A stretch of 64,000 bases of DNA from the NCBI GenBank assembly GCA_964188305.1, contig OZ076888.1; one strand, given 5' to 3'. Below are positions 1 through 64,000 of this stretch, piece by piece. Every line of letters begins with the position of its first letter. Position 1 is the stretch's first letter. This stretch comes from Podarcis bocagei (taxonomy: Eukaryota). Both the position numbers and the translations under genes were made by a program. The notes under the pieces were generated by a model, which saw only the letters and a list, made by a program, of their open reading frames with translations, did no database searches and was not told the DNA's origin.

Positions 1-3000
1 TAATTGGCATTTCTATACTTTCTGCCATAGAGTCCAATTGGGGTGCATCCGCTAAGGTCACACAATTGCACAAAATATGATAATAGGGTGAGAGAAATAG
101 GCTGCAAGCCTTTGGGCTTCTGCAGTGGCTTTGCTGAAAGTGAGGACGTCTGCAACCTTTTAACCACTCTGAAGCCAATCTAATATGATTGTATAGTAAT
201 ATTGTAATACTATTCCAGTGCCCTAATGTTTTCAGCATACAGTGTGCTGCTTATCACAAATGCATTGCATATACAATGCATTGCATTGAAACATCTCTTA
301 CTGGCCCTATGACAAGGTGGCCTAAATTACCTGTTGAGCTATGGAAGTTGGAGACGTCTTTTTTATGGCTAGCCCTGGTAGAAATGTGTATTATTTTCAC
401 ACAGTCCAAGAGTACTGTCAACTTGTCCTTTAAATTGTTGAGGGGGAAATAGTGGAGACATTGCACAGAGGTGCTACAGACAGCATTTCAGCATCCTCTT
501 AGACGCAACTCCCCTTGAAGTCACATAAAATATTGTTCTCTGAGTTAAGAGCAGCAAAGGATTGGGGCTTTTGAATTTATTTTAGGGTGAACAAATAATA
601 AGGGTGTTAGAAAAGCTCTATGGGACATTCCAAAACTTGTTTGTGTACGATCAGTGATTGTCAATGAGGTGCTGAGAAACTAGTTCATCAAATCAGACCA
701 TTAAATGGTGTTACATGCAGCTGCACAACATGTTGTCAGTGCCTCTTTGTAAACCTTCAGAGATTTACAGCACCATACACTGGAGCAATGGTATCTAATA
801 TTTATATTCTTTCATTATTTTGTTTTCCTTGGAACAAAACCTACAGACTTATATAAAATCCAGCATGGTGTGTTAGAAATAACAGTGCTAGCTTGCAGGA
901 TTTATAGTCACACACAAAGCACAGTCCCAGTGCTACAGTAATTGCAAGCTACCAAAGAGCTTCATGGCATTTATTCAAAATACTTTATGCACTTAGTACA
1001 CATATTGGGGGGAATTCAAACTGCTTGCTTTGAATCTGATAAAGGCAAAAACAAATGGATCATTTCTCTTCCATGAAAATACATGCAATAAGGCTGCATT
1101 ATAAACTAGTTTGTCCTCTCCCCACTTTCTCTCGAATATTCTGCATAGGATCTGCTGTCGGGTTTAGAGTTGGCATTCCTCTCTGATATCCTTTTTCTTC
1201 TGAATAAAAAAAAAAGGAAAGATACTAGCCCTCATAGATCATAGTGGGAATTTCACTTGCTACCTGGCTTTAATTTTCTCCTACTTGTGTATCCCACTGT
1301 CCCTTAATAATAACACATTTTCTCACTTCACTGCACAGGTGTGTTTTTTTGCAAAAATACAAGAAAACAAATCCCACATTCTACACACACACATAAAAAG
1401 ACCCTCAGATACTGAGTCGATAATATAAAATATACAGTGCATTTATACAGAATACAAAAATTACACACATACGGTTGTTTTCTTTTTTGTTAATCACAGA
1501 ATAAGAATTTTTGGCACATACAATGTAACACCGTATGTTTATACAGTATTGTCAGGCAAAAATGCTATATGCATATAACTGTAGAACCCAATCTGAATAA
1601 GAACCATGCACTGATAACATATTTTTTAAATGATGTATCAATAGATAACCAAAGAAAATAGCTCATGACAACATATCTTTGCCCAAAGGGACCTGATATT
1701 GGGCATGTTAACTTATAAACAAGCAACAGTGATGTAGATGCTTCTAACTAATTTACAAAATAAAGTGTGCGTTTGACATTGGTTAGCTTGTTAATGTTTG
1801 ACATTAGCCACTTGCTAGTGTTTTGTGCTGTTTACTTAAAAGAAGAAAAAGAAAGACACATACATCTAGTACATAAAGAAATACCAAGTAAATTCACAGT
1901 TATAAAGAATGGAGTTTATTCTGTTTGCTTTCTGGCATTGCTTTCCTAAGGCATCAATTTCATTCCCCACGATATAATACATTTTATTAGTATAGCATTA
2001 TGACGGTAGCAGTGATGGTGGGGTGTTGTTTTTTTAAGGTACATATTCTTTCTGGTCACAATCCAACACAGCTTTAAGAATATTTAACTAAGACCTAACT
2101 CTGTGTTGGATCATATTCCCTATCTGATATGGCATAGTTGTTACAGAATATGAGCCAATTGTTCAGAAAAATACTTGATGCCAAGTATTTTTTTTCTTAG
2201 TGGCCCACAGGTGTATTTTAAATGCACAAATATGAATTTGAAGTTATTTGTTGTTTTTAAAAATCTGTTGATAATGATATATATCTAAATAAGCAAGTAG
2301 GGGGAGTTCTGGCTTTATTTATAAGATAATCAAAAGGATGTGTGGAAAAGAGTGAAACACTCCATATGGTTGCCAGATAGATTTTCAGTGTTTTCTGAGG
2401 GTAGGGTTTTGGTTCTGTTTTTATATTTTTATTCCAGGGTCTCTTTATCTCCTATTAAGCAACTTTGTGATGGTGTGTATGACTTTTAATATGAGTTCTA
2501 ATATCTCAATGGTTAAATATAATTGAAATTCTGATATGAGAAAATACAGTTTATATCAATGAGATTTTTTTTTCAGTAACAAGGAATGATTTGGCCTGGT
2601 ATGATAGAGTAAAGCCCCATATAACATTTTGGAATGCATTCTCATATGAATTGCAGTATTTGAATTTGTGATGTAGAAGATCTCCTACTCAAAAGAAATC
2701 TTTCTGCATGAAGATTTTAATCATAAAATTATGGTATGCATAATTCTTTGGGGTTTTTTTGACACCCTCTGTTATAAAGTTATCATTTAAAAGGGGTGAG
2801 TGAATTAAAATTATTTCATGTATTTTGAATATTAGATAATAGTACTAGAATGACATTAGCCTGTTTTTGATTCTGTAGTACAGTGTCAGAAATCATTTTT
2901 AAAGCAATTAACAGAAATATTAGTCATTATGCAGGTATTATTTTGATGGCGTTTTTATTATGTTAACACTTACGGTACTTATTAAGGATCTCCTTCAGGC

Positions 3001-3011
3001 CTATAAAACCC

Positions 3012-3103
3012 TAAGGCTACAATCCTAAACATGCTCACAAGTGAGTAAATCCCACTGAACACAGTGGAACTTGCTTCTGACTAAACATATATATATGATT
3101 GTT
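3012..3103. mobile_element. Decayed ~90-bp palindromic MITE copy
   Basis: ggctacaatccta...gagtaaatcccactgaacacagtggaacttgcttctgactaaac...gattg; shares a consensus with other copies in the window. Confidence 0.6.
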
Positions 3104-6100
3104 TTTCAAAACAGTGAAATCAGTTGTGTTTATTTAGTTAAGGTTCTACCTTAAAGGTAGATAAAGAACTGATGAATTCTGGTGTTGGAGGTGTTTACTT
3201 TCTACTTTCTCAGTCTTTTGGGAAGTCAAATATGTTTATTTTTAAAATGAAATGTTTGCTAGTGACTACAGGAAAATAATTGGTGCCACCAGGTACATTA
3301 AGTCCTCAATACAAAAATTAATAATAATCAAAAGCAGCCCTGTACCTGTGCAATCGTTTTTACTGCCTTCCCACTTTCAATTTAAGGTCTGATCCTGTTC
3401 CCAATAAAACAACAGGAACCTCTCAAATGATTCAGAGGGAAGATGGATGAATGCAGCCTAGCGATCACACCTTATGGCTATTAGCAAGTTAATACCTTGA
3501 AAATATTTTCTGTCTCTTGCTGCTAATGGTGAGCCCAATCCACAAGCCACTTAATATGGAGTGCATGGATTGGGAAACCCCTTTCAAGTCTCTGAAAACA
3601 CACCATCGTACATCTAACCTTTATGGCTGCAATGACTTGCAACCAGGAACGTTCAACAATTAAAGATATTGGGGGGGGGGGGAGGTTAACCTCCCGTTAG
3701 AGGGAGAAAACTAATTATATGAGAAAGGTGCAAATTTAGAACACGTTCTGTTGACTCTTCTGCACCTCCTGATTACATAAACTTTACATCAAAACAGTTA
3801 CGTCATACAGCAACTTATTTTGGTTTTAAGATAGACACAATGGAATTCATTCACAAACACTAGGCTAAAGAGGTGCTCGTCATAGTGGCTCCCCCCAACA
3901 AGCTGGCTTTAGTAACGAAAAGACGAACCCAGGGGTGGCTAAGAAACAGAAAGATGCTAAAGAGTCTACCAAATAAAATAAAATAAAAACTTGGCACACC
4001 GATCTTGGTTTCCTTGTTATATGAAAGAAAATCATGCTGAAATCCATGGTGCTTGATTGTTGGGTGATGTTAGGTGAGACTGTATTCTTGGAGTAGTCAG
4101 TAGAAAATCTGGCATTAGCTATGGGGAGAAGAGTTGCCCTTTTTCCATGAATGGGCCATCTTTCATTTTCCCTTTCCTAAAATTATCCTTTTTACATTAG
4201 CCCAGACATATAGGTATGTCGTAGTTCTCTCTTACAGCCGGCATGCTAAAGTAGAGATAACAGCAGTAGACAGTAAACAGTCGTCTAAAAGCGTGCGCTA
4301 CGCTGAACCATTTCGCATTCCTTAAACTGTGGATTCCAGACAAGAAAAGAAAAACGCAAGCATGATTAATTAACTAAATGTTCTGCAGATACAAAGAACC
4401 GTCTAAAAATGACAGACTGCAGGATGAAGATAGTATAGACAGTGTTTACAAACTGCTTTTATGTGGTGCCTTGCAATAAAAACTGGATTGAAATAGAACT
4501 GATAGCAATTCTAATTTATTTTCAACATATGCCTGTTTTCAGGATATTGTCAGACGACACCCACCCACTCCGCTTTTAGATGAGTTGTTCTGCTAAGACA
4601 ATTTTTAAACCTGCCATTATTTTTCTATTCTGATTTTTCCCCCAGTTTGTTTCCATCTTCTCCCCGGGTTATGGCTGTTGGTGGCGAATTTATACACATG
4701 TGGTATATCTACACAAGTGCTCTATATACACGCACACCATCCTAAGGTGATGTTTCCCCCAGCAAGCCAAACTGTATTCCGACCAAACTGTGTTTATAGA
4801 AACCCCGTTTATGTTAAATATATATTTGAATTGATTTCAGAGAGTTCAAATCCGACCTGAAAGAAAGTACAGGGTGTGTGGAGGTCTGAACGCGCACACA
4901 GCGATATTGGCACCTCTCCCTCCTGAACATGGATTGGTAGATTTCTGTAATATCAACAATGTAATCAGATATCTGAGCTTGTTCCCAATGCAAACACATT
5001 GCAATACTTGGATTTGAACCAGTTTACACCCGAATCCTAAACACGCTGGGTACTATCCACCGGAAAGTCCTTTTGCGTGAGCCTCATTCTCAGCTGACTT
5101 CAATGAGAACTCCAGTCTCGTGGACTTCAGTTTGGATTGGAATACTTTCAGGTGATGTGATCTGGATATGGGATCGCAGCTGCTGTCCGAAAAGCACTTA
5201 TGCCCCAATGAGATCAATCACGTTTCTTTAGATACTGTTTAGGATCGAGTAGTCATTCCTATGCACTTCAGATCGATTTACACCCAGGTAGCTGCGCTAA
5301 CTAAGGTTGGGCGGTCCGAACTAAATCAGGAAAGGCTGCAGTTTGTGATTTGAGGCTTACTCTTTCGCCAAACTTAAAATATGTTTCCAATACCTCTGTC
5401 CTTTTACTCCGCATTTACTTATAGGCTAGACGATATGCCAAAACGAGTGTTCAAGATAGAGCCTCCAGGGCCAGACCTACTTTATATTTGACGGGGAGGG
5501 CGCTTCATCCACTAAAGGAAACCTGCTGCAACTAAGGCTCCTACGTCTTATACTCCTCTCTTAAGTACACTTCCTTGGACGCGAGTCCCCTTGATTTCAC
5601 TCTAATGCAGTATGTTAATGTACTTAGCATCGAAATGCCGTTCTTCCACATAGACTGCCATGACCTTGTCAGCATAGTCTAAGACTGGGGGCAATAACAG
5701 ATGCGTATCTGCTGTTTTATGGACATATATAGCGCACTGTATATATCATAGGGAAAGCCAGGTACTTTACCAAAACCTGACTACAAAGAATGTGACCTGA
5801 GTGCGATTCCACTTCTCTGTCAGACATCCACCATCCCTCTAGCCTAAAGTCATTCCTTGATCATTGCATTTATTATGAAAGGGGTTTGCTCCCCAGCACG
5901 CTTGGCAATGTCTCCCCCAAAATCGTGTGGAAGAATGGGGTCCAAGACCTTTTTTTGGGGGGGGGATATTGAGCTCTATCTATGCACAGCTGAAATCTCT
6001 TTCCGACCAGGATAAGGACTTAACCGAAGCAGAATCTCGCTGATAATTAATTTGGTGGAGGGGGCTGTTCACTTCTACACCAGTCACCCCAGAATTTGTC

Positions 6101-6416
6101 TAACAATAGACAATTTGCCAGCTTAGAGAATGCAAAATCGCCCGCTGCTTCTTACCTAGTCAACATCATTTATTTCTGTTTCCAAGAAACAGTAAGTTTG
6201 GCACGAGATTTTGTTCAAAATTGCATAAAAGTAAGTTTCGTTGACGTGTGCCTGGCGCAGGAAGAATTTAGCTAGTTAAAATGGTTGAAAACGTGGACTT
6301 CGTGGAATCTGCCATTCTAGGATGCTAGGTGGGCAAGAAAACCGTTAAATGTCTACACACACACACACACCAAATGTTGATCGGAGGGGGAGGGGAACAT
6401 TCCTACCGAAGGCAAC

Positions 6417-6514
6417 TTACAGTGCATTGCTGTGTGATACTCAGAATTAAATCCCAATGTATTCAATGGGGCTTCCTCTCAGGTAAGTATGTATCGATAG
6501 GATTGTAGCCTTAC
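6417..6514. mobile_element. Decayed ~90-bp palindromic MITE copy
   Basis: tactcagaattaaatcccaatgtattcaatggggcttcctctcaggtaagt...taggattgtagcctta. Confidence 0.6.
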
Positions 6515-8221
6515 AGACATTAGTCCAATGCAAAAGTTGTCAGTACGTGGCACGACTTCACTAAGTAACCTTTGACAAGTTAACAGAGCCGGGGGCAGGT
6601 GTGCGAAGGGAAGTGGGGGGGGGCGGTCCTCTGCAGTTATATTGACATTTTCTAGCATTGAACCTCGTCTTCGCCCTTCAGACAGTGGGAAGTCTCGTAT
6701 TACCGTATCAAATCAAACAGCTTGATTTTAATATAACACCAATGCTATAAAAAAAACAAAGCACATACTAAGACCTACCCAAAGATATGAGGGTCTTATA
6801 ATATATAAAGTTTAATAACACGAACAAGCATTCAAGGGCGAGATGATCTCTAGCTCCTTTAAACTGTGTAAACACCGTAAGGAGAATGGAGGGGAGAGCG
6901 GGCAAGAAGAGTAATGGCTTTTATTGTGATGTTTGTTTGTTTGTGCAGCTTTTGCTTTGTTCCGGAAGCCAACGTCTCACCCCCTCCCTGTGGTAGGGAT
7001 CCATTTGAATCCACGAGTAAACTCGGTGTGCAGTTTTATAAACCGCGAAGTTCTTTATTTAGACCCACTTTTTTTTTAAAGGACGCTGTTTTTGAGGAAT
7101 GCAATACGTTCACACTTCCAGCGTTAAGAAAGTAACACCACTTGTTAGCACAACTGTTAGCATACTGTTTCACACGCTTGCTCGGCGCTGGGTTTTCTAA
7201 GAACTGAAATCACTGCGCCCACGCTATTGTTATAACTACTACAGAAAAGTGAGAACAACCAAAGCCAAAGCTTTCGAGAAGCGGAAAGTGCAATGAACTT
7301 GAAGGTGCTGTTGTTGTTGCTGCCGCCGCCGCTAGTGCTACTGCCTGTGCTTTTTCACCCGAGGGAATCATCTTCTCTTCCATTGTAATTTCCAGGGCTC
7401 TCTCGAGATGCCGTTCAGACTCCCTTGAACTTTGTTAAACTTTCAGACCTCGAGGGCTAACTACTTCTCTGGCTAATTCCAGTGGATTTATCGCCGGGTA
7501 CCATCTAAACCCCGCTAACTTTAGTATCTAATTTATCCAGTCCTCATTTGCAAACTGTCTCCTACCAAGTCGTGTCAACGAAAGGTCAACTCTACACAGC
7601 AGTTATGTTCACTTTCCTTTCCTTAAAAAAAAAGGAAAGGAAAGGAAAGGGGGGGTACTAAGGTGGAATTCAAATTAAACCTTTTCTAAATACCTGTGAG
7701 TTCCAGTCACTCCGAGTTACAATTTAATAGAATGGGCGCATTAAGAAGCCATTCATAAGAATAGTTTAAGTTCATGTGAAAACGTGTATTGGAGGAGACT
7801 GGAAAACGCTCTATGCAGATATCATTTAAATTGCAAAAGGATATTTTAGGTGCATTATTTCCAACAATACTAGTGCTAGTGTGCTAGTGTGATTAATATT
7901 AATAACATTAATAATAATATTAAATTGCCCTTAAATCCTAAATGAATTATCTCAGAGCACCGTGACAGCTTTGTTATTACGCCCTGGTATAAAAAAATGT
8001 AAATATCATGGCCTCGATCTCCTCAAAGTAGCTCCAGCAAAAACAATACCAGCAACAAAAAGTTGCTGGGCAGATTCAGTTTTCGTGCCATAAAGTCTGT
8101 CCGAGCCAACAGATAGTGATCATGCTTGTTCCTGTTGCGATTTCAAACGCCACAATAGTTCAACTCTGTCCTGTTTGATGTGAAAGTACTTGGGCAACGC
8201 TGCTCGCAAACAAAACAAAAC

Positions 8222-8224
<3 letters not shown>

Positions 8225-8286
<62 letters not shown>
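8225..8286. repeat. (CT)n microsatellite
   Basis: About 30 units. Confidence 0.95.
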
Positions 8287-8290
<4 letters not shown>

Positions 8291-11200
8291 CACGTCACAC
8301 ACACACGCGCGCGCAGAGGCTATCCGAGCAGTGCCATTTTGCAATGGAGCAACGCATCACTTACCAAAGCTGGAGTGTAGATTTTCGGCAAATGCTGTCA
8401 GTAGGGTTGAGAAGTGAATAACTGGAGGAAAAGTTGGAAGAGGACTTGTGTGTTGTTGTTTTTAAAGGAAGCCAGAGGGAAGTTGAGAGCACAGCGCTCT
8501 CTTGCTCTTTCTGGCCGCCACCACCGAAACAAAGATCTGGGAGTTAAGAGAGCAAAGCCGTGCCAGATCTATACAGAAAGAGGGAGAGGGAGAGAGAGGG
8601 AGAGGGAAAGAGACGGGGAGATTATATCCAGGGCCAAATCTCAGTTCCACATTCCCTCCAGCTAAGCGAAAAGTCTAAACGCTCCGGAGGTAAGAGATGT
8701 GGCGGGAGGGGAAAATCTCCTGACAATAAATATTATTTTGTAAACAAAACAGCTTTCAAACAAAGCTCCAGGCTAGTGTAGGGGTTTTTTTGGGGGGGTA
8801 CTTGTTAATTATTGGCCAAAAGAATGAAAGAGATACTAAAATAGGCTAGATAGTTTGAAAGGGAAGGGTCTAAACATCAAACTATGGATCTTGTTCTGTG
8901 TTTCTGCATTTTATTCTCTGTTACCCTAGCATTTTAATATTTCCCCCCCTAAGAAAAAAAGTATCTATACATCTTTATTTTGGAAGAAGAAACCGGGGTT
9001 TAACTGGATCTATGAAGTATAGATTAAGAGGCTAATTTAATGTGCGTAAACAAAGTAACCTTGCAACAGTGTTTTTAGAATGCAGTGATCTTAAATAAGG
9101 AAGATAAAAAGGAAGATGATCAACAGTTGTGGGGGCGGAGGTTTCTCCACCCACGTTTTGAACAAAACGAATCCATCTGTTTACACAGACATTGACTGGA
9201 CACGTGATCAAGGTGTGTGCGCGTGTGGTTCTCTATGCTTCAATCCTCTTCTTAAAAGTCACCAAAATCTCTTACGTTATCCTGCCTAAAATATGCTCTG
9301 TGGGCGCAGGGTTGTAGGACTGCGACAGACATTTGCGGTCGTTGAAGTCTACATTTTTTTAAAAAGGTCTCTAGTTTTAAATTCCAACCTGGTGTAAACA
9401 AATGGTTGTAAATGATATCGGAGTCGAGACAGTAGATTTAAGCCTTTATTCCTATTTGCAGGCTCAGAGTTATTACTTGTCACATCCAGTGCTTAGATGT
9501 CAGGGGTCTGAAATGGAACGCCAAAGAGATTTGTTTATTTTGTTGCTGTTTTTAGGGCGAAATAATCTTCATAATGGCAGGTCCTTTATTACGGGAGGAG
9601 GGGGGCAAGAAATATGGGAGGAGGAAGAGAGAGTGTCCACAAATGAGATGTGGTCAAAGGCTATTCATGTAGCCTTTTCACTCCACCCGTACTAGCCCAG
9701 CCACTAACTTTGAAAATGAGTCTCTAGTCTGAACCTGATGTCACCTTGAGGTGAACTGGATGAGAGGAAATTGTCATCGACAATTGGTGATTTCGTGTGT
9801 GTGTGTGTGTCTATATTGGGGGGGGGGGAGGGAGAGAGGCAAAGCTGACTCCGAGTGAGGTTCCACTGTCTTGTATGAGGTGCCATCTATTTTACACGCC
9901 TTTAGTCCCACCTATAACTCAGAGAGGCTTAAGTACCGCTAAGCATTAAGTCAGTGCCCTCTTACAGACTTTAATGGCACGCTGAAGGGTGAAATCCAAG
10001 AGCTTTGACCGAGTTGTAAGGCTGGCTAAACATAGCTCGAGCAGTCACTGCTGCGTACCTGGTGCGTGATTTCCTCATTATGACAATGGGCTAGAAAACA
10101 ATAGCTTCTTTTAAAAAGAAAGTCATCTTTTATTTATGCAGCTTTTTCTCCCTTTTGGCCTATTAGGGTGGCTCTACTCTCATTTTAAACACACACACAC
10201 GTTAAATAGTTGTAAATGACACATTTACCTAGAAAGTTAGGCCAACTGAAATCACTGCACTTCCAGGTCCGAGGTTCCAGTCATATTTCATGCTGTTTAT
10301 CTTTTAATTCCAAAAGAGTAGGAGCAGATCTAGAAGTAAATTACGCCCCTTTGTAGATGGAATGACGGAGAGAATGTGCGGGTTTCCTGGTCAGCACCCA
10401 GGACCAGAGAAAGCGTTTGGCCTAGGCAGACATCTCATCTGAAAATTATTAGTGCTGAGGGGTCCAGCTAAAGGAGTCATTAAACGCGATAGGTTGTGCT
10501 CGTCCGACGTGTAGAGGCTTGGGAGAAAGGGAGGAGGGACAGACTGGAGGATATTTGACAGACAAGCCAGAGCTAAGCGTTAGGGTCTCACTCTGTAGCG
10601 AAAAAGCCACCGCTGGGGCCTAAGGAAAGATCTATTCGAGAGGCGTGGTTGGGCCCACCTAACCGTGGAATAAAATGCATTTGATAACATTATGTGATGT
10701 GGATATATGGGGTCGTGAGAAGAGTGAAAAATAAAGTTTTCTTTCAGAAACAGTACTGCGTGGCAACTCTAGGGCTTCCTGGTTCAACCGATGTGGAATG
10801 ATTGTTCATGGAGTAGCTGCGATCACAGAAAGCTCCTTGAGAATGGTCTTGTTGCTGCTGCTGCTATTGCTGCCGACGCCTTATAGAGCCTCTCGGGGTT
10901 TTTTTCCGGGTGGGGGTGTGTGTTACAATGTTTGTTGTTTATCTGTCAAGGTTTATGAACCTTCTGGGCCTTGTTGTATTACGATATTGCTTAAACCATA
11001 GATGTCTGAAAACAAATACGTGCATATTCCCCTACCAAACTATTTTGGGAGCCTCGCCAACGGTTTCCCGATGATTTAGGCTCTGTGTGGTTACCTTCTC
11101 TAGACAGTTTAGGAAGTGCTGAGAGTTATAAATATGCAACAGCACGTGGAAGCTGTGCCCGAGCTTGAGGAAGGCGCATGCGCGTCGAGTCTACATCTAA

Positions 11201-12406
11201 CGCCAAGCGTTGTGTGTTCTTAAAGAGAGCAGCCTGTTTCATGTGTGGCATTAGAAAACTCTTTAAGAGACCGCTGGCAGCCCCGATGTAGCCAGAAAGC
11301 ACAGCGAAGCTTCTAAAAACGTGGTCTTTTCTTGTTTTACAGGAACTCTCCTTCACAAAAAGCAAAGCAGAATACGTTACCTATCTCCAAATCCCCAGAT
11401 TCACTTGTCGTGAAAGAAGCAGTATCGAAAAGAAACCACGTGGCCTTACAGTGGTTTATTTGGTTTTTTTGTGTGTGGCGGGGGATGTGTGTATGTGTGT
11501 GTTTAATGCAATTTATTTGTTTGTTTGTTTATTTATTTTTCCCTCCCTATTTCTCTGTCGTTGCCCTTTGCCTTTTTAAATTGTCTCGGTTTAAAACGCA
11601 CGTACATGAGAAATAACCGAATTGGGTGACACATAATAAATATCATTAAAAGTATTGTCCAAAAAAAAAAATGGGTCGTAGAAGGACATTCTCAAACAAA
11701 AACAAGCACAGGTATTGAATACGTCTGTCTTGTATAATCCATATTTAAATAATTGTTATGCATAACAATATTAAGCACATTGCTTGCAAGGGAAGTGGTA
11801 TAAGCCCATGCTTCATACTCCCACTGAAATAAATGTGACTTCAAAGTGCTTTATTTTTGCCGGATCGTGTCCTAGCAAGCAAGATTATCACACACTACAC
11901 ATATATAAATAGAGACTCTTCCAGGATAACGTGTGTACCCACACACACACATTATCTTGGAGAAGCCAGCATGATTGGGTAGTTAATTTGATTTATTATT
12001 CTTCAAAAACACTGCCTCCAATAGGGGTGTCATCTGGAAACTTCATGCTATTTTGTACTATCATTCTAAGGCTGAAATAAATGTTACCAATTGATGACAG
12101 CTTCCAGCTGCACGGTAAAAATAGCCCTCTGGTTTCACATGATCCTGTTTCTTGTTAATCGAGGATGAAGCAGGCCTGACTTACAGAACCTAGAAGGGGA
12201 AGGGTGGGTTTAAAGATTGAATTGACTTATTATTTTGGAATTGTTTATTATTTGTTTATTATTTTACACAAAGATTTATATCCTGACCATCTAGTGCTTA
12301 TGTATTGTGTTATGTACTGTGTAGGAGACAGATTGAAAAGATAGATTTAGATATACATAATAAAATTAAGAAATGGGCATATTACAATTGTACACAAGAA
12401 GCATAA

Positions 12407-12457
12407 TGTGTGCGTGTGTGTGTGTGTGTGCGCGCGTGCGTGCGTGCATGCGTGTGC
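12407..12457. repeat. (GT)n/(GC)n/(GCGT)n compound microsatellite
   Basis: Read directly from the sequence. Confidence 0.9.
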
Positions 12458-14204
12458 ACATCCTATTTATTTTCTAAAATGAATAGAGAAGTAAGCATTT
12501 CTTTATGTTATTATATTGGTCTCTTTATAATCATACATGTACACACACTTAAGTTAACAAGTGGAATAAGTAGCAAACGTCTAAGAGTGAGGAGTGTGTG
12601 TGTGTGTGTGTGTGTGTGTGGTGGATAGACAGCGTAAACAGGGGGAGGGGGAGGGGAAGAGTGTACTACGGTAAGACCACACAAAAAAGCATCAGAGGCA
12701 ATGTGGGAGGAAAGCCACATAAGAATTAATTAAAATGCGAAGTTACCAAATGCAAAACAAGCAGGGATATGTGATTTGAACCAGTATGCATGAAATTTAC
12801 AGCTAAACCATATAGTTGTCCATTAGATGCACATTAGATAACAGTTATGTATGTATCTGGTATATTTTTAGCTCCCAAACAAAAGTTTTATATAAACAGG
12901 GGAAACCATAACTAGGAGGCCCTATCGAAAACCCATGTAAAGGAATCTCAGCAGGTGTAAAAAGAGTGGGTTTGTCACGATTTCTGAGTGATAAATAAAT
13001 TGTCCTCTGCCTACTTTAAATAAAAAAAAACTAATTTCTGCACACACCCTTTGTTCGCAACTCGCCATCAAAAGCTTCATAGCCTTATTTTGCTTTCTTC
13101 TCGAAAATGTTATCTGACTCTCTTTAACTCTTTGTAACTGGTGAATGGCTCAATATCTTTTTATTCTTACATCATTCGAGCAGGTTAGGTCTATTAATGT
13201 GCGCATAAAGGCTACATAAACACAGCCAAGTAAATAAATACACCGAACAGGGCACTAATGCGGTTATAGGTGGATAGTGTAGGTATACGGAGGTATATGA
13301 AGTAGAAAAAGCGTAAAAGTGCCCGTCCATTTCTTGCGCTCAGTTCCTTTAAATACAACTGCATTCCCTTTTTCGACAAAAGGACGCCAGCTACCACTCC
13401 TCTGCCAGAAATATAGATCTTCCCATATAGGTTTTCGGGGGATTGTCATACTAACTTCAAAGAAAACCATGCGTCAAGTTTATTATTTAGAACTATTCCA
13501 TCCCTACTTCCCCATCCCGCCTCCCTTGGAGAGCTCACATTGTAGGCCAGCTTGCCCTCTCATTTGCCTCTTCCCTCTCCTGCCCGTAGACTCCTATCCG
13601 AAACAGTTACTTTGAAGTAGAATCAACTGAATTTCACAGGAAAATAAATGGGAATTTCAGTCAGATTTCCGTGAAAAATCAATAATTCAAAATGGAATTT
13701 CGTTTTCTGATCGTTTCAGTGGAATGTCAGGCGGAAACCAAGAGTCTGCATTATGTAGGATTGGGGTATATATATGCTCCCGAGCAAAGCAACTTTCTTT
13801 TTTAAACAACAACAGGAGAGAATTGCAGTTTATGTTTTACGTTTGTAAACACAATTATTCCTGTTGTAAAGCATGCAACAGATTGGCCACTCTACTACTG
13901 TCGAAATTCCACGTGATCTTGCTCTACAAAACCCTTTATTCCGAATGTAGCTCCTTCTTAAAAAGCTCAATTTTAAGATTTAACAGAACCATGTATACTC
14001 AGAAGTTAATCGTATTGACATCAGTGGTTTTTACTTCAAAGTCTGCTTCTGATTACATCCCCTATCTCGCAAGTACGGGCTCCTATTTTCCATTTACAGA
14101 AAGTATGGGAGGGTGATTGATAGCATTGGAAAAAATAGTTTAAAACGTAAATATTTATGAAAACTTCAGGTTGCAGACAGCTTCTGCCTGCAAGCATGAT
14201 AAAA

Positions 14205-14297
14205 GTATGATCTTTTCTATTGCGTGTTTACTCGTCTGTGAATTATACTAAGTTAAATGGGTGTTACTCCCAAGTAAATGTACCCAGGAATGCAGCC
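14205..14297. mobile_element. Decayed ~90-bp palindromic MITE copy
   Basis: gtgtttactc...aatgggtgttactcccaagtaaatgtacccaggaatgcagcc. Confidence 0.5.
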
Positions 14298-15593
14298 AGT
14301 GAAGTCTACCTGCGGTTTGTGTGTGTGCCTATAAAACCCGCACGAACATAATCATATCCACACATTTTGGACAGTGTTTCTGGGTGGTCTTCAAAGGTTC
14401 CGCATTGGCGTACAGAAATCTTACATCCTTTGGAAGATGACGCGGAGTCTGGGAATAAAACAACATCATCTGAGCTACAGGCTGCTGCCTCAATAATCCA
14501 AACGCGCGGCTCTCCATGCCCCACAAGCCCGCTTCTACATTGTCTGGAGTTTCTGCTAAATAGACTCTAACAATTCATATTTCTCAGCCAGCGTTCACGT
14601 CTTTCCATACCTAATAGCCCATGAAGAAAAGTATGAAATATACATCTCACGAAGCAGACATTAAAAGTACCCGCACAATGAGAGACTGGGTTGGAGTTTA
14701 AAAGGCCATTTAATGCAACCTCTCTTCTTAATAGCATTCTTGTCAAGTATTTTTTTTAAAAAATAATGATCTTCGCCAGGTATTGATTTATTCAGTAAAA
14801 GAGTTAATTAAGCATTCTTACAAGAAGCCACGATCTCTCTCCATATATGTGTGAGAGAGAGTGCGCGTGCGCGTGTGTATAAACACACACATACATATAA
14901 ATAGTGCGTGTCTATTTATCTGTTCAAAACCAGACAGATGCAATATTGTAATTAAATGTATTAAACTTTTAAAACATTCTAGCGCCCATCGCTGAGTTGT
15001 GTAACCAAATATGTATGGCTGACTGGTTATTCCGAGAAGCCTGTTGTTTTATAGGTCGTGGGGATACTATGGGGTTTTTTGGGCGGGGGGTGGGTTACAA
15101 TACAACTTCAAGCATAGATAGAACTTAGTTTTAGTGATGTTCAAAATCGTCTGATTTGAAAATGACAGAATACTCGGTATTGGTAGCCAGGCAATCCATT
15201 CAGATAAAACATATTTCTAAAACAAACTACCACTGGTGAATAATAATAATAAAATCTACACCCAAAGAAGCTATGGCATTTATCTTTTAAGATTCTTCTA
15301 GATTTTGTAAAAATGAAACGATGATTCCTTTCAATCATGCTGGGGGTGGGCGGGTAAGGGAGATAATACTGTATATTGCCCTATATCTTCTTTCCTTTTC
15401 CATTTAGGCTCGCATACTAAATCGCTGAAACTGCTACGTTCCCGCTAAGGCTAACGGTCTAGAGACGACTAAACTTTATCATTGCATTTCTTTAGGGTTA
15501 AATGAATACCCAGCGTGTCTTTCGGCCGCAGTTCCTCCGGGTTGTGTCTCAGCCTCTATGGTTCTCTCGAACTTCTTTCAGTATCTGTAGGCC

Positions 15594-15607
15594 CTGCAAG
15601 GTGGCGC
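15594..15607 (+). promoter_or_regulatory. CTCF-like motif
   Basis: CTGCAAGGTGGCGC resembles the CTCF core CCASYAGRKGGCRS. Confidence 0.45.
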
Positions 15608-16479
15608 TCTTTGCACTGGAAGAGCTGATAAATGAGCTTCTCATTAGAATAACATTTTCTAGGAAGTGAAGTTTAAAAAACAACAACACACAAAACAGGC
15701 TCTACCATTTCTTAACTGTTTCTTTCCGACTGAAAAGATCTATAAGACATCGCAGCACATCTCCGCGACCCAGATCCTACTTCCTAAGTGTCCAGAGAGA
15801 CCTATGTAGATTTAAGTAAAACATTCCAGCAAAACACCAAAACACAAGCTTCTCCTTCCCCCATGACTCTGTTTACAAAAATCCTGCACAAAATAATAAA
15901 TATATACCAGGTCAATATATACTGTGAGTAGCTAGCAGACATGCGTATTAAGAACTGAGATAACTTGGGGATCCAAACCAGCTTCACTATCCCCAAATCC
16001 TCATCGCCGTTGATGCTGCGGCTGACTCGCTGAACTTCTAAATATCTATATTTTAAAAGAAGCTGTTAAAATGCCATCTTGGCCTACAAGAGAGGTCAGC
16101 AGGTGCAATTCACTCTGTGACATAATATCCCAAACACAGAGAGCTCGTGATCTGTGTTGTCTGTTGATATGTTGTCTGCTTAATGGGGCGATCAAGCAAC
16201 CTACACCAAGGAACAAAGCCTAGCGGTTCCTACAAGCGTCGCTAAGTTAACGGAAGCACCACAGCTTGCAAATCTATCAAACTAAACTGCAAGAAAGACA
16301 ATCTGATTTAGAGAAAAAGGCGTTCTGCCACAGTCATTAAGCACAAGTAATTTAGATTTTTTTTTAATATATATTGTCTTCTCATTTACAAATTTACTGT
16401 ATCACCGCCAGCCAATGGAACGAATTTCTTAAGTAAATGGGGGGAAATAAAAGAGATAATCAAACTACATAAACTCCCT

Positions 16480-18072
16480 CCCACCCTCTCTGGGTTTGTT
16501 TTATTTTGCTGCTGTTGTAAGGAACAACTCTGGCAAAATTATAGTAAAAAATATATACCAACTGCAAACACAGAACGGAGCATCTAAACAGAGGAATATA
16601 ATATAATATAATGGCGTGGCTTTGGGGGGGGGAGAGGTGAGGATCGCAGAAGGCCTTGCAAGAATAAAAAAAAAGACTGCTTGTGATTTCAAATGACTCA
16701 GATTAAATAATACCTAAAAGCTTCTCAAATTTAAACATATGAATTATTTTCGCAATTACTGATTGTAGCAAAGAGCAAATCCATTTTATGATATTGTGGC
16801 AACACCTCATCCTTCCCCCCCCCCCCCGACAAGATTTGCATGGTCGTATGCAATCTATTGCTACTCTGCTGTAGTTGTTGCTATTGTTATTATTAGGAGT
16901 CAGCAATGGTCATTTAAATTATATTGCAGCCCAAAACTTTTGTTTCATAAGGTTTTATATAAATACTAATTACACCCTACCCTAAATGCCAGCAGGGGCA
17001 CATCAATTTATCACATTAATATCAAATTTGCTGGTCTAGTGATGACATAATGGTAGTACAGTAGGATAAGGAGTGGAAGTCATGGGGCAGGATTCTTGGT
17101 CCAGTCTGTAGTTTACTGTCCTGAAAACTAGCTAAGTTGCAGCAGAGCAGCAGGCTTAGTCAATAAGGATTCCTACCACGGATTATGGGATTTCAGAATC
17201 TTTAATAAGGTACGAAATGTTACCAAACAGTTCTGTAAACTAAATTGTACATACCAATTCTTCTAGCCATAAATATTGAATATCTGTAACATGTATAACC
17301 GGACCTTTACATGCGGATAAATATGGAAATTAGGAAGTATATACAGTATGTGGTTGTATTTGCCAAAAGCAATGGACAGGTTATAGTTTATAGCTTTTTT
17401 TTTTTTAATACCACTTTACATAAACAAATGTAACAGTTTGACACGCAGATCCAGGCTTGCACTATACGAATTTCTTGACAGGACGTGTAACAACATTTTA
17501 CTGCACTACTTAGACTGGACTTTGGGACGAAATGTTTGCACTTTATACAAAAGAAAAAGCACATTAATACCAATAATATTCTGTTAGGTCGACGTTTAGA
17601 CTGTAATAATACAAAGTAATTCACATTTTGGTACACATTTACTGGAACATCCTTGCCATTCAGTACAAATAGATGATTTGCTACCTCCTCCCTCCTTCCC
17701 CCCCCACTTTTCAACCTCCTCCCCTATCCCCCTCCCCTATTCCCCTCCCCCCACATATATATGCAAAGACCACAATTCCACGTATCCCCTTATTCAACTT
17801 GTGGTATAACTATTTACAAAATCAAACAGTACATTGTAAGCTAGTATTTCTGTATTTACAGAAAACAAGGCGCTGCCCAAAGAGACATGCAGTTGAAGAA
17901 CTCCAGTCAGTGGTTCCATTAAAAAGCCCTGCACATCGGCAAGATGGCCCAATAACCCTGCTCTTCTCACGCACTCTAGAAAAAAACCATTTGCTTTCCA
18001 AGCCTTTGCCCCAAACACGACAAAACCAAAACAAAAAAACAGAAATTGAAGAAGAGAGGGAGATAGATAGAA

Positions 18073-18107
<35 letters not shown>

Positions 18108-18248
18108 ATTCTTGATTTGATTCGGTCCTGGGTCTATGGGCAGCATTTTAAAAAAAATCAAAACACACAAAAAGATCGATTTTCAAAGTGTTCATTAATT
18201 TTTGGAGTCTTTTAAATAGGTTGGATTTGCATTTGTTTGTTCGTTTGT
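16480..18248 (-). other. ZIC1: ZIC1 3' UTR
   Basis: AU-rich sequence after TAA, two TGTAAATA elements, ATTAAA at ~17201 and ~17404, and AATAAA at 16500-16505 (minus strand). The cleavage site is uncertain. Confidence 0.6.
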
Positions 18249-18446
<198 letters not shown>

Positions 18447-19358
18447 CTAGAAAACAGAAATGAATAACAAAGGGAAATGCTTGAAGTGTGTGTGGATTCA
18501 CACATAGATATACGTGTATCGCTGGGTGCACACACACACACACACATACCCCTGGCTAGATAAATATATAAATATTGTTATACCCATGCAAACAATATGC
18601 ACGTATGCATCTGGCCCATTTACTTGCCCAACATGCTAAATCACGGAGCTGAGCTCACAGATTGAACTCTAAATGCCACGGTGGGGGGAGGGTGGCGGCG
18701 CGGGGGAAGCGTGAAGTTTGAAATACTGCTTCGCTAATCAGGATGTTGGCTGATCTCATAGAAACGCCGAGCTCTTAACTTAACTATACACCGAGATCGC
18801 CTGTTCTCAGCTAATTTCAGGGAACTGCCATGCAAGATAAATACGGCCCTGGGATACACAAAAGAAGAACGATATCCTAGCGGAGGCTTGAACAAGAAAC
18901 CCAGAGTTTCTATGCCTGCCTGTGTCCCTTCAGACTCCCCATCGAGTCTTTTTCTTTAAATTCTCCCCCTGAAGCAATGCACAACCCCAGGCTAGCCCAA
19001 ACCGGGATCCATTGTGAGACAATTTACAGCGTAAAGAACTGGAATCCCGGGTCTCCAGAAACGAAGACTTTCCACGCCTTTAAGCAAACGTAATCACTTC
19101 TCCTTTAATAAACCTTTCCAGAGTGACAGAACAATACGGGCTAGTTTCCCAGTTTCCTGTCCGGAACGTCGCGTCACTACTGTATAAACTACTGTTTATA
19201 AGGAATAAATGTTTATTTCCCTCCCCCCTCCCCCCTCCTCCAGTAAATAGCGGTGTGCAAAGTCGATGGTGGAAGGAGAGAGGCGAAGGCCACCCGGCCC
19301 AAGCAGATCCCAATGAAAAGAGCTTAGGGGGGGGGAGGAAACTGCGTCTAGCATTTAC

Positions 19359-19522
19359 CTTCATGTGTTTTCGGAGGGAGCTCGGGTGCGTGTAGGACTT
19401 ATCGCACATTTTGCAGAGATAAGGTTTGTCTGAAGTGTGGACGTGCATATGCTTTTTGCGATCGCTGCTGTTGGCGAAGCGCCTGTCACAGCCCTCGAAT
19501 TCACACTTAAAGGGTTTTTCAC
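19359..19522 (-). CDS. ZIC1: ZIC1 coding exon 2 (zinc fingers 4-5), 164 nt
   Basis: Acceptor taatag|GT GAA AAA CCC; [55 protein letters not shown]; donor AAG|GTAAAT. Phases are consistent with exons 1 and 3. Confidence 0.98.
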
Positions 19523-20523
19523 CTATTACAAAAACAAACAAAGTCGACCTAATTGGAAATCTGGCACCTAGATTTTTATAGTATGGAGCAACACCTACAA
19601 CCAATTCTAACCCCCACTTTACTGAACAAGAGTAAATTAAATCAAAGCCTGTTTTCTTTTCCCATTTTTCTTATCTTTCTTTTAAACAGCGAACTGTGGC
19701 ATCTCACCAGAAAATGAACGCCTGGCAAAGGAATACATTTGCGCACAGTTTTGGAAGGAGGGGAAGGTTTGTTGCCACTTTTATGGCTAAATTTGGCGTT
19801 TGTTTACCTTCCCTTCCTTTCCTTATTTATTACGTAGTGTACACATAACCTTCCACGGCTGCACTGTAGTATTAGTTATTAAACTTGCAGTGCATTGCAC
19901 ACTTCTGATTAAACTGTTCAAATCACAATAGCGCCAGCTTTAGATATATTTTTTTTTAAAAAATAGATAAACACACGACAGGTTGTGGAATTTCTTTTTC
20001 CAAAAGGAGAGGGAGAAGGAAAAGACAACACAAGAAATATTAGAACAGGGAGCTGGTGATTTGCGAGTGATTTCAGCGCTCCCAGCCCCCACGTTTCCTT
20101 GTAATAATACATAAACTCGTACAGCTCAGATTACTTACAATAGCCCCACATAATTAAATATTTACAGAGGGTGAGAAATAGATAGCAAGGAAAGCTGAGG
20201 TTAGGTAGCCATATATTTAGCAGGATTTCTCACTGTAAGACAGTCAGTGCCCTCGACTACCAATTAATTAAAACCAATAAATTTTAACAATTCAGATCGC
20301 TGCCATCTTTTCCCCTCCACCCCACACCCTAATCTCCCCCTTTTTCCCTGAAACATTTAGAGCCCTACCTTATATTTGATTTTTCCCACTTAAAAAAAAA
20401 ATAAAGAAAAAGAAACGCAATGTTTGGTTTATAGTGCCAATTAATTCACCAGCTGAACTGAATCCGGCTCTTGGTGTGGATTTGTTTAAGAAAGGAGCCC
20501 CCCACCCCTATATTTATTCCCTA

Positions 20524-22599
<2,076 letters not shown>

Positions 22600-22600
<1 letters not shown>

Positions 22601-22860
22601 GAGGAGGAGCTACGTAAAGACCGACGTCGCTGATCATTGGTGCCTGGCGGTTCCCACTTTCGCTTGCAACTCCCTCCTTCCTCTCCAACTAAGGGTGCGC
22701 AAAACCTTTCTTCTCTCCTGATTGGCCAGCTCAGCTCATCAATCCCAGGTATTGTGAAGCGCATTGACATCGCTTTTGACAAACAGGCTTGTACAGGAGT
22801 AGCAACTTTTTATATACATAAACATATATAATATATAGATATATATTTCGGCTCGGCAAT
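22600..22860 (-). promoter_or_regulatory. ZIC1 proximal promoter
   Basis: Two CCAAT boxes on the minus strand (ATTGG at ~22636 and ~22721), CpG-rich, directly upstream of the conserved leader. Confidence 0.55.
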
Positions 22861-23595
22861 ATTCCAAAGCTCTCTTTTCTATAGCTGTTTTATGGAGATG
22901 TAGAAAGATGTAGATGTTATTCCTGTGCCTATCTTTTCCTTCTTTCTTGTGATGGTGATGCTTGGTTCCTGGAGATCGAGATCTTTGAACAACACAACTT
23001 TTTAAGGAGTTGCCCAGGGAAGTCCATTTGTGACTTGCTCCTTTTCCATTTGGGCTTCCTCCTTGTTTTCTTTCAGATGCTCTCCAAAACGCATGTGTTG
23101 GTTACATTAGATTTTGCTTTAAAACAGCAGGCGTGATTTCTGTGGGGAAACGGCTGTAACGTTCCATCACTTTGTTTTTTCTGAATTATTTTTTAGCACC
23201 CATCAAAAGGCAGGTGGGTGAGAGCGCTTAACTTTCTGCCTCTGTGTGTGTGTGTGTGTGTGTGTAGTGTAGTGTTGTTATTGTATCTCCTTGCACTTTG
23301 TTTCTTGTTTTTCTTTCTTTCTTTTTTACGCGACCTCTTTCATTCAGGTAAAAAAAAAAAAAGACTGTATCCCCCCCCCCAAAAGTTGCTTTTGTCTCTT
23401 CTGTGCTGCATGGAGCTTTTGGATCCTGGGGTTTTATAATGTATTTGAAATCCTCACTAGATAGGAGCAATATAAATTTTCTGACGCTCAAACCTTTTCT
23501 AGTTCACAAATCAGTCACCCTTGTCACATTTATTGAAATTCCTCAACTTGCCACACCAGGACGGTGGAAAAAGCAGGCGGCGCCTTTGTTGCTGA

Positions 23596-23735
23596 NNNNN
23601 NNNNNNNNNNNNNNNNNNNNNNNNNNNNNNNNNNNNNNNNNNNNNNNNNNNNNNNNNNNNNNNNNNNNNNNNNNNNNNNNNNNNNNNNNNNNNNNNNNNN
23701 NNNNNNNNNNNNNNNNNNNNNNNNNNNNNNNNNNN
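23596..23735. other. Assembly gap (N140); other gaps at 26486-26626, 56731-56867, 57791-57934, 60524-60671 and 63848-63987
   Basis: Runs of N. Confidence 0.99.
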
Positions 23736-24936
23736 ATGCAACCCCTCGATTAACCTGCCTTTACCCAACTCAAGTCTATTGAAAAACTACGGATAGTTCT
23801 TCTTTGTTCCTGTTACAAAGACCCATTGACTATATATTAAAATGATTGTCGAGATGTAGAAGTATGGTTACTTAAAAAGAGACAATCTTTGTGACTCAAT
23901 CAATTAAGCAAAGCAACTTGGGTATGTTATTCCCTGTGATGCCCGTGTAGTTTTGAGAAAGAGTGCGTTTTGCTGAGAACAGTGTTTTTAGTTGTTGTTT
24001 TTTTAAAAAAAACACATAATAATATTTTAACCTGGACCATCCCCAACCCCAATACAGAAAATGTAAGCCTGTGTGTTAGACGGAGAGGGAGAGGGATGTT
24101 AATAAATGTTAACTAGAAATCAAAGCCCTTCGGGTTTTGAACCTTTGTCCAGCCTTTATGTGACTTCGCTATGACTTTTCCCCAACCTGATTTATCCTGT
24201 TTTCTGTTAAAGGAGTTAGGAATCAATTCCCTTGGCAGATAAAAGTGCACGAAAAATATTTCCTATTTCAGAGCTGTATATTTCAGTGAAATGTGGGGGG
24301 GGGGCCACACTGTTTGATTTAGGTAAAACAAAAACCACCTTTTTACTGCCATTCGGCAGTGTAATACTATATATCAGATTTCTGAGTACGTTCAATGCAT
24401 AAAGGAGGATATTCGGGGCAGTTCTATTAGCACGGCTTCATAGTTTCTGACCGATAGCGGAGGTAATGCTGCTTGCATGAAAGAAGGCTTGCACACACAA
24501 ACGCACGCACGCATACACACAATGTTTGTGTGTGTGTGTGTGTGTGTGTACACAGACGCATACAAACACATACACACATACATACATACAAGCACACATC
24601 TAAGGTCCTAAAGCAACAGGTCTGAAGCATCTTCCCTTGATAAGGAATATAAAGAGTTTTCATGTGTTAGACTTGGTATATGTAATGAGATCTCGCTCTT
24701 TCGCCCTTTCGCTCTAGTATGCCTAATTACAGAGCGACGGGCAAGAATCTCAGGAAAGTTTGGTCCCAGAGAGAATAATCTACACATACTTGAAGTTAGC
24801 AAAAGGGAATAGATTCGCCTCTCCAAAATGCAGAGCAACACTTAACCCCATCTCAAGAGTCAACAACCGTGGAAGGGTACAGTCCAAAGTTTGTTTGTTT
24901 GTTTGCTGTTGGGAACATGTTCAGATATAAAGTCCA

Positions 24937-24938
<2 letters not shown>

Positions 24939-24970
<32 letters not shown>
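24939..24970. repeat. (TG)n microsatellite
   Basis: Read directly from the sequence. Confidence 0.9.
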
Positions 24971-24972
<2 letters not shown>

Positions 24973-25399
24973 TGCGCGCGCTCTGTGTGCAAGTGTTGTG
25001 GGCTGCAGAAGTTATCAAGTGGGATTTGCGGCATGCTCTCTGCAGGAAACGAAAGCTGCTCCAGTTCAAAGCCACATGCACCAACGTGACATATAAAGCC
25101 ATTAAAATATCATCCTGAAGGTTCATTTCTGCCTCTCCATACAATCCCCAGCTGCTCCCAGAAAGCAAGAAATGAAGAAATGAAGGATGACCGCCTCGAT
25201 GAAGTCGCCCAAGAGGTGTTTTGGTTTTTTTTGATCCAACCGCTGCCCACCCTACCCCCTCTATCCCACCCACCCCCCAGCCTCTCCTCTCGTCTCCCTC
25301 TGTCTTTCGACTTTCTTCACTTTTTTTGGTCAGTTCTGACATGCTAGGCAGAAATGAGGGGATCTCCGCTTCAACAGGTGGAGTGGGGTAAGTGACTGA

Positions 25400-26900
25400 A
25401 GTGGTGATCAAGGGGTGGGAGACGCGGGGCGGGCTAGGAAATGCGGCTTCCCTTCTGCCAGTGTCAGGCCAAGCGCTGGAGCAACCTTTCACCTTCAGGA
25501 GGCTTGTTATGTGCATGAATGAACCTTAGGAGCCCCCCCCTCTTCGCACATACTCTGCGGATGTGGTTTGGCACCTTTTCAGGCACGTGGGCAGAGACTT
25601 TCCTCCACGGGAGACTGCTGGGAGGTAAAGCTGCACCTGGCCCCACCGCCAAAGGCGGGCAGGGCTTTCCCTTCCCCGACCCGAAGGTCCACGCCGCCAA
25701 GTGGATCGGGGCGTTTGTGATCAAAGTGCTTCCCATGGTGCCGCTGGGACAAGCGCCCTATAGCTGAATGCCCACTACAGGAGGGCAGACGGAGAAAAGA
25801 GAGGGCAGCGAAAGAGATGCGATTGCCTCGGAAGAGAGGGAACAGGAGGCGGAGAACATCAGAGTGTGTATCCTAAGCAGACAATGCCCTAGGGTGCCGA
25901 GCGTTAGAGAAGTGCGGTTATCTCGGTCCACCTCTGCTCCAGCCTCCCAACCGTGGAAGATGAGTCGCTGCTTTGGGCTCGAGGTGCAGGGGGGAACCGA
26001 GAGGCGGGGACTGGTCAGCCCAGGTCTTGCTCCCCCTTGAGAACTCGGCACCAGTTTCTCTGTTTCAGGCACTCTCTCCTGCGTAGTTAGGAAGGAGTTA
26101 ACCATGTCTGTGGCTAAAGGTCTAGTAGCCAAGACTTCGTAAGCTTTTCACAATGGACCTTCCATTCCCATCTCGATCAGGAGCTCTCCGTAATCGAGTG
26201 ACACTCCCACCCCCCTTACACACAAACACCCCACTCCACCATCATTTAACTCCTTGTTTCTTTTTTTATTCGTGCAAAAATGTCTACCAATCTGCATGGT
26301 GTTGTTTGGTTTTGGTTTTTTTTAAAAAAAACAACCACCACCAAACCCTTTCGCTGATTTATTTTGCTGCATTTTTATTTTATTCTTTAAAGAGAATATC
26401 TGTAAAATCTGGATCAGAAGGAGGAGGGCGACAGAGCTTTAGGCTATCCAAGTCTTAAAGGGAATCGAGAGGGATTTCCACGAAANNNNNNNNNNNNNNN
26501 NNNNNNNNNNNNNNNNNNNNNNNNNNNNNNNNNNNNNNNNNNNNNNNNNNNNNNNNNNNNNNNNNNNNNNNNNNNNNNNNNNNNNNNNNNNNNNNNNNNN
26601 NNNNNNNNNNNNNNNNNNNNNNNNNNTCGCAGTGGCGAGACCGGTGAAGCCCGTTGCATTTCCTTGGCTACTGTTGATCATGTAGTTAATCAGTTTGGAT
26701 AAGTGTTGAAGGCTTGAGTTCTTGAAGTGGCCGGCTTTGGAAACACCCCTGGAGCTTGACCTCTGACCTGCGACCGGGAACATGTGCCGGGCCCACCGTA
26801 TCCGGGACAATGACTCGAGTGTGTAGCCGCGCGCCCGCGCGCCCGCGCGCCCCCGCCTCTGTGCACATTGGTTCGCCCTTCCGTTTCGAACGACTAGCTC
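25400..26900. promoter_or_regulatory. Intergenic CpG-rich region; candidate distal ZIC4 promoter/first exon
   Basis: GC/CpG-rich, E-box CACGTG at ~25584, donor-like TTC|GTAAGC at 26139. Confidence 0.45.
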
Positions 26901-27978
26901 AACCTGATTTCCTAACCTTCGTCCAAGAATAGAGTTGCTCTAATGTTCTCCGCAAACAATTTGTCTAGCTCTTGAAAGGCAGGATCTGTCCAAGTGTCTT
27001 CTGAGTTACTCTATAAAACATTTAGGATTACCTTGAGCCTTGTATGCTCAGTCTCAGAGCGTTGAAAAATATATGTTATGCTTTTAAAACAATATGCGTA
27101 GGGGAGGTGGATTCATTGCAGCTTCCCTTGCCTCAACTAGGCCGTTTGAGGATGGAAATAGTTCATAAGAAGAACCCTCAAATTCCGCATGGTATTCCAA
27201 AGAGTCAGCTGGATCTGTAAAAGATTTGCTGGAAGTTTATTAGAATGGCTGGCTGCATCGAGAGTCGGGTTACCGGACATGGTTTGAGTGCTGCCAAATT
27301 GTTTTTAGTATGGAAATAGAGGCTGTTGACTAGCCGACCTGCAGTAGAAGTCCAGCCTTTCTGGATGTAAATACTACACACGCGCGCGTACAAACACCTA
27401 CGCACACATACACAGGCTTGTTCCATTTCATCTCAGAAGTGCATCTCACACAATAAAATAATCTCATGCACTTCTGGAATGGAATATATAAGAAAGAGTT
27501 CGGGCTGTAAACAGACGCTGTTTACGGTGCCCCCTATTTTGAAATTTCGGGTGAGGTGCGTATCAAACTTTAAAGTAGGAGGGGGGAAAGTATTAATAAT
27601 TGAAGTTAAGGTATATAATGCCAGGGTTTTTTCCACATTCATGGACCTTGCACCTATTTCCTCTCCTTTTTTCGAGCCAAAAAGAAACAGGAAATCCTAT
27701 CTTTTCCCTTCTTCAGGTCAGAGCACTACTTCGGTGTTAATAATAACCCCAAATTTGATATGATGTGCGGAGACGTTGCACTCCATCTTGATAGTATTTG
27801 AGGAAATCTGGCCTCTCCCCCCCCCACACATCTGTTTATTTTTGAAAATTAAAACGTATTTCAGAATAAAAATAATTAATAGCATCATAATAATTTATAA
27901 TGATTCAAAAGTGTCAAGTTTGGGCATCCCATATAAAGCCCCTCCTTGATTCAATAACTTCACTGAGCATTTTAAGAG

Positions 27979-27981
27979 TAT

Positions 27982-28020
<39 letters not shown>

Positions 28021-28021
28021 T
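27979..28021. repeat. (TATT)n microsatellite
   Basis: About 10 units. Confidence 0.9.
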
Positions 28022-31000
28022 CTCCCTCCCATTGGAAATCTTTCTAATGTAGTTTTTTATAAAAAAAACAACAGTTATACAAAACCTATACAAAATCCCT
28101 CTTTGAGCTCAAATATTTGCATTATTTGGTTCTTATGAAATAATATAAAGTATATGTTCCTCTCCTCCCTATCTCCCTTTCAGGAATATATATCCAGAAA
28201 GAGCTCCTGCAACAATATTTAGACTTGGTCATTTACTTCCTCTGCAATTGGCACAAGGGTTATCGTCACTCTTTCCTATTATTCCTACTTTACTGTTCAC
28301 ATTAACCACTAGCACTAAGTCATGGGCTGAATCTATTGCTTTCTGAAGTCTGCTCTTAAGTCTTAGTATCTGCACTGAGAGCTCCTCTCTTGGCACCGTC
28401 AGGCCATTGGTTCTCCTTTGAAAAGTAAGAGTTGGACGGTGCAAAAGTGGCAGCTTTAAAGCATCCCATCTTTGGTTGGAAGAGTCTTGCAAACAAACAC
28501 GACGATATTAGCGCTGAAAAGTTTAATGTTAGTTCTGAAAAGTCCATAAACAATGCAGCGTCGTCGGTGGTAACACTTCTCAGTGCTCAGCCAGGAGATA
28601 TGTGTCAGATCAAAGCAGAATTCTGGAAATCTCCTGTCCTATCTCTTCCTCTAAATCAGCCCTAGGGTTGTTCTGTAATATATGCACGAAGTTTTGAAAT
28701 GTTTTATTGTAAATATATTCCACCTCTTCCATCTCTCCCCCTCCCCCCCTTCTTTACTTCTGCCATATTTTGGCGACACAAAGACTTGAGTTCCAAAACA
28801 ATTTGAGGTTTTTATTCGGGATGGGGGTATTAAAAAAAAAAAGATTTCACGCCATTCTTCAATTATTTATCACTTGCATATAAACTAGACACTTTAAAAA
28901 ATATTGCCACTTTTCTCTCCTGAACAGGAACCAAGTTAGAAAATAAGGCACAAGGTTACCCTTGTAATGAGGAAAAGAAAACGACTTTACAGAAACCTTC
29001 TGGGACAGTCAAGTAAGTTAAAATATGACTTTCTTTAAAACAACCAAAAAAAAACCAAAGACAATATATGATTCCTCCCCTATAGTGTTTAACTTGCTTG
29101 CATGAACGCAAATCAGCCACACAAGGTCCCACCAGCAAGCGCTTAATCCTGCTCTCTGCCTATTCATTTGGAGGTTCTAGAATTAATATTTGACAACTCT
29201 CTCATTGAAACAACAACCCCTGACCCTCTGTGATTGCATTGTCACATTATTCTATGACATATTCATCTTGCATTAATTTACGGGCGATTTGATTGGAATG
29301 AGGTTTGACATGTATTGGATCCTATTAAAGAAGAAAGCTTTGATCTTGGCGATGGGGTTTACATGATATGTATCATCGTTACCCGGTATACCAGCTTTCC
29401 ACAATGTGCTGGCTACCCAACTTCCACCATGCGAGGAGTTAAGTAGGGCATTGATTGACATCTTATCTGACAGGAATACCTTAATCTGGGGCACTAGATT
29501 AAGTATTCCATTTGAAATAAACATTTGATTGGGTTGATCTTCAGTAATTCACGTTCTGAACTGGTGGGAGGAAGAGGATTTGGAGCCATCCCATCTTCAC
29601 AACTGGTCATTACCTTCTACATATTACCTGCTTTGTCATCTTTTCCTGAAGCTTAGCCCAGTTAGACATTAGTTTTCAGCAATAAAAGGCAGGTCATATT
29701 AAAGGGGGGGGGGAGAGATACAGAATTTCTCCTTTATTTTACATCAGTATTTTCCGTCATATTTTCTGAGCCAATACCTTCCTGAATAAAAGGGAGGGTT
29801 CACGTTTAATTCTCATCATTATCTTGCGGCGATTCTTCACCAATCCTTCCACGTGGCTCTTCTTGATTTTGGTGAATTCCGTCCCTTCTCTTAAGTCTCC
29901 CGGCTGCCTAAATGCTGAATAGGTGATCAGGAAACACGGGCTTCCCCCTGTATTATTCTCTTACAGCCCATCAACAACTCAGTTAATCCCCCAGATAACT
30001 TGGGTTTTAAATGGATTGTTTCCCTCGAAATCATGTGCACGACACAAGTCTTGCACCCGTATATTTCAGCTTAAGGAAGCCTCTTATCGGGCTGGTTCCT
30101 TTTCCTATGAATTCCTACGCTGCTATTCGAATTAAGGCGACAATGTCCGTAGTGCACCCTGAAGATTTGCGTTTACAGGCGATTTTTGAAGTGGAAAGGG
30201 GTAGAGTTGCATAGAAATCCCTTATTCACAAGACTTTCCTTCTTCATAAGCAGTGAAGACCTTCTTCGGAAAGGTCACCACTTCCCTACACTGATTCAAT
30301 GACCCTTCAGCGAGACAGACATAGAAAACGCGAAAAAAGTTTCTGCGAGTCTCAATCGCCCAGAGAATCTGGCTGTTTTAACTAAAAGCTAAAGGTCAGA
30401 TTCTGCTAGCAGATACAGCCTTATAAACTCTGTTAAAGAGATGGGGTAAAGAAAATACTGGCAGCGTATAAGACCAGATGATTGCTCTAAAGTTCAGGAA
30501 GTTTATTTATTTATTTATTTGTTGTTGTTGTTTTTTAAAAAAGCTTACACTCTTCCATTCTGTATTTACTTATTTATTGGGGAAATCAGCCAGGTGTCGT
30601 GTTTATGCAGAAATGTAATCTATTCCTTGCGGAAGATAGGATAATATAAACTACAAATGTGATTATATCTAGGTTTAGAGTGCAAAAAAGCACCTCAGAC
30701 TCTTAGGCTGTTGATCCTTGGAACTGATCGAGAAGGTATTTGGGGGGGGGGGAGTGTAAATCTCCTTCCCACAACAGATTTCTGCTGAATCTCCAACCTA
30801 CAGAAATAATACTGTGGTTTCTCTTATGCAGAAATCTTAACCACATCTTTTCCAGTTCGTCCCTGAGGTCACTGGAAGCAACAGAACACGCCATTGGGCG
30901 GCAATCCTGCCGACACTTAAGCAGACATAATTGTCGCTGGTGTCAGTGGGAGACAGAGGGCAGAATGGCTGCTTTGCTGCCTACTTTCTGGTATGCATTT

Positions 31001-31480
31001 ATTTCCTAGGCTATGATAAGCAAAACCTGAAACGGAAGAAGTCTATTGTCATTTGTTCAGCTTTTCAATGATTATTAGTAGGTGCTGTCAATGTGGTTGT
31101 GTGTGCGTAATAGGAGGGTTTTTCTTCAACAAACCTCATCTCTCTCCTACTAACTGTCTGGCAGGGCAAGTCTGTGATCCCCCCCCCAAACCACTGGGCC
31201 ACGGTGTTCAAGTTGTTAGGATCCTCAAACCAGTTCACAAGACAGTTAAGCCGCAGCAATCTCATTGAAACCCGCTTACATAGTCCCAATAGGTGGACTT
31301 AACTGGGCTCTGTGAGTAAAGGGCATCTTGCCAATACTTTACAATTGGGCCACATTGTCCAGGACAGTCAGTAGGGGGAGAAACTGCGATCCGCAAAACA
31401 TTTTGTGGACAAACGTGCAAGGACTTCTAATTGTCTCTTCCACGCCGTATGCGGCTGCGGTCCTCCGGTGGGAAGCTAAT

Positions 31481-31522
31481 AGCAGCAGCAGCAGTAGTAG
31501 TAGCAGCAGCAGCAGTAGTAGT
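31481..31522. repeat. (AGC)/(AGT) compound trinucleotide repeat
   Basis: Read directly from the sequence. Confidence 0.85.
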
Positions 31523-31849
31523 CCAATGGAGCTAGTAACCAAACAGTCTTATTGCCTTTGGGGAGTCTAGATTCTGCTTTTGGCTAGTGGCCATGCTAAC
31601 GCAACTGGGCTGGGCGTTATTCTTGCAAAGTGCAGCTCTCCTTGTCATCAAGTTCCTCAGCTCCAGTATTTATATTAGAAGTGGAATGCGTCCATGAGGG
31701 CCATGACAGTTTAAAAATATAAGGCGGGGAGTCCCTGCCATCCCGATTTGTTTATTTGTGGAAGGGTGAGCTATTCTGCTCTTCTGGTCGTTTTATCTAC
31801 TCAATATACAGAACATGTTTTGCAGGCAAAATGAACTACTAAATGAACC

Positions 31850-31895
31850 GTGCGCGCGCGCGCGCGCGCGCACACACACGCACACACACACACAC
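31850..31895. repeat. (GC)10-(AC)n alternating purine-pyrimidine tract
   Basis: gtgcgcgcgcgcgcgcgcgcgcacacacacgcacacacacacacac. Confidence 0.9.
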
Positions 31896-33450
31896 TGAGG
31901 GAACCACAAAGAAAAGCGCACATTAGACAGGTAAGAGCTGCAGCGCAGATGCAAGTCTCCTGGATAACTCTGCAACTTTGTTCAAGCCCTCCTCGTTCTG
32001 TTTCCTCCGCCTTCTGGTCATGTGTACAGCTCCATCTGCATCACCACCCTCCCTCACTTGTCTGCTCTGTCTCCTTTATGCGCGCGCGCGCACACACACA
32101 CACACACGCACAGAGATATGTCTCCCAAGGTACACAACAAATGCTAGGAGTGAGAGCACTAACTTCACCTAATATAATGAGAGAGACACCATGGGCCATT
32201 TCTTTTCCATTGGACTCATGCAAGCAGAGGGGGGAACAAGGGGGGGAAACCCCTGTGAGGAACCTCAGGGTTTTAAGTAAGAGCGGATAAAGCCATTAGC
32301 GTTTGACAAGAAGCCATGCCAATATTTTAGAATGGCCTAAGCCAACCGATAGTAACATATATATATATTGATAAACTGTTCCAGATGTTTTCTCCCTTGA
32401 CTGAGGACTGTCAGGACTGAAGGATGTCAAGAGTGTAGAGGTGAAGTGGTTGTAAGGAGGGATGAGGAAAACAGCTTTATTTGGAAGTCACACTCTCAGT
32501 ACCTTTGTAAGTAACAGCCTTCCAGAGTCCTGCTTCCGATAACGTTTCTTTCTTTCTGTGATCTTCTTCGGAGATGGTCAGGGATGAGGAAGGAAAAGAC
32601 GAAATGTTTTTGGCTTAGGGCGAAGAAACTGGCAAGGGAAGGTCGTCTTGAACTACTGGGGGGTTTAAGTTGTCTACATAAACATGTTACGTAAGGAGAG
32701 CTAGTTAATTACAGCGTGTGTAACTTTTCAGGTCCTCGGGGCATCAATGTGTGCGCGCGCGTTACATTCATACAATAATAAATACCGATTTAGCTGCCTT
32801 TTATTTTATCCTCAGTATTGTGATCTGTACAAAAATGGTCAAAAACAAGAATATAACTCCCGCTATGGTATAAAGTGTAATGAGATGCTTCTTAGATAAT
32901 TATTTATGCATGTCGTACATCTTGAACTCGATATTCCACGATTTAGCAATTCAAAAATATTTTATAGGAGGCAGGCTCCTATTTTTCTGCTTTACGTAAA
33001 TTTGATTGGCAATTGCCTGAGTCGGGAATTGTTGTTCCCAAGCATACAAAAACAACATTTAGCTAGCAACTTTAGAATATCCCAAGAAATTGTTTTGATG
33101 TTTGCTAAGGTCTGTCTCCGGGGTGATTTTTCTAAAATGCAGTGACTGGCAACTGTTTCAACATTATAGCTAAACGTTGCTTTTAAAAAATAAAAACAAA
33201 AAGTTCAAATATTTTTTGGGGGGTGAGGGGATAGTGGTGGAAAAGCTGTAAGTGTTCAGTGCGGCTTCAGATAGTTTATTTACTGTATGACAGGATGTAA
33301 ATTTTGCGATGATGAGAGAAAGAAATATTTACTCTTGAAACTGAAGTTCTGTATCCCGAGAAATGATGTTATTCTCCTTTAATATGTGACTTCCTTTGAG
33401 GGGGGACACACACTTTTAATTCACCACCTAGTCTTGCATCTGAAATGAGT

Positions 33451-33537
33451 TAAAGCCCATCCTATGCATGTTTCCTCGGAACTTCCACAGAATTCAGTTG
33501 GGATTACTCTCAAGTGAGTGTTGTGATTGCATCTTTA
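33451..33537. mobile_element. Decayed ~90-bp palindromic MITE copy
   Basis: atcctatgcatgtttcctcggaa...ttcagttgggattactctcaagtgagtg...gattgcatc. Confidence 0.55.
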
Positions 33538-35984
33538 ATAACACTGACCTCACTAATACTCAGGGCATTACCACAAGTAACTTAAGAGCGGCTTTCGGTT
33601 TCAGGACATCACTTGTGCAGCTATTAACACGGGACAGAAAGCGAGAAAGAATATTATTTTTAAAAGTACGTGTCGATTTTGCATTTTACTTTTGCCCAAA
33701 TGGTTCAGTTTTTAAAAATAAAATAAAAATAAAGGGCTCTTTTCGCAGGATGTCATTTAAAAGTAAAAAATGCTGCTTGTTCAGTGGGGGAAAACATTCT
33801 CAAAATTGCCGTGTTTCTTACTGGATTTTAAGTAACATTGAAAGCTGCCCTTCTGCAGAAAGTGGGTATACTTAAAGTAACTTTTACGTTTAGGAGTTTA
33901 GGTCCAGAGTTCAAGGCCGAATTTTGATATTATCCCGCTAAATGGAGGAGAACAGAATTACCTGAATTCAGTAATATCGGGTTCCAGCATTTATTGGAAG
34001 GGCTTTCAATGACTTTTTTTTTGGTGGGGGTAAAAATAATAAACTCTATACTTTTATTTTCATCACGGATACAGTACACTTGCAATCGGTTTATTTTCCT
34101 TTTGACAGTGAGCAAATGTGAGCATCATAACGTCCGATAGATTTATCTATTAATCTACAGGTTGCTTTTTAAATTGACTTGATCTTTTAATTGCTCCTTA
34201 TAAATGAATGTGGGCGATTGCGTTTGACAGGGAGAGGCAAAGGGATTCAACACGATGTTTCACACGCATCCAGGGCTGCTTCAGATGGTCAGAGACTTAT
34301 TAGTTGCATAAGCCTCCTGAAATGATTTGCAATATTTGGATTGGGTTATACGCGCCAGTTAATTGCAGGTATTAGGTATGACTTTTTGTATTACTTTTAA
34401 AGGGAGGGGGACATAAATATCGTGTAATCGTGGGAAATGAAAGATGTGGCAGAGCTTTAGCCTTTGTTGTTGTTTTAAAGGTCTGGTTCTCTGGGCCGCC
34501 AACAAGTGTCAGAAATCTAAATACCTAGCTGCCCAGCTCCGCTTCCCAGGACGACTTCTGTATGCAAAGCCTGTCTCTTCCACATTGTGCCCATTTCTGT
34601 TGGGGACGGGAGTCCCGGAGATTTGTCTGTGCTATAAATAATCAGCAGTCTAAATTGATGGCGCGGTTGGGCTGGAGGTTAGGAAGCGAGGGTGGAGGTA
34701 GTGTGTGTGTAGGATTGGATCCCTCGAAAGCATCTTGCCTGGCCCGGGGTTTGGGGTCCACCACCAACGCTGTATTGCTTTAAAGAAAATAATCTAGACT
34801 TTTGCTCCTGGCGCAAAACAGGCCTGGTAAACCTGCGCGCTTCTCTACTTCCTACAATGGTGGGTCGTAGGCAAAGGAATTTATGAGGCGGTCTCAGAAA
34901 GCCCCGCGCGTCTCCTGTCTTTCGGATTCATTCATAATCTGGGCGATTGTGAGGGCAGGGAAAGGGGACGGAGGAGAGCTTGCAACGTCTCGGCAGACCT
35001 TCTCCGGGCAGTCTCTCTCCTCCCTACCTCCTTCCCTGCTGATTTCTGCGGCGGCTTGGCCTAGCCGTATTTCGCCCCCCCCCCTCCCCTGTCCCTCGAG
35101 AGCGGAAGTTTTGTGAAAGTCCCTGTGTGATGTGTGCTACCTTCCTCCCCTCCCGCCCCTTCTCCATCTTTGTTGTTGCTCTTGCAGGAAGGAAACTGGA
35201 AGGGAGTTGAGAATTGCACTTTGGTTAGTCCACAATGAGCTGCTCGGTGGCCAATCAGGCAGTCCGCCCCGAAGCAGACACCGATCTGAGCTCTCCATTA
35301 AATCGTCTGCTCATTACGAGGCTAAGTGAGAAAAAGAGACAGGGCTGGGTGTGGAAGGAGAACGTGTGTGTGTGTGTGTGTGTGTGTGTAAGTAAATGGT
35401 TGGAGGCTAGCAAGAGAACAGAAAGCAGAAGGGGCTTGAGCCACGATCCAAGCCGTGCAGGAGTCAGGAGATCACTCAGGATACCTCCAAGCGCCTGGCT
35501 CTTCTAAGCAGATGATCGGGGACAACGAAAGCGTCTTTGGAAGGGGTGGGGAGAAAGCAACAGCCACCCGCCGGCCAGCCTCGCCTCCCCGGCGCTCCCA
35601 GGAGCTGCTGCCGCCGCTTGCTCAAGGCCTTGTTCCTCCTTTGGCAACCACTGCTCATTAGCGCGTAAACGACTCGGAGGACCCCTCATTTCGTCTGGGG
35701 AAGACGGTTCCAGCGGCCCTTAATCAGTTAAACGCAGATAAAAACAAAATGCGGGGAGTAAATGCAAACATCGGACAAGCTCGGCGCACTGGTTAGGGCT
35801 AGAGAGGGAGGGGGCAAAGGGGGAAGAGGAGGAGGAGAAAGGAAAGGAGCTTTTGGTGGGGGGGGGGAATTATCCACAAACGCAGCGCAGGCGCACTGCT
35901 TCCCGAGTCCTCTTCCTCCCTCCCTGCCCCTTTACCCCTTCCTAAATCTTTTCAGACTTCAGCGGGGACCTGTCAGCGCTGACT

Positions 35985-36060
35985 TCGGTCAGGCAGCTTC
36001 GGCCAATCAGCGACCGCCCTGATTGTTTAGCTCTCTGGGTTGGAGCCTAGTCTGTGAAGC
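35985..36060 (+). promoter_or_regulatory. ZIC4 proximal promoter (CCAAT + GC box)
   Basis: GGCCAATCAG at 36001-36010 and CCGCCC at 36015-36020, about 430 nt upstream of the ATG in CpG-rich DNA. Confidence 0.5.
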
Positions 36061-36439
36061 GCTATTCAGTAGCCTCCCAGCGTCCTGCTGCTGCTTCTCA
36101 AAGCGTATGGGATTCCACGTAGGCATTAAAAAAAAAAAAAAGGAAGGAGGAAAAACACACACACACACACACACACAATAATGGAAGAGGAGGGGGAGAA
36201 AAGAAAGGGGAAGGGGGGGAGCGGGGAGCAAAAACAAAACAAAGCCAAATAGTCCAGACCAAGAGAGAGGGAGGGGAAAAACCTTTTTTCTTTGCGGGTG
36301 GGGGGGACTTTCAAAAAAGTTTTTCCACCGCTCTTTCGCTCTTCCTCTTTCTCCCTCGCTGCCCCCTCCTCGGCGTCAGGTGACTTTTTAGAATTGTAGT
36401 AGAACCAGGAGAGCTTGGAGGCTTTGGGGGAGCCCAGTA

Positions 36440-37628
36440 ATGGACTCTGCTTCACTCTCCAAACGGAACACGGCGCTGAAATTACTAGGCTTGGCAGGGG
36501 CTCCTCGTCATCGTCATCACCGCCACCATCACCACTCCCCTCAGAGCATGACAGGCTTCGCCGGGCATCCCCACTCCATGGTTCCCACGCACCCTGGGGA
36601 GTACGCTGCAGAAAGCCGCCTCGGGCTGAGTCCATTCCGGTCAGAACACATGGGGCACCACTACCATCCTCTCCATCATCATCATCACCACCGCCACCAC
36701 TCTCATCCTCCTCATCACTCAGCGGCCCTTAAGCTCAGCCCTGCCCCTCAGCCTCATCCCCACCATCCTGTGACAGGCCAAGCCGAGGTGGTACCCAGTC
36801 CAGCAGGAGCATTTGGCCCGGCGCAGTCAACAACAGTCCCTTACGCAGTCCCTCACCCAAGTCATGCTCTTTCATCAGGTAGGGAATTCTTCCTGCGCAG
36901 AGATCTGACAGCCCCAGTCATGCCAGGGCTCCCTTATCAACACTCTGCTGCTACAGGTTCTCACCATGGAATGTTTGTCTCAACAACAGGTAGCTACCCC
37001 GGACACCATGCTCACCACCACCACCACCACCTCCACCACCACCACTCAGAAGCCGGAACTCCCTCGCTTTTTACTGGACTCCACCATGAGCAACCTCCCC
37101 ATGCAGCTCCAGGTGGCCATCTAAACGGACAGATAAGGCTGGGGCTACCTGGAGAAATGTATGCCAGGTCTGAACCTTTCACGCCAGTACCAGTCTCCAG
37201 GACAGATCCTTTTGCTGCTTCCTCCTTCCACGGCTACGGTGGCATGAACCTGAACGTGAATTTAGCTCCACACCACGGCCCTGGGGCTTTCTTCCGCTAC
37301 ATGAGGCAGCCCATCAAGCAGGAGCTCATCTGCAAGTGGATCGAACTGGACCAGACTCCCAAAAAATTATGCTCCAAAACTTTCAGCACCATGCACGAGC
37401 TGGTGACTCACGTCACCGTGGAGCACGTTGGAGGGCCGGAGCAGTCCAACCACATTTGCTTCTGGGAAGAGTGTCCCAGAGAAGGGAAGCCTTTCAAGGC
37501 CAAATATAAACTGGTCAACCACATCCGAGTCCACACGGGGGAGAAACCTTTCCCTTGTCCTTTCCCGGGATGCGGGAAAGTCTTCGCTCGCTCGGAAAAT
37601 CTCAAAATCCACAAAAGGACGCACACAG
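36440..37628 (+). CDS. ZIC4: ZIC4 coding exon 1, long non-mammalian-type N-terminus (His-rich, ZF-NC, zinc fingers 1-3)
   Basis: [20 protein letters not shown]...[19 protein letters not shown]...HKRTHT; phase-1 donor ACAG|GTCAGT. Head-to-head with ZIC1, as in the known ZIC1/ZIC4 pair. The start codon is less certain than the 3' boundary. Confidence 0.93.
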
Positions 37629-38668
37629 GTCAGTATGGAAAGGTCTTTCTTCATTCGTGTTTTGTTCAACTATCTGCTGCATGTGCGATCTCCCCCACCC
37701 CCGCCCGCTATAATTCTACATAGACTTAATACTAGCCAATGAAGACCGGATCAATAGTTTGTTTTGATTGTTGTCTTTCGTTTGAAGAATTGAGGCGTGT
37801 GTGTGCATAATGCTGACGTGTATGTGTATGTGCGTATGCAAGAAAGGTCTTCCATGATTTAGATCGGGATTTCCTGGAGAGGGGAGAGTTAAAAAGCCCT
37901 ATAGAGACGGAAAAGCATCCAATCTTGATGCAAGCTCGCAAATTAGGAGCGAACAATGGAAGTTGCAACTTGTCTAGGCAGTTTTGAGTGATGCTGCTGG
38001 GATGCTGCTTCTGCCGCCTTCCTTGTGAGAAAAGCACAGCTGCAAGGTCCCCTCTTTTTGTTTTGTACGAGGAACCCTGCGATGTTTCATCCCAAGTCTT
38101 CGTAAGAGCCTTTTCCTTCTTAAAGTGCTACGGAGATTGAAATATGGGAAGGTGCTCTTTAGGAACCTGGGAAGGAAAGAGGGGAGTAGTGGTGTGTGTT
38201 TGGAGTTAATTTTGTCTTCCTAGCATGTTCTTTTTGAACGGTCATTGGCCAGAATTATGAAGGAATTTTTTGTCAGAAATAGGAACAATTTCTCGTTAAG
38301 ACAGAAAGGAAAGTTATTTGAAGGGGAAGACCTTGCCAACACCCTCTTTGACCTCGGAATCCACAGAAGCATCTGTGGTGAATGAATGAAACTGGCGGTA
38401 TAAAGTTTTCAGACTTCCAAATTCAGCCTGTGAAGTTGTAGAGAGTTAGTTTAGCAGCCGGTCTTCTTAGCTTTTTATTGCCTTCTCCACTCCATTCCTT
38501 CCTATCCGACTCTCTTTCTCTCTCACACACACACCAGAAGATAATAAATAAGCCCTTTTGGAAAATTAAATCCGTTCCACTGTGCAGTTTTTTGCACACA
38601 CACTCCACAGCCTTATAAACTCCCAGGAAAACGACATAATCCTATTGTAAGATATCCTTACAACCCAA

Positions 38669-38671
<3 letters not shown>

Positions 38672-38715
<44 letters not shown>
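38672..38715. repeat. (CT)n microsatellite in the ZIC4 intron
   Basis: Read directly from the sequence. Confidence 0.95.
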
Positions 38716-38719
<4 letters not shown>

Positions 38720-41510
38720 GCAGTTCTAAAATGTCGTAGCCTTAACTGTAGTATGGTTAGGTTAGTCTCCTACCCCCCTCCAAAAACTACGTTTAAAATA
38801 AAGCTGTGCATTTGATGGAGAATATTTTGTTACTTATTTTATTTAAAATATTAATAATGCGAATGACACCAAGGCATCTTCGTGTTAGGTAGGAAAGCAC
38901 TGAAGAGCACAGTTCATCCCTTAATTACAGTGTTTTTCTTAAGTAAACAAACTTTTACTGCCCTTTAGCCGCCTTCTCCTTTGAAGTCTATGAAGCAGAA
39001 AATGGTCGGATTCTTGGTAAATTTGACCTACATCAGTGCAACCAGTTGAGTGCCTGGGAAGGGTGCGGGCTTGGAGTTCAGCATTCAAAATGTACTACAT
39101 TATGTAGTCGTTTCGCTTGAACTTCCCTGCTTAATTAATTTATTTTTGCAGTGGTGGTGGGCTAGGCTTGGGGTGGAGAGAGGGAGAAGTGGAGGTGGAA
39201 TCCTTAGGCCTTACTACAATGCAGCGTTTTCGACTGACCCACCCCGCCCTAAGTTCTCAAACCCAAATGTTTCTGAAATGGCAATAGAACTTCCTGCAAA
39301 TTATTCATGAAGACAGTTCTAGATTTAAACGAGAAAATAATTGCCTTCTCAAATATTAATGACGTTGCGTTTCCCTGAGCCTGGGCAGACAGGAATGGGT
39401 TTCTGGAGATGAGAGAGAGGGAGGGAAGGAGGGAGGGAGAGAGAACGAACTTAATTCACAATAACGTAGCACAGGTATCAAAAGAAGGAAAGCAAAAATC
39501 ACTTCCTTACCATCAGAACTGGCCAAGGGACAATTGTGACCAAGGTGGTGTTTAGGCCGCAGTAAGAGAGGTATGTTTTAACTTGTAATTTATAGTGCTG
39601 GCGCTGGCAAGCTCAATATCCCTCCTCCCCTCCCCCTCGAGAATTTTGCAAATACTTTAATCCAGTCCCAGAGTTGGGAGGATTATGCTAAAATCTCCAA
39701 GCTGTACGTATTGCTCTCCACAGCGAGTCCTGTGAGAGCTACAAGTGTGGGTAGAAAATGGCGGTGTCGACTCGCTGCAGTGTGTGCGCGCGCGCGCCCT
39801 TGCCCCCATCCTTCCTCAGTCCTCGCTTCCTCTCTTCCTCTCCCCCCCGCCGCATCCCTCCACCCCCAAACACACACTTTCAAAAGTGCGGCGGGTCAGA
39901 GACAAACATTCAAGCACATTTCCTTTTGACCGATACATATTTACGCGCAGGGAATCCGGTCCTTTTAACAGGGGGAACTCTAACATTAACCCTAGGCCTG
40001 AAACCATTCATAGATAATGCGCTACAGCCAACAAGGAAGAGCCCCTTTCTGCAATCATTTCTTGTGGCCGAGGCCTTTATTTACCTCTGCCAAGGTGCCG
40101 AGGTGTGGAAGGAAGCTGGCCATTTTTATTTATTTTTTTGTTGTTGCTCGCGAGAAACAAGACCGGTCTTATACCACGATGTAACTCACTCCGCCCGATC
40201 GCTGGGTTTATGACGGGGCCTCTCCCCAGGGCCTCCTAACTTACTGCTTGCCTGTGCTACACCAATCCGCTTGATTTGTTATTTCAGCTGAGTAGCGGAA
40301 GGTCAAACTGTTTCTTTACAAGGAACTATAATTAAAATACTTAAAGAGCCGTCAAAATATACAGATGACCTTCCTTTTCTTTTCTCTCCCCGCCAAAACA
40401 AAGCAAAATGAGTAAATACCTTTCGATGCAGGTACACACGGAGCCTCACTTGTCATGCCTAGCCTGCTAAAAACGTCGTTTTCTCGCAGGCCTGAGACCA
40501 ATATTGGTATTTGCCACCGATATTCTCTAAAATGTGGAACCATATTTTACTCTTTGTAATAACTAGCCGTCCAGCACGGCGGATTTCCCTGAATCATTAC
40601 ACTGACAGAGAATGCTTTTGTAGGGGGGGGGAGTAGCAGTTGCTTAGCTCCCCACCAACATTTCTTAAAGAACACTTTAGCCTTAGCATATTCAGTAGAC
40701 ACAGCTTTTTTTAATTAAAAAAAATGTTTTGTGCTGAAGTCTGAATATACAACATGGCCTCATTAAGGAACTCATGTTTTTAAAATGCTACACAAACAAA
40801 CACACACTAACACACATATGCACTTACCCTGCTATTTTGGCAACATTTGCCTCTAAGAAACGCATAGTATCCTGACCTTCATTCCCATCCCTGTCAAATG
40901 TGCGTTATATCATTTTTTGCGCGACTTTCGTACGCAAGCGTCTCTGTCTGTTGGTTTTTCAGAATAAGGCATCCGTGCCCCGTAGAGACATCAAAGCACG
41001 TGGCTTCAACGTGTTTTCCTTTATCGGTGAAGAATCGCCCATGCAGCCTTTGGTGTACAGACTATCTCCAGTAGATTTCCTGGGGAATCTGGCTTCCTTC
41101 CGTCTCTCACCCCTCCTCACCTTTCCAATATCTCATCCCGCTTATGGTGTTTAATATGTTTCCAATGCATATCATCTAGCCAGATCAATGAGTTCTCCCA
41201 TGGACAATGCACTATGGACTGCGTCGTTGTTTTTCTCTTTCTCTCCGCTGCTAAATAGGTCCCGGTCTGTTAGTTTCTGCAGATTTTCCTTGATAGCAAA
41301 ATGAAATCTTGGCCTACTCAGTAAGGCGTTGGCTTTCCGAGCAGAATGCTACTGAGATACTTCTAGATCATTAATCTATACTAAGGATATGAAGTGGAAA
41401 GATACTCTATCGTAGATTATTCTCCAGAAACTACCAGAACTGCCTTTAGGTTAAGTTATGTATTAATTTAGTTATTTCCATATGAATTTGAGAGAGGTGA
41501 AAGAGGTTAT

Positions 41511-41548
<38 letters not shown>

Positions 41549-41551
41549 GAT

Positions 41552-41596
<45 letters not shown>

Positions 41597-41625
41597 GTTA
41601 GATATAGATAGATAGATCGATAGAT
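41511..41625. repeat. Interrupted (GATA)n microsatellite in the ZIC4 intron
   Basis: About 25 units with interruptions. Confidence 0.95.
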
Positions 41626-42279
41626 TTCTAAACCTGTGCAACACTGGTTCAACCGTGGTATATGTAAACGATGGTTTTAATGAGCTGGCTGCTGACATTT
41701 GCTCATCGTTTCCTCCGAAGCCTACTTTGCAATCCCACTTTCCTCCAGAGCCTATTGGCAAGGTCAAATGTGAGCTCTTGTGCGACTCTGTGTGCGCGCG
41801 CAAGAAGAAGGCGCCTTGCAGCATGTGGAGTTGTTTATGTGGGAGTGCCCGAGACTAGTAAGAAGCTATGCACCACAAGGCCACGAATCCGTAGGTTCTG
41901 GGGTTTCAGATCCTAACCTAGGTTATGTAGCCATCTCTGAAGTAAAGGGGTTGTCAGGTGAGAGAGCTTGGAGGGGCATTTGTGAGATGGGAAATATGTG
42001 TCCATACGGACACGGTACGGATAAGAGGAGCGAGCGAGATGGACAAGGAGCCTAGGGAAGAGAAAGCGTTGTCCCACCTCGTCGCCCCAGGCCCTTCATC
42101 CAAGGCCTGGAACATTTCCACCCTTCCTCTGGAAGGCAGGCATTGATAGGGATGAACACACAAACTCACACAGGAAGCTTCCCCCCTTTGTCATTTCAGA
42201 AGACCCCACAGCTTTAGAGATCTCTCCTCACACCCTTGTAATCCTGTTCACATACAGTGCTGCTAGGCGCTTCTGCTGG

Positions 42280-43100
42280 CTTTGGCTCCACGGCCACTGC
42301 TGGGAAATCGAGGTGGGGCGAGGGCGACAAGAGCTCATCGCTCAATAACCTGTGACCTGCAGACACGCCACCCCGCCACCCCAATAAAACCCGCACACCC
42401 GCACCTTTCCCCACCCTGGTCCTTTACGCAAAGTCTCCCTGGATTCCCTCTTTTCCTTGCAGGCGAGAAGCCCTTCAAATGCGAGTTCGAGGGCTGCGAG
42501 CGCCGCTTCGCCAACAGCAGCGACAGGAAGAAGCATTCCCACGTGCACACGAGCGACAAGCCCTACAACTGCAAAGTGCGAGGCTGTGACAAGTCCTACA
42601 CGCACCCCAGCTCCTTGCGGAAGCACATGAAAGTCCACTGCAAGTCCCCACCTCCCAGCTCGGGCTACGAGTCGTCCACCCCGTCGCTGGTGTCGCCGTC
42701 GTCGGACTGCGGCCGGGAGCCCCCTCAGCCGCCGCCGCCGCCGCCACCACCACCACCTCCCGCAGCGGCTTCCTCCACCCAGGCGGCAGCGAACCTGAGC
42801 GAATGGTACGTGTGTCAGAGCTCAGGGGCCAGCGGCATCCCGACTCCACCCAGTAACTCTCCGTCACCTCACCCGGGAGAGGCCGCTTACACGAACTGCG
42901 AGCCCCGGCCCACTTATTAAAGTCAATACGGTAGGATGGCCCGCCGGCGGCGGCGAGACTGCATTGTTCTTTTCGGGGTGCTGTGGATCCTTGGCTCACA
43001 CTGGACGAACGGCGGGTCGGCAAGGCCCGGTTCTTGGGGGAGGGGCGGAAATCGATCCCAGGCCTGGGGAGCAAGCCCCTCCCCCTCCCCCCTCCCCAGC
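42280..43100. promoter_or_regulatory. CpG island over ZIC4 exon 2
   Basis: High CpG and GC content. Confidence 0.7.
42463..42920 (+). CDS. ZIC4: ZIC4 coding exon 2 (zinc fingers 4-5, Pro-rich tail), read-through form ending ...EPRPTY*
   Basis: Acceptor ttttccttgcag|GC GAG AAG; [30 protein letters not shown] is the ZIC4/5-type finger 4-5; NLSEWYV motif; TAA at 42918-42920. Joined CDS 1647 nt = 548 aa. Confidence 0.93.
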
Positions 43101-44130
43101 CTCTTCCCTCTTCCCCCAGTCAGTCACCTTCGATCAGAAATGCTGCACAGGCTATCCGAGAGAAGATACATGGGGGGGGGGTGGACAAACCTCCTCCCTC
43201 TCTCCCCCACCCCCGTTTTGTATTTATTATGGCACAGAGGACAGCAGACCCCCCCTCCCGCCACCTCCACCTCCCCGCACCTCTTTCCATGAGCTCTTCT
43301 TTTTATTTTACACCCTCCCAGGGCAGACTCCGCGGACCAACTCCTTCCCATACGTTTACAATGGCCTCGATTTGAATGGAAACATCCTTTTGTATCAATG
43401 AACCAAAGTGTTTTAATACGGATTTCTAGCTGTACAGCTGCGATCGTCGGTGCTGGTATCTTGTGATGGTGTTTTTTCTTGGACAGTTTTATTAGCCCAG
43501 TGTCTGGATTTTAATTGGGTTTCTTGGCGGGGGTGGGGGGCTGTGTGCGTGTGCTTTTTTTCCAAAAAGGAACATCAGTATCTATAAATATATTATTTGT
43601 TACCGAACTGTACAACAAATCGATCAATTAAATACTTTGATTAATTTACCAGTTCAGTTGACGTTTTTTTCGGGGGGGGGGAAATCTCTTTACTGCCCCT
43701 TTTTCACCAGTATATTCTTCCCACTTGTCACTAATAAAACAGACCCAAGGGTGGCTTAATGATTTATGGTACATTTTAATTTACACTAGTAATGGATTTA
43801 AATGCATAAACATATTCTCCTTTTCTCTTTCCCCTCCCTCGCATTATTTCTGTTGAATTGTGAGTTCTTGTGATTCCTTAGTGGATGGAAGGTGAGATCC
43901 ATGTTAATTGGAGAGAAGGGGGGGAGTTGTTATGAGTGACGTAATTGTGTTGAGTTGCTTGGATTGTCCAAAAGGATTCACGACGTGTCGATTTTTTCTG
44001 AACCCGTGGTGTAAACCCAGTGGTGGTCTGGTTTTCAAACGCACAACAGTAGTTATGTAAAATAACAATTCGAAATATTAATTATTATTTTTTGTAAAGG
44101 TAAAAATAAAATGGTTTTAAAATCTTGAAC
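42921..44130 (+). other. ZIC4: ZIC4 proximal 3' UTR (read-through isoform)
   Basis: AATAAA at 43733-43738 and 44105-44110, with upstream TGTA/U-rich elements. Confidence 0.55.
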
Positions 44131-44723
44131 ATATGTCGAGGTCTCTAAAGCTATATGATTCTTATCAGCCCTATGCGAGTCCTTGTCTCTAGCGAATTCC
44201 CCAGACGGAGGGGTGGAATGCTTGTGGAAATATTATTATATGGATTTCATTTACTGATTGTAGCTCCTAAACGCATCACTTTGTAGTAAGACCCATATAC
44301 TTCAATGAAACTTATTTACAGGAAGTATATTTAGGAATGAGGGAGGGGGCGTGGTTCATTCTAATCGATTTTTAAACTATGGAAAGGCCCATTTGTCTGT
44401 AGGCGCTATAAGATCTTAGCCAAAACACTTCTACAAAGCCATTTCCTTCAGTTCAGTGAAGGAGAGTGAAGCAAAACGTCCAGCCCAGTCTCTGGGTTAG
44501 CCATGTACACACCACCAGCAACAGAAATTTCTTATTTCCTGTGGAATGTATTATCCCTAGAGCAGTCAAGTACAACATTTTCCTGTTGCCTAGAATGTGG
44601 TTCCAAAGGGAATGTGCTCTGAGCGTGAGTGAGGAGGGATAATATCAAAACAATATATCCTCTCCTACCTTCCTTAACATTCCCACGTTTCTGAACTCTT
44701 TCTTTCTCTCTATCTTCCTTGTG

Positions 44724-44805
44724 CAGCAGGACCATATGCTTATTTACTCGGAAGTAAGTTCCACTGAGTTCATTGGGACATCCCAGTGAAGTGTGAACAC
44801 CGTGG
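44724..44805. mobile_element. Decayed ~90-bp palindromic MITE copy
   Basis: tatgcttatttactcggaagtaagttccactgagttcattgggac. Confidence 0.5.
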
Positions 44806-45337
44806 TACTTACGTCTGAAGATGGGGCGGTTGGTGTCATTCAGGCATTCACATTTAAAAAATAAAAAAATAAAAATAGAAGAAAGTCTACCTATTTGGGT
44901 ATCAATCCATCTATCACCTATCTACCTTTTGAACAATGTGCATGACTTGGTTCCCCATTCCTTCTCACTGCCTCAGCGAGAGATCCTTAATAGATCGTCG
45001 AGTTAAATGGACGAAACATAGCAAACAAAGAAATAACCATCCCGTCCCGATTCTCAGGATAAAAATTAAAACAAGATATTCGTTGCCATTACTGCTGCTG
45101 CTCGTTTACTCCCTCTGATCTAGTGGAGCCGTCGTGGAAATGAGAAGGTAGAGATGGATGGATGGAGGCCATCTGCGAAAGATGCTTCCACCTTGTCTGG
45201 AGTTGGGTTGCCCCCTCCCGGCTCCGTCCCTCGGCCCTCCTCCTCCCTCTCCCTTTTCTTCTTGATTTCTTTCTTTGCAGAAGCGGTTTTTGGATGTGTA
45301 GGCTAATCACCTTTAATTTTTCATTTGCTTGTTACAG

Positions 45338-46787
45338 ATGTCTATCCCGTTGCTCTCAAGGTAATCTAGACAGAGGCAGCTGAAAAGCCCCGCATCTTAT
45401 GCCTTAGACATCAAAGCAGTCTCTCACAATGAAAGTATTTCTTCGCAACGGTGAATCTTCATGGTGAGTTAAGATTTCTATAGCAATAGGCAAGTCATAC
45501 TTAAAAAGAGTGAAAAGCGAAGTCTGGAGCCCGTCCAGTCTTTTCATGAAGGACATAATATTTAGGTCTAACAGATTCTCTCTCATTCTCCCCATCCCCT
45601 CGCCGCTCAGTTTCTTTCTCCCATCCTCACCGATGTATATATAAAAAAACAGAAAACACCCCAACAGTGCCAAAACCACATCACACACACACACACACAT
45701 TTGTATGTTGTGTTCGTGATGGACGTGGAGTATGCATATTTTCCCTCCGAATTTCCGGGGCAAGAAAACCCCCACGCGAATGGGGGTCCTTGTTCCAGCC
45801 CATAATCAGAATGGATAAGAATGTCAGGAAGAAAAAGGGGGCCGCCTGAATCGCCGTCCGCCAGTTCACTTTTGTTTCTCTCCTTCTGGGCCATGATCAG
45901 AGACGGCCTTTGGGATTTGATGGCGACTTTTCTAAAGGCGAGGAAATGGGTTTGAAGGAGGGAAAAGAAAAGGAGAAAGGTCTAATCAAGCCCGGCCTTG
46001 TTCAAAGGCTCTGATTTTTATTTTATTTTTTTTGGTTGGAGGGTGGGGGTTGAAAGTGTGAGCTTTATGGTGCATCAACATGCCACGTTAGGATCGCTAT
46101 GGTAATGAGCCTAGCAATAGCAAGCGCCCTTGAAAAGGAGGCACACTCCATTCGAGACAGTCTATTAAGATACATTTGCACTGACCTTTGGTTTCATGCT
46201 AGCTTAATACATTCAATCTGCTCTTCCTCAGAGATGGACTTCCTCCATCTCGTCCCCTTCGGCTTGCTTTGCTGGCTTGCTCTCTAAGGAGGGCTTTTGT
46301 TGCAGCATCTTGGATCTTTGCGATTAAGAAACCGAAGTAGGGGAGGGCGGGAGGGGGCGAGGCGGTTTTATAAGAGCTACCAGTGTCGAGTGAAATTTTG
46401 CACCCATGGAAATCTGGGGCTGGGCTGGGACTCAATAGTAGAGGACCCACTTTTGTTCAAAGCAGCCCATCTGGCTAGAATAGGACTGCTCAGGAGCAAG
46501 TCAGTAGTGGACCAGTTTTGTTTACTAGTGAGCTCACAAAACTCTTGTCTCCACGCCCCTAGCCTTAACCCTCCTAAGACATCCTACAAGCACGGTCCAA
46601 ACAGTAGCTGGTGTCACTATTCTTATTCATAAATGTATATATTTGCTGATCTTTGCTTTGCAAGTAACATTTCGATATTTCTGTGTCTGACTCCATCCTC
46701 CTTAGGATCTAGCTCCTTGCTGAATGCTGCGGCTTTAAGTTGCTTTTTGACACTATTTCCTTCTTTGTAAACACACACAGTCACATC

Positions 46788-46819
<32 letters not shown>

Positions 46820-47200
46820 TGAAGATAGAGACTGAACTAGAAAGGGATGCCATTTCCAGAACAAAGACTGAGGAATCTTCTGAATTTCTTGACTCTTTCA
46901 CGGAAACAAACAAGGACTAGATCCTAGGTGTGTGGCAAAAACCATGTCCCAAGAAATTAGGGTTTAATGCCTTCCAGGGCTACAGAACTTGACACTCCCA
47001 AGTCTGAGGCCACGGACGATGGGCCACGGTCCCGGGAAAGTTAGAAGTCCATGTTCCAGTAATTGTCTTCTTGTTTATTTTATCCAAGTACCCCAGTGAA
47101 TAGGGGAAAAATAAACACGCCGAACAAAAAAAAAATTCAAACAGTCGAGTCGTCTTTAGTGCTAGCCCTTGTGGCTGAATAAAAAAGGATGGTCCAATTT
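45338..47200 (+). other. ZIC4: ZIC4 alternative terminal exon (last base of a split TGA stop + distal 3' UTR)
   Basis: Strong acceptor tttttcatttgcttgttacag|ATGTC. Joined to donor GAATG|GTACGT (42805) it forms TG+A = stop. AATAAA at ~47110 and ~47178; the 3' end is uncertain. Confidence 0.65.
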
Positions 47201-48759
47201 CTATTGAGCTGAAAAATCTTTGAAGTGGGAGTTATTATCTGAGAAATTCCTCCTCGTCGCCCTAACAACGCTGATGAAACGTAAAAAGGTTCTTTGTCAG
47301 CGATTTGTTCTCCCCTCTGTCAAACTCCCTCTGCCCCGTTAGCTGGGACCGTTTCTAAAGAGATGGAACCAAACTTCTTAAAAGATAACGTTGGGATGGA
47401 GACAGAAAATGTCCCAGTATACAATCAGATACATACATCTACCTACGTCTGTCTGCCTATGTCTGTCTCTCTGTAGGTGGAGGGGGGCGTGTAGCTCTAG
47501 GGTGGGGAGGGTGGGAGGGGGAAACGAGAGGGGGGTGGAGAACGAGAGCGAGAAAGGATCCCTTCTGCTTTCCGAACTTCTCAGCCCCAGAGGAACTGGA
47601 TCTTCTATTCCGAACTCATTGGCTTGAATTCTGCCCAAGCCTTTGTTCTTTGCACAAAACCCAACTTCCTACGAACGCCGTCCATGAACACCAAGTCTGT
47701 AGCTGCTGAACCTCGCTACCCTCCCATTATCCCAGTATAAAGAATGCAACAGCTCGTACATGCCTTTATTGCAGGCTCGGCTCGTGTTAATGCTGAGACT
47801 ACCTACTAAAAAGCACGTTTCTCTACTGCAGTGCACTAAAATGGTTACGCCTTCAAAGCGATGGCTTCCATATGTCTCAATGTTTTATTATCAGCGAGTG
47901 GAAAGAAAAGTAACAGCATCCCACTCACTCCGCAACTTGGTACTCTCAATTGGGAGGAAAAAACAACAACAACACCAAACTCAAGAGTCCATAGATGTCT
48001 TTGGGAATGAGATAGTGGCTTGGAGAATGCACTGCTCACCAGTTTAGCATTTCTGCCACACTGGTAGTTTTGGGTCCCCATGAAATGGTAGCATCGTTGT
48101 TGGGCCCTCTTTTGTCGCAGCCAAGTGCTGAGTGTAAACTATTGGCAGTGATCCCAGTAAGTTTTTGTTGGCTCAGAGGCTGAGGAAAGAAGAGTGGTTT
48201 AACTGGTGCCTGTTTATTGGAAGATACTGGGCCTTGCATTATGGAGGCCGTCTTAGGAATTCGCAAGCACCCTGTCCATACCTCAGTTAGCAGAAGGATT
48301 TGTCGTTTAAACCAATTGTACATCATCAGTTCCAATCCATATGTGAAATAAGTCCTAGTGAAATAAATAATAATGACTTCTATGTATCGTGTTTAGTTTT
48401 GAAATGTTTCCAGCGGGACTCTGTGGTCCTAAACAATTTCTGAAGTAATAAGCTTCTTTGAAATAAGTGAGATTCATCTTAAATTTAGGCATTTATTCAG
48501 GATTGAGGTTTAAATAGCACTTGCCTTAATCAGAATGAAAAATATAGACAAAAGAAGAAACACAACGCAACTCCCACCCACCCACACTATAGTATTAGGG
48601 CAATACTTTTATTAGGCCAACAAAAACGTCACAAAATAGTGAGGAAGTTTTTGAGATCTCCAAAAGTTGAGACTTCAGCAAAACGGAGTGGGGGGGGGGA
48701 GAGAAAAATCGTGGCGTTGGTATCATTCTTAAAAGGGGGTGTGAGAAAAGATAGCGGAG

Positions 48760-48935
48760 TAAGGATGACTCCTAATGAAGCTTCCATAGGAGTAAGCCCC
48801 ATTGAAAACAGTGGGACTTGTGGGTAAGCGAGGATTGAGCTGTAAGGCTGCAATCAGATACACATTGACCCGGGAGTAAATGTAAATCCCATTGAACTCA
48901 GTGTCACTTACTTCTGCATAGATAGTATAGGTTTT
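48760..48935. mobile_element. Two adjacent palindromic MITE copies joined by TAA
   Basis: ...ggagtaagccccattgaaaacagtgggacttg...ggattgagctg-TAA-ggctgcaatc...gagtaaa...cccattgaactcagtgtcacttacttctg...tagg. Confidence 0.6.
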
Positions 48936-50055
48936 AAAAAGGGGGGGGGGAGAGGTTCTCCTAGGTACTTTCCAAATTTCAGGTTACATCTTCTAGGATG
49001 ATTGGGTAAGGAAACACACAATGAATGATTCCTCACTATTGAATACAGGAACTTCTGTACATAAGGATATCTCATTTTTTAAAAAACTGATTTCAAAAAA
49101 GGAAGATTATAATCCAAATTCAGTTTCCAATCTACCAATAGATGCAGTTTTCCCCCAGGGGTTTAATGTTTCTTTATTTTAAAAGGATATTTGTACAAAT
49201 TCTGCGTAGTGTTATTGTATCTTTAAATATTTACGAAGCTTCGGTGCTTCTTTTTATAAAGATGAATTAAAATGTTTTATTTTTCGCCCTACCGTGCTAT
49301 TTCTGAAAAGTTTCTTTTAACAATCCCCTCCTATCACTTGTACACTAAACAGCAAAAGGAAAAATCAATTCTACGCAGCAACCATGTATAATTTGGGTCG
49401 GTTTCTAATGCGATGTAATAGCAATTATTGTTGTTGGAATATTATGGACATGTTATGGATTTTTAAATAAATAAAAAAACGAATATTGGATGAAAACGTC
49501 ATTGCTATCTGAAAACTCAATCTTATGGAGAAATAATTTGTACTTTTAAAATAAAGCCCTCCATGAGAAATATAAAACTTGCTTCTTTGTGATTAAATTC
49601 GTCTTTACTTTTCTCTTTTCTCCCCCCCCCCTTCCAGCTGATTCTTTGAAAATCAAGTATCCGTTGTGGCTTCAACAATGCCCCTAGAAAATGATAAACG
49701 ATTCTCTCAAGTTAGGGTTGGAAAGCTATGGTGCCCAAGAAATGGTTTGGCGCAGGAAAATAATATCTGCTTTCTACTACACTAGTGTTTTGTTTTTATA
49801 AATATTTCCAGAACTGCGGGGGTGGGATTGTCTTGTTTTTAAGAAGTTAGTTCACTGGCAGATAGTAATCAATCCCTTTTTCAATGTGAATAGTCCATAA
49901 TGAGTCCCCTCAAATTTCTCCGCCTTCCCACAACTGTATATATCTATCTATCGAACGCTGCTAGCTGTCTATGCCTACTACTGCGTTTTGCTGCACATGC
50001 GCATTGTGCAAGTCGTTGATTCGCCTTTCTCCTGCTTGGAAATATTATCAGTGCA

Positions 50056-50143
50056 AGACCGGAATCCTATGCGCGCTCACTCGACAGTAAGTCCCGTCGA
50101 AATCAGTTGGAGCAAGCAAGCTATATATAGGATAGGGCTGTCA
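50056..50143. mobile_element. Decayed ~90-bp palindromic MITE copy
   Basis: aatcctatgcgcgctcactcgacagtaagtcccgtcgaaatcagttgg...taggatagggctg. Confidence 0.55.
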
Positions 50144-51683
50144 TTGCACAAAAGAAGGACAGGCCACTAAAATCAGCGAGACTCACACCCAAGTAAATGT
50201 GTGTGATGGCTAGCGTCTGTAGCACTTCCTTTTTGCTGGGAAGGAAGGTGTGCTTATACAAACGGTGCTTAGATCTGAGTAAAGCTGGGATAGGGCGATC
50301 GGTTGACTGCCCATTCCTTGGTGTGTTCGGAAGCAAGTCCCCCTGTGCTACTCTCTAGCAAGTGTGTTGAGGCTTCCATTCCACCTTAGTTGTGCTCCTC
50401 ACACTCCTTGCTTGCATTCTTCACAGAATGCATCTGTGTTACTATGCATCTACAGAAAGCCGAACTATATGACCAAGGTGGGGTAGAGGAAGACCAGGTT
50501 AGTGGAACGTGGGAAAGGAGATCAAGGAAGTGAGGGGAATGTGGGTTGTTCTACAGACGGCAAGGTTGGCGAGTAGGAAGCACGACGACAAAAAACAAAA
50601 CAAAACAACGCCCCCTAACCCCAACCCAACGCTGGAGAGTCGGTGACTATTAAAGCCAAGAGTTATATGGCCCCTAATCGCAGACAGAAGCCCTGTAATC
50701 ATCATTGCACTCGGCTGTAGTCAGCAAGACATGGAAGGTTCCCTCGGACAACATGGGGAGAGACGTGTGGGCAGGCTTCCCTGCTTTTTCTATAGACGCT
50801 GCTGCCTTTTTCTTCCTTTAATGCTGACAATCCATTTCGGATGGCTTCCTCCCCTGTTGCTTTCTAGCATCGATCCCCATGCAAGCCCCTGCATTGTGCG
50901 GACGCATTAATTAAAGACCATTCATTTCACAAAAGGCCATTTGTATCTTTAGGAAATGAAGATTAGAAATATGAATCAGGACGGCCGAGCCCCGTTTCCG
51001 CCCAGGCACACTATACAAGGGAGAGGGGCTGGGGGGGGGGGAGGCAGGCAGAAGAAGAAAGGACCTTCGGGGTCTTTGCAACCTCCTTTAATTGAATGCC
51101 CATAAAAACGAATGGCCCGCGCTTCTCTCTAGAAGTATATGACCCGGGGGGTGGTGATGATCCGCCCTCGCCGCCCGGCTTCTTGCGTAGAGACGGTTAG
51201 ATTCGAAGGTAGTGTCAGGGAATGTCAGGCGGAAGCTGGCTCTCGGGTCTTGGTCCGGTTCCTGGAAAGACATTTCCGCTTTCCGAGTAAAGGACCAGGA
51301 ATGTTTCAGAAATGAAAGTTTTGCCAGGAGGAACACAATGGACACTTTCGGGTTAGAGGTTGCGAGCCACGCAGCCACGATTTAAGTTGACTTTGTGCGA
51401 AGTTCCCTGCGCTCTTGGAAGAAACGATGTATGTGTAGTGTGTTACGTGGAGATCCAGAGAAATTCATGCCATGTTCGTTTGCAGGCATACAACACAGCT
51501 TCCATGAATTGCTCTCCTGAAATCTTTGTTCGAAACAACTCTTGAAATCTACCAGGGGTCGTGTCACTACGGAGTGAAGGAGTACCCTCTCGTCTTCTTG
51601 CCTGCTTCCCATACAATTCAATGGGGCTTGCACAAGAGGCTCCTCCGGTGGATTGTGTTTTACACATTTTCAGGCCCGGTATA

Positions 51684-51829
51684 CAGTGGCGTAGCGTGGG
51701 TTGTCAGCACCCGGGGCAAGGCAAGTAATTTGCGCCCCCTAACCCGTGGATTTGCGCCCCCTAACCCTAACCCCCAGATGTTGCGCCCGGTGCGGCCGGC
51801 CCCCCTGCACCCCCCACGCTACGCCACTG
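51684..51829. mobile_element. Young non-autonomous hAT-type MITE, 146 bp
   Basis: Perfect 17-bp TIRs CAGTGGCGTAGCGTGGG / CCCACGCTACGCCACTG and a perfect 8-bp TSD CCGGTATA (51676-51683 and 51830-51837). Confidence 0.93.
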
Positions 51830-54800
51830 CCGGTATATTCACATCCAGTAGCTAGCTACAACAAATGGAAACGAGGGGCAATGTCGTCTATGCTGACTAG
51901 GCACCCTGAGGGCCAGAGTGTTCCATTATGTCGATGAGAATAGAGAGATTTGAAACCTTAACGCTTAACTTTCTAAGTGGTACTGACCGCTAAGCACACA
52001 CACATAAGGATTTGGGAGGCAAGCCTAGCCTTGATTTCATGTAATGTGCTCAAAGGATGGGTCCAATGAGATGACTGGGTATTACAGGTCAGATAGATAC
52101 ACGCTACAACTGGCGCACACAGTCGCGTGAACTTAGCATCGTGGCGTTCCCACGTACATCAGTCCTGTTGTTGGCGTCATAACCAAAGGAAGAAGTAATA
52201 GAAACCAGAGTAAAATTAGGGAATTAAAGGTAATCGAGTGTCCTCTCCTGCTTTCACTCCCCACTTTTCTCATGCGCACCAGAAATAACCCCAGTTTCAC
52301 TTAAATCCCAGCATGTTATCTGGGTCATATGTTCATTTGCTTACACTCACATTATTTTAGGTTACCTTCTGAGAATGGTGATTTCCAAATGAAGGCGAAA
52401 ATGCATGGAGACATGCAGACACCTATTTAAAGCACGTTCTTCCTTTGAGCCTCATGCAACCTCTTAACCAAAGAGTAAGTCTTCTTTTGATAGAAAAGAA
52501 TTCATTTTTATATAATATAATTCCTATTCCGTAGAGATAGGATGCAGAAATGATACATCATCGGGATTTTTTTATTCCCTTCTTCTTACTTGTTTATTCA
52601 AAAGAACTGCTGCAACCTTTGCAAAGGTGCAAAATGTTTCCTTTCTTTCTATGCATGTTCAGGAACTAAAGAAAATTCGGGAATTGTGCAGCTACAGTAT
52701 GTGGTAATTAGTTCTTTAAAAACACACACAGAGAGTGAAAACAATGCAAAAATGATCAGCATCATTATAAATGTTTTATTTTCACGGATAGATCCTGAAT
52801 GATATATTGAAAGAGCAGTTCCTTCTTTTGCAAATTAACCTTTGAACCTTGGCTGAATCCCATCGCCACTGCTACGTCAGTAGCATTCAAAATGCAGTTT
52901 GAAGAAGGTAGGTTTACTTTTTCAAAACTGTTTCTGCACATCTTTCTTCCTCTTAAGAGCAAATAAATCGATGAAGATTGCAGAACGTGCAAAATTTCTA
53001 GCAAGTTCTTAGGGGGGGGGAAATGGATTCAAAATATTTCATGTGACGTTTCCTAAATATGGGGGTGGAATAAACCTCTCGATCAATGCATAAATTTGGA
53101 AAATTACTGAATGATCCAACGTCTCCTTCCCTTTTTGAAAGAAACCTGATCACTTTTCAGTTACGTATATACTTTTTTTAAAAAAAAGATTTCTACTTAA
53201 CCGTGAGAACTTCCTATATTATCTCCCAATATTTTTGTCCCTTTTCTCTCTGTATGTTTTGGAGTGTTGGGGACCTCGATCCACAGCCCAGTTAAGCGAG
53301 GGGCTTCATTTATTACCTGTTTCATTGGCCTTCAGTGTGGCTCAGTCGGTTTAAATACACTTACTCTCGTCTGACTGAATGGTGGCAGAGTTCTCAGATG
53401 CTTTCACATAATAAGCCAACCGTTTATATTATTCCTCTTTAAAACTGACTACCTCAAGGCTTAGGTAAAGTTGTTCTTCACTGAAACGTCGAAAACAACC
53501 CCACAACCCACCTCATCTGAATCAATCTCATTAATCTCAACTGAACTACTTGAGAGGCGAAAAATGTAGCCATGCAACATAGTGCCATTGTTTTATTGAC
53601 TCCGAATCTATTCACAAGTGTCGAGTTTGAAGATATTACAGCACTCTTTAGCATATTTATTTATTGATATGGCTAGAACAATATATCTCCAGGTAGCCCG
53701 TGACAATTTTATTCTCTCCCTTAGCAATAGCTTAGCTATGCTGCTAAACATCCTGATAAATCTGGTCCCTACTACAACTGCTTGTATTTTTCCTAAACTT
53801 GAAAATGTTGTTGGTGGTGTGTGGGTGTGGGTGGGTGTTACACAAGCACACAAAAGAAAAACAGCAACGTTTGATTGGGGATAGGGAGTACCTCAGATTA
53901 TTTTTTTAATCGTCCAGGAAACGGTCCAATTTAAGAGGGGGGGAAACAGTTGTAAAAATTCAGACACTCCTTTAAGTGTGAAATATCATTTCATTGTGCA
54001 AAGTTAAAAAGAGAGTCGGTAATCCAACTTCCGGAAAGTGTTCTGAATTATTTCAGCAGACTCTTTTAAAGGGGATTAGCAGGGCTTTAGGGGCACAATC
54101 CTTCTGTTTTATTCAATCTCTGATTTTATGTTATAATTACGAGATGTAAAGCCTCTTGAATTAGTATGCAGCCGTGGTCCAGACATTATGCAGGTGCTAT
54201 TCTAATCATTCAGCTTTTTAATTAAGGGACGAGGTAAGAAAACAGAATAATAAAAACACTTTTGTGAGAGCTGAGAAAATTGTGAGCGACTGAATGAAAG
54301 AAGCCTTTATACCTTCTCCTGACAGGTCAGACACCAATTGCCTGACTTACGACCTTTTCTTGGTGAAACAAGGCTGAACAGCTTTCTCACCTTGTTCCCA
54401 TTATATGGCTTTTATACTCGTGGAGAACTTATGGAAATGCCAATAAGATTCTTTCTTAAATTGAGGGGTGGGAGGCAGGGAAGCCGTAGATATTTCCATT
54501 ATAATAGATAGGTAGTTTATAAGAAATTACTTCCTCTCTTAACATTCTCAAATGGGTGGCCAACGTGGATATCAGCGATGGCCACTAGCATTAATTATTT
54601 GTCTTTTTTAAAAAAAGAGAAAAATGTTTCCTTTGGATGTAATCCTGGCATAAGGCAATTCCAGGAGGGAGGGGCTGCAGTGGAATAAGCATCGCTGGTG
54701 TTTAGTTATATGTTCCAACTTCCAAGCATAAAGTTTCTGAATTAGGCCCTTAGCAGATTAACAGAACAAACGTAGCCACGTCTACTCATAAGTAGTTAAA

Positions 54801-55134
54801 TCAAATGGACTTGCTCCCAGGTAAATGAGGCTAGGATCGCCCCTGAAGTCTACTCTGAAGGTTGCCCACAAGCTAAATAAATGGGATTTAAACCTATTAA
54901 TTTAGGGCTGCAGTCCTAAAAAAAGGAGAGTTAAAAAAGGAGAGTTATCAGATGTTTTTCATTGTAAAGCCCAGTTGTAGTTAAACACTCTCCTCTAAGA
55001 GTGTGATCCTAACTACTTTTAGTGAAACGTAAATACCGCTGTGTCCAGCGGCGTTTACTTGGGAGTAAACTAGTAAACCATTCCACCATACTGACGCTGC
55101 TGCAATCCTATGTCCACTTCACTCTTCCCGTCAG

Positions 55135-55362
55135 TATAGTGTAGCTTGTTTGCTTGTTGGACTACAACTCAAGAAAACCCAGGTTCAGTTTCTCCACCCA
55201 TACCCAGTTGTGAAGCTCCCTGCACCATCTTGGGCCGGTTACCTCCTCTCAGCTTAGCCTAACTCACAGGGTTGTTGTTAAACAGTAAGAGGCAAGTGGA
55301 GAAATATGTGCGCCCCTCTCTGCCCTAGAAGGAAGGGTAGCATAAACATGGAATGAAATGAA
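55135..55362 (+). mobile_element. Squamate CORE-type (MIR-related, Squam3-like) SINE, degenerate
   Basis: Degenerate tRNA-like head (ttggacta...cccaggttca), CORE motif ctcagcttagcctaactcacagggttgttgt, and tail gaaggaaggg...taaa. Confidence 0.65.
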
Positions 55363-55734
55363 GCCAATTCAACCCATCTCGACTTGCTCTTAAATAGACG
55401 TGCGCAGGCTTGGGCCGCACCAAAATATCAACAAATCTGACCTCAAGCAGTGTGGTCATTATTTCTCCAACGCAAGAAACTGAGGATTGTTCTGGTGGTA
55501 TATGCTGGAAAGCACTGTAAGGCTTTCAGATACTCGACTGGCATTACCTCGACCGGGTTGAAGGCGGCCTAAAGAGCATTTCCAGGACGTCTCCATTCTA
55601 GGCACTGCTATATCTCTTCATCAAGGGAGCTGCATCATGTGCTCACACCTGGTCACGCCCCCTGACCCGAAGCCCCGCCCTCTAACTCCTGACGAGTCTG
55701 GTTACGAAGAGTCTGGAGGAGAGGAGGAAGGCAC

Positions 55735-55890
55735 TCACATGCCATGAAGTTCCCTAGGTGACCCTGGCCAGCCGTTGACTCTCAGCCTAACCTACCTCAC
55801 AGGGTTGTTGCGAGGATCAAATGAGGGCAGGGAGAACTATCTACGCCACCTTGGGCTCCTTGGAAGAAAGGTGGGGTGTTAGTGTAAGGT
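55735..55890 (+). mobile_element. Squamate CORE-type SINE, 5' truncated
   Basis: ctcagcctaacctacctcacagggttgttgcgaggatcaaatgag followed by ttgggctccttggaagaaaggtgggg. Confidence 0.75.
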
Positions 55891-57249
55891 GGGTGTCAAC
55901 CCTTTTTAGTTCAGTGTGGGAGAAACCCAAGTGCAGCTTAACATTAACCCGATTCTCACCATGTTTATTTGGAAGTAAGTCACCTAAACCTACCCAGTTT
56001 CTGTAGGTATTCTTAGGACTCGTTCCTCGCAGGTAAGAAATTCCGCTCAAATCGGTGGGACCGCTATAGAAATGAACTGTCAAAGGCTGAAATCCCAAGC
56101 CCTTCAATTCGTGACTTAATGGGCTGTCAGCAAGAGGAGTTTGGCCGTTCCATTTCAATTGCTCTCCCACCACCTAAAAGGTCCAAGCCCCACATCCCAA
56201 ACTGACTTGTGTCTCCCTCTGCCCAGGGCAGCGGGGCTCTTGACACAGACTTCATCGGTGACAGTTGGATCGCTCCTCGAAGGATTTTGGAATTCCCTCG
56301 GTCAGATCCAGATTCACTCCATGATGTGTTTGCGCGTGAGCGAGTGACTGAATCGATCCAGCGTAGGCAGAGGTCCATTTCTCTTTCCCTCCTCCCCTTG
56401 GTTTGCCTTTGCAACTAATTGTATTTGCAAGAAGAAAGGCAAAGTTTGTTCTTTGGTTCTTGGAAGGAATATTAATAGGAGGAGAAAGAGGCGGGGCAGG
56501 GGCTGGGTGGGGGAGAGACCGGCTGGACTTTGGTGCACTGTATGCAAATATAGTGGGGGGGGGAGGTTCCTTTTTTTTTTAGGGAAGGGATCTTTTGGAG
56601 TTGGCTTTCTTTATTCAAATGGAAAACCTCCCTCTCTCTCCCTTTCATTTCCTGTCCCAGAACCACCTCCCGCGTCACCTCCCGCCCCAGTTCGGAGCAG
56701 AGTTCATTGGCTGTAAATGAATCAATCCGGNNNNNNNNNNNNNNNNNNNNNNNNNNNNNNNNNNNNNNNNNNNNNNNNNNNNNNNNNNNNNNNNNNNNNN
56801 NNNNNNNNNNNNNNNNNNNNNNNNNNNNNNNNNNNNNNNNNNNNNNNNNNNNNNNNNNNNNNNNNNNATTAGGATATCACGAGCACTCGAAATGATCAGG
56901 AGTTCAATGATTTTGCTTTCACGGATGAGGAGTCTTAGTTCTCCCCCCCCCCTTCCCCGCCTCCCAATGTAAATCAAGCGCTTTAGTTATTAAGGCTGTG
57001 CACTAATCTCCAACAACCTCCGCATAATGTGCCCGATGCGCCGCACCACTTCGCACCTGCACCCTGAATAGAGGCTCCTTTTCAATGGAAGACACGCTTG
57101 TTGGCCCTGCTCTCCAAAGAAGTTGTCTGAATAAGTCAAGCTCGCTGAATGCCCAGACTCGTTTTCGCTTGCTTGCCTTTGATCAGGGAAAATGGCTCCT
57201 AATTTGTCCGGTTTTTTTCTTCTTCTTCATTGTAACATCGTTTTGAGGT

Positions 57250-57254
<5 letters not shown>

Positions 57255-57305
<51 letters not shown>
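57255..57305. repeat. (TC)n microsatellite
   Basis: Read directly from the sequence. Confidence 0.95.
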
Positions 57306-57308
<3 letters not shown>

Positions 57309-58085
57309 TAAATAAAAGAAGAAAAAGTGTCCAAACCACATTTTCCTTCAAGGGGGAATACATTGCCCCGCCCGCGGGGAAAAAACAAAAAGTAAACGCA
57401 AAAATGTTACGTTGTGATGGGAGGTCATTCACCTCCACCGGCTGTTTGGAAGTCCCAAGCAAATAATCCCCAGCTATTTCCCCTTGGTCAAGTTGAGTTT
57501 TTGTTTAGTGTTTTGTTTTGTTTTTGAAGAGAGGAGGGATTTCCTCTCAGTTCCTTTTCTATAGTTCTACAGAAACAATAAAAGACCCGCACATTTTTCA
57601 GGACGAAGAAAACCCGGAGCATTAAAGTCAACTGCTTAGAGACGGGCGAGGACTCAGAGGAATGGGTATACATATGGTGTGTATGTAGGCGTACATGTAC
57701 ACACATGCACACATACGCAGAATACACAGCCACAAACAATAGTGGGCTTTTACACTGCTGCCACCCTCGGTGGAATCTTATGGTGAAGGGNNNNNNNNNN
57801 NNNNNNNNNNNNNNNNNNNNNNNNNNNNNNNNNNNNNNNNNNNNNNNNNNNNNNNNNNNNNNNNNNNNNNNNNNNNNNNNNNNNNNNNNNNNNNNNNNNN
57901 NNNNNNNNNNNNNNNNNNNNNNNNNNNNNNNNNNAAGGAGCTGGGGGTCAACAATGAGAATATATTTTATTTACTTTATTTGCTTTTTTATTTTAATCAT
58001 CCGATCATCTGTAGGTGAAGAATCCTGTGTAACACGAAACCTCGCTGTTGTTTTTAAAGCACAAATCAGGCGCAACCCTTGTCAC

Positions 58086-58272
58086 TGGGTTTGCAATCCT
58101 AATCCCACTTACTTGAGAGCAAATCCCATGGAACTCAAGGCGCCTTAGTTCTTCTGAATAAACATGGACAGGACTGTACTCCGAGTCTTTAACCCAATGG
58201 ACACTTACCCGGAAGTAAGTCTCTTTGAACCAAGCGGAAAGGAGTAAACAAACATACAGAAGCTTAGGTTGA
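58086..58272. mobile_element. Palindromic MITE copies (1-2)
   Basis: tgcaatcctaatcccacttacttgagagcaaatcccatggaactcaa...ttctgaataaacatggacaggactg, then acacttacccggaagtaagtc. Confidence 0.55.
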
Positions 58273-58580
58273 ACAGGGTGAGGGCTATCGGAGTGGCGAG
58301 GTTTGTTTGCTTATGTTTGGGTATCTGAGCAGACAGCAACAAGGCAGTGGCTGTTGCTCTGCTTCTTTAACGTAGCCATGTTTGCCTTGTTTGTTTGTTT
58401 AGGTCTATTTTTAGCTCGCCTTTCAATCATATCGATTCCCCAAGCGGGGCACAATTAAAATTTGTCCATACAAATAGAATCGTAATCCAACAATAAAACA
58501 GCAGAGGGACAAGGCGGGTGGGGTGGGATATCAGGAGAGGACATTAGCTATAGTCAAAGGCGAATAAGAAAAGACCTGCT

Positions 58581-58676
58581 TAAGGCTGTCGTTCTAAGCA
58601 CGCTCACTCGTGAGTAAACGCCATTGAAGACAGCAGGGTTTACCTTCGAGGAGCCATGCGTAAGATCGCTCTCTAA
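58581..58676. mobile_element. Palindromic MITE copy flanked by TAA
   Basis: TAA-ggctgtcgttctaagcacgctcactcgtgagtaaacgccattgaa...gtaagatcgctctc-TAA. Confidence 0.55.
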
Positions 58677-60799
58677 GGTGGAAGTTAATGGGACTAAGCG
58701 AAAACAGGTCGTTGGCATATCCCATAACAGCAACAACAGGCTGGATGTGTAGAATCTAAAAAGAAGCAGCACCTCTGGACATTTTTCTCTGAACATCTCT
58801 GAGGAACAATTATGTGTTTTTTGGAGTGAAGACTGGTTGCTCCCCCCCCCCAAAAAAAGGCCTGTATTCTGAAAAATCTTAATATAAAGATGCTTCTCTT
58901 ATTTCCCGATAGGCTACTGCAAACGGGACATTCTTCGTTTTTAAGTGATTCATCTTAAAAGGGTGCTCTGAGGTTGAGCTTCCTGTGGGAGAGGGAGTCA
59001 TGGTGTCCTTATTACAGCCCCCTCCCCAACATTCTCTACGGATAAGCTTCCAGTAGCAGACCCTTCCTGGCGACCGTGTCCTCATTCTCAAATGAAAGGG
59101 CTTGGACATTCCAGCTGAGATAAACTCAGGTTATGATTGTTGCAAGATGACACCGCCCCCGTCAGGTAAGAGCCATCCCGCACATTAGGCAGTAACAAAC
59201 ACAGGTGAAGATTCGCCGGTAGAGATACTCAACTCGTAGCTGCAATCAGTCCTGTCACTTTGACTCTTTATTTTGTTTCATTAGATGATTTAGGTATATA
59301 CCGCTTATCTACATTCATCTGTGAGCAGTGTGCCTGAATTCCAATTCAGAAAAGGTAAAACTCGGTTAAAATTGTAAAATCAGACTTCAATTAAAATGCC
59401 TGCTGGATTTTCTTTTTTTAAGGACTCCAATAGGCACTCGAAGTTCGGCTGGGAGGGAGCCTCCCTGACCTCAACTATACAAATTTCGTCGTGTGAGACA
59501 CATATTTTCCAACAAACTGAATGCCTTCACACTTTGCACGTGTGAACAGGCCTAAGTCGGTCATTTCAATTGACTTTCCTGCAAAAGCTTAGGAATGAGG
59601 TATCTTATGTACCATAGGCAGTGAGAAGGGTTAACTCCCATTCACCCAAATGTATTATAGATCTCAGGTGGACTGAGGACTATATTCCTTGGCTATTATT
59701 GGACCATCATTCCTGGAACGCAACAAATGGTCTTCAAACTCCGCCACTCCGCCCAAATCCTTAATATATCAAACAGAAGCTGCTGGGAGTTAGCATGAAC
59801 TCTCCTTCCCCTTCCTGCAGACCTCCTGTCTCGGCGGTCCTCCTCAAGGTGTCTTGACGGTTCAGCTTCAGCGTCTTTTAGCTCTCACCGATTACAGAGC
59901 CAGAGCAGCGGCACCAGATTTCATGACCATTGAAATCCACGCGGATTCAAAATGCTGTTGGTAATGAAATGGGCGGCCTTGACCCTCTCATCCCAGGGAT
60001 CCCTCCTTCCGGTTTCTGACATGTGCCAGTTGCATTGGCGAACTTTCTCGCGTTGCATGCACTGCTCTCCTTTGCTACGCCCCAATTCGGGGCATGCACT
60101 CGCAGTTTCAGAATCTGAGCAGCCATCGCTGCCTGGTGGTTACCTAACATGACTCAAATCCCCAGGTATACGTGGATCCAGCAGAAACCTCCAGCCAGCT
60201 TCCCCTCTCTCCACCTTTCTCTGTCGTCTTCCCTCCCCTCCCCTCTAGGAACACCAAGCGGTTTTTTCCTGACATTACCGTAGGCTTGGACTAATAGAAA
60301 GCTAAGATCTCGCCCAGCCCGCTTCCCGCACCCGCCCGCCAATACAGTTTAAAACACTTTGATGTCTTGCCAGGAAATATACTTCCTTCAAAGAGGCATG
60401 TCAACATTTGTTTTTCCCATTAAATGGCGTTTAGTTGCCACTGGAAGAAAAAAAAATGATGCTAAAAGACCACTTTTTAATTCGATGTATAACAACCGCG
60501 GGGGTCTAAGAGAAAATAACGGCNNNNNNNNNNNNNNNNNNNNNNNNNNNNNNNNNNNNNNNNNNNNNNNNNNNNNNNNNNNNNNNNNNNNNNNNNNNNN
60601 NNNNNNNNNNNNNNNNNNNNNNNNNNNNNNNNNNNNNNNNNNNNNNNNNNNNNNNNNNNNNNNNNNNNNNNTCACTGCTAATGCAGGAAGGTTTACTGCA
60701 AGGGGAAAAAAAAAAAGCTATTTACACCTTCAAATAGAAGCTTTTGAGATTTAAGAGTAAGGGTCATACATCACCAAGAATAAATGATTATGAATTGGT

Positions 60800-61520
60800 A
60801 AACGCGCCCTCCAGCCATTAGCTTTGCCACGCGATTTATCATTTCGGGGTGTTCTTTCGCCCCCCTCCTTTTCTTTTTAAAATAATCGGGGCTGTTTGGG
60901 AAAGGAAAGCATGACGGATTCTCCCCACCCCCTTTTAAAAAGGCCACCGCGGGAAAGTTTGTTTTTGCATATACTATAAGTCATCAAAACACCGGCCATT
61001 CAGCCAGAAGCGGGGCCACTTATGGATTGCTGCGCCCAGAGGACAATGTGGTCTTTTCACCGTGGCCATTTGTTACCCAGCGATTGGCCGGCCCGGCGGG
61101 GCTGACACGTCCGGTAAACCTCCAAAGGCGCCGGCCACTTCGAAGGGGCGAACTTGGACTCTGCTGGCCGAGGAAGGTACCGGCCGCCCAGTGGGAAATT
61201 CTCTTGCGCAAGCTCGGTGGCCAGGAATGAGTGAGTGAGTGAGTGAGTGAGTGAGTGAGTAAATGGATGGATGGGTGGGCGGTGTTCAAGAGGAGTGGGG
61301 GATTTCTCCCTAGGATTTACCCAAGTTCTTTGGCCAGTTTACAGTCCAGATTCCCCCCTCCCAGAGTCACGGAGTGTTTCTTCTTTATTACCGCCCAGTT
61401 GTCCAGTCTCCAAGTCCTGCAGCCGGTGCATCAGACTCGACCAGCCAGGAAACGCCCTTCCCTTGACCTTAGGCGGCACGTGGTGGAGCCGCGCTGCAAG
61501 CTGACCGAGGCGGGGAAAGG
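60800..61520. promoter_or_regulatory. Orphan CpG-rich region downstream of ZIC4
   Basis: Dense CCGG/CGCG sites, no credible ORF. Confidence 0.45.
61228..61274. repeat. (TGAG)8 followed by (ATGG)n
   Basis: Read directly from the sequence. Confidence 0.9.
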
Positions 61521-64000
61521 GAGACTCGCTGAGGAGATGCTGCAGAAAGAGGAGTAAGAACCTCACAGCCTCCCTAATCTCATCCATAAGTGCAAACTAA
61601 CAATTGGAGCGGTGGTGCGGAATAGGGATATTTCAAGGAGAGACACATTTCCCAGGATTCCCTTTATTCCTTGCCGGTCAAAAGCTCTTGGGTCTTGACC
61701 TCTGCACATAAGATGTATAAAGGCAACCTTCCCTGAGGACCAGACCGGAGAGAAAAATCAATCTCCGTTCTAAGAGCCGCTTCACACGTTACGCAAAAGG
61801 AAACCCGAGTTTGTGGACAAATAGCCTTTTTTAAAAGAAAAGAAAAGAGAGAGAGCTTCAGTCAAACAATGCTCCCTGTAGTGCGTACCTGTGTGACACA
61901 GCTGCTTGTAAACCCATGGATGTCCTATTCACACGTTATGTGTTTAAACATCTCAGGTGTATAACTAAACACGTAGAGCCGAAAGCGGCGAAGGCACTGA
62001 GTTAAGGTCAGCCTGAGGCCTGCCACCCTAAGCAGCTTCCACTGGGAAGCAGGACCCGCTGAAATCAGTGAGATTTTACTCCGGATATATAGTTTGGATT
62101 CGCGTGTTAGCTGAAAGCCACAAAACCTTAGAACGAGGGAGCACGGAGGGGTCAACTCCTTCTTATTTGCCGCAAGGAAACCAAACTCTTGCTGAACAAA
62201 ATATTTGAAAGATCAATTTCCTCGGGATTTTCCGTAATCTTTCTCCGAAAGCTTAAATTTAGACGACGTCAGTTGTGTTAACATGCACACACGCCTCCCT
62301 GGAAGTAAGCCCTTATAAACTTGGAGGCATGTCAAAGGAGTTCCTTTACTTTATAAAGCCTCGGTGGAAAGGGTAGTTGATACTTTAAACTCTTGAGACC
62401 AGATTTGAGGTTCAAGGCAGCCCGCACCGCACCCTCTCCCCAATAAATCGGATTCCAGTTGTGACAAATTTTGGAGAGAGAGAGTGTGAGAGAGGTGTGA
62501 AGAAAGGGGGTTCTGACACTCTGTCTCTCAGTAGGGAACAAGATCTGCTGGCGGCCTCCAAGATTTCCCCCCTGTCTAAATCATGCACGATTAAAAGACC
62601 TGGACAGATTCTGTAATAAAACCTCTTTTTATAGGCTGGCTGAGATTTTACTATATATTCTAAGCAAAGAATGGAAATGCGAAGTGGGCGGAGGTAGAAA
62701 TGAAGGATATTAAGATTTAGTTGCTGAACGCTGGTCGCTTTAACTGAACCCCTAGACTTCATCCTTTGACACTTATTGGAGTGACACATGCTAGCAACTC
62801 CAGGGTAATCCTATAGACCCTTCCTTGGAAAGAAGCTTCATTGGATACAATGGGATTTGTTTCCGAGTAATCATTCACAGTCTCGGGCTTCACAGAAGTA
62901 AAGACACCATATCCTGGGGGTAGCAACCGTTCCTGTAAAACAAACAGCAATTCCAGAAGCCAACGCCACAAATACACGCGAAGAGCTTGGACTGGCGAAG
63001 ACGCAGCATCATTTGCAAAAAAAGTTGCTGTTGAGATCGGCTGCTTTCTAAATTTTTACTCCAGCTGCGCCCCCACCCTCTTATGGTCCTCTCCTCGCGT
63101 GATGGAGTCCCTGAGTCATACTGTCAACCGGCCCACGACCCTTTTCTGTTTCTTCAGTGCAGTGGGCAGGACCAAAGCCAGGAGTGGACAAGGCGCCCTC
63201 TTTTCCCCTCTCTCATTCTGTCACCCCTTTCTCTCTCCCCTCCCCACTCTCTTCCTTGCCCCCTGCATGAGAATAGGCTCAGCGCCAGAGCGAGTCCTTG
63301 GGCGGGAGGTTGCTCACCCCGACCCATAGACCTGACCACCACCTCTGACCAGAGTTCCCTGGAGACATCTAGACAGGCTTCTTAAACCACAAGAAAGTTA
63401 TTCCACGTTCCTTCCGCATGGAATCAAGTTGCTTTATTATGCCCTCTCTGTGTTAAGGTCTGGCCTCTGTTCTCACTGAACTGGTCCCCTTCCTCGAACC
63501 CCCGCCCCCAATCTATGTGTTACTATACGAAAAGAAAACCTCTGATGATCCATAATATTCTCCTTTATCTGACTTCTCTCTCCCCCCCACCCCGGGCTCC
63601 TCGGTGTTGTATACATTTCTCTAATTGCTTGGCAATGTTTTCTAGAGATGACATCCCGAAAATGTGTCATAGTAAATTACCTTTGTAATAAAATGTAAAA
63701 AATGCAAATAGCTGTTGTCTTTATTACGTTTTAAACCATTGGTTTATCTGCACTATTTCACTTGTCAGTCGCACAATATGTCGCGGGGAAAGGCGAAGGC
63801 ACAGTTTGAGAGCAGATAGATGGGACCTCGTGTGTAATCTTGCAGACNNNNNNNNNNNNNNNNNNNNNNNNNNNNNNNNNNNNNNNNNNNNNNNNNNNNN
63901 NNNNNNNNNNNNNNNNNNNNNNNNNNNNNNNNNNNNNNNNNNNNNNNNNNNNNNNNNNNNNNNNNNNNNNNNNNNNNNNNNNNNNNNGAAGGCATTTACC

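Follow-up and report, generated by a model that had tools for sequence, protein, structure and literature searches.

The window analysed here, a 64,000 nt stretch of Podarcis bocagei DNA, contains a squamate ZIC1/ZIC4 pair in head-to-head orientation, an arrangement described for these genes (PMC7403390). ZIC1 occupies the minus strand, with exons at 21669-18252, and its C-terminal end reads NFNEWYV followed by the stop. ZIC4 lies on the plus strand and is represented by two coding exons, listed here and below with a slash marking each splice boundary:

36440-37628, plus strand: ZIC4 coding exon 1, from the ATG to a CAG/GTCAGT donor, encoding the N-terminus to zinc finger 3 (open reading frame and donor read).
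42463-42805, plus strand: ZIC4 exon 2, the part shared by both forms described below, encoding zinc fingers 4-5 and the linker and ending ...AANLSE plus TG.

Pfam domains were detected in exon 1 (zf_ZIC, E 1e-27; zf-C2H2_15; zf-C2H2) and in exon 2 (zf-C2H2). The best matches were squamate ZIC4 proteins at 83-89% identity, and end-to-end alignment to the two Pogona vitticeps ZIC4 isoforms gave 88.6% (X2) and 88.9% (X1). Unlike ZIC1, ZIC4 exon 2 has no KHMK/V intron. Domain content, best matches and the divergent ZIC1 neighbour all identify the gene as the ZIC4 orthologue, a Subclass B Zic gene.

The 3' end of the gene contains further elements from which two alternative ends of the protein can be read:

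42803-42811, plus strand: internal 5' splice site ATG/GTACGT within the W-Y-V codons (direct reading, U1 duplex energy).
42806-42920, plus strand: coding tail present in the long form only, ...EPRPTY and the stop (open reading frame, conservation).
42921-44135 (end approximate), plus strand: proximal 3' UTR of the long form, with AATAAA at 43733 and 44105.
42806-45337, plus strand: predicted short-form intron of 2,532 nt, holding the tail, 3' UTR and poly(A) signals of the long form.
45298-45337, plus strand: acceptor, with a branch-point-like CTAAT, a pyrimidine-rich tract without internal AG, then AG (direct reading, orthologous tracts).
45338-45463 (3' end uncertain: 45360, 45463 or beyond), plus strand: predicted stop-completing exon, whose first base, A, completes TG/A.
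45298-45610, no strand assigned: deeply conserved noncoding block enclosing the acceptor and the small exon (cross-species identity).

The first-pass annotation had placed a donor, GAATG/GTACGT, inside the codons GAA TGG TAC GTG (E-W-Y-V, 42801-42812), and direct reading showed this to be correct to the base, 42805 being the last exon nucleotide. Its U1 duplex energy is -4.6 kcal/mol, compared with -7.7 for the donor of exon 1; no other donor in the comparison pairs so weakly with U1, which is what an optional site would be expected to show. The context RTG/GTAYGT is common to all seven other species compared, and orthologue gene models end the exon at the same position.

When exon 2 is read through this site, the open reading frame yields a protein of 548 aa ending EPRPTY, its length and the positions of both AATAAA hexamers being exactly as first proposed. 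Varanus has an identical 38-residue tail, and tegu, skink and gecko depart from it at 1-3 positions; it has matches from squamates to sharks and in arthropod Zic proteins; the same tail makes the difference between Pogona X1 and X2. In placentals and largely in birds, the read-through sequence has drifted to an unrelated alanine/proline-rich sequence, in contrast to the window, where both forms are apparently intact. Judged by its conservation, the long tail is ancestral and intact here. Both AATAAA hexamers are conserved at aligned skink positions, and skink identity, 64-92% along the proximal 3' UTR, falls to 36% beyond about 44185, just past the second hexamer. Within this UTR, conservation extends to duck, caecilian and shark in the blocks 43380-43500 and 43541-43666.

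Direct reading places the acceptor AG at 45336-45337 and an A at 45338. Joining 42805 to 45338 creates GAA TG/A, an in-frame stop split over the junction, and a protein of 510 aa ending NLSE, in exact agreement with the split stop proposed at the outset. Annotated ZIC4 coding sequences end precisely on the A after the orthologous acceptor in three species, namely duck (Aythya, locus L002, position 24597), caecilian (Rhinatrema, L003, 15743) and deer (Odocoileus, L006, 20870). For the other species, the orthologous tract was taken from each species' own locus, using query sequence drawn only from positions up to 45302 or from 45345 onwards. Skink, duck, deer, caecilian and frog have a near-identical acceptor tract, and in shark it can still be recognised, with the A following it in all six; the window and the skink had zero differences across the tract. 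A lone A would follow an acceptor by chance about one time in four, but the TG/A arrangement goes beyond chance because acceptor, A and flanking sequence are kept in seven vertebrates and the three orthologous coding sequences end on that A.

Short proteins ending ...NLSE or ...ADLSE are annotated in frogs, a caecilian, turtles, Pogona (X2, in two annotation releases), three elapid snakes, many birds, a monotreme, marsupials and placentals, the ADLSE end being found in non-human mammal proteins, apes included. These isoforms of the orthologues come from database gene models, of which some are computational. The fish isoforms sampled, sharks included, were all long, with no short isoform annotated, and none of the Logan transcripts among the matches listed ended in ...LSE. 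Small sequencing runs guessed to be RNA contained words from both the UTR and the intron and so are probably DNA.

The donor-like CAAG/GTAATC noted earlier is present at 45360/45361, 22 nt past the stop, but its use as the end of the exon is doubtful. Two bird isoforms end ...LLSR and a stop, the product of reading through AGG TAA at this place, and a consensus donor, CATG/GTGAGT, is better conserved at 45463/45464. We therefore rejected 45361 as the sole exon end, and on these comparisons it is probably not where the exon ends. The downstream donor (CATG/GTRAGT), 126 nt past the stop, is kept in 8/8 species, eel included, and its sole variable base is an A or G at +3, both donor-compatible. 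No AATAAA or ATTAAA was found between 45338 and 47109. Identity to the window over 45345-45610 was 94% in skink, 89.5% in duck, 80% in deer, 82% in caecilian and 82% in frog, and 83% in shark over 45406-45569. A search of Rfam returned only two sub-threshold matches to bacterial sRNAs, taken as chance.

From the sequence, the 3' end of ZIC4 is very probably a composite terminal exon, in which read-through with proximal polyadenylation alternates with splicing at the EWYV donor. A 5' splice site lies inside the last coding exon, and poly(A) signals, at which cleavage is predicted, precede the downstream acceptor. On one route, exon 2 would be read through and cleaved at the AATAAA of 43733 or 44105, giving the 548 aa protein with EWYV and the ancestral Zic/Opa tail (...PRPTY). 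On the other, exon 2 would be cut at the weak 5' splice site encoded by W-Y-V and joined to the acceptor 2.5 kb downstream, whose exon would supply the A of TG/A and leave the 510 aa protein ending NLSE. Since splicing and proximal polyadenylation would compete for one pre-mRNA, C-terminus and 3' UTR would switch together; this coupling, put forward in the first-pass annotation, is supported by the orthologous coding-sequence ends, the annotated short isoforms, and the conserved tail and AATAAA hexamers. On the same comparative grounds, both mRNAs are probably made in Podarcis bocagei.

Other explanations of these elements were weighed. If the stop-completing exon is internal, with a later junction over 55 nt beyond the stop, the short mRNA would be a target of nonsense-mediated decay, and could be mainly unproductive, tuning the ZIC4 level instead of encoding a second functional protein. 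The 1.7 kb after 45338 without a poly(A) hexamer and the invariably kept donor 126 nt past the stop are consistent with this, as is a vole GenBank model apparently spliced at that 45463/45464 donor, as judged by mapping its protein tail. Against it, placental annotations usually give the short form as the protein, and the read-through tail has decayed there, so that in this group the short mRNA must give protein; and were the 45361 donor the last junction, a stop 22 nt upstream of it would be exempt from decay. We regard a mainly decay-prone transcript as unlikely, and it can coexist with the two-protein switch.

The conservation of 45298-45337 could also reflect nothing but part of a developmental enhancer, the junction being unused in this lizard and only the long protein made. 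The block, some 300 nt long with the acceptor at its edge, is uniformly conserved well past any exon boundary, belongs to a series of deep noncoding elements that follow ZIC4, and is shared by sharks, yet the sampled shark isoforms are all long. Against an enhancer alone stand the full acceptor grammar of the tract (branch-point-like motif, AG-free pyrimidine tract, AG, A), the use of this acceptor by gene models of a lizard, three snakes, turtles, birds, amphibians and mammals, and a sequence equal to that of the skink at every base, and we consider this account very improbable. Even less credible is the converse, that only the short form is functional, read-through being plain intron retention and the long reading frame a relic. 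This resembles the situation in placentals and largely in birds, with their drifted tails, but the squamate tail of 38 residues is intact, almost invariant and still matches shark and arthropod Zic tails, and the proximal 3' UTR and both its AATAAA hexamers are conserved with the skink.

The composite terminal exon favoured here is not new. The two-form arrangement of ZIC4 is already present in public annotations of other land vertebrates, and the window holds an orthologue of it. Annotated tetrapod isoform pairs, among them Pogona vitticeps (X1, 561 aa; X2, 522 aa), Spea bombifrons (X1/X2), Gopherus and many birds, share the gene, EWYV donor, acceptor and TG/A stop, and their forms differ by the same tail of 38-39 residues. 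The window shows no structural difference from them; we infer its junction by orthology. Our literature searches found no paper on the split stop of ZIC4 or on its having two forms.

The secreted/membrane switch of immunoglobulin mu is a composite terminal exon in which an internal 5' splice site competes with an intronic poly(A) site. ZIC4 resembles it in having an optional 5' splice site in the last coding exon and poly(A) signals in the intron, so that C-terminus and 3' UTR would be replaced together. It differs in that the downstream exon adds only the third base of the stop codon, and there is no membrane/secretion logic.

Within the Zic family, ZIC3-A and ZIC3-B have alternative last coding exons, one isoform being without NEWYV, and the extra ZIC3 exon was likewise found through cross-species conservation (Bedard et al. 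2011, PMC3157443). ZIC3-B skips the whole of exon 3 and gains about 49 residues from exon 4, whereas in ZIC4 the donor lies within the motif and nothing is added. Among the human ZICs, ZIC4 is the only one in which NEWYV is not conserved, and ZIC1 lacking its last 11 residues, NEWYV included, behaves as a gain-of-function form in the Xenopus en-2 assay; C-terminal truncations of ZIC1 cause craniosynostosis (Twigg et al. 2015, PMC4564895). By analogy, loss of WYV and the tail may alter ZIC4 activity. The ZIC1 truncations likewise lose the extreme C-terminus with NEWYV, but they are disease-causing mutations affecting a Subclass A paralogue, whereas the short ZIC4 would be a natural form.

NEWYV is a conserved Zic end motif of unknown function, and the literature notes merely its absence from human ZIC4. 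The present comparison, which drew on non-human sequences, explains this absence: the motif is still encoded by ZIC4, but is spliced off at a donor made by its own codons. Both versions remain intact in lizards, turtles and amphibians, which thus offer natural systems for studying the function of the motif and of the ancestral tail. More tentatively, the switch could date back much further and be under closer control than gene models imply. Acceptor, A and the donor 126 nt on all sit within the block conserved from sharks to mammals, so that the choice between a ZIC4 with EWYV and the Opa tail and a tail-less ZIC4 or a decay-prone transcript could serve as a regulatory device throughout the gnathostomes. 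If so, the absence of NEWYV from mammalian ZIC4 would represent the fixation of one arm of an ancient switch, which the codons of the motif itself (W-Y-V as G/GTAYGT) would have made possible.

Open reading frame (ORF) listing and motif searches identified the Zic genes of the window as a head-to-head pair, ZIC1 on the minus strand and ZIC4 on the plus strand.

Exons of the ZIC1/ZIC4 pair and their basis
18252-18263, minus strand: separate ZIC1 C-terminal exon ending NFNEWYV* (ORF listing, motif search)
~19200-19400, minus strand: ZIC1 zinc finger 4-5 exon (ORF listing, motif search)
within 20521-21669, minus strand: ZIC1 exon 1 (ORF listing, motif search)
36440-37628, plus strand: ZIC4 exon 1, from the ATG to CAG|GTCAGT (ORF, donor read)
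42463, plus strand: start of ZIC4 exon 2 (sequence read)

ZIC1 (18252-21669) looks complete. Pfam assigned zf_ZIC and C2H2 fingers to the two ZIC4 exons, and the top protein matches were squamate ZIC4 sequences (83-89% identity), which places the genome among the lizards. ZIC1 is interrupted by an intron at KHMK|V; ZIC4 has none there, its finger exon being continuous with the C-terminal region. The linker at 42724-42760 carries a run of ~12 proline codons, variable in length among squamates and missing in turtles, birds, amphibians and fishes. The window also contains six N runs of 137-148 bases (23596-23735, 26486-26626, 56731-56867, 57791-57934, 60524-60671 and 63848-63987).

The first-pass annotation had proposed that splicing within the EWYV codons of ZIC4 completes a stop codon and so gives the protein two alternative ends. 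The positions were exact on reading the sequence: GAA TGG TAC GTG occupies 42801-42812 with the donor GAATG|GTACGT at 42805/42806, the acceptor AG lies at 45336-45337 and is followed by A, and AATAAA signals start at 43733 and 44105. Gene models reproduced both products, 510 aa ending NLSE from the joined exons (stop TG|A) and 548 aa ending EPRPTY from read-through. These aligned over their full length to isoforms X2 (522 aa, 88.6%) and X1 (561 aa, 88.9%) of Pogona vitticeps ZIC4, respectively. RNA-labelled sequencing runs exist for this species. Small sequencing runs of unknown type were considered as expression evidence, but intron words were present beside UTR words, so that they are probably DNA and uninformative on expression.

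Coding for W-Y-V forces the sequence TG|GTAYGTN, in which only positions +4 and +7 are free, and RTG|GTAYGT was present in all eight species compared. A latent 5′ splice site is thus built into any Zic gene that retains EWYV. At −4.6 kcal/mol, this donor is predicted to pair less strongly with U1 than the exon 1 donor (−7.7 kcal/mol) and both candidate donors after 45338, which fits optional use.

The acceptor was conserved in skink, duck, caecilian, deer, frog and shark. When ZIC4 loci were chosen for having a longest annotated product ending in LSE, the annotated coding sequences of tufted duck, caecilian and white-tailed deer ended exactly one base past the acceptor AG, in a tract matching that of the window; the terminal base was A, and the same short exon and GTAA come next. 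In the skink, frog and catshark loci, reached via long-form products, this tract is found 1.4-2.7 kb past the long stop, again with A after the AG. Compared by eye, the skink acceptor is identical to that of the window, those of duck, frog and caecilian show one to a few differences, and 19 nt of the pyrimidine tract are unchanged in shark. A branch-point-like CTAAT stands ~30 nt upstream in the tract, and no AG comes before the acceptor AG. In eel, clear conservation is limited to a core around a downstream donor; upstream of this core is a site resembling an acceptor, with A as its next base and of uncertain homology.

Among ~390 retrieved Zic proteins, endings in NLSE or ADLSE were restricted to tetrapods: the frogs Spea (X2) and Ascaphus, the caecilian Rhinatrema, the turtles Gopherus (X3) and Chrysemys (X4), squamates (Pogona X2 from two annotation releases and three elapid snakes as Ensembl models), many birds, platypus, marsupials and placentals. 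All isoforms of the sampled shark, ray, sturgeon, gar, coelacanth, eel and mormyrid were long-tailed, and the X1/X2 pairs of the sampled fishes differ elsewhere than in the tail. The long tail (EWYV, then CQS.G..(I/M)PTPPS...SP) also occurs in ZIC5 and arthropod Zic proteins and is therefore the ancestral Zic/Opa C-terminus; ZIC1-3 end immediately after EWYV. The 38-residue squamate tail is nearly invariant, with Varanus identical. The corresponding read-through text of placentals and birds has become unrelated alanine/proline-rich sequence by drift, which leaves the short form as the constrained one in these groups.

When the long form's 3′ UTR was aligned to skink in 100-nt bins, identity between the long stop and ~44184 was mostly 64-92%; it then fell to 36%. 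Both AATAAA signals and an ATTAAA at 43627 are kept at aligned positions. Duck and caecilian share the blocks at ~43380-43500 and ~43541-43666, and shark shares them in part. Such a pattern is expected of a functional proximal UTR that ends near 44130. In birds an alternative exon, which encodes the tail of Haliaeetus X5, is joined to the same EWYV donor; it maps to 23333-23416 of the duck locus, orthologous to the 43380-43666 area; a third 3′ arrangement of ZIC4 may therefore exist.

The exon that completes the stop was also examined for its own 3′ end. The further donor suggested by the first-pass annotation, CAAG|GTAATC at 45360/45361, is present as sequence, but its use is doubtful: Motacilla X5 and Haliaeetus X8, which enter this exon in another frame, end MSTPLLSR* exactly as read-through of AGG TAA predicts. 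RefSeq isoforms of birds, Motacilla X5 among them, splice into the matching exon from the equivalent of AAA|GTGCGA at 42575/42576, within zinc finger 5 after KPYNCK, which truncates the fifth finger. CATG|GTGAGT at 45463/45464 is a consensus donor shared by eight of eight species, with A/G at +3 as the sole variation, and a vole GenBank model is apparently spliced at its equivalent. Since 45338-47109 contains no AATAAA or ATTAAA, the exon starting at 45338 is likely internal. An internal exon would put the stop 126 nt ahead of a junction, beyond the usual 50-55 nt rule, and so make the short mRNA a candidate for nonsense-mediated decay.

The exon falls within a deeply conserved block (~45298-45610; 80-94% identity in tetrapods, 83% in shark), the first of a downstream series of similar blocks. 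Its role could be that of an enhancer, of an RNA element or of both; a search of Rfam gave no known RNA family there. Inside the block, at 45520-45545, an invariant CTGGA...TCCAG inverted repeat, whose 4-5-nt centre varies between species, could fold as a small hairpin or act as a palindromic binding site. Further conserved noncoding blocks follow at 45750-46275, 46904-47470, 47687-47909, 50704-51224 and 53949-53997, with 47020-47395 showing 90% identity in duck, 89% in deer, 85% in caecilian and 81.5% in catshark; they probably act on the ZIC1/ZIC4 pair as developmental enhancers.

A composite terminal exon is the best-supported model of the ZIC4 3′ end. Cleavage at the proximal poly(A) signals would give the long protein, while use of the weak internal donor would take out those signals as well as the tail, giving the short protein and changing the 3′ UTR. 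Such a switch would work like that between secreted and membrane immunoglobulin mu, a composite-terminal-exon parallel; within the Zic family the nearest parallel is ZIC3-A/ZIC3-B (PMC3157443). A functional consequence of tail loss is plausible by analogy: ZIC1 lacking its last 11 residues, NEWYV included, has raised activity, and NEWYV is conserved in all human ZICs but ZIC4 (Twigg et al., PMC4564895). Transactivation differs between Subclass B ZICs and ZIC1-3 (PMC7403390).

The isoform pair is already known from RefSeq and Ensembl for many tetrapods, one lizard included, and the ZIC4 of the window is its expected orthologue. Within incomplete literature coverage we found no paper describing the split stop or the keeping of both forms outside mammals. 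A donor created by the motif's own codons, an ancestral long tail and an acceptor tract older than tetrapods are points that merit brief mention in a Zic review, if unsurprising.
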